A stretch of 64,000 nt of DNA from an uncultured virus (IMG/VR IMGVR_UViG_3300025438_000011). Taxonomy: Duplodnaviria; Heunggongvirae; Uroviricota; Caudoviricetes. Location of the stretch: IMG/VR virus record IMGVR_UViG_3300025438_000011. The stretch is one strand, 5' to 3'. Positions 1 to 64,000 of the stretch are shown piece after piece. The notes under the pieces are model-generated. The model ran no database searches, had not been told where the DNA came from, and worked only from the letters and a program-made list of their open reading frames with translations. The translations under genes and the position numbers were made by a program. Each line of letters begins with the position of its first letter. Within the stretch, counting starts at the first letter, position 1.

Positions 1-1487
1 ATTTGTACATTCTCACCAATTTTGAGGTTTAGAATGTGTGGTTCGAATATAGCTGGTTTTATAGTTAATGAGTCTTCGATGAATTCACCATTCTCAAAAG
101 GTGTTCCGTATTCATATACTGGTCTGATAATTTTGTGTTCGGCTGATACCCAGTGAATTGTACCCTTCACTTTTCTATCACATTCACCAGATTTAGTATC
201 TGGATCATATGTACAGATGATTTCAATAACCTCACCATTTTCATCTTTGATAACAGATTCGGCCTTTATGATATAAGCACCCTTCAATCGAATTTCGTGT
301 CCTAATTTCAATCTGTGATACTTTCTATTAGCCTCTTCTCTGAAGTCTTCTTTTTCGATGTATAGTGTTCCGGTGAATGGTACTTCCCTCGTATTCTCAT
401 CCTCACCCGGCTTATTCTCAATACTCACATATTCAGTGTCACCTGGCCAATTACTTATAGTCACTTTGACTGGATCAAATACACCCATAACCCGGTTGGC
501 TGTCTCATTTAACTCAATTCTAAGACACTCTTCCAATAATTCGATATCTATCTCAGATTCTCTTTTAGAAACACCTACACGCTCACAGAAATCTCTTATG
601 GATCCTGGTGTGAATCCTTTCTTCCTCAAACCTTTCAACGTCAATAGTCTTGGATCATCCCATCCATCAACTTTACCACTATCGACAAGAGCATTGATTT
701 TTCTCTTACTCATAATGTTGTCTTTGATGTTCAGTCTTGAAAATTCTGTTTCTTCTGGTAGATTACCTGTTAGGTCTGAATTATTCAATATCCAGTTATA
801 AAGAGGTCTATGAACCTCAAATTCCAGAGTGCATAATGAGTCAGTGATACCTTCGAAGTAATCACATAATGGGTGAGCCATGTCATACATTGGGTAGATA
901 CACCATTCTTCACCAGTTTTGTGGTGTGGTGTCTTAACTACTCTATACAGTACAGGGTCTCTCATAATCATATTAGGACTAGCCATGTCAATCTTGGCTC
1001 TCAATACAACGGTGTTCTCATCATATCCACCTTCCTTCATCTTCTTGAACATATAAACATTCTCTTCGATTGACCGGCTTCTAGATTTAGAATTTGTGCC
1101 CGGAAGTGTTGTAGTTCCTTTCAACTTAGCCATTTCTTCTGATGTGCCATCCTCAACATAAGCAAGTCCTTTCTTGATTAGTATAAGAGCACATTTATGT
1201 ATATCACTGAAGTAATCTGATGTATATGTTACTTTACTTGGTGTGAAACCCAACCACTCAACATCTTCGATTATCGATTTGATATATTCGTTCTTTTCGG
1301 TTAGTGGGTTTGTATCATCAAACCTAAGGTTACAATCACCATCATATTTCTCAGCTAAGCCAAAATTAAGACACATTGATTTGGCATGTCCAAGATGTAA
1401 TCCTGGTGAATTATTTTCGGGCGGAAAACGAAGTACTATTTTCTCATTACTCAACTTCTTTATTATTTTCTCTTCTATAAAATTCAT
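1..1487 (-). CDS. glnS: Glutaminyl-tRNA synthetase (3' end runs off window)
   Basis: Hand translation from ATG 1487: LRFPPENNSPGLHLGHAK (HIGH motif), NLRFDDTNP, MYDMAHPLCD..EGITDSLCTLEF, MSKRK, RKVKGTIHWVSA. Absent from the ORF track because there is no stop in the window. Confidence 0.95.
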   Translation of the reverse strand, partial: MNFIEEKIIKKLSNEKIVLRFPPENNSPGLHLGHAKSMCLNFGLAEKYDGDCNLRFDDTNPLTEKNEYIKSIIEDVEWLGFTPSKVTYTSDYFSDIHKCALILIKKGLAYVEDGTSEEMAKLKGTTTLPGTNSKSRSRSIEENVYMFKKMKEGGYDENTVVLRAKIDMASPNMIMRDPVLYRVVKTPHHKTGEEWCIYPMYDMAHPLCDYFEGITDSLCTLEFEVHRPLYNWILNNSDLTGNLPEETEFSRLNIKDNIMSKRKINALVDSGKVDGWDDPRLLTLKGLRKKGFTPGSIRDFCERVGVSKRESEIDIELLEECLRIELNETANRVMGVFDPVKVTISNWPGDTEYVSIENKPGEDENTREVPFTGTLYIEKEDFREEANRKYHRLKLGHEIRLKGAYIIKAESVIKDENGEVIEIICTYDPDTKSGECDRKVKGTIHWVSAEHKIIRPVYEYGTPFENGEFIEDSLTIKPAIFEPHILNLKIGENVQ

Positions 1488-1939
1488 TTTAATATATTTA
1501 TTGATTTTTTAACAGATGTATCATCTAGTCCAATCATCGGACTTGTTAATACCAAATGGTCTTTAACTTCACTCGGTAAATCGTTCAATGACTTATCATC
1601 GTCCAGTATTATAAAGGAATTTGTCGATTTGTTTTCATACCAACACATAACCTCTTCGAATCGAGTACCATCAGTTTTCAATTTATCGATATCTGTTACG
1701 ATACCTCTTAGTTTGAAAATCTCATCCCACTCACTCAGACTATACTTAACCTTATGTGTGGTTGTTAGAACAATACAAGCATTAGTTTCACTGATTATCA
1801 GATTCAAGTTCTTAGTAGCCTTTTCGTCAAACGCACAAAAACCATCCTCTAGTAATTCAACTGGTTCCCAAGATTTGTTCTTTATCATAACACCATCAAG
1901 GTCTAATAATATTGTACTTCTATTTTTCATTTTAACCAT
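1484..1939 (-). CDS. HAD-superfamily phosphatase (Swiss-army-knife RNA-repair type)
   Basis: LLDLDGV motif I, IVLTTT motif II, IILDDD motif IV. Confidence 0.75.
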   Translation of the reverse strand: MVKMKNRSTILLDLDGVMIKNKSWEPVELLEDGFCAFDEKATKNLNLIISETNACIVLTTTHKVKYSLSEWDEIFKLRGIVTDIDKLKTDGTRFEEVMCWYENKSTNSFIILDDDKSLNDLPSEVKDHLVLTSPMIGLDDTSVKKSINILK

Positions 1940-2038
1940 TTTTAGTTCGTATATAATGATATGATTCGTACACCGATTAACTACTCATCTATTGATTACG
2001 AATCAGTGATGATACCATTACAATACATTATATTATTG

Positions 2039-2113
2039 TTCCTCTACTAGGGTTCCAACCTAGAATCTTCCGGATCAAAACCGGACGTGTTAAGCAAATT
2101 ACACCATAGAGGA
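2039..2113 (-). tRNA. tRNA-Gln(UUG)
   Basis: Acceptor TCCTCTA/TAGAGGA; anticodon arm TCCGG-TTTTGAT-CCGGA; T arm CTAGG-TTGGAAC-CCTAG; CCA not encoded. Confidence 0.85.
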
Positions 2114-2121
2114 TTATTTTG

Positions 2122-2192
2122 TTGCTCCACTTGGACTCGGACCAAGTTCATCTACTTCAAAGGTAGATATGTTACCCATATACTATAGAGCA
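2122..2192 (-). tRNA. tRNA-Gln(UUG), second copy
   Basis: Acceptor TGCTCTA/TGGAGCA; anticodon arm TCTAC-CTTTGAA-GTAGA; T arm CTTGG-TCCGAGT-CCAAG. Confidence 0.8.
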
Positions 2193-2194
2193 TT

Positions 2195-2228
2195 AAAAAA
2201 CCCGGTTAATCGTTAGATTAACCGGGTT
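2195..2228 (-). terminator. Intrinsic terminator (attenuator) upstream of the tRNA-Gln genes
   Basis: AACCCGGTTAATC-TAAC-GATTAACCGGGTT followed by a T-run on the minus strand. Confidence 0.85.
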
Positions 2229-2255
2229 CATCAATATTATTTGTTAGACAATACT

Positions 2256-2315
2256 CTACCAGTCAATCTCTCGATCGATTTGTTGCTGTTGCTGGTATTG
2301 AGTTACTATTGTCAT
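2256..2315 (-). CDS. Gln-rich attenuation leader peptide MTIVTQYQQQQQIDREIDW
   Basis: 19 codons, 6 of 7 consecutive codons are Gln; lies between an AATATATA motif and the terminator; its 3' end is complementary to the terminator 5' arm. Confidence 0.85.
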   Translation of the reverse strand: MTIVTQYQQQQQIDREIDW

Positions 2316-2329
2316 AATTTCTTCTTCTG

Positions 2330-2337
2330 TATATATT
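2330..2337 (-). promoter_or_regulatory. AATATATA putative phage promoter motif
   Basis: Same motif recurs shortly upstream of many start codons in the window. Confidence 0.5.
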
Positions 2338-2362
2338 GTTTTTTATTCTCTTTGTTTCTTTT

Positions 2363-2629
2363 TCAGTAATAAACTTCTCTCATTTTCTCATATTCATTCA
2401 ATACTTCGTCATGTTGGTACTCAGTATTGAATACAATGTGTTCAAAAAATTTATCAGTAGTTTCTTTACAGAAATCACTTTCTTCGTACTCGTATGGTAA
2501 CTTACCAAATTTTGACATCGTTTCAACAATATCGGTTTTACCTGTTATGATATCATCAACTAATTCACCAACTCGGTTATCAGCTAATCGACATCCAGTT
2601 TCCCAACCTTCTTTTTTATAACTTATCAT
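2363..2629 (-). CDS. Hypothetical protein
   Basis: ORF directly after a TACATTTG (-7) promoter element. Confidence 0.65.
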   Translation of the reverse strand: MISYKKEGWETGCRLADNRVGELVDDIITGKTDIVETMSKFGKLPYEYEESDFCKETTDKFFEHIVFNTEYQHDEVLNEYEKMREVYY

Positions 2630-2870
2630 TGTACAAATGTAAGGATAAATTATGGACTAAAACAAAATAATTATATGAATTACTTCATATTAACCCGAAC
2701 ATTCTTAGTAGTGGGTGTTTTTTGTTTCTTTTCCTCGTTCATGGATACAGTAACTTTCTTAGATAATTTAACTTTGAAATCATTTTCCCAAGGTATAAAC
2801 ATACTACCATCAGCAATTACTTCGAGTCGTATTTTACCCATCTGACCTTCTTTGAGTATATTACTTTTAT

Positions 2871-3188
2871 TTAAGTGAAGTATTGCTCTAATCCTTTCCT
2901 GTTTAAATTATTTACTAGTTCAACGAGTATATCTCCGTGACAAGACTGTTTGGGATTACACCAACACCCTAATGTTTTTCCTTTGAGTTCGTGTAGGTCT
3001 TTTAGAAGATATTGTCCCTCACCATTCACCAACCATTCTTTGTGAGAATCAATTGATTCTTTTCGTGTACTTACTCGATACTGTGCTGTTGAATTCTTCT
3101 TGTATGAGAAGGGACTTCCCCATTTTGAGGATCTATCTATCATCAGGTCGAATGATTCTTTCCGATGATGTACTCTTTTACACTTCAT
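2871..3188 (-). CDS. DUF4326-family protein
   Basis: SKWGSPF and LKGKTLGCWC.P..CHGDIL motifs. Confidence 0.8.
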   Translation of the reverse strand: MKCKRVHHRKESFDLMIDRSSKWGSPFSYKKNSTAQYRVSTRKESIDSHKEWLVNGEGQYLLKDLHELKGKTLGCWCNPKQSCHGDILVELVNNLNRKGLEQYFT

Positions 3189-3558
3189 AGTAATACTTCT
3201 CTCCTATCACTAATTTATCAATTTCACTCGGATTAAACTCTGTAAAAGTTGAGTCGATAGAATATGCACCCATCCCACATAGGTGGTTGTGTATAAAATC
3301 TTGTGAACACATTTCACCATAGTAGTCCTCTTCATCTTCTGTGAACTTATCACTACCTACTGCCAGTGGCCAGTCAAATTCATTGAAGTTAGAATCGAAA
3401 TATCTGATGTTCAGTTGTAGGGTATCTCTCGATACTGTACTTTCAATATTTTGTATTTCAATGAATTTCATCACTGTTGGAAAATGATTAGCTAACATCT
3501 TGATTAGTAATCCCATTATTCTAAATTTCGTAAATTCTATATTTTTTTCATTTTTCAT
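3178..3558 (-). CDS. Hypothetical protein
   Basis: ORF overlapping its neighbour in a minus-strand run. Confidence 0.65.
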   Translation of the reverse strand: MKNEKNIEFTKFRIMGLLIKMLANHFPTVMKFIEIQNIESTVSRDTLQLNIRYFDSNFNEFDWPLAVGSDKFTEDEEDYYGEMCSQDFIHNHLCGMGAYSIDSTFTEFNPSEIDKLVIGEKYYYEV

Positions 3559-3589
3559 TTTAATATATCTGTTAATTTCGTATCTCGTC

Positions 3590-3707
3590 TTTCTGACTTA
3601 CTACAATAAATGATAGTATGAACTACACACAAGCTAAAGACTTGTGTGTTTTACGTTCCGTCATATAAATTATTCTAATACTATCATTTAATGTAGTAAG
3701 TCAGAAA
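3590..3707. repeat. 28-bp inverted repeat enclosing a mini-element
   Basis: 3590-3617 versus 3680-3707, 1 mismatch. Confidence 0.85.
3618..3664 (-). mobile_element. 47-bp IS200/IS605-derived mini-element (PATE-like), copy 1
   Basis: ATGACGGAACGTAAAACACACAAGTCTTTAGCTTGTGTGTAGTTCAT immediately after TTTAT. Confidence 0.85.
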
Positions 3708-3758
3708 TTAGTACTACTTTCATTATAAAATTATTTCAACTAATGTACGTATAATATT

Positions 3759-4178
3759 TCAATTATCAATATGTAATACTAATAACTCAGATAGTTTCAT
3801 ATTCCGTTGGTGTTGATCTATTTTACACTGACAGAACTCACCAACTATTCCTATAATTATACTTTCTGACAAATCAATTTTGATTTTGTTCATAACATCA
3901 GTATTGTATGAGAGAAAAAATCTATTATATTTTGTGTTGAAAGTATACCAACTGTATAGGTATCCTTTTTGTATAAGGTCATGTGTATCGATTTGACATT
4001 CCATAACCCTTGATAAGTTTATTTTGGATGAATTTACCTTCAAACTGTCCCGGTACTCATCTATACTCACCCAATTTGATGATTTATACTTAATATATTC
4101 AATAGCGGGTTTAATCCCAGGAGTGAGTTTGGTTTTAGGAATATGTGTGTTGTAAAGAAAATCCATTTCTACTATCAT
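3759..4178 (-). CDS. Hypothetical protein with C-terminal RNMKLSELL tag
   Basis: ORF; shared C-terminal motif. Confidence 0.65.
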   Translation of the reverse strand: MIVEMDFLYNTHIPKTKLTPGIKPAIEYIKYKSSNWVSIDEYRDSLKVNSSKINLSRVMECQIDTHDLIQKGYLYSWYTFNTKYNRFFLSYNTDVMNKIKIDLSESIIIGIVGEFCQCKIDQHQRNMKLSELLVLHIDN

Positions 4179-4567
4179 CCTAGTAGAGAATTTAATTTGT
4201 AGTCCCTCTGTAATGGTTTCAAAACAGAATTGATAATTAACTCTCGTTCTGTTGTCATTTCTGCCAAAGTTACTGTGTGCTCACTCAATACCTTGATATA
4301 CTCTGGGTGTATGGTCAAGAACTCACTAACCGATACAGCAGGATATGGTTCATGGTTAATATCACAGAATATTTTAGAATATCCAACCATCAATGCTGTT
4401 AATTCAGCATCCTCGAAATTAAGAGCGATGTTCGGGTAAGTTATGTCTCGTGTACTACCCAAAAAAAGGAAGTGATTGAACTCATTTCGATATACATATC
4501 CCGGTTTTAGGTGATCATCTACCGCCAAGTGTTCATCTATTTGTTCTTGTGTTAAAGTACTTGCCAT
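4175..4567 (-). CDS. Hypothetical protein with C-terminal RDYKLNSLL tag
   Basis: ORF; shared C-terminal motif. Confidence 0.7.
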   Translation of the reverse strand: MASTLTQEQIDEHLAVDDHLKPGYVYRNEFNHFLFLGSTRDITYPNIALNFEDAELTALMVGYSKIFCDINHEPYPAVSVSEFLTIHPEYIKVLSEHTVTLAEMTTERELIINSVLKPLQRDYKLNSLLG

Positions 4568-4640
4568 GTGTTTGTTTATTTTGTGGATAACTATTGTGAT
4601 AAAAATTATCTTTATAAGATGATAATGTTTTTAAGATTAA

Positions 4641-4955
4641 TTAGAAGAAATCAACAATATACTGGATACATGATACTTCGAAGTTGTTATAGTTTCTAAT
4701 AAGATCCAATCTTTTAGAAGAATCTTGGATATCACATACAACATCTTCTGTTGTGATGAATAGTTTCCATCCATTATCTGTAAAGATTTCAACTGTTCGT
4801 GTGTGTCCTGATGAGTTACTATCAGTATGATAGATTAGTTTGAATTTTCTATCTTTAATAGAGAAGGTGTGACGTGCTGTGATTGTTGTAGTATAACCAT
4901 TGCTTTTTTCGTTAGTAGTTACTTTCTTCGAGATTGTTGTTAGTGTCTTAGCCAT
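4641..4955 (-). CDS. Hypothetical protein
   Basis: ORF downstream of a host-type promoter. Confidence 0.7.
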   Translation of the reverse strand: MAKTLTTISKKVTTNEKSNGYTTTITARHTFSIKDRKFKLIYHTDSNSSGHTRTVEIFTDNGWKLFITTEDVVCDIQDSSKRLDLIRNYNNFEVSCIQYIVDFF

Positions 4956-4973
4956 GTGTTTATTTGTTTTATG

Positions 4974-5005
4974 TAAATGTACGGATAACTTACCGACGGG
5001 CCAAA
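4974..5005 (-). promoter_or_regulatory. Bacteroidota-type sigma70 promoter (-33 TTTG, 20 nt, -7 TACATTTA)
   Basis: TTTGGCCCGTCGG..CGTACATTTA; near-duplicate at 5620-5651. Confidence 0.7.
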
Positions 5006-5016
5006 TTTAGGTATTA

Positions 5017-5268
5017 TTAACCACCTATTAGTTTATCAAGTGTGTGATTACGCCTATCCTTCTTAGTTTCGAAGTATTCTATAATCGTTTTTCTTAACAA
5101 CCTATTCTTAGACCGGGACAGAATATCCATCCTTTTCAGTGTTATTTTATCATAATCCGGTGGAACGCTACTAACAACATGGTCAATTCTGTATACCTCA
5201 CCAACCGAATATACCTTAGTGTTACGGACAAAGGTTTTGATTACTGTTACTTCTTCTCCAATATTCAT
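5017..5268 (-). CDS. Small hypothetical protein with C-terminal RNHTLDKLI tag
   Basis: ORF; resembles 7815, 8101 and 35725. Confidence 0.7.
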   Translation of the reverse strand: MNIGEEVTVIKTFVRNTKVYSVGEVYRIDHVVSSVPPDYDKITLKRMDILSRSKNRLLRKTIIEYFETKKDRRNHTLDKLIGG

Positions 5269-5615
5269 GTTTGTTTTTGGTGTCTTTTTGATAAGTAATC
5301 ATTTATATCTTCCATAGTGTGTAGTGGTGGTGGTGATGGTATTGCATATCTACCCAGTGGGTTGATACTCTTATATTTCATAACCAGTACTGTACTTCCT
5401 TTACGAATAAAGTGTTTTACGACTTCGTAGTGTTTATCCGTTTTGGTATCTACTATACCCTCTTCTACTACATAATCTGGTAACCAACTGTCATTGAATG
5501 TGACTTCGAGATTGCCGTTCAGAGGATTTAATGGGAAGAGTTCTTTATCTTCGTATAAATCATCTGACGAATCTCTGTAATATCCTACTTTAATTGGGTA
5601 ACTGATTCTACTCAT
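5265..5615 (-). CDS. Hypothetical protein
   Basis: ORF a few nt after a -7 element. Confidence 0.7.
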   Translation of the reverse strand: MSRISYPIKVGYYRDSSDDLYEDKELFPLNPLNGNLEVTFNDSWLPDYVVEEGIVDTKTDKHYEVVKHFIRKGSTVLVMKYKSINPLGRYAIPSPPPLHTMEDINDYLSKRHQKQT

Positions 5616-5619
5616 AGTA

Positions 5620-5651
5620 TAAATGTACGAAGAAAGTTCCGACGGGCCAAA
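5620..5651 (-). promoter_or_regulatory. Bacteroidota-type sigma70 promoter
   Basis: TTTGGCCCGTCGG..CGTACATTTA, 20-nt spacer. Confidence 0.7.
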
Positions 5652-5753
5652 TTTAAATAAATCGGTCTTTTGTTCTAGGTATTAATGAACATTCTTCGAC
5701 CGTTCTTAAATTCAACAGTTGTTTGACTGTTTAAAATTTAATTATATTTTACT

Positions 5754-6620
5754 CTAATCCCATTTATGTTTTGCTCCTTTTATCCATCCATCATTTAGGT
5801 AATTATGTAATTCTTCCTTTTTTATTGGTTTACTTTTCTTAATCTCCATATTATATACCCAACAAGTACCATATTGTGAATTTTTCTCACCTTTTTGGTG
5901 TATGGAATTTTTCTCACCTATCTTTCTTTTTGATTCTTTTGTGTGTTTTTTACCTTTCCATAGAGGAATAAGTTCTCCATTTAAAAACCTGAGATCATCT
6001 TTACAAACATAATGTATATTACCATCTATATCTTTGGTTGTGACCATACCATCCGATATATATCGTAATTCACCATTTAAATATCTAATATCATCAACTT
6101 TAACTGATGAAATATTACCATCTACATCTTTAACAGGTACCATTCCTTTGGTTGTTCCGACTAATTCACCACTTAAGTATCTATCATCGTCAATATTGAC
6201 CTTTAAATATTCACCAGCACTATTTTTGACGGTGGTCATACCTTTTGTGATTCCGACCAATTTACCAGATAAATATCTTTTATCACTTTTATGTACTCTC
6301 ATACAATCACCAGACTCGTCCCTGACCATTATTGTATCGACTGTATTAAAAGTTCCACCTATTATTATATTATATGTATCGTCCCTTTTTATGAATTCTC
6401 TATTAACTAATTTAGATTCCTTCTCTAACATATCACTTTTATTATCAAAATTATATAGAATTATTTTATCAAAATTTTCTTTCCCAAATTCATCAATTGC
6501 CTTTTTAATATTAGTACCACTACCCATATAACTATCGTTTATATTTTTGGTTATGTGACACCCAATGTATATTTTATCATCAACTCTATTGGTTATTTGA
6601 TATACGATATAATTTTTCAT
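5754..6620 (-). CDS. Free-standing GIY-YIG homing endonuclease (Seg-like)
   Basis: YIVYQITN..KIYIG..YMGSG..E..YN; four internal D.RYLSGELVG repeats; NUMOD3-like WKGKKHTKESKRKIG. Confidence 0.85.
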   Translation of the reverse strand: MKNYIVYQITNRVDDKIYIGCHITKNINDSYMGSGTNIKKAIDEFGKENFDKIILYNFDNKSDMLEKESKLVNREFIKRDDTYNIIIGGTFNTVDTIMVRDESGDCMRVHKSDKRYLSGKLVGITKGMTTVKNSAGEYLKVNIDDDRYLSGELVGTTKGMVPVKDVDGNISSVKVDDIRYLNGELRYISDGMVTTKDIDGNIHYVCKDDLRFLNGELIPLWKGKKHTKESKRKIGEKNSIHQKGEKNSQYGTCWVYNMEIKKSKPIKKEELHNYLNDGWIKGAKHKWD

Positions 6621-6716
6621 AATTAATATACTATTTTTTAGTATATATAAAAGTCCGATATTACTTTTTATCGGAGTAAATGTAGAGTCTCTAATATTTG
6701 AACCATTGTACTGTTG

Positions 6717-6792
6717 TCGGGGTGGCCGGATTCGAACCCACCTGATATCTCACGCGACAAGTGAGTAGACACGCCAAGCATCTCCCAGGACC
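6717..6792 (-). pseudogene. Chimeric tRNA: 5' tRNA-Asp(GUC) joined to a tRNA-Pro-like 3' end
   Basis: Intact anticodon arm CTCAC-TTGTCGC-GTGAG; acceptor GGTCCTG does not pair with CACCCCG; T stem broken across GGTTCGAATCC. Confidence 0.7.
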
Positions 6793-6801
6793 ATATTTTT
6801 G

Positions 6802-6875
6802 TGCGGGGTGTGGGATTCGAACCCACGACCACTCCAGTCCAAGTGGAGTAAACATCCTGACCGTTATCACCCTAC
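6802..6875 (-). tRNA. tRNA-Pro(UGG)
   Basis: Anticodon arm CTCCA-CTTGGAC-TGGAG; T arm GTGGG-TTCGAAT-CCCAC; acceptor GTAGGGT/ACCCCGC with one A-C mismatch. Confidence 0.75.
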
Positions 6876-6881
6876 ATTTTT

Positions 6882-6935
6882 GTCTAGTGGATGGGATTCG
6901 AACCCATCAGTTAAGAATTGCCATTCATCACTAGA
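6882..6935 (-). ncRNA. 54-nt tRNA-like RNA lacking an anticodon arm
   Basis: Perfect acceptor TCTAGTG/CACTAGA, T arm GATGGG-TTCGAAT-CCCATC, only one small hairpin GAAT-GGCA-ATTC between them. Confidence 0.6.
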
Positions 6936-6945
6936 TTTTACGCAT

Positions 6946-6981
6946 AAAAAAACTCAGTTAATCTAATTGACTAACTGAGTT
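6946..6981 (-). terminator. Intrinsic terminator (attenuator) upstream of the Pro/Asp tRNA cluster
   Basis: AACTCAGTTAGTC-AATTA-GATTAACTGAGTT plus T-run. Confidence 0.85.
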
Positions 6982-7008
6982 GTTATATGGGTTTGTATTA
7001 TTTAATGA

Positions 7009-7122
7009 TTATCTATAATCATCTGTTTCAAACTTTTTAACGCAGTTAGTCCTAATAGGATCGGGATCCTGATCGGTAACTCTCGGAAGAGGTTGAACTG
7101 ATATGTTAAAAAGTGTTTTCAT
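7009..7122 (-). CDS. Pro/Asp-rich leader peptide MKTLFNISVQPLPRVTDQDPDPIRTNCVKKFETDDYR
   Basis: 37 codons after AATATATA (7130-7137); contains GACTAACTGCGTT, complementary to the terminator 5' arm. Confidence 0.75.
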   Translation of the reverse strand: MKTLFNISVQPLPRVTDQDPDPIRTNCVKKFETDDYR

Positions 7123-7168
7123 CTGTTTCTATATATTAGGTTTTGTTTGTCCCTTTTCTTTTACACTA

Positions 7169-7199
7169 CAAAGGTAGTAAAGTTTACTTAACCACCAAA
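7169..7199 (-). promoter_or_regulatory. Consensus Bacteroidota sigma70 promoter
   Basis: TTTG-N19-TACCTTTG upstream of the leader and tRNA cluster. Confidence 0.7.
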
Positions 7200-7249
7200 A
7201 TTATTTGATAATATTCTTCGGTCTTTGATTTCTTATCAATACTTTCATT

Positions 7250-7519
7250 TTAATATTTAATATATTCTAATAATTTCAACTGTAGTTTTTCATCGGGGCT
7301 ATCTGTATCACTTTCTTTTAGGCTCATATATAGCTCAGCAATATTTTCGTGATCCAGTAGTATATCAAGATTAACTGACATATCAACCATTATGTAATCG
7401 GTAAATTCTTCCATAAAAAGCTGGATATTTACTAACGTTCCGATTTTGAAATCGGCTTCGGTTAATTTAGTCAATTCTTCGTTGGTTTTATATTTACCAA
7501 AATTATTTAAGTGTTCCAT
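7250..7519 (-). CDS. Hypothetical protein (possible capsid-internal)
   Basis: AATATATA upstream; N-terminus MEHLNNFGKYKTNE. Confidence 0.65.
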   Translation of the reverse strand: MEHLNNFGKYKTNEELTKLTEADFKIGTLVNIQLFMEEFTDYIMVDMSVNLDILLDHENIAELYMSLKESDTDSPDEKLQLKLLEYIKY

Positions 7520-7549
7520 GAATTATATATTAAATACAAAAATCATTAA

Positions 7550-7843
7550 TCATTTTAATATTTCTTCAAGTTTCTTGTTACGTAACCAGGGTTTGTGTAG
7601 TTTGATATAATAAGGGTGTGTGTAGTTATGGTCGGCTCCTAGTCGAGTATCTGTTACCAATAGTGGATCATTCATAGCATTCGTATTATACCCGGTTACT
7701 GTAAAAATTCCTTCTCTGTAATGTGATCTTTTATCATTCTCATCCATATAGAATTTAGACCCAATCGGATAGCATTCTTTTGTATATTCCAGCTTATCTA
7801 TTTTTGGTAGGGAATCAAATATATTTTTGTCGAATATTTTCAT
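7550..7843 (-). CDS. Hypothetical protein (YPIG..V.GY..HP family), RNKKLEEIL tag
   Basis: Similar to 8435 and 8670. Confidence 0.75.
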   Translation of the reverse strand: MKIFDKNIFDSLPKIDKLEYTKECYPIGSKFYMDENDKRSHYREGIFTVTGYNTNAMNDPLLVTDTRLGADHNYTHPYYIKLHKPWLRNKKLEEILK

Positions 7844-8111
7844 TTAAATTTAGGATTATTTTCAGTTTTTCATAACGAATCTCTTTTATACTTTTGAAAT
7901 ATTGTGGAATACAGAAATGTCTTACTCTAACATTCGTTAGAAACCATTGGTCTGAATCATTATCACCGAATAAGCTTACTTGTTTGTTATACTCATCAGG
8001 AGGGAAGGCCCTAACATCACTGATTATATAATTTTTACCTTTGGTGAATGAAATACCATATTGTTTTAAATCTTTAATACAGTGTAGATGATTGCCTATT
8101 TCATACTTCAT
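7815..8111 (-). CDS. Hypothetical protein, tandem paralogue of 8101-8373
   Basis: Shared L.CIKDL, F.KG.NY, QWFL.NV, IPQYFK..KEIR..KLK. Confidence 0.75.
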   Translation of the reverse strand: MKYEIGNHLHCIKDLKQYGISFTKGKNYIISDVRAFPPDEYNKQVSLFGDNDSDQWFLTNVRVRHFCIPQYFKSIKEIRYEKLKIILNLNENIRQKYI

Positions 8112-8373
8112 ATAACAATTTTTTCAATTTAATAGAACGAATCTCTTTTTTAGTTTTGAAATATTGTGGAATACTGAGATGGCCTTTATTAACATTTATT
8201 AGAAACCATTGGTAGTATCCAGTGTCACTGATTACGCATACCTTATTTGAGATATGTATATCATCTTTCTCTTGTATCTCTATGACTTTATAATTATTAC
8301 CTTTTTGGAATTGACATACATCATCATCTAAATCTTTTATACAGTATAAAATATCACCTACTTTAATTTTCAT
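8101..8373 (-). CDS. Hypothetical protein, tandem paralogue of 7815-8111
   Basis: Shares the L.CIKDL, QWFL.NV and IPQYFK..KEIR blocks with 7815. Confidence 0.75.
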   Translation of the reverse strand: MKIKVGDILYCIKDLDDDVCQFQKGNNYKVIEIQEKDDIHISNKVCVISDTGYYQWFLINVNKGHLSIPQYFKTKKEIRSIKLKKLLYEV

Positions 8374-8434
8374 TTCTTTTTACCAATTTATTCATTTTGT
8401 TAAGGTAGTGAAAATTTACTAGAACTTAGATTTA

Positions 8435-8695
8435 TTATTTCAGCAAATTTAGGAGGTTCAAGTTTCTTATTTGTTTCATATCGTTCTCAATATTATCGGG
8501 GTGTAATAATGTTCCATCACTACTAGTATTTTTCAATGGTGGATTTATTTTTAGTATACTATTAAATTTTTTCAAAACATACCCAACAACTATCATGGGT
8601 TCTTCGTGATAAAAGATACAATGACTTGTGGCTGATTTTTTTAGAAATACGGTAGTTCCTATTGGATATTTATTTTTTAGATCTTTCGGATTCAT
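8435..8695 (-). CDS. Hypothetical protein (YPIG..V.GY..HP family)
   Basis: ORF; C-terminal RNLNLLNLL. Confidence 0.7.
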   Translation of the reverse strand: MNPKDLKNKYPIGTTVFLKKSATSHCIFYHEEPMIVVGYVLKKFNSILKINPPLKNTSSDGTLLHPDNIENDMKQIRNLNLLNLLK

Positions 8696-9077
8696 CGAGT
8701 ATATTTTCTAATATATAATTGCGTCTGTATTCTAATCCAAGTTGTACATTATTTGGATGTATTCTGTTAATATTGTTTTTATGAGGTATTCCACTAATTT
8801 CTAATATAGTTTCTCCATTACTGATTGATACGTATCCGGTGACATCATATCCGGTATCATAGAACCACGGCAAACCTCTAAATTCTTCCTTCCCGTAAAC
8901 TTTTATACCAACTGGGAAACATTCCTCTAGATATTCTATGATATTAGTACCTATTAGTGTTTTTGAATGATGTGAATTATATTTCTTAATTTTAAACATC
9001 ATCGAGTGTACATACACATTCCCCGGAATTCTCGAATGTCTTTTTAATCTTTGGATATCCACATTCCTGACAGACAT
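8670..9077 (-). CDS. Hypothetical protein (YPIG..V.GY..HP family); true start probably near 9000
   Basis: FPVG..VTGY..IHPNN; RNYILENIL. Confidence 0.7.
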   Translation of the reverse strand: MSVRNVDIQRLKRHSRIPGNVYVHSMMFKIKKYNSHHSKTLIGTNIIEYLEECFPVGIKVYGKEEFRGLPWFYDTGYDVTGYVSISNGETILEISGIPHKNNINRIHPNNVQLGLEYRRNYILENILDESERSKK

Positions 9078-9177
9078 TTAGTGATGAGAATATAGCTTCT
9101 ACACTTTCATCAAGAGTTTTGTTACTTAATTTGAATTGTAGTAATATACTTTCTATTTTATGTTTTGATTCACTCAC
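8992..9177 (-). CDS. Small putative zinc-binding protein
   Basis: CQEC...CVC. Confidence 0.55.
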   Translation of the reverse strand: MSESKHKIESILLQFKLSNKTLDESVEAIFSSLNVCQECGYPKIKKTFENSGECVCTLDDV

Positions 9178-9434
9178 TACAGTCGGTCTTCAATTCCTTC
9201 GAGAATTTCCTCAATAAATTCCACATTACTTGAATTCTTTGATTCGCTTATATCACCAGACATATTAACTGTGTGAATGAGTTTTAGAATATCGCCAAAC
9301 TCTGTTAGAGATTTTCTAGAGGTTGGATTAGAAATATCGGATTCAGGGTTAAGTATGTATTCCATAACACCCCTGGCCTGTTCCTTTCTACTTTTCTTTT
9401 TAAGCTTATTAACCTGTTTTTTTGTGAATATCAT
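9177..9434 (-). CDS. Hypothetical protein
   Basis: ORF after a TTTG..TACATTTG promoter. Confidence 0.65.
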   Translation of the reverse strand: MIFTKKQVNKLKKKSRKEQARGVMEYILNPESDISNPTSRKSLTEFGDILKLIHTVNMSGDISESKNSSNVEFIEEILEGIEDRL

Positions 9435-9661
9435 ATTTTATGTTTTCGTATATATCAAATGTAAGGAAATAATTCGTAACTCAAACCCATATCCTGTATA
9501 TTTTGTAAATATCAATAATGGCCCAAGTCCATATGAACACAATGATAGATCATTGAAATATGGTGAATGGTCCTGTTATGAGTGAAAGTATGACAGCTGA
9601 TCCAACAACCAAACTTGTTTTATACACACGTTTTTCGTTTCCTCTAACGTTTTCCCTTATT

Positions 9662-10108
9662 TTAGTAATTATTGATTTCATGTTTTCTATAATTGTTTAA
9701 TTTCCTATTGATGTTCTCTTTACCGGCTGGATTAGAGCTTTGTACATTCCACTTGGGTAAAAGTTCTTTATTATCCATACAGTACTCAATTAACCAATTA
9801 GCACAATCATATCCAGTTTTTTCACTGGCGAACTTTGCGTCCCAAATATCTTTTTCACCAAGTTTAATACCCTCTTCGTATGCTTCTTGTGATAAATCAG
9901 GGTATGAATTATGGAATGCTTGGAAATCAGATAAGTCGTGATCGAAACAAATTCCAATTGGGAGTCCATTCTCAGTTATCCAAGTAGTGAATTCATTATA
10001 TGTTTTCAGCCACACAACTTCTTCATAATCAGATGTGGGACTGAATACTAACCAATCATCTTTTGATGGGTCTCGACTATCATCAAGCCATATTAGAGTT
10101 TTGTTCAT
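9662..10108 (-). CDS. Cyclic-phosphate-processing receiver-like domain protein
   Basis: IWLDD.RDP, FDHDL, TGYDCA.WL, SSNPAG motifs. Confidence 0.75.
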   Translation of the reverse strand: MNKTLIWLDDSRDPSKDDWLVFSPTSDYEEVVWLKTYNEFTTWITENGLPIGICFDHDLSDFQAFHNSYPDLSQEAYEEGIKLGEKDIWDAKFASEKTGYDCANWLIEYCMDNKELLPKWNVQSSNPAGKENINRKLNNYRKHEINNY

Positions 10109-10299
10109 ACTTTATACAAATCTGTGAAAGGATAATTTTCGATGAATTCTGTGTGTGAAATCTCCTGTACATCACATTTTGTGAATTTGGATAGACATTG
10201 CTCCATACTTGAGGCAAGACATATCAATTCTCTTTTATTTCTTTTAACTCTGAACGGAATCTTTTCAACTCCGTGTTCATTATATTGTACTGTTGTCAT
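10105..10299 (-). CDS. Hypothetical protein
   Basis: ORF with ATGA overlap. Confidence 0.55.
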   Translation of the reverse strand: MTTVQYNEHGVEKIPFRVKRNKRELICLASSMEQCLSKFTKCDVQEISHTEFIENYPFTDLYKV

Positions 10300-10348
10300 G
10301 TCGTTTGTGTTTGTGTGTAAAGATAAGAAAATTTTCGATAAATAAAAA

Positions 10349-10954
10349 TTAGAGTAAATCCGAAAGTTTAAAAATCCGATTTATTCTATTTGATTCGTTG
10401 GTTCTTTCTTCGTCTTTTTCAACGAAATAGATATCACCAGTTTCGAATGATTTAACGAGTACGGATTCTTGATTGAAAATATTAGACATTTCACTTGATA
10501 TCAAATCCAGTACATCCTTATCGATACCAACAATTTCTACGGAGAATGATTTTTCATTCCAAGTTCTGCCTTTATCATCAATATATCTACCATTCATAAA
10601 GTTACCTACTGTGAAACCAGTTACCTCAGGTATTTTATTCATAACAGAACTAACTTTTGATTTTCTATACACTCTATTATTAAGTGTCTTCATTTTAGAA
10701 TCCAACCAATCTTTAACCTTATCAAATACTTCTGAATCATCTTTGTATATGGCATTGACATCAGTTGATAAGGTTATAACTCCTCCTCTTTTATCTTTGT
10801 CAAAAACATAAGATATTTTCTCATCGATTAAATAAATATTACCGAATTTAGCTCGGTCATGTTGGAATTTTATATAACCTTTGCCCCAAAGTGTTTTTCT
10901 TCTATACCCAAGGTCTTTTAATACGTTGTTTTCGAAAAGGTTTAAGAACTTCAT
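10349..10954 (-). CDS. Hypothetical protein with SAM-lyase-like C-terminal half
   Basis: GRY...EKSFSV...FNQESVLV resembles T3 SAMase GCY...EKTVRV...WEQDCVLV; N-terminus MKFLNLFEN. Confidence 0.45.
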   Translation of the reverse strand: MKFLNLFENNVLKDLGYRRKTLWGKGYIKFQHDRAKFGNIYLIDEKISYVFDKDKRGGVITLSTDVNAIYKDDSEVFDKVKDWLDSKMKTLNNRVYRKSKVSSVMNKIPEVTGFTVGNFMNGRYIDDKGRTWNEKSFSVEIVGIDKDVLDLISSEMSNIFNQESVLVKSFETGDIYFVEKDEERTNESNRINRIFKLSDLL

Positions 10955-10972
10955 ACTGTATATATTGAATTC

Positions 10973-11377
10973 TCATACTACTTTCTTAGCATCTTCTTCT
11001 CTATTCCATTGGTCGATTAAATCCTGTGATAATTCTTCACCAAAAATATCTAAAAAGTCAGAACGATTAGCAGTTCCTTTAATATACATTTTTTTAAACC
11101 ATTTACGGTCTTTTCTAAGTATCTCAGTTTCTAGTATAGGTAGAGTGATGCCAAATCTTGACATCACTAATATCATATTTTGAATAGTATCAGCACATTC
11201 TTCGAGAAGGTTTGCTTGTATCTGTTCGGATGTATCTGTTGTGTGTTTACGTCCAGTTATTTTATTCACTTCTGCCGTAAATTCACCCAATTCCTCCAAA
11301 ACTTTACAAATTGCCTCTGAATCACTACATGGATCTAATTTATCTAATTTTTTTATTTGTTCTAGTGATCTTTCCAT
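10973..11377 (-). CDS. MazG-like NTP pyrophosphohydrolase
   Basis: KVLEELGEF...EECADTI. Confidence 0.8.
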   Translation of the reverse strand: MERSLEQIKKLDKLDPCSDSEAICKVLEELGEFTAEVNKITGRKHTTDTSEQIQANLLEECADTIQNMILVMSRFGITLPILETEILRKDRKWFKKMYIKGTANRSDFLDIFGEELSQDLIDQWNREEDAKKVV

Positions 11378-11494
11378 TTTATAATTTATCTAATTTGTTT
11401 ATCGTATATGACTTATACTATATTATTACAATATGTTTTCTAATATACTATTACGTCTTATTTTTAAAACCTCGGCTTTGACTTTTCTGTTTAT

Positions 11495-11541
11495 ATGACG
11501 GAACGTAAAACACACAAATCTTTAGTTTGTGTGTAGTTCAT
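11495..11541 (+). mobile_element. 47-bp IS200/IS605-derived mini-element, copy 2
   Basis: After TTTAT (11490-94), ends TTCAT; identical to copy 3. Confidence 0.85.
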
Positions 11542-11587
11542 AAAGATAGTAAAAATCTACACGTTTTCATATTTAATATATAAGATT

Positions 11588-13867
11588 ATGTCGGAAATTA
11601 CAAATGATTTTACTTTAGGCACTCTTTTAATAACAGAAGAATATGATGTATCTGCTAGTCAATCCAGTATAAATGCAACACCATATCTTTCTGGAACATC
11701 TTCATCACAAACAATATCTTTTGTTAATTTAAATCGTGTTGAAAACTTGTCTAGTTTCACTTATTCAGTTTTGGGTATAACCGAAACCAGAGGTGTTGAA
11801 ACACATTATAGAATTTCAAAAGATGGTTTTATGTATACTGAGTGGTTTGAGCTTGGTGAGGAAGTGAGTAATTTCCCTTTATGGGATCCAATGGCGGTTA
11901 TGTGGTTAGATATTCGATTTACGAGAACCGGTACAAAGATTGATGGTGATATACGGATAGTTTCTTATCAGGTAGGTGGTAATATTCTCAGAAATGTGAA
12001 TGATGGAACAGCTACTATCGATCCGGGTGATACTGAGATAATTAAACCCCCATATGTTTATAAAGTATTTAATATAACTGGTCTTGAAATATTGACAAAT
12101 GCTACTTCATCAGATTTTGAGGTTGAATGGAGATTTTCTCAGGATAGTACACGAACATGGAGTGTGTGGGAACCTTTCACAAAAGATAATGTAACAACTA
12201 AGCGTATAAATCCAATTAGATTTTTCGAAGTAGAGTATAAAGTAGAAAATACATCATCATCAAGTATATTTATATCAGATATAAATCTAATTGGTGATTT
12301 TCAAAATGTATCATTGGATTCACAGAAATCAAATTTATTTGGTATTAGAGAATGTTGTCAGACATATTTATTGACTAACCCTGATGGTTCTACTGCCGGA
12401 GCCATTGATGCTAATGGTGTATTTATAGGTAATACAACAGGTTATCTAGATGGTGGTGGGTCTTGTTCGGATGAGAGTGAGTATCACCCAATGACATCAG
12501 ATGAGAAATCTAAATTATTCAACCCATATCAACAAGGTCAGGCGGCAGACTTATTGAATAAACTTTCAAATGATGCCGTTGAGGTTTTTGGTCATAAAAC
12601 ACAATATTTTGTTACGGATCCAGATGAGAAGGGTATTGATTATTCATTACATGAGTATGGAACATTCAATATTGTCTGTGAGGGTTCGATAAAGGTTTCT
12701 GTTGATAATAATCAGTTTCCTGATAATCAGATAACTATGAATCAATTTGACCTTATGTTATTTGATTCATTCGAAATACATGTTACGAAAGAACAATTTA
12801 AAATACTATTTGGTGTTCAGAGAAGACCATCGAAGGAGGATCTTGTTTATTTCTGTGATTTGAATAGATTATATATCGTTGATCATGCTCAACAACATCG
12901 AAACTTTAACAACTATGCTGTATATTATAAAGTAATCTTGAAAAAATACAACAAATCAGCCAACGTTCTTGCCGACAATACAACTATTGAGGATAGAATT
13001 AATCAACTTACTAAGAATACAACTATTGATGAGTTATTCGGAATTGAGAATGATCAAGATAAGAAAGCCGTTGCTAATAAAGACCAACAACAACCACTTA
13101 CGAGAGATCCAATACGTCTTGAGTTATCTCAAAGTATAGGTATTAATAATATTATAAATAAGGAGTTGATTGAGAATTCAACTACTGTAATTAGTAAACA
13201 ACATTATGATTTCGGTATGGCTCTTAATCTAGGAGTTCAACTTGGTGTATCTGATATTGTTAATTATAAGAACTTGGAGCCCGTTATACGGAAAGGTGAT
13301 AATATTGGATACTTTATGTGGTTCAATTTGAACAATTATATACCAGGTGAAAATGTAAACTTGTTCAATTACTATGATACTGATAACTCACTTGGTTGGA
13401 AAGCTAATCTTGATAGTGATGTCATAAAAGTAGGTATGAATGGATATGAATACGATTGGACTCTTCCCGACACATTAACCGAAGATGTTTGGTACTGTTA
13501 TTTAGTAAATATTGACCAACGACAGGGTACTATGGAACAATACATCTATTCGAGAGATGTTGATACCGATGAAGAAGACCAAGCAAAATATTTAGATTCA
13601 ACTAAGTTGAGAAAAGTTTATTACAACACTCAGGTTATAGAGCCAGTTGAGTATGAGCTAATAGATATTACAGCTAGTATAATCGTTTCTGATATAAAAG
13701 CTACTAACATTAGATTGTATAGTGATGTTATACCAGAAGCACAACATAGTATTTTGTTAAACAACTACAAAGTTGCTGATGATTCTAAGTATTTAATATT
13801 TGCAGATAATGCTTCTATGAGACTGACACTACCTAATTACTCAATGAGAACGACATCATTTGATTAA
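11588..13867 (+). CDS. Virion neck/head-closure protein (T4 gp14-like core with extra domains)
   Basis: Central D..L.EY...F...FEIHV...F..RRPSKEDLVYF pattern; AATATATA upstream; LamG-like C-terminus. Confidence 0.6.
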   Translation: MSEITNDFTLGTLLITEEYDVSASQSSINATPYLSGTSSSQTISFVNLNRVENLSSFTYSVLGITETRGVETHYRISKDGFMYTEWFELGEEVSNFPLWDPMAVMWLDIRFTRTGTKIDGDIRIVSYQVGGNILRNVNDGTATIDPGDTEIIKPPYVYKVFNITGLEILTNATSSDFEVEWRFSQDSTRTWSVWEPFTKDNVTTKRINPIRFFEVEYKVENTSSSSIFISDINLIGDFQNVSLDSQKSNLFGIRECCQTYLLTNPDGSTAGAIDANGVFIGNTTGYLDGGGSCSDESEYHPMTSDEKSKLFNPYQQGQAADLLNKLSNDAVEVFGHKTQYFVTDPDEKGIDYSLHEYGTFNIVCEGSIKVSVDNNQFPDNQITMNQFDLMLFDSFEIHVTKEQFKILFGVQRRPSKEDLVYFCDLNRLYIVDHAQQHRNFNNYAVYYKVILKKYNKSANVLADNTTIEDRINQLTKNTTIDELFGIENDQDKKAVANKDQQQPLTRDPIRLELSQSIGINNIINKELIENSTTVISKQHYDFGMALNLGVQLGVSDIVNYKNLEPVIRKGDNIGYFMWFNLNNYIPGENVNLFNYYDTDNSLGWKANLDSDVIKVGMNGYEYDWTLPDTLTEDVWYCYLVNIDQRQGTMEQYIYSRDVDTDEEDQAKYLDSTKLRKVYYNTQVIEPVEYELIDITASIIVSDIKATNIRLYSDVIPEAQHSILLNNYKVADDSKYLIFADNASMRLTLPNYSMRTTSFD

Positions 13868-14224
13868 ATCATCAAGATTATTCTTACGATTCCTGAGTTT
13901 ATCAGAAGCTTCAATTACATGATCTTCTAATGGCAAATTCATATATGCTCCAGAATATCTTAATGTACCATCTTTGAATTTTTTACGAGTACAATCATCA
14001 CAGATTCCAATATAGTACATATCACCATCTAGTGTAGAACCATACCCTGCTGATATCTTTTCTACAAGACCCGACCACATGTGATTTGATGGTTCGTACT
14101 TTGTAATGTTATTTTTATTCCTCAGTTCGGGATTTACCATATCTATTTTGTGATCACATACGATACAATTAATATATTCGAACTGTTTGAGTTTTGGGTA
14201 TGGATTTTTCTTAGACATAAACAA
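13856..14224 (-). CDS. Zinc-finger protein (CIVC..CDDC) with C-terminal tag
   Basis: Two CxxC motifs; GYGSTLDG; RKNNLDDLI. Confidence 0.7.
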   Translation of the reverse strand: MFMSKKNPYPKLKQFEYINCIVCDHKIDMVNPELRNKNNITKYEPSNHMWSGLVEKISAGYGSTLDGDMYYIGICDDCTRKKFKDGTLRYSGAYMNLPLEDHVIEASDKLRNRKNNLDDLIK

Positions 14225-14275
14225 TAGTACTTTTTAGATATATAATACATATATATAAAAAAAAAGTGAAAAGTT

Positions 14276-14539
14276 ATGAGTTCAATGAAAGAAAATTCGA
14301 TTCGTGAGTATTTATCTAGTGTGGATTTTAAAAATTCTGACTGGTCTATAAAAGAATTAGAAGAAGGTATGAGACCCTTTTTAGGAGAAGCTCCTGGTAT
14401 AGATGTTGATTATAAGAAAGATGTTCTTATTAATGAAAGTGAAGGAACAGCTACTGAATATAAAAGAATTGAGAAGATTAAAATAGTATTCACCGACCTA
14501 GATGATGAGTACAAAAAATTAGAATTCTTAATCGATTAA
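14276..14539 (+). CDS. Hypothetical protein
   Basis: ORF, TAATG overlap with the next gene. Confidence 0.7.
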   Translation: MSSMKENSIREYLSSVDFKNSDWSIKELEEGMRPFLGEAPGIDVDYKKDVLINESEGTATEYKRIEKIKIVFTDLDDEYKKLEFLID

Positions 14540-14769
14540 TGAGTATTTTTAAAAAGATAAATTTAGAACATTGGTATTTGGACTTTGTAAAAACGAATGA
14601 GTTGGATGACATTCAAGCGGATCAGATACACTCGTATTATAAGGATATGTTACACCTTTTCGAAACGAATTGTCCAGCTAGTGGATTATCCATTTTCTTA
14701 ACACTTGAGAAAAACGCATTTCGGAAGAATGTCCGTGATAAAAAACTAGATGATATTCTAAATGATTAA
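14539..14769 (+). CDS. Hypothetical protein with RDKKLDDIL tag
   Basis: ORF; shared C-terminal motif. Confidence 0.7.
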   Translation: MSIFKKINLEHWYLDFVKTNELDDIQADQIHSYYKDMLHLFETNCPASGLSIFLTLEKNAFRKNVRDKKLDDILND

Positions 14770-15043
14770 ACCAACTGTTATAGATTACCTAGGTAAATAT
14801 GATACTGGTATTTTGGTCAACATTGGATTGGTCAGAGAAGATAGTTATTATGATGCCATATTTTTCTATACTGATAAACATATGTGGATAACGGTGGATG
14901 ATAAATTCATCGAAGAAAATGGATTTATACAAGAGGATGAAGAATATCATCAACTACTAGATAAATTGATAAACATGGTCGAACCACACGACAACTTATA
15001 CGATAAATTAGATGAATATGAATATACTGGGTTCGGTGAGTGA
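14762..15043 (+). CDS. Hypothetical protein
   Basis: Overlapping ORF in operon. Confidence 0.7.
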   Translation: MIKPTVIDYLGKYDTGILVNIGLVREDSYYDAIFFYTDKHMWITVDDKFIEENGFIQEDEEYHQLLDKLINMVEPHDNLYDKLDEYEYTGFGE

Positions 15044-15320
15044 AATTGGTGAGGATAGTATGGATTTGTCGGCTTATTCTGTCTATGAATTAAATGGTGT
15101 TGTTTTTAGAACATTGACAACTTCTATTTCACATACATATATGTATGACTTACTTGTATATGATTCTGATAAAATAGATGAGGTTATCTTCGAGAATAGT
15201 TATGATTCTAATAATTATATTGTACTAAGTTTATGTGATATGCGTAAAATAATAAGTAAAGTTCCTAAGTTAAGACCTATATTTAGAAATTTAGTACTCG
15301 ATGAGATAATTGGTAGATAA
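15012..15320 (+). CDS. Hypothetical protein with RNLVLDEII tag
   Basis: ORF; shared C-terminal motif. Confidence 0.65.
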   Translation: MNMNILGSVSEIGEDSMDLSAYSVYELNGVVFRTLTTSISHTYMYDLLVYDSDKIDEVIFENSYDSNNYIVLSLCDMRKIISKVPKLRPIFRNLVLDEIIGR

Positions 15321-15403
15321 TAATCCGTACATTTGTCACTATGTTTGATGAAATTAAATATAGTGATGATATGTCATTGAGTGATTATGAAAAATTAAAA
15401 AAA

Positions 15404-15646
15404 TTACTTAAATCGTTTGAAGTTAAGAATCCTAGATTCTGTCACGACTTCCCACTTATCCTCATTCGGAATTAAACTTAGTCTAGAACCATCATCCCAA
15501 TCCATCAATAGTTGGTCTAAACTGTCTACGCCTCTACATGTACCCATATCACCTGTTTTTAGTTTGGTGTGTGGATCATCCATTTTAACTAGTTTGATTC
15601 TCTTACCTTTTAAATCTTGTTTCTGTTCCGGTGTTAATTTTTCCAT
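15404..15646 (-). CDS. DUF4314-family protein
   Basis: G.RIKLVKMDDP..L..G..GT...VD...Q....WD.GS.LSLI...D. Confidence 0.8.
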   Translation of the reverse strand: MEKLTPEQKQDLKGKRIKLVKMDDPHTKLKTGDMGTCRGVDSLDQLLMDWDDGSRLSLIPNEDKWEVVTESRILNFKRFK

Positions 15647-16027
15647 AATTTTATTCGTTATTTTTGGTTTCTAGTTTAAATCACTCGAATATCTTCAAAT
15701 ATCCCATTATACTATATATTATTTTTTAAATTAGATATTTGTGTATCATATTAACCTGTTTGTTTTATATTGCTTTCAAACTATGATGTCATACACCCAT
15801 CATTCAGAACCTGAGTAAGGGTTTCGTACTGGTCTTATATTATTCTCCTCACAATATTTATAATACCTTCATCAGAACGCCATTTTAGAAATTCGGAACG
15901 ACTTTTATGTTTCATAGATCGGACAATCTTCCTAGCATCTATGAATTTTAAATATTTACCCGGTTTATTACCTTTCACTAAACATATGTTGTATTTTTTA
16001 ATATACTTTAAAATATAAAGTTCGTAA

Positions 16028-17722
16028 ATGGTGATAAAACAGATAAGTATTAAAAATTTCCGTTCATTCGGTAATTCACCACAGGTAATAGATTTGGATG
16101 ATTCTGGTAAGCTTATATTATTATCGGGTGTTAATGGTGCTGGTAAGAGTTCACTATTAAGTGCTTTCGATTATTCTTTATATGGTAAGTGTAAAGGTTC
16201 GAATGGAAAGTGGGCAAAGTTAACTACGCTACCCAATCGAATAAATAATGGAGATATGGAGGTTTCTTTAAAATTTGAATCACAGGGAACTGAGGTTGAG
16301 ATTAAAAGAGGAATTGGTCCAAGTAAGCTTGAGCTTTTCGAAAACGGTGAGGAGAATAAAAGAGCTGGTAAGGTCAATATTAATGACAAGATTGCTAAAT
16401 ACGTTGGTATGGATATTGAGACATTCAAATCCTTTATATCGATGTCTATAAATGACTTCAAAAACTTTATCTCTCTATCAAATGAGGAGAAGACTATTCT
16501 TTTAGATAAACTGTTCAACTTGGAGGTTATAAACATAATGAACACGATTTTAAAAGAACTTGTTCGTAATAACAAGGTACGTATGGCTTCGTTAGATACT
16601 GAAATAAGAACATTAGAGAGTTCTATAACATCTATTGAGGAATCTATTCGTAAATCAAATGAACGAAAGAAATTAGATTCGTTGAATGAGATAACTAAAC
16701 TTAAACAAGAGATGTCTTCTAAGAAGACTGAGTATATTGCTTTGAAAGCTAAGGTTGAAACGGCTAAGGATAATATCACCCATCTGGATAAAGAACTCGA
16801 AGGTGAAAAGAAACAATACATTATCATTCAACAGGATGTTCGTTCAATTGATAAGGAGATTGCATTGTACGATTCTGGAAAATGTCCGACTTGTGCAACG
16901 CCATTCGATTCTGACCACTTCCTAAACCTTAGAGCAACTATGGTTAGTAAGAAAAAGAAGTTGGAAGAATCTATGGATGTTATTAAGAATAATGTGTCTG
17001 ATATAAAGAAACGTAAGGACAAGATTATTTCGTTGTCTGATAAGGTCAATGAAACGTATAATGACGTTACGTACTTTCTTAGAAACTGTAAGACACAGAT
17101 TGATACACTCAGTGCTAATCAAAGACTGGTTAAGGGTGATGATATTGATGTTAGTGAGTTTAAGGGTACTATTGAAGAAATGGGTAAAAAGAGAAAAACT
17201 GCTGATACTGAACGTGCTACTTCTATTGAGAAACAAATGTGTTATAAAGAACTTCATCGGATATTCTCAGAGGATGGTGTCAAGAAAGCAATCATTAAGG
17301 CAATTGTTAAGCCAATCAATGTATTTGTTAGACAGAACATGAGAAAAATGGATCTCAACTTTGATGTTAAATTAGATGATTCATTCACGGCTCGTATAAA
17401 GTCGTTGGGTACTATAATTGAGCCTGACTCATTATCAACTGGTGAAACTCGTAGAATTAACATAGCTATTTTGATAGCTTATCTGAAATTAATCAGAACT
17501 AAGAAACATATAAATATACTTTTCTTAGATGAGATTTTTTCATCTATTGATATACAGGGAACTCAGGATATATTAATTCTCCTGAAATCATTTGCTAATG
17601 AATATAACATTAACATATTTGTTGTGCATCACGCGGTTATGAATAATGAGTATTTTGACCGTATAATACAGGTTGATAAGAACATATTCACTAGTATAAA
17701 TGAATTGAGTGTCGGTGAGTGA
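16028..17722 (+). CDS. Rad50/SbcC-like recombination ATPase (T4 gp46-like)
   Basis: Walker A GVNGAGKS, coiled coil, CPTC zinc hook, LSTGE signature, LFLDE Walker B. Confidence 0.92.
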   Translation: MVIKQISIKNFRSFGNSPQVIDLDDSGKLILLSGVNGAGKSSLLSAFDYSLYGKCKGSNGKWAKLTTLPNRINNGDMEVSLKFESQGTEVEIKRGIGPSKLELFENGEENKRAGKVNINDKIAKYVGMDIETFKSFISMSINDFKNFISLSNEEKTILLDKLFNLEVINIMNTILKELVRNNKVRMASLDTEIRTLESSITSIEESIRKSNERKKLDSLNEITKLKQEMSSKKTEYIALKAKVETAKDNITHLDKELEGEKKQYIIIQQDVRSIDKEIALYDSGKCPTCATPFDSDHFLNLRATMVSKKKKLEESMDVIKNNVSDIKKRKDKIISLSDKVNETYNDVTYFLRNCKTQIDTLSANQRLVKGDDIDVSEFKGTIEEMGKKRKTADTERATSIEKQMCYKELHRIFSEDGVKKAIIKAIVKPINVFVRQNMRKMDLNFDVKLDDSFTARIKSLGTIIEPDSLSTGETRRINIAILIAYLKLIRTKKHINILFLDEIFSSIDIQGTQDILILLKSFANEYNINIFVVHHAVMNNEYFDRIIQVDKNIFTSINELSVGE

Positions 17723-17978
17723 TGATAGAATGGTATATATTATGAGATATAAGGGTGTGTTGGTATGTGATTTCTTTGAGGAGAAAGTTACCGTAGTTAT
17801 AAATAGTAGTTGTTCGTTTATACCAAGTATTGTGTATTTGAGTGAATTATTATCTTGTAAGGACTATATTGGTACGGAGGTTAGTGGTAGGTTTGTGGGT
17901 TATTCGAGAATTGATAATATGCCATTAATACGTATAAATATACGAGATTTAAAATTAAATAATTTATTATGTCGTTAA
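17709..17978 (+). CDS. Hypothetical protein with RDLKLNNLL tag
   Basis: ORF; shared C-terminal motif. Confidence 0.65.
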   Translation: MSVSDDRMVYIMRYKGVLVCDFFEEKVTVVINSSCSFIPSIVYLSELLSCKDYIGTEVSGRFVGYSRIDNMPLIRINIRDLKLNNLLCR

Positions 17979-18208
17979 TAATTAGTGGTCAAACATTTAG
18001 TAGTTCTTTTTCGACTAACACATTGATAAATAATACAGTTGCATCATATACAATGGTCAAAGATGGAGAATTGAGAGTGATGGCTGAATATATAGACTAT
18101 ATAATTGAAATACTCGGTATCGATATAGATTTAGAGAAGTTTAAAGAAATGTCGAGTGGTGAAAAGAAAAAATTCCTAAGAAGTGAAAAAATTAAAAAAA
18201 TATTATGA
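17969..18208 (+). CDS. Hypothetical protein with RSEKIKKIL tag
   Basis: ORF; shared C-terminal motif. Confidence 0.65.
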   Translation: MSLIISGQTFSSSFSTNTLINNTVASYTMVKDGELRVMAEYIDYIIEILGIDIDLEKFKEMSSGEKKKFLRSEKIKKIL

Positions 18209-18396
18209 TAGTAGTCGATGTTCTTAAATCAGGTAGTATAGAGAAGGCACTTAAACAACTCAAACTCAAGTTCGATAAGACCGGAACTAAGATGGATTTG
18301 AGAAATCGAAAACATTTTGAGAAGAAAAGTCACAAGAAAAGAAAGCAAATGCTAAAAGCTATTTATGTTGAGAAAAAATTTAAAAAAGTAGATTAA
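18205..18396 (+). CDS. rpsU: Ribosomal protein bS21
   Basis: SIEKALKQLK.KF.KTG...DLR.RKHFEK.S.KKR...KAIY, 63 aa, basic. Confidence 0.88.
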   Translation: MIVVDVLKSGSIEKALKQLKLKFDKTGTKMDLRNRKHFEKKSHKKRKQMLKAIYVEKKFKKVD

Positions 18397-18785
18397 TGGG
18401 ATTTTATAAAAGGTTCATAACAAAAGATAATATAATCAAGAACATATCAGAAATCGATTATTATTTGAATGGTGATGATCTTATATTTGATACTTGGTCT
18501 GGGTATTTTCAAATGGAGGTTGATCCTGAAGAGAGAGATCTTCGAAATAGTATTATATCAAAAATGACGCTTAGTAGTGGTTGTCCTAGTCAGTATCATG
18601 GATATGAAGACTTAAAATCACACTCAGAGTGTCTTATCTCACTCCTAATCAATCCAAATTGGTTGGATATACACTTTGTAAGGGATAAAATTGGATTTGA
18701 AGTACCACTAGAAGAACAGGGTAGCTTCGATATTCTGACAAAGAAGTCTATTGAGACTCTAATAAAATATTTTGACAGAGAATGA
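18396..18785 (+). CDS. Hypothetical protein
   Basis: ORF coupled to rpsU. Confidence 0.7.
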   Translation: MGFYKRFITKDNIIKNISEIDYYLNGDDLIFDTWSGYFQMEVDPEERDLRNSIISKMTLSSGCPSQYHGYEDLKSHSECLISLLINPNWLDIHFVRDKIGFEVPLEEQGSFDILTKKSIETLIKYFDRE

Positions 18786-19064
18786 ATTTAAACATTTCAA
18801 CCCTGTTAATTTCGGTAATAAGGATTTAGATTATGTACTAGCTCAATTTGATATTAATAAACTTCGTGATGAAAGAAAATATAATAAGTGTGTAGAATCT
18901 AGTATTGATATAATTTATATGACGGAACGTAAAACACACAAATCTTTAGTTTGTGTGTAGTTCATATTACTGATGATAGTTTCTCAAATATACCATATTT
19001 TGGATATATGACATCTTGTGAGTTAGATATACTACAAAAAATAAAAAATAAAAATGGATTTTAA
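18772..19064 (+). pseudogene. Hypothetical gene interrupted by a mini-element
   Basis: Removing 18919-18965 restores ...SIDIIY|ITDDSFSNIPYFGYMTSCELDILQKIKNKNGF*, overlapping the dnaJ start. Confidence 0.7.
18919..18965 (+). mobile_element. 47-bp IS200/IS605-derived mini-element, copy 3
   Basis: After TTTAT (18914-18), ends TTCAT, no target duplication. Confidence 0.88.
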
Positions 19065-19800
19065 GAAAATATTAAATAATAATTTATATTTAACGCTTGG
19101 TGTGTCGAAAAAAACAGAAATCGGTGATATTAAAAAATCTTATTATGGTTTGTCCAAGAAGCACCATCCGGACGTGAGTAAAATAATTGGTGGGGATAGT
19201 GTATTTAAAGATATATCGGAAGCTTGGAGTGTGTTGAGTGATGTGGATATGAAGAGTGAATATGATAAAAAATCAAAATTCGGTAAGGATTATAATGAGG
19301 TGGTTGAATTTTTTAATATTGACCTATCATTTGATCATAAGAGTGAAGATGATAAATATGAAAAATTCAAAAAGAGAGAGGTTCTTAATATTATCATTCG
19401 TGTAAATCCTGATGAATTTGATGGTACGCTTGAATTTCCTAGATACGTTAAGTGTAAAACTTGCCAGGGTTCTGGAAAAGATACATCGAGTCGAATATCA
19501 ATAACTAATGATAAGGGTGAGATTAAATATTTCGATGGTGATGATGGATGTGACACCTGTGAAGGTACTGGTAAAGACCACAAAGGTGATAAGTGTGGAT
19601 ACTGTAAAGGTGAAGGTAAGATTGGTATTAAACCATGTAAATCCTGTGATGGTGAGAGAAGAATGTTAGGTAAACAAAAACTTAATAACATAAAATTGGA
19701 TGGTGTGGAAACTGAAATAAAGTCAGCCGGACACCTCAGTTATTATGACATCGGGAAAAGTGGATCACTTTTCATACTTACTGAGGATGAAGAAACTTAA
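19054..19800 (+). CDS. dnaJ: DnaJ-like chaperone
   Basis: J domain with HPD; four CxxCxG zinc-finger repeats. Confidence 0.88.
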   Translation: MDFKKILNNNLYLTLGVSKKTEIGDIKKSYYGLSKKHHPDVSKIIGGDSVFKDISEAWSVLSDVDMKSEYDKKSKFGKDYNEVVEFFNIDLSFDHKSEDDKYEKFKKREVLNIIIRVNPDEFDGTLEFPRYVKCKTCQGSGKDTSSRISITNDKGEIKYFDGDDGCDTCEGTGKDHKGDKCGYCKGEGKIGIKPCKSCDGERRMLGKQKLNNIKLDGVETEIKSAGHLSYYDIGKSGSLFILTEDEET

Positions 19801-19822
19801 TTATTGGTTTAATATATAGTCT

Positions 19823-20647
19823 ATGAAGTATATTAAAACCTTTGAATCTCATCTTTCATATGATGAGGTTGATTTGGATTCGTTCACATCCAGGCGTTTA
19901 GTTGGACGGTGGTTTGAATCTGAAGAAGAAGCTACTGAGTATTTGGAATTTAATTTATCTGATGATGGACTAAATAGATCTATGGGTGATTTCAAAATTA
20001 TTGATAAGGGTGGTAATACTCTTAAATCGTTTCAAATACATCCTAATCCAAGTGGTGTTGAATTAAATAGAAATCTTGCTTCTAAATTAATAAATAAACA
20101 CGCTTATGTTAGTAGTTTTTACCCAATATATGCTTACTTAGAGTACAAACATATTGATAAGATAAAAGAACTTGGTGTTAAATACGAATTTAAACCATTG
20201 AAAGATTTATCATTGGTTGATGTGTTAAATGATTACATCAGAGGTCTTAAGATAGAGGGTACTGAATTCAGTAGAGTTTATAAGAATCCGGATGGTCATT
20301 ATAGTGGTCATTCAACAATACTCAAAACCTATTTCTCTACAAAAAAAACAAATGATGAAATAAAGGAATTTCGTTCTCTCATAGAAAAGTCTTTGAATGT
20401 CTTTAATGGTAGAGTTGGTAGTGATTATTATATCGATGGAATTAGTAAGTCACCTGATAGTGATACCCGTCTTCGGAAGTATGTAAAATCTTTGGATGAG
20501 ATACCATCAGAATATAATAATGGTGAATTTCTGGATGCAGATGATAAATTCGAGCAAATATCTTTACTCTTAGAAAGAGGCACTGATGAGGATGAATTTG
20601 TTGCAGTTATCGAGATGGAATCACCGGATAAACCGGTTATGAAATAA
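19823..20647 (+). CDS. Hypothetical protein (possible capsid-internal)
   Basis: AATATATA upstream; N-terminus MKYIKTFES. Confidence 0.7.
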   Translation: MKYIKTFESHLSYDEVDLDSFTSRRLVGRWFESEEEATEYLEFNLSDDGLNRSMGDFKIIDKGGNTLKSFQIHPNPSGVELNRNLASKLINKHAYVSSFYPIYAYLEYKHIDKIKELGVKYEFKPLKDLSLVDVLNDYIRGLKIEGTEFSRVYKNPDGHYSGHSTILKTYFSTKKTNDEIKEFRSLIEKSLNVFNGRVGSDYYIDGISKSPDSDTRLRKYVKSLDEIPSEYNNGEFLDADDKFEQISLLLERGTDEDEFVAVIEMESPDKPVMK

Positions 20648-20656
20648 TAAACCTCA

Positions 20657-23600
20657 TTAATTACTATTAGCTGCATCATCTGGGAATGTGATAAACTGAG
20701 TAGTCAATTGTGGTGTTGATGTTATCTGTGGAATATTTATATTTATATTCGGTAGCCAAACACTTACAGATGATAGGTAATCAAAATTACTATTATCGTA
20801 GTCAATATTCGGAGCCTTAGACACATAAGGTATCTGAATATCACCATTTATATAGTTGAAGCAAATAATATCATCATCATTATAGAATATTGTTGAGTCA
20901 ACATCCGTTGGATCTTCCTCGCCAGAATTTGGGATAGTGTTTATTGCTTCGACATCTATATCATATGTTTGTGTGCCTATTAAGTCTGACCAGTCACCAG
21001 TCACTCTAATGAGGTCGTAATTTGATACAGACTCAATTCCCGGAACTTCAAGGAAATTATCAAACGGTAAAAATATATTCCAATTTAATTCTTCTGGATA
21101 ATTGTTAGCTTCTCCTAACCAAATAGCCTCGAAAGCAACTTTTTGAGAATAATTCGAAGCGAGTCTATCAAGTTGTGTTATTCCTAGTGGATTTACAGAG
21201 TAATCGGTTGTCTCTACTACCAATCGATTATCATCATTACTATAATTTCTTTTTCTAAACCCAGTGTAAGCTACTGGTGTTGTTGCGTAATCGGTCAGGT
21301 ATAGTGGTAATAATTGCATATCCCAATAACCAACACCACCAGCATCATCAACCACTACGTTAAGTGGTGCTTGTGTCCAGTTACCAGGTTCGGTTTTAAT
21401 AATTACACTAACAATATCTCTATCTTGACCGGATATACTAGGACTATCAATTGTTCCGTTCCAAGAAGCATTCGACTGTCCCTGCCAGTTCCATTCTGGT
21501 AGATTGCTTTGCATAGCATCTATATTAGATGGTCCGATACCAATAATTATAGATTGGTTGATGTCTCCACCAAAAAATGTAATTGCGGAACCTGGATCCA
21601 CAGGATGTGAAAATGGAAGATGTACGAATATCCATCCAGTTCCTTCTAAGAAAGTTATTCGTAATGTATATGACCAATCAGTATTCTCATAATATGGTAA
21701 ATACCTAGGCACTCCTGAAACAGGATCAATTGGATTATCGGTAGTAATCCCCGTATTCCCGTCTGATTGGTATGATGTATAACTCTGTGTATATCCAGCA
21801 AAAGGCATATATAATCTATTAATTAAACTATTTGTATTATTTGGTTCAGCTTCGGGATTAATAGTTAGTGTATTCGTAGATACACAATTTCCTATCGAAA
21901 CAGTTACTTGAAAAGTTTGACCAGGTTCAATTGGATCATATGAAGGAGAATATGGATATGATAAATATACATCATTCTGATTTCCCAAAGGTACTGTAAA
22001 GTCCCAGTTATTAGCCAGATTGCCATCAGTTCTTGACCAGACTAATGAATTTAAATCACTAGCACCGAATGATAATGATTCATTGGTATTACCAGCAGCA
22101 ACGGTTTGTCCATTGAATATTACTTCTATGTTAATCACACCATCCTCATTGATAAGATTTACCTGTAAATCACAACCCACTATATTTCCTACACTGAAAG
22201 TGTTATTCCACACACAACCAGTCTCAACATTAACCATTGTTACACTATATACACCACTAACCGTAGTTTCTATCGGAGCACCCGGTAAAGAAGATATTTC
22301 TGTGGATCCATCTGGGAATATCCAAGTTACCACGAAGTCTGTAGGGTTGAGTAATCCTCCATTATTTATCGTGAAAGTTTGTATATTTAATGTATCTCCC
22401 GGTTCTGCCAACCCAGATATTCCCCCTCCTGTGGATGATGAGGGAATCACTTGAATTACACCTTCGCAGGGGTCGGAATCGGAAGCTAAGCAAGCATTTG
22501 TTTGTGCCTCTTGCTGACCAGGTATAGGAACCATTTGGTCGTATCCTGAGTAACCAGAAATAGTACCAATGGTGTTAATTGCATCATAAGGGAATACAGC
22601 ATAAGCAAAAATTGCCCAAACATTCTGATTATATCCAGGACTATTTGGAAATGTTTGAGTTCCTCCGGATGGGCTATTTATCGTATTCCAGAAGTCATAT
22701 CCTTCTTGGAATGTACTGATTGATCCATTTATATAGTACGTGGTATTATTACTAAGATTGTAAGTCCCATTTGTACCAAATTGAATACTACCCGAATTCG
22801 GATTCTCTGGATAATCTGGATCACACCACGTATACCATACTTTATAATATCCGGAACCATATTGATCTCTAGCAAGTGCAGAGAACTCTATTGACTCACC
22901 GTCCAATGTATCTGGTGAGGAATTTAATTGTTCTTCTGTGAAATATACATCCCATGAATTATTAGCGGAGAACTCACCGCTTGTTGATTCGAGTGATATA
23001 GTAATACCATCTTCATTCCATGATGGTAATACAACTTCATCAACTTCATCAACTTCATCATTTATACTTGAACAACCACCTGTATAATTTAAGAAAGGAA
23101 TCATATCAGTTTCGACCAATCTTATCTTTTCAAATGCCATACTAAATGTTCCGGAATTTGTATCAGAACCACTCAATAAAGTCATTTCTAATCCTTTCTT
23201 GTTATAGAAATATTCTCTTTGGTTCACAACACTACTTGTTGCAAATTGATTGACTGGTATTGTAATGAAACTTTGTGTATTACCATAATAGAATGTTTTA
23301 GATGCAACTGAATAAGAGGCTGGATAGTTATTGAAGAATACAATTGGGTTTAATTCCGAACCAATACCCACTGGGTTTAAGTTCTCACCAGTTATTTCTA
23401 CGAATGAATATCTCAATTTTTCTAGTTCAATATCTGTATTGTCTATGAAGTCTAATGTGTAATTTTCCAACTCTTGTCCTATTATAGATGGTGATTGTTT
23501 TCCACCACTAAATATTAGTTTATTTTGTAGATTAATTGGTAGATTTCCGTAATTATTAACTATTGAATTTACAGCATCACCAAATGTATCAGTAGAACCA

Positions 23601-26600
23601 TATCCGAATGTCCATCCAGATTGTTCTAAATTACTCAGACCATATCCAGAACCATTATCGATTTCAATTATTTGGTCAGAGGAACTACTATTCACCCAAT
23701 TATATTGGTTTATACTATTGAATTGAATCTCCTGTTGTGGAATCCATTCTTGGTATTCTTTGAACTTCCAACCAAGTTTATATTTTCTTATGTCTAGGTT
23801 ATGTCCATTTCGTAGACTAGATACTGATTCCAATACATCCTTCGTTGGGAATCCATAGTGGTTATTTTCTATATAACTAGATGTGAATGATAGTGGTGTT
23901 TGATTAAACACTTCATTAACTCGATTTATATTAACACCAGATTCTCGGAAATAATTAACATCAACCCATGAATTAAATTTGAATTTAAATGGTATTCCGG
24001 AAACATTCTCATCAGAGAATATAAATTTCTGAATAAGTCCGGTGTTATAAACAGTTGGTGTGTTACCCAAATTATCTATATAACTAGATGTGAGTCCTTG
24101 GAATCTACCACCTTTTAATACACCATCAACCCAATGTTGGTTAATCATTTCTGTTATATACGGAAACCCTTGCATAAGACCATTTGACCAAACACCATTT
24201 AGGAATTTACCATTTAAGAACACACCATTTAACCAAATATTTTTAGTTATCATCATTATGTGCTCTTCGGAATCTCTTTCCACACTCCTTATTGGGAATG
24301 TAGTTTCAAATTGTACTGTAATCGTTTGAACAAGTATTTGATTGTTCAGACTGAAAGGATCATTTTCATACCCCTCATATTTATCGGTAATTATCATGGT
24401 ATCTCTCAATAATCGTCTATTATCATTTATATCAATTGCAATTATATTACCAATAGAAACTTTATCACCAACATTAAAATCACTGAATGACCCCGGTGAT
24501 TGATTGTTTTGTATAATGTTTAATCTGACATTCCAAGCAGTTTTATATTTCTCTGTCTTGAAGGCAAAATTCTTACCACCACTAAAGTTGAATATATCAC
24601 TGGACCATAGAGTTGTTTTATCATCTCTCCATCCTTCATTCCATACACCATTCTCCCAAATTCCGGCCATGAATCTACCATTACCATATAGTGATGTTAA
24701 ATCACCGATTTTATAAATTATGTTATTTGGTAGAGTAATATCTTGACCGATGTTTGGTGTCCACGATGGTACACTCCATAGTTCATTATTTGTAACATCA
24801 TCATATACAACATCGTAGGGTATAACCGATACGGACTGTATGTTTAATTCCATTCCGATTGAATCTCCGGTATGTGAAAGTCTTTGTATTTTAATTTTTC
24901 TACTATTCGATAAATCTAAATTAGTAGGTGTGTATGTGTAATTCAACACACCACCATACCATGTAGAGAACCTAATTGGGAATCCCAAGAATGAAGTTGC
25001 TGACTGAAGTTCGGCTGTTATAAACCTTCGAATACCACCATTTGATGATTCATCATCAGTAGTTGCTGACCCAACATATCCAACATCAACTCGGAATTTA
25101 AGAACTGGTGGAGGTGAGAAATACGACACACCTACATATCCTGAGTATTTTATCTCAATATTATATTGCTGTTGTGTTTCTGTAAACATATCAGCCGTAC
25201 CATTTGGTGGGTTTAATATACTCACTCCTTCATTTATAACGACCTCAGCAAAGTCTGTTGTTGTTGATATGTTATCACCAATTACATTACCATATACTAA
25301 ATCATAATTAGTTTGTGGTGTCCAGTTAGTACCATCCCATCCATCTGTATTACCATCAAATTCCCCATATTTGGTTTGTTCTACACCGAAGGATCCAGTG
25401 AATGTGTCATTCATGTGTAGTGTGTCCCAATCACTCAATCCTAATGATTGTGATGCGTATAGTGATGTGTTATTGAGAATATCTGAGGAAAATCCTGGAT
25501 ATGACAACACATTTGAGTATGTTGATATTTGTTTGAACGGACTACCGAACCAATTACCATTTTTCCAAACTCCATTTTCCCATGTAACATTATATGCGTT
25601 CTGATATTTTACAATACCATCTTTCCATATAACACCCCAAGCATTACCTTGACTTGATGTTGCATATGAATCAAATGTTCCTTGATACCATTTAGAGTAG
25701 TAGATATCAGAAGAATATGCTTCTCCATTTAACCAAACACAACTTTCATCAGTGTTAAATCCACTAATTGTTCCTGGATATACAACAAGTTTTTTAAATA
25801 GTACATTACCTAACCCACTAAATGTCAACATGAATTCTGTTGTTAGTGGTGTGAAACTTATATTGAAAATACCTACCTGTCCTGAACCAGCTACGAATAC
25901 ACCATCATTAGTATAAATATCACCACTCACCATAGAGTTCTCTGTTATCTCAATTTGTAGTGTGTATGTTTTACCCACTTGTAATACATTATCTTGTATT
26001 ACTGATCCATTAAATGGTGTGTAATTTATTGTACTAGAATACTCATATAATCCATCAGTGTTTAATGATACATTGAAAGCATTCCAACCAGTTGTTGTTT
26101 GCGTTCCTGAGATAAATATAGGAGTTGTGTGGTTATAATATGGGTTGAAAGATGAGTTTGAGAACAATCCATTCTCGAATGTACCATCCCTCCATATGGA
26201 ATTATCGATAGTTCCATCTGTGTGTGAGAAAGTACCAGAGGCCCAGTACATATTTTTGAAATCAACATTAGGTCTTTTCTTCTTCTTTGTTGAGATTCGT
26301 TCAACCTCGGTCCATAATTTCTTATTAGTTATGAATTTGTCTTTAACTTCTGATACAAATCCATCATTCCAATAACCATAATAGTCACTGTTAAAACTAT
26401 TTATAAACCCATCATATTCATTCAGAGATGTTGAATATGACCCAGCGTGCCCGTTAAACTGTCCTCTGGTGAATATACCATCATTCCAGTATCTTCCTTC
26501 GAATTTACCACCATTGAATTCACCAGAATACCATGTCGAGTTTTCTCCAACATCACCACGTCCAAATTCACCATTGTTGAATACACCACCCTGCCATGAG

Positions 26601-29600
26601 AATGATGCACTTGTAGCTACTGATAATTCATACGGTGTTTGTCCATCATATTGATAATATGATAAGAAACGACCACCATTGAATATACCATCTTTCCATT
26701 CTGCTACATCGGTGAAATCACCACCATCAAATCTACCATCTAACCATGTATTTGTTCTTATATATGAACTTGGTGTGTATCCGTTTGATATATCAACACC
26801 AAAAACACCAGAGTTAAATACACCAGAGTTCCAGTGTATAGATGCTTGTATTCCTTGCAAACCAGTTGGGTCCAGTGTTCTAAATTCGGCATTTATAACA
26901 TTCATATTAGAGAATGTTCCGGTATATACTCTTGATTTTTTAAATGGTATATTTTTCCTACCGAAATTACCACCTAGTGCTTCACCAGTTAAGAAACTTG
27001 AATTGAATAAATTACCATCTTCGAATATTCCTTTCTCGAAGTTAGACTTCTCAAAATCACCATTTTCGAAAACACCATTCATCCAAGACCACTTAGTTTC
27101 TTGTGTGTTGGTATAATATACTGATATTCTTCCTGTTAAAACATCACTTACTCCAGCTTCATTCGAACGGTTATTATAGAATGTGCCATTTTCGAATACT
27201 CCATTTTCCCATTGTGATTCTCTAAAAACACCACCGCTGAATTTACTTGGTTCTCTCGTGTATATTGTTGATGAGGTTGGACTAAATGAGTATGTTGATG
27301 TTGTTTCTGACCATATACCTCTATGGAATATACCATTCTTCCAATTATCTGAACCAGATAAGAAGTGTGAATATTGAAACATACCAGACTCGATTGTGTT
27401 TGAGTTATCATCAAATATAACATCACTCACTAAGAAATTTCTCTTTTCAATAACATCTGTTAAATCCTTATCTTGTGTGTTGTAATCGAAATTTGTAAAT
27501 GTACAATTGTCAAAATATGCTCTTCTGAAAAGACCACCTCGTATTTCTGAGTTCTCGAACTTAACTGGGTGTAGATAGTTGTATTTGTTCTGTGCTTCTA
27601 GTGAGTTGAAGTAATTTCCGTTAGTAACATCATATCCCCAGTTAGCAATATTTGATTGTGTGGATACATCACGTAATGTGAAATCACGATTTGATAATGA
27701 TGATGAGTATGATATAACCTTGTATGTGTCTGGTAATCTAACGAAGTTAGTTCCTGGGTTTGTTACATTTTGTGTTGAGTCATAATATACTGAATTTAGA
27801 AAGACGATATTTGATTCAAATGATTGAGTTCCTATTACATCAGGTCTTTTAGATATTGGTGTTCTAACCACAATACTCTGGTCCGATGTTTCTATACTCC
27901 TTGGTCCGAATGTTGCGTCTCCTTGATAGTAATCACTATTCTGGTTGAATGAATAATCGGTATTATAATTGATATAGTTACCACTAACCCATGTAGAGTC
28001 TTTGAATAACCCGGATACGAAATCACCTTCTAATATGTAGGCATCTTTGATATCTACTGTATCAGAAATAAATGTTCTTGGATATGATGTGGTTGATCCA
28101 TAATTAAAATCTTCACCACCAGATATAAATACATCAATTGATGGTAATGTATTCTCAAAGTTAGGTTGTAAGTCAGTTTCGGTCGTTATCTCACCCGGTG
28201 AGTTTCTATTTTCTTCTTTTGTTGAAAGTTGTACTAGTACTTGTCTCTCTGATTTAGAACCTATCTCATCATATGTTTGTGTCCAGTGTCCTACTTGAAA
28301 TTTATCATCGAAGAAATTAAGTAACTCTTGATTTCCAACATTAACAATAACATCTTTTAAATAGAAGTACTGTAATTCTCTCATTCGTAGGAATGAAGCA
28401 TCTGTAATGTAGAACTTATACATCTTGTAATCAACACCGGTTGGTAGTGATATATTTTTATCATACCATTTGATGTTAGACTCTTCGTATGCTTGTATCT
28501 TAATGACATTATCACCTAAATAAAGTGAGTTAATAAAGGCAGATGAAACAATTTCCGAATTAACGGCTTTTGAATCTCGTACAAGTGAATTAACAACTCT
28601 TGAACTTATAAGTGTTGTGTTCTTTATATTAGCAAATAATATATCAGAATTGTAATAAACTCCACCGGATAATGTAACTGAATAGGTTATTGCGGTTCCG
28701 TCTATATAATTTTCAAGAGCTGATACACTTGACATAGTTCCGTAGAATGTTGATAGGTTGAAAATATTACCATTTATAACATCACCACCCTCAAAATCTG
28801 TATCGAATACGTAGTTATAACCAGCTCCACCGTTATTCTCGGCATTGGCTCTTACTTGTGGTAATCCAGTTCTATCGAATACTGTGAAATTAGAATCATT
28901 TTTATAATGGTCTGATCCAAGTGTTCCACTCTTCCAATTCACGTTAAGTGTTGTGCCGAGTGACCATTTGATGTTTTCACCATTATAATCTAATCTCTCG
29001 TCATAGTGTCCGTAAAGACCTTGGTTGAACTCCCCACCGGCTAAAAGACCTCCTCGGAAGTTGGATTTAGTTATTATTGTCGGCATGTATGAGCGATCAA
29101 CCATCCATTTATTTTGAGTTGTATTGAAATGATAAATGTGGTCAGTTTTGAAATCTGTTCCACCAGATCTAAAACGACTATTCATAACACGCATCTTAAG
29201 AAGGTTATAAAATCCAGATAGTGGAACATCATAATCTACATTGATGTGTGGTATTATGTTATTTGACAGAACATCCGTTGTTATTTCTTCCAATTCATTT
29301 GAAGAATTTCTTATATAGAATCCATTACCTGATGATGTCGATGGTAAAAATCCTGTCAATCCATTAAAATTACCAGAGTTTATAGTGAATGTACCATTCA
29401 AATATAGAAAGTTGTTATATCCCTCTTGGAATTTACTTTCTAAATTACCGTTATCATCTCTCATTGAGAGTGTCTGCATGAAATAGTCAAAGTCGTATTG
29501 TGTTGATATAGTATAAATTTTAACAAAAACATCAATGGGTTCTTCATTAGTTGGTTCAACACCAGTATATTCGATATCAAGAACAACTTTTGTTCTATCA

Positions 29601-29965
29601 GCATAAAGAACTTTATAACCATCCACACCAGAATAGTATGGGTCTATACTGTTTTCTCTTAGATTATCTGAATCATACTCACCACCAACTATAAAAACTT
29701 TCTCACCAACTTTATAATTGTGATCAACTTCTGTATAGAATAGTGAATAATTGATACCCCCAACAAAGTAAGGCTCTACCCATTTCTTTAACCTAACAGC
29801 AAATGTCCTATCTGTGAGGCTTTTAGTAATAGCCTTCGAATCCAATTTAACTACACTTTGTGGTGAGTTCGATATTGATTCGTTTAAAGCATCTAACTGG
29901 GCTTGGTTAAGTCCTGGTAGGTTCTTATAAATCGTATTAATAGCCAGTTTATTAGGTAATTTCAT
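20657..29965 (-). CDS. Giant 3102-aa putative virion protein
   Basis: Many W..G.F..G.F repeats; N/S/T/G-rich; Ig-like C-terminal segments. Confidence 0.7.
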   Translation of the reverse strand: MKLPNKLAINTIYKNLPGLNQAQLDALNESISNSPQSVVKLDSKAITKSLTDRTFAVRLKKWVEPYFVGGINYSLFYTEVDHNYKVGEKVFIVGGEYDSDNLRENSIDPYYSGVDGYKVLYADRTKVVLDIEYTGVEPTNEEPIDVFVKIYTISTQYDFDYFMQTLSMRDDNGNLESKFQEGYNNFLYLNGTFTINSGNFNGLTGFLPSTSSGNGFYIRNSSNELEEITTDVLSNNIIPHINVDYDVPLSGFYNLLKMRVMNSRFRSGGTDFKTDHIYHFNTTQNKWMVDRSYMPTIITKSNFRGGLLAGGEFNQGLYGHYDERLDYNGENIKWSLGTTLNVNWKSGTLGSDHYKNDSNFTVFDRTGLPQVRANAENNGGAGYNYVFDTDFEGGDVINGNIFNLSTFYGTMSSVSALENYIDGTAITYSVTLSGGVYYNSDILFANIKNTTLISSRVVNSLVRDSKAVNSEIVSSAFINSLYLGDNVIKIQAYEESNIKWYDKNISLPTGVDYKMYKFYITDASFLRMRELQYFYLKDVIVNVGNQELLNFFDDKFQVGHWTQTYDEIGSKSERQVLVQLSTKEENRNSPGEITTETDLQPNFENTLPSIDVFISGGEDFNYGSTTSYPRTFISDTVDIKDAYILEGDFVSGLFKDSTWVSGNYINYNTDYSFNQNSDYYQGDATFGPRSIETSDQSIVVRTPISKRPDVIGTQSFESNIVFLNSVYYDSTQNVTNPGTNFVRLPDTYKVISYSSSLSNRDFTLRDVSTQSNIANWGYDVTNGNYFNSLEAQNKYNYLHPVKFENSEIRGGLFRRAYFDNCTFTNFDYNTQDKDLTDVIEKRNFLVSDVIFDDNSNTIESGMFQYSHFLSGSDNWKNGIFHRGIWSETTSTYSFSPTSSTIYTREPSKFSGGVFRESQWENGVFENGTFYNNRSNEAGVSDVLTGRISVYYTNTQETKWSWMNGVFENGDFEKSNFEKGIFEDGNLFNSSFLTGEALGGNFGRKNIPFKKSRVYTGTFSNMNVINAEFRTLDPTGLQGIQASIHWNSGVFNSGVFGVDISNGYTPSSYIRTNTWLDGRFDGGDFTDVAEWKDGIFNGGRFLSYYQYDGQTPYELSVATSASFSWQGGVFNNGEFGRGDVGENSTWYSGEFNGGKFEGRYWNDGIFTRGQFNGHAGSYSTSLNEYDGFINSFNSDYYGYWNDGFVSEVKDKFITNKKLWTEVERISTKKKKRPNVDFKNMYWASGTFSHTDGTIDNSIWRDGTFENGLFSNSSFNPYYNHTTPIFISGTQTTTGWNAFNVSLNTDGLYEYSSTINYTPFNGSVIQDNVLQVGKTYTLQIEITENSMVSGDIYTNDGVFVAGSGQVGIFNISFTPLTTEFMLTFSGLGNVLFKKLVVYPGTISGFNTDESCVWLNGEAYSSDIYYSKWYQGTFDSYATSSQGNAWGVIWKDGIVKYQNAYNVTWENGVWKNGNWFGSPFKQISTYSNVLSYPGFSSDILNNTSLYASQSLGLSDWDTLHMNDTFTGSFGVEQTKYGEFDGNTDGWDGTNWTPQTNYDLVYGNVIGDNISTTTDFAEVVINEGVSILNPPNGTADMFTETQQQYNIEIKYSGYVGVSYFSPPPVLKFRVDVGYVGSATTDDESSNGGIRRFITAELQSATSFLGFPIRFSTWYGGVLNYTYTPTNLDLSNSRKIKIQRLSHTGDSIGMELNIQSVSVIPYDVVYDDVTNNELWSVPSWTPNIGQDITLPNNIIYKIGDLTSLYGNGRFMAGIWENGVWNEGWRDDKTTLWSSDIFNFSGGKNFAFKTEKYKTAWNVRLNIIQNNQSPGSFSDFNVGDKVSIGNIIAIDINDNRRLLRDTMIITDKYEGYENDPFSLNNQILVQTITVQFETTFPIRSVERDSEEHIMMITKNIWLNGVFLNGKFLNGVWSNGLMQGFPYITEMINQHWVDGVLKGGRFQGLTSSYIDNLGNTPTVYNTGLIQKFIFSDENVSGIPFKFKFNSWVDVNYFRESGVNINRVNEVFNQTPLSFTSSYIENNHYGFPTKDVLESVSSLRNGHNLDIRKYKLGWKFKEYQEWIPQQEIQFNSINQYNWVNSSSSDQIIEIDNGSGYGLSNLEQSGWTFGYGSTDTFGDAVNSIVNNYGNLPINLQNKLIFSGGKQSPSIIGQELENYTLDFIDNTDIELEKLRYSFVEITGENLNPVGIGSELNPIVFFNNYPASYSVASKTFYYGNTQSFITIPVNQFATSSVVNQREYFYNKKGLEMTLLSGSDTNSGTFSMAFEKIRLVETDMIPFLNYTGGCSSINDEVDEVDEVVLPSWNEDGITISLESTSGEFSANNSWDVYFTEEQLNSSPDTLDGESIEFSALARDQYGSGYYKVWYTWCDPDYPENPNSGSIQFGTNGTYNLSNNTTYYINGSISTFQEGYDFWNTINSPSGGTQTFPNSPGYNQNVWAIFAYAVFPYDAINTIGTISGYSGYDQMVPIPGQQEAQTNACLASDSDPCEGVIQVIPSSSTGGGISGLAEPGDTLNIQTFTINNGGLLNPTDFVVTWIFPDGSTEISSLPGAPIETTVSGVYSVTMVNVETGCVWNNTFSVGNIVGCDLQVNLINEDGVINIEVIFNGQTVAAGNTNESLSFGASDLNSLVWSRTDGNLANNWDFTVPLGNQNDVYLSYPYSPSYDPIEPGQTFQVTVSIGNCVSTNTLTINPEAEPNNTNSLINRLYMPFAGYTQSYTSYQSDGNTGITTDNPIDPVSGVPRYLPYYENTDWSYTLRITFLEGTGWIFVHLPFSHPVDPGSAITFFGGDINQSIIIGIGPSNIDAMQSNLPEWNWQGQSNASWNGTIDSPSISGQDRDIVSVIIKTEPGNWTQAPLNVVVDDAGGVGYWDMQLLPLYLTDYATTPVAYTGFRKRNYSNDDNRLVVETTDYSVNPLGITQLDRLASNYSQKVAFEAIWLGEANNYPEELNWNIFLPFDNFLEVPGIESVSNYDLIRVTGDWSDLIGTQTYDIDVEAINTIPNSGEEDPTDVDSTIFYNDDDIICFNYINGDIQIPYVSKAPNIDYDNSNFDYLSSVSVWLPNININIPQITSTPQLTTQFITFPDDAANSN

Positions 29966-30065
29966 AAAATACTTTTATCGTCTTTCATCTATATATAAAA
30001 TGTTTAGACTTTTACAGTTTTTTTTCATATATTTGTAAGATTGTATAATAAAAAGAAAAATAATT

Positions 30066-31154
30066 ATGAGTCAGTGGAAAGTAAGTAAAGAAAAAATAGA
30101 GATATTCCCACATGGGAATGCTGATACATTATCATTGGGTAAGGTTGGATCGTACCAAGTTGTGGTACAGTCTGGTATTTACAAAGATGGTGATACTGTT
30201 GTGTTTGCACCTGAGAAATCAGTGCTTACTGGACAGATAAAAACAGAATTTGAAAAATACCTTGTTGGTCCAGAAAATGATCGAGTAAAGGGTGTTCGTC
30301 TTCGGGGTGAGATTTCAAGTGGAATTCTTATTCCAAAACATTTACTTGTGGGTATCGAAGATGCTGAGATTGGTGAGGATGTATCTGAGAAATTGGGTAT
30401 ATCACATTACGAACCACCAATTCCACAACAATTGGCTGGCAAAGTTAGGTCTTTTGAGATGAAATACATTGGATCACACGATTGTGAGCAAGTTGGTGTT
30501 TATGTTAATGACCTCATTCCTGGTGAAAGAATTGTTGTGAGTGAGAAAGTTCATGGATCACAATTTATTCTTGGTCACGATGTTGATAAGAATGAAACAA
30601 TTGTATCATCTAAGGGTATGTTAAAGAAAGGACTTGTTCTTGAAGAATCTGACGATAACACTTACTGGATTGCTGCTAAGAATGATGGTATCATTGAAAA
30701 AATCCGAGAACATTATGATACTGGCGTTGTTCAAGTATTTGGTGAAGTTGTTCCTGTACAGGGTGGTTACAATTACGGCCAAACAAAACCAACGGCTAGA
30801 CTTTTCGATGTACGTGTGAATAGTGTTTCTATTCCATATGATGTTGTTCCGGAGCCATTCAGAGAGATGTGGGTTCCTATCATCTATGATGGTGAGATTA
30901 ACTTGATTGAAAATGAAGTGGTTCTTTTTTCTGATCCAGAAAGAGGGATTCATAAAACTAAAATAACCTACACATTACCTGATGAAATCACAAGAATGTG
31001 TAAGGGTATGGAAACAGTTTCTGGGAAGCAAGTTCATATCAGAGAGGGTGTTGTTGTTAGACCATACATCGATAGAGATGCTAGGGATGGTAACAAACTT
31101 AGATTGAAAATAATCAATCCTAAGTACAAAGAAAGCGGTGAGGAAATATCTTAG
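30066..31154 (+). CDS. ATP-dependent RNA ligase, DRB0094/Rnl5 family
   Basis: N-terminal HGNADTL OB-like module, RLRGEISSG, motif I SEKVHGS, FGE, REGVVV, LKIINP. Confidence 0.88.
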   Translation: MSQWKVSKEKIEIFPHGNADTLSLGKVGSYQVVVQSGIYKDGDTVVFAPEKSVLTGQIKTEFEKYLVGPENDRVKGVRLRGEISSGILIPKHLLVGIEDAEIGEDVSEKLGISHYEPPIPQQLAGKVRSFEMKYIGSHDCEQVGVYVNDLIPGERIVVSEKVHGSQFILGHDVDKNETIVSSKGMLKKGLVLEESDDNTYWIAAKNDGIIEKIREHYDTGVVQVFGEVVPVQGGYNYGQTKPTARLFDVRVNSVSIPYDVVPEPFREMWVPIIYDGEINLIENEVVLFSDPERGIHKTKITYTLPDEITRMCKGMETVSGKQVHIREGVVVRPYIDRDARDGNKLRLKIINPKYKESGEEIS

Positions 31155-31209
31155 AGTTTAGTTCTTTCCCAGTTATATTATTTTATATATACTGGAAAAG
31201 AACTAAACT
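31155..31209. promoter_or_regulatory. 19-bp hairpin with a TTTATATATA motif in its loop, abutting the ATG at 31211
   Basis: AGTTTAGTTCTTTCCCAGT / ACTGGAAAAGAACTAAACT, 1 mismatch. Confidence 0.6.
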
Positions 31210-31210
31210 A

Positions 31211-31345
31211 ATGACAGGTATTATATATAGGGCTTATTGTGAAAGTGAAAATAAAAGCTACATAGGTCAAACAACTAAGGAATTACACAAAAGGGAGGGT
31301 GTATCTGAATATGTAACACGTAATAGGATAAGGGAAATTAATTAA
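31211..31345 (+). pseudogene. Truncated GIY-YIG endonuclease remnant
   Basis: MTGIIYRAYCESENKSYIGQTTKELHKRE..., only 44 aa. Confidence 0.7.
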
Positions 31346-31374
31346 TAATTAATTCACTGTGTTTCAGTTAGTTA

Positions 31375-31404
31375 GAAAGGGTCGGAGAAATTCGACCCTT
31401 TTTT
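31375..31404 (+). terminator. Intrinsic terminator
   Basis: AAAGGGTCGG-AGAAA-TTCGACCCTTT followed by a T-run. Confidence 0.75.
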
Positions 31405-31605
31405 AGTAAACAATACTACATTTTGTGTGTAGAAGTGTATGGGATTGAAGAAACAACCGAAGAAGGTATATCTATATCGTACTAAGTATAGTAGTAAGAT
31501 ATATCAATCATACAATGTACTTATGAATAATGTCAAGGAAGATAAGGAAGGTAGAATAGATATCTATGAACTCTCAGAATCTTATGATGATTCAGCACAG
31601 TTTAT

Positions 31606-32946
31606 ATACCTGAGCGTAAAACACACAAGTCTTTAGCTTGTGTGATGTAAGCGAATAAAAACTTTTCACAAATATTAAAGTATTTTACAAAAAAAATAAA
31701 AAATGTAAAAAATGACTTTTAAAGTTTAATATATACTTTTAATGAAAACAATATTTAAGTCATTTAAGTTTAGAATATATCCAACAAAAGATCAAGAAAT
31801 CTTGTTGGCTAAACATTTTGGGGCAAATAGATTTGTTTTTAATTACTATCTAAACAAAAGAAAAGAAAGTTATCTCGGTGAAGATAAGAAATCACTAAAT
31901 TATTATGATAATGCTAATGATTTAACACAATTAAAGAAAAATGAAGATTATATTTGGTTAAAAGAAATCAATAGTCAATCACTTCAATCATCAATTAGAA
32001 ATTTAGACACAGCTTATATGAAATTTTTTAGGAAACAAACTAAATTCCCAAGATTTAAGTCAAAATATGATAGACAATCTTTTAAAATACCACAAAATGT
32101 GTTAATTAAAGATAATAAATTAAATATACCTAAATTTAAAGAAGGAATTAAAATTAATTTACATCAAGAAATAGAAGGTAAAATAGCCTTTGCTACCATA
32201 TCTAAATCAACAACAGACAAATATTATGTATCAATTACATGTGAAATAAATCATAACCCTTTTGGAAAAACTGGTAGTGAAATAGGAATTGATACTGGAA
32301 TTAAAGACTTAGCTATATTAAGTGATGGTACTACATATGAAAATATTAAAACACTTAAAAACAATTTAAAGAAATTAAAATATGAACAGAGACAACTATC
32401 AAAGAAAGTTAAAGGAAGTTCATCAAGAAATAAACAAAGAAAAACCCTTGCTATAATTCATGAAAAAATAACCAATGTAAGAAAAGATTATTTACATAAA
32501 ATTTCTACTGAAATCATCAAAAACCACGATGTAATTTGTGTAGAGGATTTAGCTATAAAAAATATGATGAAAAATCATAAGTTAGCACAAGCATTTTCGG
32601 ATGTTAGTTTAGGTTCATTCTATTCTATGTTAGAATATAAAGCTAAATGGAATGACAAACAATATGTTAAAATTGATAGGTTTTTCCCATCATCTAAAAT
32701 GTGTTTTAAATGTGGATGGATAAATCAAGATTTAACATTAAAAGATAGAGAATGGACTTGCCCTTCATGTAACACAACACACGATAGAGATTTTAATGCG
32801 GCTAAAAACATATTAAAACAAGGTTTAAAAATACTATCTGGATTAGGGACTAATTCGGATATAAAACAAAAACAGGTGGAGTCGTTGTCGTTAGACGAGG
32901 CTATGAAACCTGAAACACATTAGTCTTTAGCTAATGTGTAGTTCAT
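31606..32946 (+). mobile_element. IS200/IS605-family (IS1341-type, tnpB-only) element
   Basis: TTTAT target at 31601-05; left hairpin CACACAAG-TCTTTAG-CTTGTGTG; right hairpin ACACATTAG-TCTTTAG-CTAATGTGT; ends TTCAT; no tnpA. Confidence 0.9.
31742..32923 (+). CDS. tnpB: RNA-guided endonuclease TnpB
   Basis: KFRIYPT N-terminus; RuvC GIDTG, VEDL, DRDFNAA intact; CFKC..CPSC zinc finger. Confidence 0.95.
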   Translation: MKTIFKSFKFRIYPTKDQEILLAKHFGANRFVFNYYLNKRKESYLGEDKKSLNYYDNANDLTQLKKNEDYIWLKEINSQSLQSSIRNLDTAYMKFFRKQTKFPRFKSKYDRQSFKIPQNVLIKDNKLNIPKFKEGIKINLHQEIEGKIAFATISKSTTDKYYVSITCEINHNPFGKTGSEIGIDTGIKDLAILSDGTTYENIKTLKNNLKKLKYEQRQLSKKVKGSSSRNKQRKTLAIIHEKITNVRKDYLHKISTEIIKNHDVICVEDLAIKNMMKNHKLAQAFSDVSLGSFYSMLEYKAKWNDKQYVKIDRFFPSSKMCFKCGWINQDLTLKDREWTCPSCNTTHDRDFNAAKNILKQGLKILSGLGTNSDIKQKQVESLSLDEAMKPETH

Positions 32947-33317
32947 TAAATCTGTTAAAGACCAGAGAGAACGTAATGAGAATCTTGATATGATTCTGAA
33001 TGATGATTCTGAACCAGCTAAAGTTCGTAGAATTGAAGAACTTATGACTGATTGGGAGGATGTTCATAATAAAAACTATAACTATGATAAAATAATTAGA
33101 CGTTTTGAGCGGGGTGGCTTGAATAGTGATAATTTTAAGAAAATTTTAAACAATCATGGTTTTCGGTATTATCTTTTATATGAAGGTCCTGATTCCGTTG
33201 AGTGGTATGAGAATGTATTATCATTACATAATATTAAAGTATTGAGTGATCGTAGAGCTGAACCACTACGTATTACCAATTTCGATAAAGCAAAGAATAA
33301 CCTTAAAAATAAAAAGA

Positions 33318-34634
33318 ATGAACGTAAGAAAGTTAGCTGAGAATGCTCTAACTAAAATTAAAGACATGGTTGATTTGCCGGAAAATGGTATAATTGCTGG
33401 TGGTGCTTTGGGTAATTTAATCTGGGAAGAAGTTTCCGGTAACAAAGCTGTCGTTAATGATGTTGATATATTCAAATATGTGAGGTTGATAACACTGGAT
33501 GATTTATCTGTTGAGCAACAACAACTTAAATACAGTAAGAATTTTTACGACAAAAAGGATCTTGAATTAGTACCGACTTATAATGGTATGACTATCAATT
33601 CAAAGACTGCTGATTTCTTCCGTATAGAAGATGTTAAAAGAGATGGGTTATTGAATATCATAGAAATTGGTGGTCCTAAGAATTCACCACAAATTATAAT
33701 TGACTCGTTTGATATAAATTCTTGTCAAATAGCTTATTGTATAAGTCGTGATGAATTTTATTGGTGTGATGAATTTGAGGAATTTTTGAAAACTGGACAA
33801 TTAGAAATATCAAATCTTATGTCACCATCACATACAGCCATTCGATTGGTTAAGAAGAAAGATGAGTTGGGTGCTAAATTAAACCCCATCGAATTGAAAA
33901 TGTGTCAATATTCTATAAAGGCAAATTTAATAGATATTAATAGAAGATATTTCACAGAGAAATACGCTAAATTGTATAGTAAGTATCACAAGGAGATGCG
34001 TCCTTATTTCTCAATTAATATATCTATGGGAGTTTCTAAATTTGTTACAGAGAAAAATAGAAAAGAAAAAAACATAGACCCTGGTGATGAAGAGAAAATA
34101 AACCTATTCAATCTTGATTGTGCTATGTTCCAAACTACGGATGGTAGTGAGTTGGATGATTGTATTGAAAATTACACAAAATGGGTTATACCGGAATGGA
34201 TTGGTATGAAAATCGATAATGGGAATCAGTTATTGAGATATGTTAGACACTTCAGTGATATTGATCCTGTTAAATATTCAAAACTCAGGTATATTATTGG
34301 TGATGAGAACTATTTCAATTATGATATTAGTGACTCGGAGTTAAACTTCATTAATAATCTAGTTACTTTTTCCAAGATTGCAATTGATAAATTATCAGGA
34401 ATGACATTGCGTGATCAGGTATTGAATATTTATAAATTAGTAGATAGGTATGATCGTAATGAGAAATTTATATCTTTGTATGTATTAGAACACCCAAAAT
34501 TTGATTTATCTAATGTACATCAATATAGTGATGATGATTATCTGTTATTGGAATTGACAAAACGTAAAGAAATAGCTAATCGTGATACTAGAAGAGAAAG
34601 AAAAATACTCGGTGATTTAATATTGAGTGTGTAA
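33318..34634 (+). CDS. Pol-beta-type nucleotidyltransferase-like protein
   Basis: IAGGAL...DVDIF...FDINSCQ; start assumed at MNVRKL. Confidence 0.6.
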   Translation: MNVRKLAENALTKIKDMVDLPENGIIAGGALGNLIWEEVSGNKAVVNDVDIFKYVRLITLDDLSVEQQQLKYSKNFYDKKDLELVPTYNGMTINSKTADFFRIEDVKRDGLLNIIEIGGPKNSPQIIIDSFDINSCQIAYCISRDEFYWCDEFEEFLKTGQLEISNLMSPSHTAIRLVKKKDELGAKLNPIELKMCQYSIKANLIDINRRYFTEKYAKLYSKYHKEMRPYFSINISMGVSKFVTEKNRKEKNIDPGDEEKINLFNLDCAMFQTTDGSELDDCIENYTKWVIPEWIGMKIDNGNQLLRYVRHFSDIDPVKYSKLRYIIGDENYFNYDISDSELNFINNLVTFSKIAIDKLSGMTLRDQVLNIYKLVDRYDRNEKFISLYVLEHPKFDLSNVHQYSDDDYLLLELTKRKEIANRDTRRERKILGDLILSV

Positions 34635-34697
34635 GAAAAAGATATTTTAGACACACTTCCGTTTTAATATATAGAACAAATATAAAGTACTGAAAAT

Positions 34698-35243
34698 ATG
34701 CAAGATATACTAAATAAGTGGGGAATTAAAGTAGATTATAACATCTTATTGGGTATGTGGAATGAATCACATAGACACTACCACAACCAAACTCACCTTC
34801 TCGACTTGATTAATAAAGTTAATGAAAAAATTGATTTTCTAACTGAAAAAGACTACGACAAATTATTGTTATGTTCTTTATTTCATGATATTGTGTATGA
34901 TCCTACTAAAACTGATAACGAAGAGAAATCAGCTGAGTTCTTTATTGATAAATGTTCTGATGATAACTCAGACATTATGGAAGTAAAACAGATGATACTT
35001 GATACTAAGACCCATAACGGTTCTACAACACTCTCACGAACGTTCTCATCTATGGACATGTCTATTGTTCAGTCTGATGTAGAAACACTCTTAGAATGGG
35101 AAAATGGTATCAGTTTAGAATATGCTGTATTTGGTGAACTTTATAAGCCAAATAGATTAGAGTTTCTAGAAAAGATGATGAATGAATATCCAATGAATTC
35201 AAGTAATTTACTGAAGTTGATTGAACACGTAGAGAGTAAGTAA
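34698..35243 (+). CDS. HD-domain phosphohydrolase
   Basis: RHYHNQTHL...FHDIVYDP...NEEKSA. Confidence 0.8.
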   Translation: MQDILNKWGIKVDYNILLGMWNESHRHYHNQTHLLDLINKVNEKIDFLTEKDYDKLLLCSLFHDIVYDPTKTDNEEKSAEFFIDKCSDDNSDIMEVKQMILDTKTHNGSTTLSRTFSSMDMSIVQSDVETLLEWENGISLEYAVFGELYKPNRLEFLEKMMNEYPMNSSNLLKLIEHVESK

Positions 35244-35567
35244 TTACCAGTACGAAACTAACCCACATACCTTACCACTACTATAAGATGTTAGGTCTAA
35301 TACGAATCCCTCTTCTTCTGATATTCTGTTACATACAACAATTTTAAATCCAAAAGTTGATCCACTAGCTGACATTGTTAAAGATAGCGAGCTTCCATTA
35401 CCGACAGCCTTTACTATTCTATCCGACGCATCACCAGACCTATCACCAGTTATGAAAACTGGCCAAATATCACCAGAATCATTATCTACGGTTATATGAA
35501 CAGATTGTCCAAATTATATTGTATTCATAACCATAATCATTAAAAAGACTTGTATAAATCTAATCAT
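35244..35567 (-). pseudogene. Secreted protein gene with a premature TAA in its signal peptide
   Basis: MIRFIQVFLMIMVMNTI*FGQSVHITVDND...; frame stays open for 89 codons after the stop at 35514-16. Confidence 0.6.
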
Positions 35568-35728
35568 CGTAGTATTATATCCAATTTTTCTTTTCTATTT
35601 TCAAGCTTTATATCCAATTCCGATTTCTCTATCTTTTCATGACACTCATTTCTATATGGTCCACTAGTAAAACGAGCATGTGAGATTAGTTTGGACAGTT
35701 CCTGAGCCATTTTTGTTGATTTATTCAT
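35564..35728 (-). CDS. 54-aa hypothetical protein with RKEKLDIIL tag
   Basis: Hand translation; ATGA overlaps on both sides. Confidence 0.65.
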   Translation of the reverse strand: MNKSTKMAQELSKLISHARFTSGPYRNECHEKIEKSELDIKLENRKEKLDIILR

Positions 35729-35931
35729 TTTAATATAATTCCTAATTTATTATTTCTATATTCTTTAATAGGTGTGAAGTAAGTGTGGTGATATACATCT
35801 TCATCACCTTGGTCATTGATTAATATGTAATGTAATCCATATATACGTTTTACATAATATATCTTATTCTCAGTAACGAAATCTGAAAATTTATTAATAT
35901 TACAAACTACTTTACCAGTAATTAGATTCAT
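35725..35931 (-). CDS. Small hypothetical protein with RNNKLGIIL tag
   Basis: Resembles the 8101 family. Confidence 0.7.
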   Translation of the reverse strand: MNLITGKVVCNINKFSDFVTENKIYYVKRIYGLHYILINDQGDEDVYHHTYFTPIKEYRNNKLGIILK

Positions 35932-35950
35932 TTGAGTATATTATTTACTT

Positions 35951-36235
35951 TTATTCTTCCCTTTTCTGATACCACTTTATATTCCCATTTCTTAACTCAT
36001 TTATACTTATCGGTCTGGGGTTCATCAATAGTAAATAGTGGTCGTTTATCCAAAAATATTTTTCACCTCTCAATTTTTCTTCTAACAACTCACCGATGTA
36101 TTCCTTTCTCATGGTTTGTTTCTTTAGAGATTCTAATTCTTGTAGTGTTTCGATAAATTTTCCACCACCACCAAATAGATGCATCTTTGTCATTAGAAAA
36201 TTTATTTTCTTCTGAACCTCATCGGATTTAATCAT
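35951..36235 (-). CDS. Hypothetical protein
   Basis: ORF, ATGA overlap. Confidence 0.6.
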   Translation of the reverse strand: MIKSDEVQKKINFLMTKMHLFGGGGKFIETLQELESLKKQTMRKEYIGELLEEKLRGEKYFWINDHYLLLMNPRPISINELRNGNIKWYQKREE

Positions 36236-37341
36236 TTTCTAAATTCTTTTTTATCATTTGAGATGTGATAATCAGATATATTGAAATACTTATCATATAC
36301 ATCACCAAGGTCAGATAACTTAACTGTATCTAGAATCGATTCTATTTGAAATACTTCGGGATTGATGTATTTATCAACACAGGAGTATCTTAGAATTTCT
36401 TGTTTCTTTAATTTATTTCTGTTGAAATCTTTAATTAAATTAAATCGGTCTTTGTTTAAGAAATCGTCTTTCTTTTTTAGTACTTTTTTGGTACCTTCAA
36501 TAACACCGGCAACATTTTTATCATCTGTTAATGTGTCGATGTGGTTAATTCCTTGCATGTTATGTCTTACTTGATACATGTTTATGTAATAGACTAAACC
36601 TCTCTTCTCTCTAACTTCTTGATAGAGTGGTGATTGTAGTCCTTGTGATATCATACTATTTAATAAGTTAACCTTAGCAAAGTCTTCGTTTATAACTGGT
36701 GATATCATTACAATAGATGATTTACCCTTGAACTCAGTATTCAATTCAAGTTCAACATCATTGTTACCACGTTCAATGTTTGTTATAATTTCTCTCTTAG
36801 CAAAATCAACAGGGATATCGTGTAATTTGAATTTCTTCGATACGTTGATAACCTTTGATGGTGTCATATACTGTTTCTCGAAATGATTAAGGCAGTCGAT
36901 GAATTTAAGATTCACCAAATCACTTTTCAACCCAATTGGATCGTAGTCATTAAACAGTTTTCTGTTTAGATTCATATGATGTGCGTATGTCTGGTCGTTG
37001 AAATAATCACCATATTCGGATAGTACGACATTTCGTTCTGTTTCGAATTGTTCTTTGGTTACTTCGAATTTAAAAATTCTATCAAAGATTTTCTTTCTGT
37101 ATTTACTTAGTGATTCTTCGAGTCCTGTAAAGTGAAAGTTAATTAGGTTTGCTTCTGTATAAGCGTTCCATGAAATTCCATCTCTATCGAAATCATCGTT
37201 TAAATCCTCTATGGATTTGCATACCAAATGTTCACACAAATGTGACAACCCAAAAATGCCTTTGTGTTCTAATAGTGTTGATCCGTCATAAATTATGTAT
37301 AGTCCGGATAGTTCTGTTTGGCTTTTTAAATTAATTACCAT
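36232..37341 (-). CDS. M16-family zinc peptidase
   Basis: GLSHLCEH (HxxEH), NAYT, ERNVVLSE, SPLYQEVREKRGLVY. Confidence 0.9.
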   Translation of the reverse strand: MVINLKSQTELSGLYIIYDGSTLLEHKGIFGLSHLCEHLVCKSIEDLNDDFDRDGISWNAYTEANLINFHFTGLEESLSKYRKKIFDRIFKFEVTKEQFETERNVVLSEYGDYFNDQTYAHHMNLNRKLFNDYDPIGLKSDLVNLKFIDCLNHFEKQYMTPSKVINVSKKFKLHDIPVDFAKREIITNIERGNNDVELELNTEFKGKSSIVMISPVINEDFAKVNLLNSMISQGLQSPLYQEVREKRGLVYYINMYQVRHNMQGINHIDTLTDDKNVAGVIEGTKKVLKKKDDFLNKDRFNLIKDFNRNKLKKQEILRYSCVDKYINPEVFQIESILDTVKLSDLGDVYDKYFNISDYHISNDKKEFRK

Positions 37342-37489
37342 TTTCCTCAATATATTTTTTTATCAAAAATTCAATGAATTTTGATTTTTTATAAAACCTT
37401 TCAACTAATATACTATCAACCACTCTATTTAATTCTGGATCAATACTTATTGATATTTTAATCTTTTTCCTATCATCTGGTATCCTCAT
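37331..37489 (-). CDS. Ribbon-helix-helix protein (52 aa)
   Basis: Hand translation KKIKISISIDPEL...KSKFIEFLIKKYI; AATATATA upstream. Confidence 0.65.
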   Translation of the reverse strand: MRIPDDRKKIKISISIDPELNRVVDSILVERFYKKSKFIEFLIKKYIEENGN

Positions 37490-37558
37490 GGTTGTTATAT
37501 ATTAAAAAATATAATAGTTTATAAAGGAACAGGAAAGTGGTAATTTTATATATAGTAT

Positions 37559-38500
37559 ATGATGGTTACGGAAAGTGTTGATGTTAGAATAACAAGAAGG
37601 AATATAGATAATTATAAAATGTATGGATATAAATGTGTTATTGGTGAAACGATAATAGTTGATCCAAATCACCTAATGGTGGGTAGTCACCAAATAATTG
37701 AAGTTTCGTGTAAGGTTTGTGAGAAAACAACCACCGCTGTTTATAAAAATTATTATAAAATAATAAAAAAACATGGATATTTTTCCTGTAAAGGAAAATG
37801 CTCTACAAAAAAGATAGAAGATACAAAACTCTCCATATATGGAGTTACAAATAATTCTAAATTAGATTCATGGAAAAATAATATTCAATATATTTGGGAA
37901 AATAGGACAGATTTGGAGATAAAGGGGATAAATGACAAGGCTAAAAACACATCATTTAAAAATACTGGATTCTATCACCATTTACAAAGTGAAGAGGGTA
38001 AAAATAAATATAAAGATACTTGTTTAAAAAAATATGGGGTTACCAATCCATCATATATAAAAGAGGTTAGGGAAAAGAGAGTTAAAACAAAACTAGAAAG
38101 ATTTGGATTTATAAATAACTCACAAACAGAAGAGTGGAAGATATCTAGTAAGGAAACCAGGATAGAAAACGGATTTCAAATACCTGATGAATTAAGAAAT
38201 CCATTTAATTTATATAGATATAGGGTTGATTATCTAACAAGGCAAATAAGGGAGGAATTGTTCAATAATTGGGATGGTTTTGATTTCTATGATGGTGAGT
38301 ATATTAAAGATAATTTATCACTGGATAGTCATGATAGGAATTTCCCAAATGTTGATCACAAAACAAGTGTTTTTTATGGATTTAAAAACGATATACCAGT
38401 TGAGGAAATATCCAATATAGAAAACTTGTGTATAACAAAGAAGTTTATAAACTGCTCAAAAGGGGAGTCAAATAGTGAAGATTTCATAAAAAATATCTGA
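37559..38500 (+). CDS. Putative HNH-type homing endonuclease
   Basis: Zinc ribbon, T.L..YGV.N repeats, C-terminal VDH...NLCIT...N.SK. Confidence 0.65.
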   Translation: MMVTESVDVRITRRNIDNYKMYGYKCVIGETIIVDPNHLMVGSHQIIEVSCKVCEKTTTAVYKNYYKIIKKHGYFSCKGKCSTKKIEDTKLSIYGVTNNSKLDSWKNNIQYIWENRTDLEIKGINDKAKNTSFKNTGFYHHLQSEEGKNKYKDTCLKKYGVTNPSYIKEVREKRVKTKLERFGFINNSQTEEWKISSKETRIENGFQIPDELRNPFNLYRYRVDYLTRQIREELFNNWDGFDFYDGEYIKDNLSLDSHDRNFPNVDHKTSVFYGFKNDIPVEEISNIENLCITKKFINCSKGESNSEDFIKNI

Positions 38501-38523
38501 TAAAAATTAAATATAAACTTGGA

Positions 38524-38922
38524 TTACCATTGATATGTTGTACAATATTTATCCTTGTTTAAAAGATTGTTATAATTTGAAGTACTTATCAACCCGTAAG
38601 AATTCTGATATGTTGGTGATGATATAGTGAATTCTTTAAATTCACCTGTGCAATTATTCTTAACTTGATATTTTATAACATATGTACCAAAATCACTTAA
38701 TTGACCATCAGAACCACCACCAACAGTGTTATCCTCTACATAATTTATAACACCCCAAGAGGATTCGACCGTACCACAATGACACTCATCAACTTGTGTT
38801 GTTCCACCTGATGGTGGTGATGGAGGAGATGGTCTATCATTTTGATTAATCTGTCCGACCTCATCTTTCTGACATCCGATAAACATCATACTCATTAGTA
38901 ATATTGTTAATAGTTTTTTCAT
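38524..38922 (-). CDS. Lipoprotein, Cys-rich family
   Basis: Signal peptide with FIGC lipobox then QKDE; C.CG..NNCTG..C..YQW. Confidence 0.75.
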   Translation of the reverse strand: MKKLLTILLMSMMFIGCQKDEVGQINQNDRPSPPSPPSGGTTQVDECHCGTVESSWGVINYVEDNTVGGGSDGQLSDFGTYVIKYQVKNNCTGEFKEFTISSPTYQNSYGLISTSNYNNLLNKDKYCTTYQW

Positions 38923-38966
38923 TTTGTTTTTATTGTTTTCATTTACTTATTTAACTTTATATGTGA

Positions 38967-39377
38967 TCACCATTGGTAAGTTGATTGATTCTGTGTTGAT
39001 TGCCAATCTATGATATAATTATCTACACATAAAGGTTTATTCAAATATTTATTAGTCTCACTATCTTCGTAGGAAAAATAATGACTAGCTAATACTGATT
39101 TCTTAATACTCGGAAAATTACCCATATTGCCACTACAATAATTTTCAATATTAAAATGTTTTACAACAAAATATGATGTGTATTGTGATCCACCGGTTCC
39201 GGAACCTTGTATTAATGTTGTTGTATATGTTATATTCTTTACAACACCACAGTTACAATCATCTTCTATATTATACGGTATATCAACTGGAGTGGTTTCT
39301 ATAATCTCACCAACCTCATCCTTTTTACATCCGATGAATGTTAATCCGATAAATAGTATTGTCATTATTTTTTTCAT
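38967..39377 (-). CDS. Lipoprotein, Cys-rich family
   Basis: FIGC then KKDE; CNCG..NYCSG..C..YQW. Confidence 0.75.
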   Translation of the reverse strand: MKKIMTILFIGLTFIGCKKDEVGEIIETTPVDIPYNIEDDCNCGVVKNITYTTTLIQGSGTGGSQYTSYFVVKHFNIENYCSGNMGNFPSIKKSVLASHYFSYEDSETNKYLNKPLCVDNYIIDWQSTQNQSTYQW

Positions 39378-39463
39378 AAATCAAATATAATAATATTTTT
39401 TGATTAAATACCTCACTCTGTATATATTAGTTTTTGTATGTTATTTTTACTATCTTTGTTAAT

Positions 39464-39919
39464 ATGGAAGTAAAGGTTAGATTAGTTAATCTGGGTAATG
39501 ATAAATTGGCGACTGTCAAGGCTATCAATTACAGTACTGGCTTAGGATTGAAAGAATCGAAAGAGTTTATCGATGCCTTCCACCCACCAAAAAATATGGT
39601 TGTTCAAACACTTGACGTTGTGGATTTCGATATATTGGTGGATTGTTTATCGAAATGTAATTATGAATTCATAATTATTGATGTTCAGAAGAAGAGGAGA
39701 GAGAAGTTAATTGAACTTGGATTAGGTGATGATGTAGATACCATGGAGTTATTAGCTGAGAAATTATCAGATAAATTATGTACAGATATAAGTAAGTTGG
39801 GTAATCAGAGGATATATCCTATTATACGAAACAATATATTAGAAATCCTTTTTGATATGGATAACCCTGATATTGTACACAAACTATTAACTAAAATAAA
39901 AAAGAAAAATGATAGTTAA
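39464..39919 (+). CDS. bL12 (L7/L12) C-terminal-domain-like protein
   Basis: KLATVKAI...TGLGLKESKEFID. Confidence 0.7.
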   Translation: MEVKVRLVNLGNDKLATVKAINYSTGLGLKESKEFIDAFHPPKNMVVQTLDVVDFDILVDCLSKCNYEFIIIDVQKKRREKLIELGLGDDVDTMELLAEKLSDKLCTDISKLGNQRIYPIIRNNILEILFDMDNPDIVHKLLTKIKKKNDS

Positions 39920-40379
39920 ATTGACTTTATTGAAACATGGTCATAATAAATTTAATTGTGTGAAGACCATTAAAAAAGGTAGTTCTCTTGGACTTATAGA
40001 AGCGAAGCATATATTAGATTATGCCGTTATCGGTCAAGCACAGGACGTTGATGTTATTGATGTTGATATTTTTAGAGAGAATTTGTTGTTCGATGCGCCT
40101 GATTATGAGTGGAGTGTAGGTGATGTTGTGTCGGATAGAAAGAGAAAATTAATTGATTTGGGTATAGGTGATAATTCAGATAGGATTGATATGTTTTCCA
40201 AGTATCTATCGTTGAAGATTTATTCTGAAATCAGAGTGAGTGATGGGGATGTCGAACTTATGGATATAATAAAAACAAATATTTTTAATATATTTGATGG
40301 TTTAGAGGATGATGAGTTGGTTGAGAAATTATATAACAATATTTATAAAAATTTTAATTATGGCGGAACTAACACTTGA
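39909..40379 (+). CDS. bL12 CTD-like protein, tandem paralogue
   Basis: KFNCVKTIK..SSLGLIEAKHILD; shares R.KLI.LG.GD with its neighbour. Confidence 0.65.
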   Translation: MIVKLTLLKHGHNKFNCVKTIKKGSSLGLIEAKHILDYAVIGQAQDVDVIDVDIFRENLLFDAPDYEWSVGDVVSDRKRKLIDLGIGDNSDRIDMFSKYLSLKIYSEIRVSDGDVELMDIIKTNIFNIFDGLEDDELVEKLYNNIYKNFNYGGTNT

Positions 40380-40512
40380 TGAAGAAGAACAAGTAGAATT
40401 TTTAAAATGGCTTGGTCGATATGAATATTCATTTGGTCCTAGTGATTATGAGGAAGTAGTAAAAGATTATTCAGAGTATAAAAGAAAAAAGAAAGATGAT
40501 AGTAAGATGTAG
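40360..40512 (+). CDS. Small hypothetical protein
   Basis: MAELTLDEEEQ..., overlaps neighbours. Confidence 0.5.
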   Translation: MAELTLDEEEQVEFLKWLGRYEYSFGPSDYEEVVKDYSEYKRKKKDDSKM

Positions 40513-40651
40513 AAAAGATACTGGTAGATTGTTTTTCCGGAAACTTATATTGTGTTCATAATTTTGACAACACTCATCATATGGAGTGGGCATCTATGAA
40601 TGTATTTCTGGAAGATGGTAAAACCCTTTATCTTCTAATGGTGGTGTTGAT

Positions 40652-40852
40652 ATGATTGAGGCACTTGCTAAATCAATAATGGATAGTAAAAGACACTAGG
40701 TGGGTATTCTTGAATGGGCTATACGTAAGGGTTCGAGAGAGCTTGAACTCACAGAGGAAGACTTCAGTGAGTTGTTGAATAAACCATTGAGTGAAATTAT
40801 TGATTTATGTGACCGTAAAGGTGATTTAAATTCTAATTATTATATCCGTTAA
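40652..40852 (+). pseudogene. Possible small gene with an internal TAG
   Basis: MIEALAKSIMDSKRH*VGILEWAIRKG...YIR*. Confidence 0.35.
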
Positions 40853-41281
40853 TTACATCACTACATTCCACGTATCTTCATTAGAACTCCAATCACTGAA
40901 CTTCTCAGACCCACCACGGACACTCCAATCAGAGTCAATGGTAAGCTTTGAGCTAATACCACCTCTTGGGTTACATATAACCACCATACGTAATCTCTGT
41001 GGGTCATATGTTTCTATTAGGTCTTCATATACTTTATTCAGTAGTCGTTCGTATGATACTACAATATCTCTAAGTTGAAATATGTACATTTTTAGTGATT
41101 TCAATTCAATTATTTTATCACCTGGATAAAATGTTAAATAGATAGTTGCGAAATCTGGTTGTTCGTGTACACCAAGAAATGTACATTCCGGTAATTTTAT
41201 CTTCATCTCATACGCTTCCTTAGAAGGATTTGGTAAAGCTTTTAATAGTGTTCTGTCGATATCTGTGTGTAATTTCTTCAT
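40853..41281 (-). CDS. queF: QueF-like T-fold protein (atypical active site)
   Basis: QPDFATI, IELKSLKMY, SYE, NPRGGI; the Cys of EFTSLCP is replaced by Gly. Confidence 0.75.
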   Translation of the reverse strand: MKKLHTDIDRTLLKALPNPSKEAYEMKIKLPECTFLGVHEQPDFATIYLTFYPGDKIIELKSLKMYIFQLRDIVVSYERLLNKVYEDLIETYDPQRLRMVVICNPRGGISSKLTIDSDWSVRGGSEKFSDWSSNEDTWNVVM

Positions 41282-41319
41282 ATTTCTTGTTTAATATATA
41301 AATAAAATGTTATTTAGTT

Positions 41320-41733
41320 GTGTATATAATTAAGAAAATAAATGAATTTGACTGTGTGGTAGAGAATAACTCTTGGTTGAAATCGATATTAACATCACTA
41401 TTATTATTAATACCTATGAACCGTTCCGATAATTGGACGGTTAAGAATGACTCAGATAGTGTTATATATGTTAAGGGTGAGGGAAGTATAGAAGTTGATA
41501 CGATTACGCCTGGTGGTGTTTATAATGGTGACGTTGATGGTATTCGTGTAAATGGGAGAGTATTTAAATTCATTAATAGTGTTGATAAATTTGGTATAGT
41601 TGTTACCGGTGATTCATTCGAATTCAGTATTATGGATGAGGAGGTTCGTAATATAAATGACATACTTGGTGGTGGATATCTAAAATCAATACCAGATACG
41701 AGTTGGAGTGATATATTCAATGTAGGTCAATAA
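41320..41733 (+). CDS. Hypothetical protein
   Basis: ORF after AATATATA; short hydrophobic segment. Confidence 0.55.
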   Translation: MYIIKKINEFDCVVENNSWLKSILTSLLLLIPMNRSDNWTVKNDSDSVIYVKGEGSIEVDTITPGGVYNGDVDGIRVNGRVFKFINSVDKFGIVVTGDSFEFSIMDEEVRNINDILGGGYLKSIPDTSWSDIFNVGQ

Positions 41734-41891
41734 GAATCCCTATGTTTTGGCTTTCTAGTGTAGTTTTTCTTACTTTTGAATGTTCTATTCTTGTGAATGT
41801 TGTATATACCAAGTTCTAACATAGCATCTCTTCTAACAGCCTTTTGACTATTTCTCAGAGAATTTTTCGATATGTTATTTTTACCAGACAT
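41727..41891 (-). CDS. ArfA-like basic peptide (54 aa)
   Basis: Hand translation ending NRTFKSKKNYTRKPKHRDSY; TACCTTTA -7 element just upstream. Confidence 0.55.
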   Translation of the reverse strand: MSGKNNISKNSLRNSQKAVRRDAMLELGIYNIHKNRTFKSKKNYTRKPKHRDSY

Positions 41892-41904
41892 TTTGTAAAG
41901 GTAT

Positions 41905-41939
41905 AAAAAAAACCCGATGAGTTTCGACTCATCGGGTTT
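41905..41939 (-). terminator. Intrinsic terminator after the S1 gene
   Basis: AAACCCGATGAGT-CGAA-ACTCATCGGGTTT plus T-run on the minus strand. Confidence 0.85.
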
Positions 41940-41959
41940 AACATTAAAAGTTTTTATTC

Positions 41960-43123
41960 TTACTTCCTTGTAGTTAAGAATATTTTTCGATTTGGTCTAT
42001 CGATAGCTAAAACTTTAACTTTTACTTGGTCACCAATATCAAACTTCATACCAGATTTCTCTATTTCTGATGTGTGTATAAGACCCACTGTTTCGGAATC
42101 AAGTACGACTAATGTACCGAACGATTTAACAGTTTTAACAATACCTGATAGTTCATCACCACTTGAAATGTTATCCCAAAGTGTTTCTCTCAAAATTTGT
42201 GTCAGTATAATCTTATTGTTTTTGATTATTTCTTTCACATAAAATTCAATTTTAGCACCTGGTTTGATTTCCTGAATACGATCAGACCATTCTTCAACGA
42301 TGTTAGCTTTATGAATCATTCCAGTTAAACATACTGGAGCATCTGTATCTACACCGAATTCAACAAAAACACCAAATGGAGTTGTACCGGTAACAGTACC
42401 TCTATATGTGTGGTTGGTAAGTAATTTACCCAACTCATCAGGGATAAGAGTTCTTAGGTACTTTCGTCTTGAAACTATATATGTTCTTTCGTGTGAAGAG
42501 AACGACTCAATCATCACATCTATATCAGTTCCAATAATGGATTCTGGATTATGAAGCTTGTTGATACCTGCTAGTGTATTAGGCATGAAAGCTGGTAACG
42601 TAACATTACTATATGTAATATCGATTGTATATCCGGCTGGATTCATTTCTTTTACTCTAGCACTTACAACTACGTCTGTATCCTTATCCAATTTCTCATG
42701 TGCCATTGATTCGAACATCTGTGATATAGAACCTTTAATTTCGTAGTTTGTTCTATCGACATCATAAATTAATAAATCAACTGTATCTCCAGTTTCCAGA
42801 AGCTCGATGTGTTTAACTTCGGAAGGTTTGTTCTCTACATGAATATGGTCTTTAAACCCCTCGTACCAGAAAATAAAATCTGAACCATCTACTCCACCAT
42901 ATTTAGCTGTTATTACATCACCAGTTCGTGGATCTTTAATATCAATACTTTGGATCATGTTGAAAAACTCAACATCCTCTTTAGTAACTGGTACTACATT
43001 CCTAAGGTTCTTTTTCTTCTTGTCTTCGTATTCAAATTCATCCCACCAAGCTTGGTCGGATATCGGTTCTTTTATAACCGATGTTTTTTTAATTCTCTCT
43101 TCTTCTAGAATTTCTGTTATCAT
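41960..43123 (-). CDS. Ribosomal protein bS1-like multi-S1-domain protein
   Basis: GTVTGTTPFGVFVEF..GMIH, GIVKTVKSFG..GLIHTSEI..GDQVKVKVLAID; 3-4 S1 repeats. Confidence 0.82.
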   Translation of the reverse strand: MITEILEEERIKKTSVIKEPISDQAWWDEFEYEDKKKKNLRNVVPVTKEDVEFFNMIQSIDIKDPRTGDVITAKYGGVDGSDFIFWYEGFKDHIHVENKPSEVKHIELLETGDTVDLLIYDVDRTNYEIKGSISQMFESMAHEKLDKDTDVVVSARVKEMNPAGYTIDITYSNVTLPAFMPNTLAGINKLHNPESIIGTDIDVMIESFSSHERTYIVSRRKYLRTLIPDELGKLLTNHTYRGTVTGTTPFGVFVEFGVDTDAPVCLTGMIHKANIVEEWSDRIQEIKPGAKIEFYVKEIIKNNKIILTQILRETLWDNISSGDELSGIVKTVKSFGTLVVLDSETVGLIHTSEIEKSGMKFDIGDQVKVKVLAIDRPNRKIFLTTRK

Positions 43124-43167
43124 TTTTCATTTTTTAAAAGTTATGAGTGTTATATATATCTTTTCAA

Positions 43168-43533
43168 TTATTGTTTATTCTTATATCCGTTTTTTCTCAT
43201 ATAATCTCGTATTCTACACGCTTCCTCGAAATTTTCTGTTCGGATTGCCTTATTTAACTTATCACTAAGTTCATAAAATAGTTCTTCCTCATTCTTCTGT
43301 TTCTTCAATTTATCTAAATCATCTACCATTTCTTTATACCAACTATTCATTTCTGAGATATTTTTAAAATATGGATTCTCATTTTTTTTAATAATTGTTG
43401 TTGAATCGTATATTCTATCTATGAAATCATCTGAAAGAGCTTTACTTTCTAATAAGAATTTAGCCAGGTGGTTTGGTCTTCCATCAAATTCCTCAAATAA
43501 CTTTTTTAATTTATCAAAATCCTCTGAATTCAT
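43168..43533 (-). CDS. Protein with a C-terminal UVR (UvrB/C) motif
   Basis: LNKAIRTENFEEACRIRD. Confidence 0.75.
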   Translation of the reverse strand: MNSEDFDKLKKLFEEFDGRPNHLAKFLLESKALSDDFIDRIYDSTTIIKKNENPYFKNISEMNSWYKEMVDDLDKLKKQKNEEELFYELSDKLNKAIRTENFEEACRIRDYMRKNGYKNKQ

Positions 43534-43538
43534 TCTAT

Positions 43539-44270
43539 TTATATTTTTTCATATAGAAGTGTGAAGTAATAATCATAATTGACACTTCTAGCTTCTTTTT
43601 CTTGTGTAAATGTTACAATTGTTCTGGATTGGTTAAAATCTGTATTTGTTTCAATGTTACGAACGAGGTTATCATTGGTTGATATATCACTCGGTAATAT
43701 GGCTAATCTGTTAGTTGTTGTATCAGTATATCCGGCCCAGACATTATTATATTTCAGTATGGCTTGATTATTAAGTTGGTTGTATTTCAAATACAATTCA
43801 ACCTTAGTTAATTTATACCTATCAAAAACATTCTTAGCTATATATTCTTTGATGGCAAAATCAACATCTTCCGTTTTAGTCATTGTATTTCTAACTCCTT
43901 CGAATGTTCTCCACCTTTTGAGTGTTGTGAATATGTGATTAGTTAATATTGTTTTTAGGTCAATTGTCATAATATACCTACATCTATTATCTCTTTGTGT
44001 GGGTGTCTGTGAATCATCAATAACTAATGTGTGATTAAACCTCTTGTTTTCTGATGATGAATATGAAATTGATGGTAGTGAATTTTCGATTGATTCGTCT
44101 AATTGTTCTTTATTAGCTTTTTGAAAATAAACAAGTGATTGATTATCAATAGTCAATTCATCTTCAACCTCTAACATTTTAGATGCAAAGAATGTAGATT
44201 CTTCTCTCATATTATATGTGCCCCAGATAGGTGAATAATCAAATTCTGGAGATATGTATGTTCTTCTCAT
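43539..44270 (-). CDS. Hypothetical, probably virion protein
   Basis: Coupled to the upstream large structural gene. Confidence 0.6.
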   Translation of the reverse strand: MRRTYISPEFDYSPIWGTYNMREESTFFASKMLEVEDELTIDNQSLVYFQKANKEQLDESIENSLPSISYSSSENKRFNHTLVIDDSQTPTQRDNRCRYIMTIDLKTILTNHIFTTLKRWRTFEGVRNTMTKTEDVDFAIKEYIAKNVFDRYKLTKVELYLKYNQLNNQAILKYNNVWAGYTDTTTNRLAILPSDISTNDNLVRNIETNTDFNQSRTIVTFTQEKEARSVNYDYYFTLLYEKI

Positions 44271-47200
44271 CAGATAGTGTTATAATTTTTTATTATCTGT
44301 TGTATATATTGTGTTCTAAATATATTCTGTTGTGATGTAGCAGATGTTATCTTGGGGTTATTCGTTTTATAATGATATAGAAAATCCCATGTTGATTTAA
44401 AGATAAAGAAGTCAGCTACCATGTATCCGAATTCATCAAGCATCGGATATATTGAATTGAAGCTATCGTTATTTTTCAATTTCAACACATTTTCAATTTC
44501 ATTCACTTTTTGTATGACTCTTTGTCGCTTAACTCCGAATAATGATAGGTTTGTGTCGAAGGTGTAATTACCAGACCTCATACTCAACGGACTGACTGGT
44601 ATTAGTTGGTTTGTAGTTCCGATATGTGGTGGTGAATTATTTACATAAGGTTCATCAATATCAACATAGTATCCATTACCAGACACACCAACATCAATGA
44701 CACGGTGTAATCCATCCGCGTAATAATTTCTATAGTATATACCACCTTGTACTGGTGTGGATCCTAAATTTGATTGGTTTGTTACTACTAAAGTATTTGT
44801 TACATTTGTTATAGTATGATCACCATTATATTGTGTGTGAGTGTATCCTTCGTATTGGAATACTGTTATAACGTCACCAACATTTATACTATGTGTAGAT
44901 GTTAATAATGCAAAAGAACCGGCATAGAAGTTATTATCTATGAAGTCGAATTGTTCAGCAGCTCCTGACACGGTTATGTAATCACCAATGGAATACCCTG
45001 GATTGGTTTCTCCATATAGTCTGAATACCCCACCTGATGCCGGAAGTAAAGAACTGAAATGCCAATTATCTCTTAGGTTATTGTATGTAACGCCTCTATC
45101 GCTATCATATACTGATGAATCTCTGAATAATTCCACCTCATATACGAGTGGCATGTAATACCCAGAATGTCTGAACAATGATTGAGTTGTATCATTTGTG
45201 TTTTGTCCATTTAAATTTGTAGTAACCGGAACCACATCTTCATTATTTTCGATATTATAGGCAATTGGATTCTCATTATAGAAATTAATCTTTTCTAAAT
45301 TATCTATATTACCATTTTCTAAACTTCGGAACGGTTTTAATATGTTTTTCGATAACCCATCAACTTCATAAGTGAGTGATGAATCATCAATTTTGAACAA
45401 ATCAGCCTCTTCTGCTAATAAATAATATGGTAGGTTTTCTAGATTGTTTCCGAAATTATATTTGGATATAGTGAAATCGTTTTCTACAACAACATATGAT
45501 GTGTAGTCAGCAAACCCATATATCGTATCTAGGTCATTAATCTGTCTTATGAAATTACATGCCGTTATTCTACTGTTTGGTTGAACATATAGCTCATCAC
45601 GTTCAATATTTCGTGTTTCATCTATTACATCATTTGCAGCTTGTAATGTATTGTCATTAAAGGCAATATTCACAAAGACATTCTTAAATGGTTTGTGTAT
45701 GTAAATTGTAATACCATTATCTAGTGTATAATCACCAGCCGTTGATCCGATATAGCTAGTTGCTTGGCCTGGATTGAATTTATTTAAATAAAATACGTTA
45801 TCTATTTGAATTACTGGATTAGTATATGCTGAATATTTATAATTAGTATCTGGTATGAATGAATATAATCTTTCCCAAATAATTGATAACCCTGGAATAT
45901 CTTCACCACTAACACTAACATTATTATCTTTTTTATATAGAACACCATCATATACTCTATTAGTATCATTGATGTTAGTGGGTATATTTTCATTAACATC
46001 CCATAGTGGTATTCTATTCCACACAAAATTAATCACTTGTGATGATGGTATTTCATTCCAATATTTAGTTCCGTCAAAATTAACTGACATTTTTCGGTTT
46101 GAAACAATTGGTCTAATACCCGTCGGTACATCTTCAATAGCTTCGTAAAATCTATTCTTATAATTTACCACTGAGCCTATTGTGTATGTGAATTGACCAG
46201 CGTCCCAGAAATCAGTGTATTGAGTCGGGTTGTACTGGTTGTATTGACCATTTATAGTATAACTTCTCTCATAGTATTCACCATATATGTATATGCATGA
46301 ACCGGGTGAGTTAGTTGGATTTTGATTACCTGTCCAAAACATATGTGTGTTAGCTTCTGTTTGAAATGGATTGAATTGCGTAGGCCATCCTGCTGGAGTT
46401 TCTGTTGGATCCGTTATAGTGATATCATCACCAGCCCAATATGTTTCTCCTTCGTACATAACTACGTCATATCTCTTATACGGTGTGTCAGTCTCAAAAT
46501 TATAAATACGTGTCCATTGCATCTTACCTCGCCATTTACCACCAACTTGGTGAGATTCATCAATGCCAGTATCAACGCTGAATGTGTGACCTCCCGGTGA
46601 TGATACTATACCAGAAACTTCACCACTACTTAATTGGTTTGGTGGATAATCAAGTTCTATTTCATCACCAACTATAAATGAAGGTGTTGCTCCTGATGTG
46701 AAAAATTCTGTTACACCAAGTCCTAATGATGTAGAGTATTCGAATGTACCAATTTCACATGTATCGTATAGAGTTCCATCATCCGAAACTCCTTTATCAT
46801 TACTCGATAGTAATACTGAGAATTTGTAATCATCAAATGTATTTTTGGTGAATAAGTTTAAGTTCTTTATAGAAACACTATCTTTTATAATAGAATCTAC
46901 TTCAAATAATTTAAACTTAATTCCTCTAAAAACAGTTGTGTTTGGAATTGAATCATCACCAACATCGAAATGTGAATACTTTTTCTTATTTCTAGATATA
47001 TCCCCATCTAAGAATGATTGTGTTTGTGAAAAGAATAGGTCGAAATAATTCATATCGTATGAGAACGTATTCCCGTAATATGAGTATGTGGAAACATTCA
47101 AATAATCATCTATTTTAAATTTGTATGTTTCATCCTGTACATTTCCATTATTCTTCTCAACGTGAAATGTGTGGTGTATGTGTGATGTTGTTCCAGAATT

Positions 47201-49090
47201 TATAGTATAAAAATAATCCAGGTTTCTTTCTGATCTCATTGGAACTAGTTCTCGTGTATTAACTGTTTGATTGAAAGTACCGTGTAAATCCGTATTATTC
47301 ATAAGGTATGGATAATCGTGAGCTGATAGTGAATTTTGATAAGCCCATCTTAGATGTACCGGACTTTTTCTCCAAAGTTCACTCAAATCATTGTTGTCTA
47401 TTCTAAATGTTTCTAGATTGGCTGTGTAGTCTGATGAAACCGGAACTAATTCAGTCTTACCCTTGAAAATGAAATCATCAAATGGTGTAGGTGTTGAATT
47501 TGACCTAAGGTCTGTTAAATATAATTTAGGTTCTTCTGTTCGTGTCAATTCGCTTCTACGTTCGTATTCGAACTTTGAGAATTCAGTATCTACTATATTG
47601 GTATCAAAATCTTTAACATCCGTGAATTTTAATCGATGTATGGGGAAGTTAATTGGTGTATTTTTAGTTGTTATATTTAAATTTATATACTCTGTGAATC
47701 CCTCAATGCCGGAATTCGTGTAATATGTTAATCTATATCCTTCTGAATAATTAAATCCATAATCAGTATTCAATTTATAATATCCATTTTCGTAGACTAT
47801 TGTGTGAAATACATCATTTATATTTATCATAGTAACATCTGAGAAACTATAATCGTCTATAATATATGCCAAGTCTGTGGATGCATCAATTATACGGCCT
47901 TGGTTATCTATATAGCAATGTCGTTGATTTAGTTGTGTTTGTAACCCAACCAAATTAATATCACTTATTATTCTATAAGATACCTCAGTTGGATCATTAA
48001 CTTCATCAATTGTAACTTGTTTTTTTCTATCACCTTTTTTGATAGCAGATACACGTTTAGATAATTGTCTATCATATTTCTCCACTCTGTAGAATTCACC
48101 AAGGTGTTCTACCCACATTGTATCATCTCCTTTGAATCCTCTGAGAAAGGGGTCACCCTTAGAGGATGAGTATATTCTATTACCTTCACCTATAAAAATA
48201 TCGGAATGTAATTCTGGTAATTTGAATGGATGAATCTTATCATATTCTTCCATTTCATCTAAGTAAAATCCAGAGTAACGGTTCAATGACCACTTTCTTA
48301 GAGTTGATGGAGTTGATGGAGTATCATCAAATAAGAATGTGAAATTGATTAAATTCGGATGTATTACCTTATTAACTCTATATCCATCGGTTATTAGTTG
48401 TTCTAAACCAAACAGTGTGGATTCTCTTTCTAATTCTTCATCAAAGTATAATGATTTGTGTGTGTATCCACCACTGTCGTAGTCAATACCTATCCATCTT
48501 GTGAATTCTAATTCTCTGAAATCTAAATCGAGTCCTGTATTTGGAAAATTTTCATTTATTTTCCAATTTCTATCGATAAACTCGCCAAGTGGTGAGTTTC
48601 TAGTCAAATCAAATACCTTAACAGCTTTGAAATTATTTAAGAATTCTTCTCTGAAATTATCTTTATTCATATCGATAAGACCTGGGCCATCAATTCTGAA
48701 TATTGAAAAGTATTTTGGTAGTTTATCCTTAAAGACATATAGTGGAGCAAAATATTCATATTCCTCTGTATAATTCTTGTTGTTTATTATGTTCTTGGCT
48801 CCGGCAATATACATCTCATCATATTGTTCTGAGTAATCATTTGACATGTTATCAACATCATTGTCGTAATTTATCGAGAATGCAATATCAGCCGGGAATC
48901 CTTTGTAGAAATTAGGTACTAGTTCATCCCAGAAATTATCTTTACTAAACTGTACTTTTTTCAACGAACTTATTGATAAATCTTCGGCAGAATCGATAGA
49001 TTCCATGTATAGTGAATACTTGGAATCGACCATCAATTTTATGTTTGATGTAAGTGCAACATTAGTTCGGAGTAGAGCAAAGCTTTTCAT
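44270..49090 (-). CDS. Large putative baseplate/tail protein (1606 aa)
   Basis: Y..G.VV.Y....Y.A carbohydrate-binding-like repeats; AATATATA upstream. Confidence 0.6.
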   Translation of the reverse strand: MKSFALLRTNVALTSNIKLMVDSKYSLYMESIDSAEDLSISSLKKVQFSKDNFWDELVPNFYKGFPADIAFSINYDNDVDNMSNDYSEQYDEMYIAGAKNIINNKNYTEEYEYFAPLYVFKDKLPKYFSIFRIDGPGLIDMNKDNFREEFLNNFKAVKVFDLTRNSPLGEFIDRNWKINENFPNTGLDLDFRELEFTRWIGIDYDSGGYTHKSLYFDEELERESTLFGLEQLITDGYRVNKVIHPNLINFTFLFDDTPSTPSTLRKWSLNRYSGFYLDEMEEYDKIHPFKLPELHSDIFIGEGNRIYSSSKGDPFLRGFKGDDTMWVEHLGEFYRVEKYDRQLSKRVSAIKKGDRKKQVTIDEVNDPTEVSYRIISDINLVGLQTQLNQRHCYIDNQGRIIDASTDLAYIIDDYSFSDVTMININDVFHTIVYENGYYKLNTDYGFNYSEGYRLTYYTNSGIEGFTEYINLNITTKNTPINFPIHRLKFTDVKDFDTNIVDTEFSKFEYERRSELTRTEEPKLYLTDLRSNSTPTPFDDFIFKGKTELVPVSSDYTANLETFRIDNNDLSELWRKSPVHLRWAYQNSLSAHDYPYLMNNTDLHGTFNQTVNTRELVPMRSERNLDYFYTINSGTTSHIHHTFHVEKNNGNVQDETYKFKIDDYLNVSTYSYYGNTFSYDMNYFDLFFSQTQSFLDGDISRNKKKYSHFDVGDDSIPNTTVFRGIKFKLFEVDSIIKDSVSIKNLNLFTKNTFDDYKFSVLLSSNDKGVSDDGTLYDTCEIGTFEYSTSLGLGVTEFFTSGATPSFIVGDEIELDYPPNQLSSGEVSGIVSSPGGHTFSVDTGIDESHQVGGKWRGKMQWTRIYNFETDTPYKRYDVVMYEGETYWAGDDITITDPTETPAGWPTQFNPFQTEANTHMFWTGNQNPTNSPGSCIYIYGEYYERSYTINGQYNQYNPTQYTDFWDAGQFTYTIGSVVNYKNRFYEAIEDVPTGIRPIVSNRKMSVNFDGTKYWNEIPSSQVINFVWNRIPLWDVNENIPTNINDTNRVYDGVLYKKDNNVSVSGEDIPGLSIIWERLYSFIPDTNYKYSAYTNPVIQIDNVFYLNKFNPGQATSYIGSTAGDYTLDNGITIYIHKPFKNVFVNIAFNDNTLQAANDVIDETRNIERDELYVQPNSRITACNFIRQINDLDTIYGFADYTSYVVVENDFTISKYNFGNNLENLPYYLLAEEADLFKIDDSSLTYEVDGLSKNILKPFRSLENGNIDNLEKINFYNENPIAYNIENNEDVVPVTTNLNGQNTNDTTQSLFRHSGYYMPLVYEVELFRDSSVYDSDRGVTYNNLRDNWHFSSLLPASGGVFRLYGETNPGYSIGDYITVSGAAEQFDFIDNNFYAGSFALLTSTHSINVGDVITVFQYEGYTHTQYNGDHTITNVTNTLVVTNQSNLGSTPVQGGIYYRNYYADGLHRVIDVGVSGNGYYVDIDEPYVNNSPPHIGTTNQLIPVSPLSMRSGNYTFDTNLSLFGVKRQRVIQKVNEIENVLKLKNNDSFNSIYPMLDEFGYMVADFFIFKSTWDFLYHYKTNNPKITSATSQQNIFRTQYIQQIIKNYNTI

Positions 49091-49118
49091 ATGTTTATAT
49101 ATTCAAAACCTCGACCTT

Positions 49119-52100
49119 TTACTTAATTATTGTCTGGTAATTTTTAGATTTACTAGCAAAAGTCACTTTATTTCTATTCATATTGAACACAACAGTGAAT
49201 TTGAACGGTCTGTTCTCTGACTCATCTTCTAATAAGAATTTTAATTTCTTAGTATGTTTAACCGTATTTGTCTGGTTATTTAAATTGATATACTCATTGT
49301 TGTTTCCTGATTGTGTGTTGTCGAGAGCATTCAATTTAAAATAAATGTTTAATGGTACAATAACTTCACCACCACCATCAAGTGTTTTTACTTTATCTTG
49401 GTTATCTTCGACAAGTTTTTCCAAATCATCAACAACTGGATGAATACTTGTTAAGAATTTAGTTGTTGATCCAACAGATATTGTATCATCAATCCACTTA
49501 CTATTGTCTAATAGAGATGAGTTATTTGATATGAAGTTCAATGTTTGGTTCTCACTATAACCAATGTTAAATTCATCCAATGATAGAATATTGGTTATTG
49601 AGTTTGAAGATTGAGAAACAAAGTTGTTTCCTATATTCTCTGAAACTCTACTAACAATATTTGATTGTGATGTAACTGTTTCATAATTAACACCCCAAAG
49701 GAATTGATTATTCAACTGTGTTCTACTAACACCTGATACATCACTAAACAACAATTCATCCTGTGGATTTACCCAGAATATTTGTGGTACTTGTGTGTTA
49801 TAAAAATCAGTATTTGATGAATATGGTGATCCACTTAATAAACCAAGATTAGACTCGGCTGATTTATTTCTAACACGAATTGCAAAATCCTTTATTACAT
49901 AGATATTGTTCGCATAAACTCTACCAGATGGAATACCAGTTCCACTGAAGGAATCAAGGTAATCTTCACATTCGATATTGAATACTGTTTCTGAGTTATA
50001 TTCAATTATAAATTCTTGGTTATTTCTAAGGAAAACAATTTCAAGTTCTCCTTTAACCTTGTTAATTTTTTCTTGTAGCACTTTTATTTGTTCTGCTTGT
50101 CTAAGTATTACTTCCAACATACTCAAAGAAACACCATTTTCGTCTTTGATACCACTCAAAATATCACTGGCTGTGTGTTCGAATGTTTTCTGGTTTATGA
50201 TTGTTCTTTTTGAAAGGTGTTCATCGAGTCCTTTGGCTGATAAATCAGATTCCATACTAACTTGAAGTTCGGCTTTGGAAGCTTCTTGTAATATGAATTG
50301 ATTATCATTCAATATATCATTCAATTCATCCGGGAAAGAAAGTGTTATTATATTAGTCCAATCTGATTCAACAGGACTATCTGGATAACCAACTTCTGAT
50401 ATAGATTTCATTCTCAACTCAACTCTTTCATTGGTTGTGATTGCTATATCTAATTGGTTTATGTTTGGTGTATCAGCATTTTCAACATCTTCTATTGTCC
50501 ATGTGTATTGTCCAGTAGATTTATCAAACGTTCTTTTACGTACATCAGATTTGAATTCATTCCAATTTGAAAAGGCTGCCGTTTTGTTCGTACTATCTTC
50601 TTTAATATTAAACGATTCAACATTTGGTTCCTTACCATCTTTTGAAACATATCGATATTGAACACGGAATTGAATTATCTCCTGTGGCTTAGTTCCTCTT
50701 GTAGAAACAGCTTCTGGCATATCCCAGAAACCTCTTAATCTATATTTCGGAGTAACTTTTGTTTGGTCATTCCTAGTCAAATCAAGTATTTCATTTACTG
50801 TCGTTGATAATAATTTAGACTTTGAAATTTTCTTCTTATTCAAATCAACAATTTCTAGTTCGAATTTTTTCTTGGCTGCCGTTGATGTGAATTTTGTAAC
50901 TCTCAATTTTTTATTTCTATCACCGATAGCTTCTTGCATTTGTTTAATCTCACTTTTGAGACCAATTGAATAATTGTGTTTATTCTTAACAGTATTAGCA
51001 TTTGGCGTATCTGTTAGGTGTTTGTTTATCTGAATTACTTTAAAATTATCTGGATTGAGTGTGACTATATTTGGTGTTCCTGCTAATGAACTTGGTGTTT
51101 TCTTGGCAACTAAGTCCGTGAGAACTACGCCATAATCATAAACTTGACTAATATAGAATTGTTCCATTGTTTGTCCATTAAATGAATCATTTGATTTCAT
51201 TGTTAAATCACCTGTAAAGAATCCAATACCTTTTGACCAACTCTTGGCCAACAAGTTACTATCAGCATTCATGGCTTTTACGAAAAGAAGATTACGTTCA
51301 TTATACCCAACTGATACTCTCAATTTCTTAGTGAATATAACTGGTGAATATATCTTTAATGTACCGACACCTACCGGAACCGGTTGAAGTCCCTCAACTC
51401 TTTCAAATATAACACGAGGATTGGATTCTGTTGTTGATACTTCAATTACTTTATATCTCGTATTTGAGATTTTTTGGTTGATAATAAGCTCAGTCCCAAC
51501 CACTAATTGTTTAACTTGTAGTGTATCATTTACGATGTAATCCAGTGTGTTTAAATGGTACCAAAGTTTTTTATTGAGTGTATCTTCCTCAATTTCAATT
51601 ACGTTGAATAAACCATCCCATAATAGGTTGTTTGGTTCGATGTCAAACATTTGCTCATCACATTTTGGATTGTTTGGTGAGACTACACCTGGTGTAGTTC
51701 TGTGCCAGTTTTCGAACTCTTGTAAATCCACATCGGTTCTACCTCTATATAGTTGGTTGAATTGTGATAGTGCTGTTTGTCCAAGTGTTGTTAAATCTCC
51801 ATTAGAATCTGAATTAAACTCAACCATATATCTTCTGGTCATACACTTTCTAACATTATTATCAATCTTATCAGATAAATCTAATTCAACTGAAAGTAAA
51901 GGATTTAATAGACCATCAAATATCCAGTTCTTGGAAGATTTGAATTGTGTTATAGGTGATAGTGAACCAATTGCATTTGGTTCTCTGTTCAAATCAACAG
52001 TTATTATCTTTTTAAACTTATTCTGATTAGATGTTTGTATCAGTGCTCCATTCGTGTCTATATTATATAGAGAGTTTACGGAGTTATTCAATCTTTCAAT

Positions 52101-52292
52101 CTCACTTTTTAGAAAAGTAAATGATGGTAGTGAATATGTGCTTAAAACACCATTTGCATCGAAAACTCGAACATCAACTGATGGATCAGTTGTTGTGGAT
52201 AGTGAATTTATCTTTGTCAATATTTCGACAATGTTCTTATTGAAGGATGCAACTTGTTCAGCAACAGTTGCAAATGAGCTTTGAATTGGCAT
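49119..52292 (-). CDS. Large putative virion structural protein (1057 aa)
   Basis: Coiled coils, FN3-like segment ending ESDWTN; AATATATA upstream. Confidence 0.6.
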   Translation of the reverse strand: MPIQSSFATVAEQVASFNKNIVEILTKINSLSTTTDPSVDVRVFDANGVLSTYSLPSFTFLKSEIERLNNSVNSLYNIDTNGALIQTSNQNKFKKIITVDLNREPNAIGSLSPITQFKSSKNWIFDGLLNPLLSVELDLSDKIDNNVRKCMTRRYMVEFNSDSNGDLTTLGQTALSQFNQLYRGRTDVDLQEFENWHRTTPGVVSPNNPKCDEQMFDIEPNNLLWDGLFNVIEIEEDTLNKKLWYHLNTLDYIVNDTLQVKQLVVGTELIINQKISNTRYKVIEVSTTESNPRVIFERVEGLQPVPVGVGTLKIYSPVIFTKKLRVSVGYNERNLLFVKAMNADSNLLAKSWSKGIGFFTGDLTMKSNDSFNGQTMEQFYISQVYDYGVVLTDLVAKKTPSSLAGTPNIVTLNPDNFKVIQINKHLTDTPNANTVKNKHNYSIGLKSEIKQMQEAIGDRNKKLRVTKFTSTAAKKKFELEIVDLNKKKISKSKLLSTTVNEILDLTRNDQTKVTPKYRLRGFWDMPEAVSTRGTKPQEIIQFRVQYRYVSKDGKEPNVESFNIKEDSTNKTAAFSNWNEFKSDVRKRTFDKSTGQYTWTIEDVENADTPNINQLDIAITTNERVELRMKSISEVGYPDSPVESDWTNIITLSFPDELNDILNDNQFILQEASKAELQVSMESDLSAKGLDEHLSKRTIINQKTFEHTASDILSGIKDENGVSLSMLEVILRQAEQIKVLQEKINKVKGELEIVFLRNNQEFIIEYNSETVFNIECEDYLDSFSGTGIPSGRVYANNIYVIKDFAIRVRNKSAESNLGLLSGSPYSSNTDFYNTQVPQIFWVNPQDELLFSDVSGVSRTQLNNQFLWGVNYETVTSQSNIVSRVSENIGNNFVSQSSNSITNILSLDEFNIGYSENQTLNFISNNSSLLDNSKWIDDTISVGSTTKFLTSIHPVVDDLEKLVEDNQDKVKTLDGGGEVIVPLNIYFKLNALDNTQSGNNNEYINLNNQTNTVKHTKKLKFLLEDESENRPFKFTVVFNMNRNKVTFASKSKNYQTIIK

Positions 52293-52386
52293 AATCAGGC
52301 TAGTTCTATTTTTGTTATATATTATATTGTATCATTTTCTTAGCGTGATAGTTGAAACTTTAAATACTTTTTAGTATATTTGTATC

Positions 52387-54264
52387 ATGAAAAACCCGAC
52401 AATAGAGGAATTAGTATCAGAAACACGAGAATGGAATGAAGCTTATCGTTCTGGATTAAATAAACTAGTTTCTGATAAGGTGTATGATGAGAGAATCGAT
52501 TTAATTCGAGAAATTGATTCAGAACATCCTTTCCTAGAAGAGGTTGGTGATAAAGTGAATGATGATTCAGCACGAAAGGCTAGACTTCCAATCATAATGG
52601 CTTCTATGGGTAAGTTGAAGAATATGGAAGATTTTGAGAGATGGTGTCGTTTGAAGGATATATCAACTGATGAGGTAGCCGTTCTCACACCTAAATATGA
52701 TGGGTGTTCATTGGCTGTTGAAGAAAAAGATGATTTGGCTTGGACGAGAGGTGATGGTATTCATGGTCAGAGGTCAAACCTACATTATAAGGTTATGCCG
52801 AACAAACTAACCAACAACACATCATTCTCACATACATATGGTGAAGCAATCGTTTTGAGAGATGTATTTGATGATAAATATTCAAATGACTTCGCCAACG
52901 CTAGAAATCTGGTTGGTGGTATGTTCAATGGAGATGAGATTCCGGATTCACGAAAAACTAAAATTCTTAAAGACATACAGTATATTAAGTATGGTGGTGT
53001 TCCGAATGATCCTAGTGCTTTCGAAACGAAAAGTCAAATTCTCGATGAATTGAACAGTGGTCAAGCAATCCCAGTTCCTTATAAACTTATCAGTCTAAGA
53101 GACTTGACACACGAAATTCTCGTGGGTCAATTTGAGAAGTGGTCAGAACAATTTGAAATTGATGGTATCATAATCGAAATCAACAATCTTGATAGACAAG
53201 AAGAACTCGGTAGAGAGGGTTCGAGAAACAACCCAGTTTGGGCACGAGCGTATAAAGCACCAGAATTTGAGATGAGTGCTGAAACTCGTGTTATTGGACT
53301 TACATATGGTATCTCAAAACAGGGTTACCTAAAACCAGTTCTTCATATTGATCCAGTTCAACTAGATGGTGTAACTGTTTCGAATGTAACTGGTAATAAT
53401 GCTCGATTCATTAAAAATATGGGTCTTGGTATTGGTGCTAAAGTACGAATTGTCCGTAGTGGGATGGTTATACCAAAAATAGTAGATGTTTTTGAAAAAG
53501 TTGATTTCATTGAACCAATCATTGAGGGTGTTGATTTAGTCTGGAACACTACTGGTGTTGAGTTAATGACAGTAGGTAAAACAGATGCACAAATATTGAA
53601 AAGTGTTATTGCTTTTTTTGAGATATTGGAAGCAACATATCTTGGACCGGGTATTATTACACAATTATATGATGCTGGATATGTAACAATAAAACAAATA
53701 TTAGAAATTAATATCGATGATTTGGAAAAAATAGATGGGTTCGGTAAACGTAAATCGTTAAAGGTTTATGATTCGGTTAAAAACTCCGTTTCTGGTGTTA
53801 AGTTATCAAAACTCCAACATGCATCAGGTTTATTTTTGGGATTGGGGTCTAGGAAATTATCGATGTTAGAACATTTCGTACAAAAACCGACAATAGATGA
53901 GGTCATGTCTATTGATGGATTTGCTGAAACGTCCAGTAAATCTTATGTGGAAAATTATGATATTTTCTTTGATTTTATCAAAGATTTACCGATTGTTATA
54001 AAAACCACTACGGTAGATGATGTGTATGTGAATGATTTGGATGGTGTTGTATTTGTTTTCACTGGTGTTCGTATGAAAAATGAGGAGAGTGTTTTGGAAT
54101 CCAGGGGGGCCAAGATAGGTAGTTCTGTGAGTAAGAACACAACATACTTAGTTTGTAAAGATATTGGTAGTACATCATCCAAAATAAAAAAGGCTAGATC
54201 TCTCGATGTTGTTATATTGGACGTGAGTGGTTTTTTAGATTTATTTTTTAAAGAAGTCATATAA
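52387..54264 (+). CDS. ligA: NAD-dependent DNA ligase
   Basis: Y..G...VSD..YD, KYDG, TRGDG, NARN, IDGIII, RSG.VIPKI, HhH, BRCT; no C4 zinc finger. Confidence 0.93.
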   Translation: MKNPTIEELVSETREWNEAYRSGLNKLVSDKVYDERIDLIREIDSEHPFLEEVGDKVNDDSARKARLPIIMASMGKLKNMEDFERWCRLKDISTDEVAVLTPKYDGCSLAVEEKDDLAWTRGDGIHGQRSNLHYKVMPNKLTNNTSFSHTYGEAIVLRDVFDDKYSNDFANARNLVGGMFNGDEIPDSRKTKILKDIQYIKYGGVPNDPSAFETKSQILDELNSGQAIPVPYKLISLRDLTHEILVGQFEKWSEQFEIDGIIIEINNLDRQEELGREGSRNNPVWARAYKAPEFEMSAETRVIGLTYGISKQGYLKPVLHIDPVQLDGVTVSNVTGNNARFIKNMGLGIGAKVRIVRSGMVIPKIVDVFEKVDFIEPIIEGVDLVWNTTGVELMTVGKTDAQILKSVIAFFEILEATYLGPGIITQLYDAGYVTIKQILEINIDDLEKIDGFGKRKSLKVYDSVKNSVSGVKLSKLQHASGLFLGLGSRKLSMLEHFVQKPTIDEVMSIDGFAETSSKSYVENYDIFFDFIKDLPIVIKTTTVDDVYVNDLDGVVFVFTGVRMKNEESVLESRGAKIGSSVSKNTTYLVCKDIGSTSSKIKKARSLDVVILDVSGFLDLFFKEVI

Positions 54265-54989
54265 CCACCCATTTATTTTTGAGTAATTATATGCTGACCA
54301 ATTATTTTTATGAAATTCTGATATGGTTTTATATTTGAGAGATTCCACCTCACATAATTCTCTATCATTCCAGTATCCATTTTTAAATTTTCCACGAACC
54401 ATATGTGAACAAACACAATCAATCCAATTATTCTTGAGAGCTGAATTGTAAGAACTTTTTGATAACCGTTGATATTCACTTATAGTTTTGTATTTTAACG
54501 ATTCTTCTTTACAATTTTCTTTGTTCCATTTTGTGATATTTGATCCAAGATTACCCGTTTTTACTTTATTTAAAATTTCCCATCCACGTATCCTATAATC
54601 CATGAGAATACTTTCTTCCAATTTTATAGCATTATCAGTATTCAAATATTCGGATTTTATGATTAGTGTTGGTGTGGTTTTGGTCATAATTATATGTTTA
54701 AATACGGTGCTTTTCCTATCACGTATTAAATGTTGTGTCTTTCTTCGTTTAATGTTACAGGTTAATCCAACATAACAACTATTGTCCGAGAATTCAAATA
54801 CATATATAAGTCGTTTACATCTATTTCCTTGTACTACCATATGTTGTAGTAACTCATACCATTTATTTTTAAATATGATATTATATGCGCTGGATCTTTT
54901 TTTTGAAATTTATTTCTTTTATCATATTTCAAAGCTTCTTCTTTGCATCTCTGATATGTCCAATATCCATTCGGTTTTCTCTTCATCAT
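54241..54989 (-). CDS. GIY-YIG endonuclease with helical repeats, frameshifted at an A8 run
   Basis: IYVFEF..YVGLT..RR..QH..E; upstream repeat NGYW..C.EEALKY joins only if A8 (54897-54904) becomes A9. Confidence 0.7.
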
Positions 54990-55150
54990 TAAATTATTAT
55001 TTTATTCATATCGATTCCGGACTTCACTAGGTCTTGGTGTATAAGCCACTCAATATACTTTGATCGGTTATTTATTTCTTCTGATATATATGTGTTTAAT
55101 TTTTTATCAATGGTGATTGATAAATTTATTTTTTCTCTTTGTTTTTTCAT
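54989..55150 (-). CDS. Ribbon-helix-helix protein (53 aa)
   Basis: Hand translation LSITIDKKL..EEINNRSKYIEWLI; TAATG overlap with the nuclease gene. Confidence 0.75.
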   Translation of the reverse strand: MKKQREKINLSITIDKKLNTYISEEINNRSKYIEWLIHQDLVKSGIDMNKIII

Positions 55151-55255
55151 AACTTTTGATTATCTTTGTTATATATTAAGTTACCAAACTATAAAGTAGT
55201 ATTTTTATACTATATTGGTATTATTTTTAAAACATTTAATTGGATGAGTAGTGAA

Positions 55256-55423
55256 ATGAAGAATACAAAGGATAAAGTTTCCATAACCATAGACGAGAAA
55301 ATAGTGAAGAAAATGGATAAATACCTCAGTGATGAGGAAATAAATAACCGATCAAAGTATATTGAGAATCTTATTCGTGAGGATATGGGTAAAAGAGGTA
55401 AGGATATTACTAGGAAGTTTTAA
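55256..55423 (+). CDS. Ribbon-helix-helix protein, divergent paralogue
   Basis: VSITIDEKI..EEINNRSKYIENLI. Confidence 0.75.
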   Translation: MKNTKDKVSITIDEKIVKKMDKYLSDEEINNRSKYIENLIREDMGKRGKDITRKF

Positions 55424-55517
55424 TCTACACTTCTTGTGGAAAAGTAAAAGCTTTGAATGTCGAAAATCAATACGTATATTTACATAAACTAAATTATTAA
55501 CCAAAAATCAAATAAAA

Positions 55518-55778
55518 ATGAAGAAACTAATTTTAATGTTATTCGTGTCGGCTTTGACATTAGCATCTTGTGAAAAAGATGAAGAATTAATTACACCACA
55601 AAACACGTCCAACTGCACTTGTGGGACTATTGTAAATGACGAAATTACTAATTGTTACACACTTAGTATACGGAATGAGTGTAGTGGTGTTGTAAAAAGG
55701 TTCTGTTTCGACCAACAAGTATGGTTTAATAACTATGTCGGTGATTATGTTTGTGTTTCAAACGTTCAACCTTGGTAA
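55518..55778 (+). CDS. Lipoprotein, Cys-rich family
   Basis: LASC then EKDEE; CTCG..NECSG..C..QPW. Confidence 0.75.
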   Translation: MKKLILMLFVSALTLASCEKDEELITPQNTSNCTCGTIVNDEITNCYTLSIRNECSGVVKRFCFDQQVWFNNYVGDYVCVSNVQPW

Positions 55779-55779
55779 T

Positions 55780-56442
55780 ATGAAAAACTTATTTTTAACA
55801 ATAATCCTATCTCTGTCAATTCCATTTATCGGATTAACACAAACAAGTAGATCCGATGTGATTTATATTACTGATTCGACCATGAATAAAGACGAACTTT
55901 ATGCTAATGGATTATCGTTCTTTGCCATTCACTTTAAATCTGCAAACAACGTAATACAAATGGCTGACCCAATTTCTGGTCGTGTTATTGGAAAAGGTAT
56001 TGTAGATGATAGAGATGTTACAATCTCAATATTCTGTAAAGATGGTCGTTATAAATACGATATTTCAATCGTTTCTAAGATAAATGAAATGACATTACCG
56101 ATAAATTCATTAGGTCCTGGAGTAGTTGCTCAGTTACACTTAGGGGTGACTAAAGTTCCGATTTTATTTGATGGTGCTAGTTATATACCAAATAAGAATA
56201 GAACATATTTTACATATGATACTGGACAATGGAGTGAGTACAGATATTATTATGATAGTGGTGTCGGACACAATCCATTAGTAATGACAAAAGGTATGTG
56301 GAATAAATGGAAAGGTCTAGTGGATACTGAGCTATCCAAGCAAAAGTATAAAGAGCTTGGAAACATACCTGATGTTGAATTTCAAAGATTAATTACTTTG
56401 CTGACCAGCCATATGTATAAAAATGATAATTCTGATTGGTAA
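55780..56442 (+). CDS. Secreted protein, DUF4468-like
   Basis: Signal peptide; KDELY..FKSANNVIQM.D..G.VIGKG..KDGRYKY. Confidence 0.6.
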   Translation: MKNLFLTIILSLSIPFIGLTQTSRSDVIYITDSTMNKDELYANGLSFFAIHFKSANNVIQMADPISGRVIGKGIVDDRDVTISIFCKDGRYKYDISIVSKINEMTLPINSLGPGVVAQLHLGVTKVPILFDGASYIPNKNRTYFTYDTGQWSEYRYYYDSGVGHNPLVMTKGMWNKWKGLVDTELSKQKYKELGNIPDVEFQRLITLLTSHMYKNDNSDW

Positions 56443-56542
56443 TGAAAATTTTACGTTCATCCAAATGTTCTTTTAAAGAGGTTAAGGCAATAAAAAACGG
56501 ATGTGATATCCTTGTAGTAGATGAACTTGAAACTCTATTGAG

Positions 56543-56914
56543 ATGATTTGGTTGGGTATAATAATTGGATTGATAATTGGAGTACCCTCTTCTATATTAC
56601 TGTATAAACAGTATCTGTTGAAGGAATCTAATAAAATTAGACGTAGAGGTATAATTAGTACGAAGTTTAAATCGGGAGATGGTTTAATATCCGAAATAAC
56701 ATATCAAATTGGTGAGTTAGAAAAATCTAGTGATATGAGTAAGATATTCGTTGACAAAGTTACTTCTAATCAAAATAAGACCAATAATATAATTTCTCTG
56801 AAGATGTTTTATAATTTGAAACATCTAACTTGGGTAGAATCATCTAATATAAAATGGTTAGATGATGAGGTTAAAGTAAATAGAAATGAAGTTTTATGTG
56901 AAATATTAAATTGA
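56543..56914 (+). CDS. Membrane-anchored protein with RNEVLCEIL tag
   Basis: N-terminal TM; paralogue of the next gene. Confidence 0.7.
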   Translation: MIWLGIIIGLIIGVPSSILLYKQYLLKESNKIRRRGIISTKFKSGDGLISEITYQIGELEKSSDMSKIFVDKVTSNQNKTNNIISLKMFYNLKHLTWVESSNIKWLDDEVKVNRNEVLCEILN

Positions 56915-56918
56915 AAAT

Positions 56919-57299
56919 ATGGAAATTATTATAGTTGTGATGATTGGATTTATAATTGGAGTTATTGTGGCGGTGACTTTTATCAGTAAAAATAATAAGA
57001 TTAAAAAACCGGACCAAAAGATATATAGGAAAGGAATTCATATTTGTGAATTAACTAATGATGATGATGGTGATATTACGGCCACCTATGAAGTTGGTGA
57101 GATATCTGTATCTACAACCATGAGTAAGGTTGTTGTTTTACAGGTATCTTCAGGTAATACCTTGTGGAACAATAAAGATGGTGTGGAAAAAATGAAGAGT
57201 CTAGTACATAATAATTGGATACGTAGTGAAAGAGTTGAGTGGATTGAGGAAGATGTTAAAGTTGTCAGGAATGAGAAACTAAGTGATATATTGAACTAA
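56919..57299 (+). CDS. Membrane-anchored protein with RNEKLSDIL tag
   Basis: N-terminal TM; shared TY..GE...S..MSK, W....W. Confidence 0.7.
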   Translation: MEIIIVVMIGFIIGVIVAVTFISKNNKIKKPDQKIYRKGIHICELTNDDDGDITATYEVGEISVSTTMSKVVVLQVSSGNTLWNNKDGVEKMKSLVHNNWIRSERVEWIEEDVKVVRNEKLSDILN

Positions 57300-57351
57300 T
57301 AATGTCTTATCTATTCGATAGGTTTTTATGTTTATTCAAGTATATAGGTAA

Positions 57352-57693
57352 ATGAAATTAGATATAATTGAACATTACGAAGAAGAAGATGGTGGAGGAT
57401 CCATATATTTAATGGATACCAAGGGTATAACAGTGTGTAGGATGTATTGGTTTAATGATTACCCAAGTCCAGTACTAGAAAGACTACATATATCGAAAGA
57501 ACATAGGAATAAAGGTCTAGGTACCTATTTACAGGAGTATCGAGAGAATAAAGCACGTGAAATGGGTTATGAGACTGTTTCTCTGTGGGTTCTTAAAGAT
57601 ACGTGGATGATAGAATGGTATGAGAGAAGAGGATACTCGTATTTTGGTAAATACGAGAAAGAGAATGCTATTTGGATGAGGAAAAAATTATAA
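57352..57693 (+). CDS. GNAT acetyltransferase
   Basis: LHISKEHRNKGLGT...WYERRGY. Confidence 0.85.
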   Translation: MKLDIIEHYEEEDGGGSIYLMDTKGITVCRMYWFNDYPSPVLERLHISKEHRNKGLGTYLQEYRENKAREMGYETVSLWVLKDTWMIEWYERRGYSYFGKYEKENAIWMRKKL

Positions 57694-57722
57694 TAGTTAT
57701 TATATAACAATATATAGACAGT

Positions 57723-58034
57723 ATGATTGAGAAAATATATAATTTAGTATTTGGTATACACTACTTTAACCCGTATGGGTTTGAGTTACGAGATATGGAT
57801 AATAAATTGTGTAGTGATGTGTGTGATAAAAAAATTACTGTATTGAGAGTTTATTCAACAGAAGATAATTTGTGGTACGTTCAATTGATGGTTTGTGATT
57901 ATGGTAAGTTTGAAAAATATAAATATCAGGATAATTTAGTTTTGAGTAATAAACCAAATATATTTACTTTTTTATTTAAGTCTAATGTCTTGGTTACCAG
58001 GTGGTTAGAAGATTTACCTAAATTAATCATTTAA
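57723..58034 (+). CDS. Hypothetical protein
   Basis: ORF after AATATATA. Confidence 0.6.
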   Translation: MIEKIYNLVFGIHYFNPYGFELRDMDNKLCSDVCDKKITVLRVYSTEDNLWYVQLMVCDYGKFEKYKYQDNLVLSNKPNIFTFLFKSNVLVTRWLEDLPKLII

Positions 58035-58124
58035 ATTATAAACTTTGTATCATAAACATCGTATAATATGTAATATGTCGTATATAGACATAATTGATTA
58101 TATATATAAATAAATTAACGGCAA

Positions 58125-58934
58125 ATGAAGCAAATAGAAGGCATGAAGAATTTCTCGGTACAGGGAAAATTCTTTAAAGAACAAACTGGTAAGGATTTTG
58201 AATTTTTCTACGATAAATACTTTGATAAACTAATATACTTTGTAAATAAAATGGTCGATGATAGTAAGATGGCAGAAGATCTGGCAACTGAATCATTCCT
58301 TATAGCATTACATAAGATTGAGAAATATGAAAAAGAGAAATCTCAATTCTCAACATGGTTATTTACAGTAGCCAGAAATCACACATTACAAGAACTTAAG
58401 AAAAGTAAAAAAACTATATCGATGGATGTTTATGTTGATGAAGATGGTACGACTATGAAGGATTTCATACAATATGATGAATCCGAAGATATTCTCATGG
58501 ATAGTGTCTGGAATAAGAAAGCACAGATTATGAGTGATCATATCTATGCTCTTAAAGAACCGTTCAAAACTGTCATTGAAATGAGAGAAGTAAAGAAAAT
58601 GGTTTATAAAGATATTGCCGCTCAACTTGGTAATGATGTTACATTTTCAATACAATCAATTGGTGAATCAGTTAAACTGCCTTATGAATTATCTGAGGCT
58701 AGTTCAGTTACTAATATCATAGGTGATGAGATTGAATTTAGTCTTATTGAAGGAGATGCTAAGAAAACGCCTTTTTATACACATATCAAAGTTAAATCTG
58801 TTGGTGAGTTCAGAGTTATTGGTAGAAGTCCTAAACCACTGAGTACTATAAAAAGTCAGATTCGTAATGGTCGTTTGAAGTTAATCAACGAAACCAAGAA
58901 AGAATTCAAGGAAATCGAAAATATGTTCATGTAA
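58125..58934 (+). CDS. ECF-type sigma factor with a large insertion in region 4
   Basis: AEDLATESF...FSTWLFTVARN (region 2); YKDIAAQLG..[67 aa]..PLSTIKSQIRNGR. Confidence 0.85.
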   Translation: MKQIEGMKNFSVQGKFFKEQTGKDFEFFYDKYFDKLIYFVNKMVDDSKMAEDLATESFLIALHKIEKYEKEKSQFSTWLFTVARNHTLQELKKSKKTISMDVYVDEDGTTMKDFIQYDESEDILMDSVWNKKAQIMSDHIYALKEPFKTVIEMREVKKMVYKDIAAQLGNDVTFSIQSIGESVKLPYELSEASSVTNIIGDEIEFSLIEGDAKKTPFYTHIKVKSVGEFRVIGRSPKPLSTIKSQIRNGRLKLINETKKEFKEIENMFM

Positions 58935-58951
58935 TTGATATATTTAACCAT

Positions 58952-58997
58952 ATGAACTACACACACTTCGTGATGGGTGTGTTTTACGAAACGTCAT
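58952..58997 (-). mobile_element. 46-bp divergent mini-element, copy 4
   Basis: ATGACGTTTCGTAAAACACACCCATCACGAAGTGTGTGTAGTTCAT after TTTAT. Confidence 0.75.
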
Positions 58998-59031
58998 ATA
59001 AATTTAAACATGAAAATAAACACAAAGACTA

Positions 59032-59583
59032 GTGGATGAGCTTCTAAACTATCTAAATCGAGATGGTCTTTTATTATCCAATACAGTAAATGTATATCCG
59101 ATTGTTGAGTTGATTAAGGAATATTATCCCAATCACTTAATTTATCGAGATATTTCATTTACTGCGTTATTTGAAGAACTTAATAAGAGAGTTCCTAGAG
59201 CTGGTAAATTGAATGAATTATTGAACGGTAATAAACTCACAATCATAATTGATTTATCGGGTATGCATGAGGAGCCTGGTGGGATATTATCAACTAATGA
59301 AAATTATAAAGTACTGTGTAGTGTATTAACCACTTTGATGCCTGTTGAGAATTTACATATATTGGTTATTAACACAACATACTCAGTGAATGTTGAGGGT
59401 GGTACATCAAATAAGTCGAGAGGTGGTGGTAATTTAATACACATATTCCCAATGGTACTTGGTTTCTATGATACCATCAGTGTTATTAAGGATAGAGAGT
59501 ATGATAATTTTGTTGATGATAAAGAAATATGTGATAGTGTGAAGTTGTTGAGAGGCTTTAAATTGAAAGAAATATTGAGATGA
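59032..59583 (+). CDS. Hypothetical protein (possibly degenerate RecA-like fold), RGFKLKEIL tag
   Basis: IIIDL, ILVIN, GGG.L segments; no Walker A. Confidence 0.55.
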   Translation: MDELLNYLNRDGLLLSNTVNVYPIVELIKEYYPNHLIYRDISFTALFEELNKRVPRAGKLNELLNGNKLTIIIDLSGMHEEPGGILSTNENYKVLCSVLTTLMPVENLHILVINTTYSVNVEGGTSNKSRGGGNLIHIFPMVLGFYDTISVIKDREYDNFVDDKEICDSVKLLRGFKLKEILR

Positions 59584-60014
59584 GAATAGTTAATAAAAGA
59601 GCAAGATTTGATTATGACATAAAGGAGGAATTCATTTGTGGTATAAAACTTGTAGGTTCTGAAGTGAAATCTATCCGGGATAAGAATATCTCTTTCTCGG
59701 ATTCATATGTTATTGTAGATGATGGTCAAGTGTATTTAACTGGTGTTTTCATCGGTAGGTATGAACCATCATCATTCCTAAATCACGAAGAGAAGAGAAA
59801 TAGAGTACTATTACTCAATAAACGTGAAATTACAAAGTTGGAAAAGTCTGTTGCTTCGAAAGGCACTACAATTATACCTATTGAGATTTTCACGAAAGGT
59901 AGTCTAATTAAAGTCAAAATTGGTCTGGGTAAGGGTAAGAGGGAGTATGATAAACGTAATTCAATCAAAGAAAAAGATATTAGTAGAGAAATAAGTCGTA
60001 ATTTGAAGGTCTAA
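59580..60014 (+). CDS. smpB: SsrA-binding protein SmpB
   Basis: NKRARFDY..GIKLVGSEVKSIR..NHE..R.LLL.KREI..GKGK.YDKR..IK. Confidence 0.95.
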   Translation: MRIVNKRARFDYDIKEEFICGIKLVGSEVKSIRDKNISFSDSYVIVDDGQVYLTGVFIGRYEPSSFLNHEEKRNRVLLLNKREITKLEKSVASKGTTIIPIEIFTKGSLIKVKIGLGKGKREYDKRNSIKEKDISREISRNLKV

Positions 60015-60034
60015 ACTGGATTCTATATACATAT

Positions 60035-60081
60035 ATGAACTACACATCAGCTAAAGACTTGTGTGTTTTACGTTCCGTCAT
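60035..60081 (-). mobile_element. 47-bp mini-element, copy 5
   Basis: ATGACGGAACGTAAAACACACAAGTCTTTAGCTGATGTGTAGTTCAT after TTTAT. Confidence 0.85.
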
Positions 60082-60104
60082 ATAAATTTAATACTTAATA
60101 ACCA

Positions 60105-60470
60105 ATGATGGAAGAAATAAATTTAGAGGGTGAAAAAATAAGTATTCATATTGAACATGGTGGTGGTTCATCCAACAACACGATTGGTTTAACAATAAAT
60201 GATATTGTTAGAAATTCACCATTACATAAGGATATAACGACTATATACAAGAAATACAAAGAAGGTAATGTGGGTGATATATCAATAGTATGTGATAATG
60301 TACTCATATATGGTCGTGGTGTATTTACTAAGAATGTGTGGAGAGGTGGTTACCAGTCGAAAACATTAGGACAACTCAAGGTTAGTTTTGTTGTTATGGA
60401 GTATCGATTATCTAAGGGTAAATCGATACTTCGAAATTCAAAATTATCCGATATACTCAGTGAATCCTAA
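60105..60470 (+). CDS. Hypothetical protein with RNSKLSDIL tag
   Basis: ORF; shared C-terminal motif. Confidence 0.65.
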   Translation: MMEEINLEGEKISIHIEHGGGSSNNTIGLTINDIVRNSPLHKDITTIYKKYKEGNVGDISIVCDNVLIYGRGVFTKNVWRGGYQSKTLGQLKVSFVVMEYRLSKGKSILRNSKLSDILSES

Positions 60471-60638
60471 ACTCAGAAAAGTACAAAGGAATAAAAAATT
60501 AAAATTATTCTTGGTGATTGAAAACTTTTTACGTATATTTGTATAAGAAGTAAAGAATTATGTGAGGACATCTTCTCTTCGGAGATAGACAGATTAACAA
60601 ATCAGAGTAAAAATATATTTTTAATTTGCTAAAGAAAA

Positions 60639-60891
60639 TATAATAAACAAAGAAGTGTTGAAAGTTAAAAAATGTCCTTTAATAATCATTGGTTAATAAT
60701 TTTGTTACCTTTATAAACCCCGTGATTCACACTATTCTATATACAAATTATATTATATTAATATAAATTATAATAAACAAAGAAGTGTTGAAAGTTAAAA
60801 AATGTCCTTTAATAATCATTGGTTAATAATTTTGTTACCTTTATAAACCCCGTGATTCACACTATTCTATATACAAATTATATTATATTAA
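60639..60891. repeat. Two identical 123-bp direct repeats, period 130
   Basis: 60639-60761 = 60769-60891. Confidence 0.9.
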
Positions 60892-60913
60892 GGGAACTAT
60901 ATACTTAGTTAAC

Positions 60914-61120
60914 CTAATTCAGGACAAACCCATCGTAGTCCTCTATTGAATATCTTATTTTCTTAATCTCTTCGATACACTTTATAGACATCGTAGCAAA
61001 TCCATCAATCTTTTGTAGATTAACAACGTGTTCCTCAATCTTCTCCAATGCAACCATTTCATTAGGTACATTCACAATAAATTCCCAACACATTTTAAAC
61101 TTCACTTTATAATACTTCAT
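60914..61120 (-). CDS. Hypothetical protein
   Basis: ORF downstream of the helicase gene. Confidence 0.55.
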   Translation of the reverse strand: MKYYKVKFKMCWEFIVNVPNEMVALEKIEEHVVNLQKIDGFATMSIKCIEEIKKIRYSIEDYDGFVLN

Positions 61121-61129
61121 AATTCTAAT

Positions 61130-64000
61130 TTATATTTTTATACCCGTTAGGTAAATGAATTTACCCCTATTTTCTATTAGACCAACTTGTTGAAACCCAA
61201 CCTCATTGAGTGTACCAATAAGTTTCTCTTGCTCTTCCAATGTCTCGTAATTTTTTGATGGTTCAGCAATATAAATCACACCCTTCCTTCTAAGAATTCG
61301 ATACGATTCTTTAATATAATCATCACTGTTCGTACCCCATAACGCCAGACTGAATACGGTAACATCAATCGATTCACTATCAAGTCTAGTTTCTTTCATA
61401 TCACAAGCAATAACCGTATCATCAATCGCCACATGGTCAAATGAATAAACTTGGTTGTTTGGTATACAATCTTTAAAAAGGTTCTCACCACACCCGAAAT
61501 CCGCAACAACGTCTCTAACATCTTTAATCTTGGTGGCGATGTATTCATACGGAATCTCTTCCCAAGAACCCATACGTTCGTTCCTAAGAGCGTGATACCT
61601 TCTCCATGAGTCTGGGTTATCAGTAAACTCTTTATGCATCGTAGATGATTTCGTAGTCTTTCCCCTTCTGTTAAATTCCGATAATTCTGAATTTATTCTA
61701 CTTTCCCTCTCCTCACCATCAAGTTCTGGGTATAAATCCATCTGAATTATGTTTCTCTCAGATGAAACCACGTTACCACCAATGACCCTATCTTGCCAGT
61801 TTTTCAAAGATTCAATAGACTTCTTAAACATCGTTTCTTTCGATGGTAGTATTCTCGATGGTATGACACCATCAACTGCCGCATCAGCCAAGGTTCGCTT
61901 ATTCTTGATAAGGTTAAGTCTTTGTACGTCCCAAGACCATACCTCCCCACCCTCAAGTGGAATCCTAACCTGTGGGATGATTATCTCCACATTGTCAAAT
62001 TCAGAACCTTGTCTATAAATTCTACCTTTTAATTGGGTATATTCGGAGTCAGTCCAAGGTAATGTTATACATATCATCCTATCTGATACTTCCTGTAACC
62101 CGTCAACACCTGTACCAATAGGCTTAGAGCCAATGAGCACATCAATTTTACCAGCAATAAAGTCTTTGAGGTTATTATCTCTCAATATCGATGATTCATC
62201 ACCAGTATATGTCCCAACTTTAAAACCAAGAGACTCAACATGTTTTTGAACATTATTTACTATCCCACTAGTGAAATACGTATAAATAACAACACCCTTT
62301 CGTATGTATGGTGTAATGGCTTTCAACTTATCATTCAAGATAAGTTTTTCGACACCAGTATAGTTACTCTGAGATAGACCTAATAAATCGTCTAATAAGT
62401 GTGAACCATCGATAGATAAGTTACTCATATTTCTACCAGTCAACTCATTAAGTTGTATGGCATAGTTAGGTATAAATCTTAAACCATTCAACGTTAGTTG
62501 TTTGAATACGTTAATTGCGTTACCGATAGTCCTTCTAGTTTGTAAGTCATTATACTCTAAACCACTCATCAACTCTAATAATGACTTAGCTTCATATAGA
62601 TTGTTGATTACTGGAGTAGCTGACATGGCTAGAATGTGTAGACCATCATTTTCCCTCGCACGTCCAAGTAATCTAACCATGACACCACGCCTAATCGATT
62701 CCTCTTCTTCTGTACGTTGTTTTGCGTTATGAACTTCATCAATAACAACAAAGTCGATTTGGTTATTAGATGTTAGTGATTGGAATTTACCTTCTGAGTT
62801 ATCTTGTTGGAACTTCTCGTAATTGAGGACTAGGTAGTTGTGATTAACTCTATCAAAGACGTACCACTCTTTATATTCGGTAAAACACTTACTATCTGGG
62901 TAGACACCCTTAATTTCCTTACATAGTTGTTTTACTGTGGAATTTAGAGCAATCACTAGGGTCAATCTAGCATCCATATTACGTGAAGCTAAAATGAATG
63001 ATAGTGTTTTACCTGCACCAGTTCCAGACCAGTTACCGTAGTATTTATTCTTCAACAACCTATATACTGTGAGTTTCTGCATAAGGTTTGGTTGTGCAAT
63101 ATTACCATCTCTACCCCTAAACGAATACCCCTCTATTGGGGTTATCTTTGTCGCTTCATCATACTCGTTTATAAACGTTTCTTTAATCTCAGTGAAATAC
63201 TTACCACCCGTCTCATTTCTAAGTTCTGAAACGTCCGTTACATCGTTAAGCGTTTTATTCCAATACTTCCTAATCTTATACTCTATAAGTGATTCAAAAG
63301 CCTCTTCATCCATTGATGAGTAGATAGTATTATCAAGTGAACGTAGGTCTTGTGTTGAGTTGATTGATGGTAATCTAAGTTCACTCTCCACCTCTTTAGT
63401 AATTTCATCGTCCACATCATCAACCTCAACTAACTCGGCTTCTTGGGTAGTTTCAGTTGGTTGGGTTGTTGTACTATCATCTTCTGGCTCGTTCTCAGAT
63501 TCGAATCGTTCCTGTAATTCTCTAATAGTCACTACACGTTCATCTGAATCAGCATCAGTATTAACTAGTGGTCTGAAATCGTTGGGTAATGCACCCTGTT
63601 GGATGATGATTTGTAGTTCAACTGGGTCGAATGTTAATAGGTCAGTTTCAGATAAATCATTCAGTAAACTAAGTTTGTATGGTTTGGAAAAACCATGATT
63701 ACACACTGGGCAACCTTGACCCTGATTATGCTTATTTGGAGTTTGTTCGAATTCACCATGTTCTGTACATATGATAGTTATTTTATCCCTACCAACCATT
63801 TTTAAATTCATTTTAGAGTAATCATATATATCACCATGTACCTCTTTGAATTGTTTTATCAGATAATGTGTCCTATCCATAGCATTACTAGACACACAGT
63901 TAATACCTTTTATTAAATTTTTGGGACTTATTATATGTTCAGTACCGTACTTCTTATTAATCACTATTACACCATCAAGATTACTTATATATTCAACCTT
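61130..64000 (-). CDS. SF2 helicase fused to a class I (RRP8-like) methyltransferase with an N-terminal zinc-ribbon repeat; probably 5'-partial
   Basis: CTEHGEF..H..G.GCPVC; GTGAGKT, DEVH, SAT, QLKGRIYRQG; VADFGCG, VFSLALWG; frame open to the window edge. Confidence 0.8.
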   Translation of the reverse strand, partial: KVEYISNLDGVIVINKKYGTEHIISPKNLIKGINCVSSNAMDRTHYLIKQFKEVHGDIYDYSKMNLKMVGRDKITIICTEHGEFEQTPNKHNQGQGCPVCNHGFSKPYKLSLLNDLSETDLLTFDPVELQIIIQQGALPNDFRPLVNTDADSDERVVTIRELQERFESENEPEDDSTTTQPTETTQEAELVEVDDVDDEITKEVESELRLPSINSTQDLRSLDNTIYSSMDEEAFESLIEYKIRKYWNKTLNDVTDVSELRNETGGKYFTEIKETFINEYDEATKITPIEGYSFRGRDGNIAQPNLMQKLTVYRLLKNKYYGNWSGTGAGKTLSFILASRNMDARLTLVIALNSTVKQLCKEIKGVYPDSKCFTEYKEWYVFDRVNHNYLVLNYEKFQQDNSEGKFQSLTSNNQIDFVVIDEVHNAKQRTEEEESIRRGVMVRLLGRARENDGLHILAMSATPVINNLYEAKSLLELMSGLEYNDLQTRRTIGNAINVFKQLTLNGLRFIPNYAIQLNELTGRNMSNLSIDGSHLLDDLLGLSQSNYTGVEKLILNDKLKAITPYIRKGVVIYTYFTSGIVNNVQKHVESLGFKVGTYTGDESSILRDNNLKDFIAGKIDVLIGSKPIGTGVDGLQEVSDRMICITLPWTDSEYTQLKGRIYRQGSEFDNVEIIIPQVRIPLEGGEVWSWDVQRLNLIKNKRTLADAAVDGVIPSRILPSKETMFKKSIESLKNWQDRVIGGNVVSSERNIIQMDLYPELDGEERESRINSELSEFNRRGKTTKSSTMHKEFTDNPDSWRRYHALRNERMGSWEEIPYEYIATKIKDVRDVVADFGCGENLFKDCIPNNQVYSFDHVAIDDTVIACDMKETRLDSESIDVTVFSLALWGTNSDDYIKESYRILRRKGVIYIAEPSKNYETLEEQEKLIGTLNEVGFQQVGLIENRGKFIYLTGIKI

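What the first reader, a model, noticed from the sequence alone, without database searches (positions are those of the whole stretch)
6717..7199. Second attenuator: Pro/Asp leader matched to downstream tRNA-Pro and tRNA-Asp
Seen: a 37-aa leader with 4 Pro and 3 Asp in codons 11-22 (PLPRVTDQDPDP). It is followed by GACTAACTGCGTT (7039-7051), a 12/13 complement of the terminator 5' arm AACTCAGTTAGTC. A protector pairing ACTTTTTAAC/GTTAAAAAGT plus CAGTT/AACTG is also present. Genes after the terminator carry UGG (Pro) and GUC (Asp) anticodons, so leader codons match cluster content. Both a host-type promoter and an AATATATA motif lie upstream. Inference: a two-amino-acid sensor.
Basis: partly seen in the sequence, partly recalled or inferred. 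Interest (0 to 1): 0.85.

Follow-up and report, generated by a model that had tools for sequence, protein, structure and literature searches.

The report
Phage tRNA genes behind codon-sensing switch
A giant bacteriophage puts a tiny reading frame rich in proline, glutamine and aspartate codons, plus a switchable stop signal, in front of its proline and aspartate tRNA genes, apparently so that these tRNAs are made only when ribosomes run short of them; such control has not been described for tRNA genes.

Summary
All parts lie on the minus strand. A Bacteroidota-type promoter and an AATATATA motif precede a 37-codon ORF (7122..7009). A 13-bp intrinsic terminator (6981..6951) follows, then 10 nt later a truncated tRNA-like piece, tRNA-Pro(UGG) and a sub-threshold tRNA-Asp(GUC).

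The 13-mer at 7051..7039 pairs with the terminator's 5' arm far better than shuffled leaders do (0 of 500). A protector helix sequesters it in the MFE fold.

The window is a huge phage related to LR745206.1 and LR756502.1. The cassette recurs in 47 distinct relatives:
- The ORF is open, with 1-4 Pro and a D-Q-D core (the search pattern fixed that core in 44 of them).
- 187 of 201 downstream tRNAs are Asp, Gln or Pro.
- The antiterminator segment is conserved at synonymous positions while the amino acids vary.

Paralogous cassettes precede most tRNA clusters in six huge phages, including Lak-A1. Leader composition matches cluster content: the cognate assignment is the best of 40,320 and of 5,040 permutations, and 0 of 200,000 reassignments reach it. 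The same cassettes precede aaRS genes of matching specificity.

The best reading is classical ribosome-mediated attenuation re-targeted to tRNA genes, sensing Pro, Gln and probably Asp. It rests on sequence alone. Ten literature searches found no prior description.

The parts
7169..7199 (-). Host-type (Bacteroidota-like) promoter: TTTG at 7199..7196 and a TAnnTTTG match at 7176..7169
   Evidence: Read; the consensus is recalled, not tested. The same element is aligned and conserved in the LR745206.1 and LR756502.1 orthologs. TAnnTTTG lies within 110 nt upstream of the ATG in 38 of 44 metagenome orthologs.
7130..7137 (-). AATATATA motif, a probable phage-specific promoter element, 7 nt before the leader ATG
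   Evidence: An ATATA[TA]A motif ends 5 nt before the ATG in 32 of 44 orthologs and 7 nt before it in 5. In LR745206.1 the same motif sits directly before a tRNA-Met with no ORF in between, so it is not a ribosome-binding signal.
7009..7122 (-). Leader ORF of 37 codons plus stop
   Evidence: It is open in 44 of 45 distinct metagenome/IMG-VR orthologs; the 45th is cut by its contig end. It is also open in both named relatives. Lengths are 27-35 aa in the 44 metagenome leaders, 31 and 35 aa in the named relatives, and 37 aa here.
7057..7092 (-). Regulatory codons 11-22: 4 Pro, 3 Asp, 1 Gln
   Evidence: The 10-nt core that encodes D-Q-D is invariant in the three-way alignment.
7096..7114 (-). Region 1 (protector, 5' strand of the 1:2 helix)
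   Evidence: MFE folds. An equivalent region 1 at codons 8-18 (codons 9-13 in most) pairs with the region-2 core in 37 of 47 orthologs.
7032..7051 (-). Region 2. Bases 7051..7039 form the antiterminator strand, complementary at 12 of 13 positions to the terminator 5' arm. Bases 7047..7032 pair with region 1.
   Evidence: Synonymous-site conservation in orthologs is shown.
7004..7023 (-). Small 8-bp hairpin containing the leader stop codon (7011..7009)
   Evidence: MFE folds. Its role is unknown; a pause site is possible.
6946..6981 (-). Intrinsic terminator: region 3 at 6981..6969, loop, region 4 at 6963..6951, T-run at 6950..6946
   Evidence: 13 pairs. A compensatory change in the outer stem separates the window from LR745206.1 and LR756502.1.
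6883..6935 (-). tRNA-like piece with a 7-bp acceptor stem, a short D-like arm and a T arm, but no anticodon arm
   Evidence: Read. ARAGORN does not call it, even at a 70% threshold.
6801..6875 (-). tRNA-Pro (anticodon UGG)
   Evidence: ARAGORN; there is one A-C mismatch in the acceptor stem. It is not listed at Rfam's gathering score.
6716..6788 (-). Sub-threshold tRNA-Asp (anticodon GUC), possibly decaying
   Evidence: ARAGORN calls it only at thresholds of 90% or lower. There is no Rfam match at E<=10.
6654..6675 (-). Terminator-like hairpin after the tRNA cluster, before the GIY-YIG homing endonuclease gene (6620..5754)
   Evidence: 7 pairs, weak T-run. The endonuclease is identified.

Best explanation
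This is a ribosome-mediated (leader-peptide) transcription attenuator of the trp/his type. It is carried by a huge phage of Bacteroidota, and its cargo is a tRNA gene cluster rather than biosynthetic genes.

Transcription starts at the host-type promoter or at the phage AATATATA promoter, and the 37-codon leader is translated as it emerges. Three outcomes follow.

1. Charged tRNA-Pro, tRNA-Gln and probably tRNA-Asp are plentiful. The ribosome runs through codons 11-22 and over region 2. The terminator (3:4) forms and RNA polymerase stops at 6950..6946, 10 nt before the first tRNA-like gene.
2. These aminoacyl-tRNAs are scarce. The ribosome stalls between regions 1 and 2, so the 1:2 protector helix cannot form. 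Region 2 pairs with the terminator's 5' arm (2:3). The polymerase reads through and transcribes the Pro and Asp tRNAs.
3. No ribosome is loaded. The 1:2 helix forms and termination follows.

The result is negative feedback: the phage makes a tRNA when translation runs short of it.

Shown from sequence: the parts exist, are non-random and are conserved; the RNA-level constraint on region 2; and the leader-to-cargo match across paralogs.

Inferred: translation of the ORF, stalling, the direction of the switch, and which of the three amino acids are sensed.
For: Anatomy and chance.

Constrained folding.
- On the nascent RNA up to the terminator loop, region 3 pairs with region 2 (11-12 pairs) when a ribosome is masked with its A site at codons 11, 13, 17, 19, 20 or 21.
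- The full transcript without a stalled ribosome folds 1:2 plus the terminator.

Orthologs.
- LR745206.1 and LR756502.1 (63% aa identity on a 1057-aa protein) carry the same promoter-leader-terminator unit ahead of Pro/Asp tRNAs.
- A pattern scan gave 54 loci and 45 distinct sequences. All 44 complete ORFs keep 2-4 Pro.
- 40 of 45 loci have tRNAs downstream; the other five have 142 nt of flank or less.
- 187 of 201 downstream tRNAs are Asp(GUC), Gln or Pro(UGG).
- The first tRNA starts within 39 nt of the terminator in 25 of 40 loci, which leaves no room for a separate promoter.
- A terminator-only scan, free of leader bias, gave 16 loci. Seven were true terminators, all with the leader and Asp/Pro tRNAs. 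Nine were chance hits with no T-run and no tRNA.

RNA-level selection on region 2.
- The Asn codon inside region 2 is AAC in 42 of 43 leaders, against 19% genome usage.
- The codon before it is GCT or ACT in 46 of 46.
- The codon before that ends in G in 46 of 46, although it encodes eight different amino acids.
- These are the bases that pair with the terminator arm.

Family-level match of leader to cargo.
- An automated pipeline found 8, 7 and 2 units in LR745206.1, LR756502.1 and the window.
- The cognate leader-cluster assignment is the single best of 40,320 and of 5,040 permutations.
- In 14 units from LR756501.1, LR756504.1, LR756500.1 and Lak-A1, 0 of 200,000 reassignments reach the observed match.

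Leader and terminator co-vary among paralogs. Cognate duplexes sum to -145.3 kcal/mol, against -90.4 +/- 8.7 for reassigned pairs (0 of 100,000).

Same cassette before aaRS genes. In LR745206.1, 12 terminators carry a short ORF preceded by the promoter motif. Six precede tRNAs. The other six precede aaRS-type genes whose specificity mostly matches the leader's codon run: Ile run with IleRS, Phe run with a PheS-related ligase, Val run with a ValRS-like gene, Leu run with a LeuRS-like gene, and Asn-Asp-Asp with a non-discriminating AspRS.

Sister unit in the window. At 2315..2201, a leader with six Gln in 18 codons, a terminator and two tRNA-Gln follow one another; the antiterminator z-score is -6.2.
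Against: Function rests on sequence alone.

- For this leader family the composition signal is modest. Pro+Asp is 6 of 30 in LR745206.1 (P=0.09) and 5 of 34 in LR756502.1 (P=0.29).
- Asp is not enriched over the proteome: 0.025 beyond the two pattern-fixed codons, against 0.077.
- The regulatory codons are interspersed rather than forming a run, and LR756502.1 keeps only one Pro.
- At equilibrium the terminator fold beats the forced antiterminator (-44.5 against -35.8 kcal/mol). The switch would therefore have to be kinetic.
- A ribosome with its A site at codon 22 masks region 2 and gives no 2:3 pairing.
- Without any ribosome, the nascent RNA already prefers 2:3 thermodynamically. The protector's role therefore also depends on folding order.
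- The 2:3 inner helix shows no compensatory changes among orthologs, because my search patterns fixed it.
- By my criterion the 1:2 helix is missing in 10 of 47 leader-only folds. The window is one of these; its 1:2 helix is shifted.
- The codon-box test (Arg, Leu, Ser) is weak overall: 27 of 40 against 23.9 expected. The one clear signal is CGN Arg codons in 5 of 5 where ACG or TCG tRNAs follow in LR745206.1 and LR756502.1, but only 1 of 4 in LR756504.1.
- 5 of 16 tRNA-rich regions in the four distant phages gave no cassette under my strict terminator rule.
- The cargo in this window is eroded.
Confidence: 0.75

Rival explanations
1. It is a general translation-coupling sensor. The leader and the alternative hairpins report only whether ribosomes follow the polymerase (global translation capacity). 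They do not report supply of particular aminoacyl-tRNAs, and the codon content is secondary.
For: Regulatory codons in this leader are scattered. Asp is not enriched. One ortholog has a single Pro. All paralogs share an N-terminal M-K/T-T/N start regardless of cargo.
Against: Leader composition tracks cargo across paralogs far beyond permutation. It also tracks aaRS specificity. Pro and Gln are each enriched 3-fold or more in 44 orthologs.
Confidence: 0.1
2. It is an RNA-only switch. A protein, a small molecule or a tRNA (as in T-box elements) binds the leader RNA and chooses between antiterminator and terminator. The ORF is incidental.
For: Region 2 is conserved at the nucleotide level rather than the amino-acid level. 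The D-Q-D core is invariant at synonymous sites, which could reflect an RNA motif.
Against: The frame is open in all 47 complete orthologs (44 metagenome leaders, two named relatives, the window), with the ATG at a fixed distance from the promoter motif. No T-box or other Rfam family matches at E<=10. An RNA-only model does not explain why amino-acid content follows the cargo.
Confidence: 0.06
3. It is an ordinary terminator of an upstream transcription unit with a small conserved peptide gene in front. The tRNAs are expressed constitutively by leaky read-through or processing, and the complementarities are by-products of duplicated terminator halves.
For: The terminator is strong and thermodynamically dominant. 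Region 2 resembles the terminator's 3' arm and could be a decayed copy.
Against: The antiterminator is maintained by selection at synonymous sites. Each paralog's leader matches its own terminator. An ordinary gene terminator before a lone tRNA-Met shows no such complementarity (z 0.0). In most loci there is no room for a promoter between terminator and tRNA.
Confidence: 0.06
4. It is chance: an AT-rich intergenic region that happens to contain an ORF and hairpins.
For: Short ORFs and hairpins are common in AT-rich DNA. 60 of 113 strong terminators in LR745206.1 have some short ORF in front of them.
Against: See (shuffle controls; conservation; permutations).
Confidence: 0.01

Closest known systems
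Leader-peptide transcription attenuators of amino-acid biosynthetic operons (trp, his, leu, thr, ilv, pheA leaders of Proteobacteria; named from established knowledge)
   Same: A short translated leader carries regulatory codons. Four segments can form 1:2, 2:3 or 3:4 helices. An intrinsic terminator lies directly before the regulated genes. The terminator is thermodynamically stronger than the antiterminator. The thr and ilv leaders also sense more than one amino acid (recalled).
   Different: The cargo is tRNA genes, not enzymes. The element is phage-borne. It has Bacteroidota-type and phage promoters. Mixed leaders are tailored to multi-isotype tRNA clusters. There is no sequence relationship: no Rfam leader family matches at E<=10.
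Leader-peptide attenuators before aminoacyl-tRNA synthetase genes (E. coli pheST/pheM, recalled; hisS paralogs in bacilli, PMC2965389, passages read)
   Same: A gene of the translation-supply chain is induced when ribosomes stall at the cognate codons. The same phage lineage uses the same cassette before its own aaRS genes.
   Different: Here the product is the tRNA itself, so the loop acts on tRNA abundance rather than charging capacity. PMC2965389 has no occurrence of 'tRNA gene' or 'tRNA operon'.
T-box riboswitches
   Same: They sense the tRNA charging state, control a terminator/antiterminator choice and regulate translation-supply genes.
   Different: A T-box binds uncharged tRNA directly and has no ORF. 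No T-box match was found here. Here the ribosome is the sensor.
tRNA arrays of huge phages (preprint 10.1101/572362, 'Clades of huge phage'; passages read) and of T4-like phages (recalled)
   Same: These are large phage-encoded tRNA and aaRS sets. The relatives used here (LR7xxxxx records, Lak-A1) are huge-phage genomes of this kind; I did not check whether that paper describes these particular records.
   Different: That paper has 0 occurrences of 'attenuat' or 'leader'. It notes only that some intergenic hairpins look like Rho-independent terminators. I know of no attenuator described for T4 tRNA genes (recalled).

Membership tests
Ribosome-mediated (leader-peptide) transcription attenuator | A short ORF in the 5' leader, positioned to be translated as it is transcribed | tested here: met
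   It is open in all 47 complete orthologs, with the ATG 5-7 nt after the promoter motif in 37 of 44. Translation itself was not testable.
Ribosome-mediated (leader-peptide) transcription attenuator | Regulatory codons for the amino acid(s) tied to the regulated genes | tested here: met
   At family level the cognate assignment is the best of 40,320 and 5,040 permutations and beats 0 of 200,000 reassignments. For this leader Pro is enriched 3-fold and Gln 3.6-fold; Asp is conserved in position but not enriched.
Ribosome-mediated (leader-peptide) transcription attenuator | An intrinsic terminator between the leader ORF and the regulated genes | tested here: met
   It ends 10 nt before the first tRNA-like gene.
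Ribosome-mediated (leader-peptide) transcription attenuator | An antiterminator (2:3) that competes for the terminator's 5' arm | tested here: met
   z -5.4, 0 of 500 shuffles. The paralog swap control gives 0 of 100,000. The pairing forms in ribosome-masked nascent folds.
Ribosome-mediated (leader-peptide) transcription attenuator | An anti-antiterminator (1:2) that a stalled ribosome would disrupt | tested here: met
   A 15-bp interrupted helix appears in the MFE fold. An equivalent helix appears in 37 of 47 orthologs.
Ribosome-mediated (leader-peptide) transcription attenuator | Read-through rises when the cognate charged tRNA is limiting | not testable with these tools
   This needs reporters, 3'-end mapping or in-vitro transcription-translation.
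Known Rfam leader families (Trp, His, Leu, Thr, Phe leaders and others) and T-box | A match to the family covariance model | tested here: not met
   No such family is listed at gathering score in the window or at E<=10 in 6500..7400.
Amino-acid biosynthesis or aaRS attenuator regulons | The regulated genes encode biosynthetic enzymes or synthetases | tested here: not met
   The cargo here is tRNA genes. Sister cassettes in relatives do regulate aaRS genes.

The most novel reading that the evidence does not exclude
Huge phages of the Lak/LR7565xx lineage run a codon-resolved supply regulon. Most of their tRNA clusters, and several of their aminoacyl-tRNA synthetase genes, sit behind their own leader-peptide attenuator. 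Each leader's codons mirror the cargo. Each tRNA set is therefore transcribed only when ribosomes stall for want of exactly those charged tRNAs. This might happen after host tRNA loss or cleavage during infection. It would be the first case of tRNA genes under ribosome-mediated attenuation, and the first amino-acid-specific attenuation system in a virus.
Probability: 0.6. Interest if true: 0.92.

Novelty: new variant of a known kind. Interest (0 to 1): 0.88.

Why it matters
Three points make this matter.

1. It would answer an open question about huge phages. It is not known how and when their dozens of tRNA and synthetase genes are used. The answer here would be an on-demand feedback circuit readable from sequence.

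2. It would extend attenuation, a textbook mechanism known for biosynthetic operons and a few aaRS genes, to tRNA genes and to viruses. It would also place it in a Bacteroidota setting, where leader-peptide control is little documented.

3. It is practical.
- The leaders are short, modular and tailored. Mixed leaders such as Leu/Ser/Cys, or His/Pro/Arg/Gly/Cys/Met in Lak-A1, form a natural series of codon sensors. They could be tested directly with reporters.
- The leader of a cluster predicts its cargo. This can help annotate the many tRNA-like genes that tRNA finders miss in these genomes.

Tried and rejected
- BLASTN of 5700..8200 against phage records matched only the homing endonuclease (43 records, at most 12% coverage).
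- A search for relatives of the neighbouring 89-aa protein in viral contigs found none.
- BLASTN of the locus against whole LR745206.1 and LR756502.1 did not recover the orthologous leader. It gave only short promoter-motif and T-arm hits, plus the LR756502.1 terminator at E=7.6e-5. I found the orthologs by scanning upstream of their tRNA clusters instead.
- Rfam gave no family for the leader.
- The sigma-70 promoter scan was uninformative: 46 sites against 45.8 expected.
- Sequencing runs: no RNA holder is listed. Contigs of four coded DNA runs laid on 6600..7600 were fragmentary. They showed no base substitutions; one contig of run X16 carried 1- and 2-nt deletions at 7008 and 7012, beside the leader stop codon. 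I did not interpret these.
- The codon-box test (Arg, Leu, Ser box against the downstream anticodon box) gave 27 of 40 against 23.9 expected, not convincing overall.
- Compensatory covariation in the inner 2:3 and 3:4 helices among orthologs could not be assessed, because my search patterns fixed those bases.
- My strict terminator rule (T5 or more) missed the 9-codon Lys mini-leaders (4 Lys each) before the Lys tRNAs of LR745206.1 and LR756502.1. Their hairpins lack a T-run.
- The rule found no cassette in 5 of 16 tRNA-rich regions of the distant phages.
I ran the same test on ORFs derived by rule from stored loci.
- In LR756502.1, one candidate cassette (at 418,488, a duplicated terminator) was not sent to Pfam. 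Another (at 377,730) is followed by an RNA-ligase-domain ORF 452 nt away, not by an aaRS.
- Literature: ten full-text searches and passages of two papers turned up no description of leader-peptide attenuators before tRNA genes or in phages. The library holds open-access papers and bioRxiv only, and I did not read supplements.
Full report
**What is there.** The finding lies on the minus strand of an AT-rich window from a huge phage.
- The large ORFs include a 3102-aa protein, an NAD-dependent ligase, an RNA ligase, an SbcC-like protein and a sigma-factor-like protein.
- A 1057-aa protein is 63% identical to proteins of the 635-kb and 642-kb records LR745206.1 and LR756502.1. It is 24-40% identical to proteins of other huge phages, including Prevotella Lak phages.

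Reading 5' to 3' on the minus strand:
1. TTTG (7199..7196) and a TAnnTTTG match (7176..7169). This is the Bacteroidota promoter type, by a recalled consensus.
2. AATATATA (7137..7130).
3. A 37-codon ORF (7122..7009).
4. A small hairpin around its stop codon (7023..7004).
5. A 13-bp terminator with a T-run (6981..6946).
6. Ten nucleotides later, a tRNA-like piece lacking an anticodon arm (6935..6883).
7. tRNA-Pro(UGG) (6875..6801).
8. A tRNA-Asp(GUC) that ARAGORN accepts only at a 90% threshold (6788..6716).
9. A GIY-YIG homing endonuclease gene (6620..5754).

**Is it more than chance?**
- The region folds far better than shuffles (-45.8 kcal/mol, z -4.3, 0 of 200).
- The 13-mer at 7051..7039 and its near-copies occur 4 times in the window, against 0.58 expected.
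- Its duplex with the terminator's 5' arm is -15.9 kcal/mol, against -6.6 +/- 1.7 for 500 dinucleotide shuffles of the leader (0 of 500).

Constrained folds behave like a classical attenuator.
- The full transcript folds 1:2 plus 3:4 (-44.5 kcal/mol).
- On the nascent RNA up to the terminator loop, a masked ribosome with its A site at codon 11, 13, 17, 19, 20 or 21 leaves region 2 paired with region 3 (11-12 pairs).
- With the A site at codon 22, region 2 is masked.
- The forced antiterminator on the full transcript is 8.7 kcal/mol less stable than the terminator fold, so any switch is kinetic. This is also true of the textbook trp leader (recalled).

**Orthologs.**
- BLAST did not find the leader in the relatives. 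I therefore fetched both records whole and located their tRNAs: 59 and 46.
- Each has a Pro/Asp/Gln cluster preceded by the same unit: host-type promoter, AATATATA-type motif, a 31- or 35-codon ORF, and a terminator with a compensatory change in its outer stem.
- A pattern built from the conserved D-Q-D codons and the inner terminator found 5 viral and 49 metagenome loci, 45 of them distinct.
- 44 have a complete ORF of 27-35 codons, with 2-4 Pro each.
- Pro makes up 0.088 of residues, against 0.030 in the phage proteome. Gln beyond the one pattern-fixed codon makes up 0.090, against 0.025. Asp beyond the two fixed codons makes up only 0.025, against 0.077.
- 40 of 45 loci have tRNAs downstream; the rest have 142 nt of flank or less. 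Asp occurs in 37 loci, Pro in 37 and Gln in 27. Of 201 tRNAs called, 187 are Asp(GUC), Gln or Pro(UGG).
- In 25 of 40 loci the first tRNA starts within 39 nt of the terminator.
- To remove the bias of fixing D-Q-D, I scanned viral contigs with the terminator alone. Of 16 loci, 7 were true terminators, all with the leader and Asp/Pro tRNAs (one has D-L-D in place of D-Q-D). The other 9 were chance hits without a T-run and without tRNAs.

**RNA-level selection**. The segment that pairs with the terminator arm shows three signs across 46 leaders.
- The Asn codon is AAC in 42 of 43 cases, against 19% of Asn codons genome-wide.
- The preceding codon is GCT or ACT in 46 of 46.
- The codon before that always ends in G, although it encodes eight different amino acids.

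Conservation thus follows base pairing, not the peptide. In 37 of 47 leaders, the leader-only MFE pairs this core with a region 1 lying within codons 8-18 (codons 9-13 in most), just before or overlapping the first Pro/Gln codons.

**The family.** The same cassette precedes most tRNA clusters.
- An automated pipeline combined ARAGORN, a hairpin plus T-run of five or more, and the longest ATG ORF ending within 100 nt of the terminator. It gave 8 units in LR745206.1, 7 in LR756502.1 and 2 in the window.
- Leaders mirror their cargo. Examples are Gln-rich before Gln tRNAs, Ser/Arg before Arg and Ser, Tyr/Glu before Glu and Tyr, Ile/Gly before Ile and Gly, and Asn/Leu/Thr/Met/Val/Ile before a 15-19-tRNA cluster of those isotypes.
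- Scoring each leader by the excess of residues whose isotype lies in a cluster, the true assignment is the unique maximum of all 40,320 and all 5,040 permutations. One unit kept in the LR745206.1 test is an ordinary gene terminator before a lone tRNA-Met. It shows no match (1 of 70) and no antiterminator (z 0.0).
- In four more distant phages (LR756501.1, LR756504.1, LR756500.1, Lak-A1), I fetched 16 tRNA-rich regions. 11 had cassettes, giving 14 units. 0 of 200,000 reassignments reach the observed match, and 10 of 14 leaders fit their own cluster best.
- Antiterminator complementarity is seen in most units (z -1.1 to -6.2 in 15 of 16; one Gln unit has z -0.2).
- It is specific to each unit's own terminator. 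Cognate duplexes sum to -145.3 kcal/mol, against -90.4 +/- 8.7 for reassigned pairs (0 of 100,000).

**Same device before synthetase genes.**
- A genome-wide scan of LR745206.1 found 113 strong terminators. 60 had some short ORF in front, and 12 of those ORFs are preceded by the promoter motif.
- Six of the 12 precede tRNAs.
- The other six all precede genes with aaRS domains. The pairs are: four consecutive Ile codons with IleRS (above the NCBIfam cut-off); a Phe run with a PheS-related ligase (above the cut-off); Asn-Asp-Asp with a non-discriminating AspRS (above the cut-off, also in LR756502.1); a Val-rich leader with a ValRS-like gene; a Leu run with a LeuRS-like gene; and a single His with a HisRS fragment (the last three below the cut-off).
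- Attenuators of this kind before aaRS genes are known in bacteria (pheST, recalled; hisS in bacilli, PMC2965389). This supports reading the cassette as an amino-acid-specific attenuator.

**Mechanism and its limits.** The best reading is classical attenuation with tRNA genes as cargo. Scarce charged tRNA stalls the ribosome between regions 1 and 2; 2:3 forms; the polymerase reads into the tRNAs; and supply is restored.

The following are inferred, not shown: translation of the leader, stalling, the direction of the switch, and which amino acids count.

For this leader, Pro and Gln sensing are well supported by enrichment. Asp rests on positional conservation of a D-x-D core, whose invariant nucleotides could also serve RNA structure.

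Leader Pro codons favour CCG and CCT (57 and 49 of 128). The genome prefers CCA at 63%, with CCG at 6%. Rare regulatory codons would sharpen a sensor, but shared descent may explain part of this bias.

The codon-box test is weak overall (27 of 40 against 23.9 expected). In the Arg/Ser leaders of LR745206.1 and LR756502.1, whose cargo includes tRNA-Arg(ACG) or (TCG), all five Arg codons are CGN, against 10% genome usage. In LR756504.1 only 1 of 4 is.

In this window the cargo is eroded and a homing endonuclease sits next to it. Even so, the attenuator here is among the best preserved.

**Novelty.** Ten full-text searches, passages of an attenuator survey and passages of the huge-phage preprint (0 occurrences of 'attenuat' or 'leader') gave no description of leader-peptide attenuators before tRNA genes or in phages. 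The library covers open-access papers and bioRxiv only, and I did not read supplements. The mechanism is a known kind. Its cargo, its carrier and its systematic, cargo-tailored deployment are new as far as I can tell.

Noticed in passing
window 2315..2038 (minus strand): This is the sister attenuator. A 19-codon ORF (2315..2256) has six Gln codons. A terminator (2226..2201) follows, and about 10 nt later come two tRNA-Gln(UUG) genes (2192..2121, 2113..2038). The end of the ORF pairs with the terminator's 5' arm (-14.6 kcal/mol, z -6.2, 0 of 500 shuffles). Orthologs in LR745206.1 and LR756502.1 have 7 Gln in 15-16 codons.
   Followed up: yes
LR745206.1 at about 336.6, 345.2, 382.0 and 404.6 kb (plus strand) and about 614.9 and 35.7 kb (minus strand); LR756502.1 at about 426.3 kb (loci L029, L030, L032, L033, L043, L014, L066): The same promoter, short ORF and terminator cassette precedes aminoacyl-tRNA synthetase-type genes. 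Leader codon runs match the enzyme: Ile with IleRS, Phe with a PheS-related ligase, Val with a ValRS-like gene, Leu with a LeuRS-like gene, and Asn-Asp-Asp with a non-discriminating AspRS.
   Followed up: partly
window 7546..7496, 7137..7130 and 2337..2330; dozens of places in LR745206.1 and LR756502.1: An AATATATA-type motif, often extended by T-rich sequence upstream, recurs 5-7 nt before start codons. In LR745206.1 (about 364.85 kb) it lies directly before a tRNA-Met with no ORF. It looks like a phage-specific promoter that would give leaderless or very short-leader mRNAs. The window also encodes a sigma-factor-like protein (58125..58934).
   Followed up: partly
LR745206.1 at about 343.14 kb and LR756502.1 at about 373.59 kb: Nine-codon mini-leaders with four Lys codons stand before runs of three or four tRNA-Lys genes. 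They are followed by a hairpin without a T-run, so my terminator rule missed them.
   Followed up: no
window 6935..6883; many gaps of 80-160 nt between terminators and the first called tRNA in relatives: tRNA-like sequences that ARAGORN does not call are common in these clusters. Here the example has acceptor, D-like and T arms but no anticodon arm. They may be decayed tRNAs or unusual RNAs.
   Followed up: no
window 5754..6620 (minus strand): A GIY-YIG (Seg-like) homing endonuclease gene lies immediately downstream of the eroded Pro/Asp tRNA cluster. About 260 nt of it is 66-71% identical to homing endonuclease genes of T4-like phages of Enterobacteria, Vibrio and Aeromonas. Its insertion may have split the ancestral Pro/Asp/Gln cluster, which is contiguous in relatives.
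   Followed up: no
window 7550..9077 (minus strand): A run of small ORFs (97, 98, 90, 86 and 135 aa) lies here. At least two of them (7815..8111 and 8101..8373) share a C-terminal motif by eye, which suggests tandem paralogs. None of those tested matched PHROGs.
   Followed up: no
window 31742..32923 (plus strand): An ORF with a very strong transposase match (phrog_506, E=1.6e-132) lies inside the phage genome.
   Followed up: no
window 6600..7600: Near-identical DNA occurs in 13 coded public runs (half of the sampled words or more), all labelled salt lake metagenome. Five are marked as possible sources of this DNA. Relatives of the cassette come from many metagenome contigs whose habitats I did not check.
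   Followed up: no
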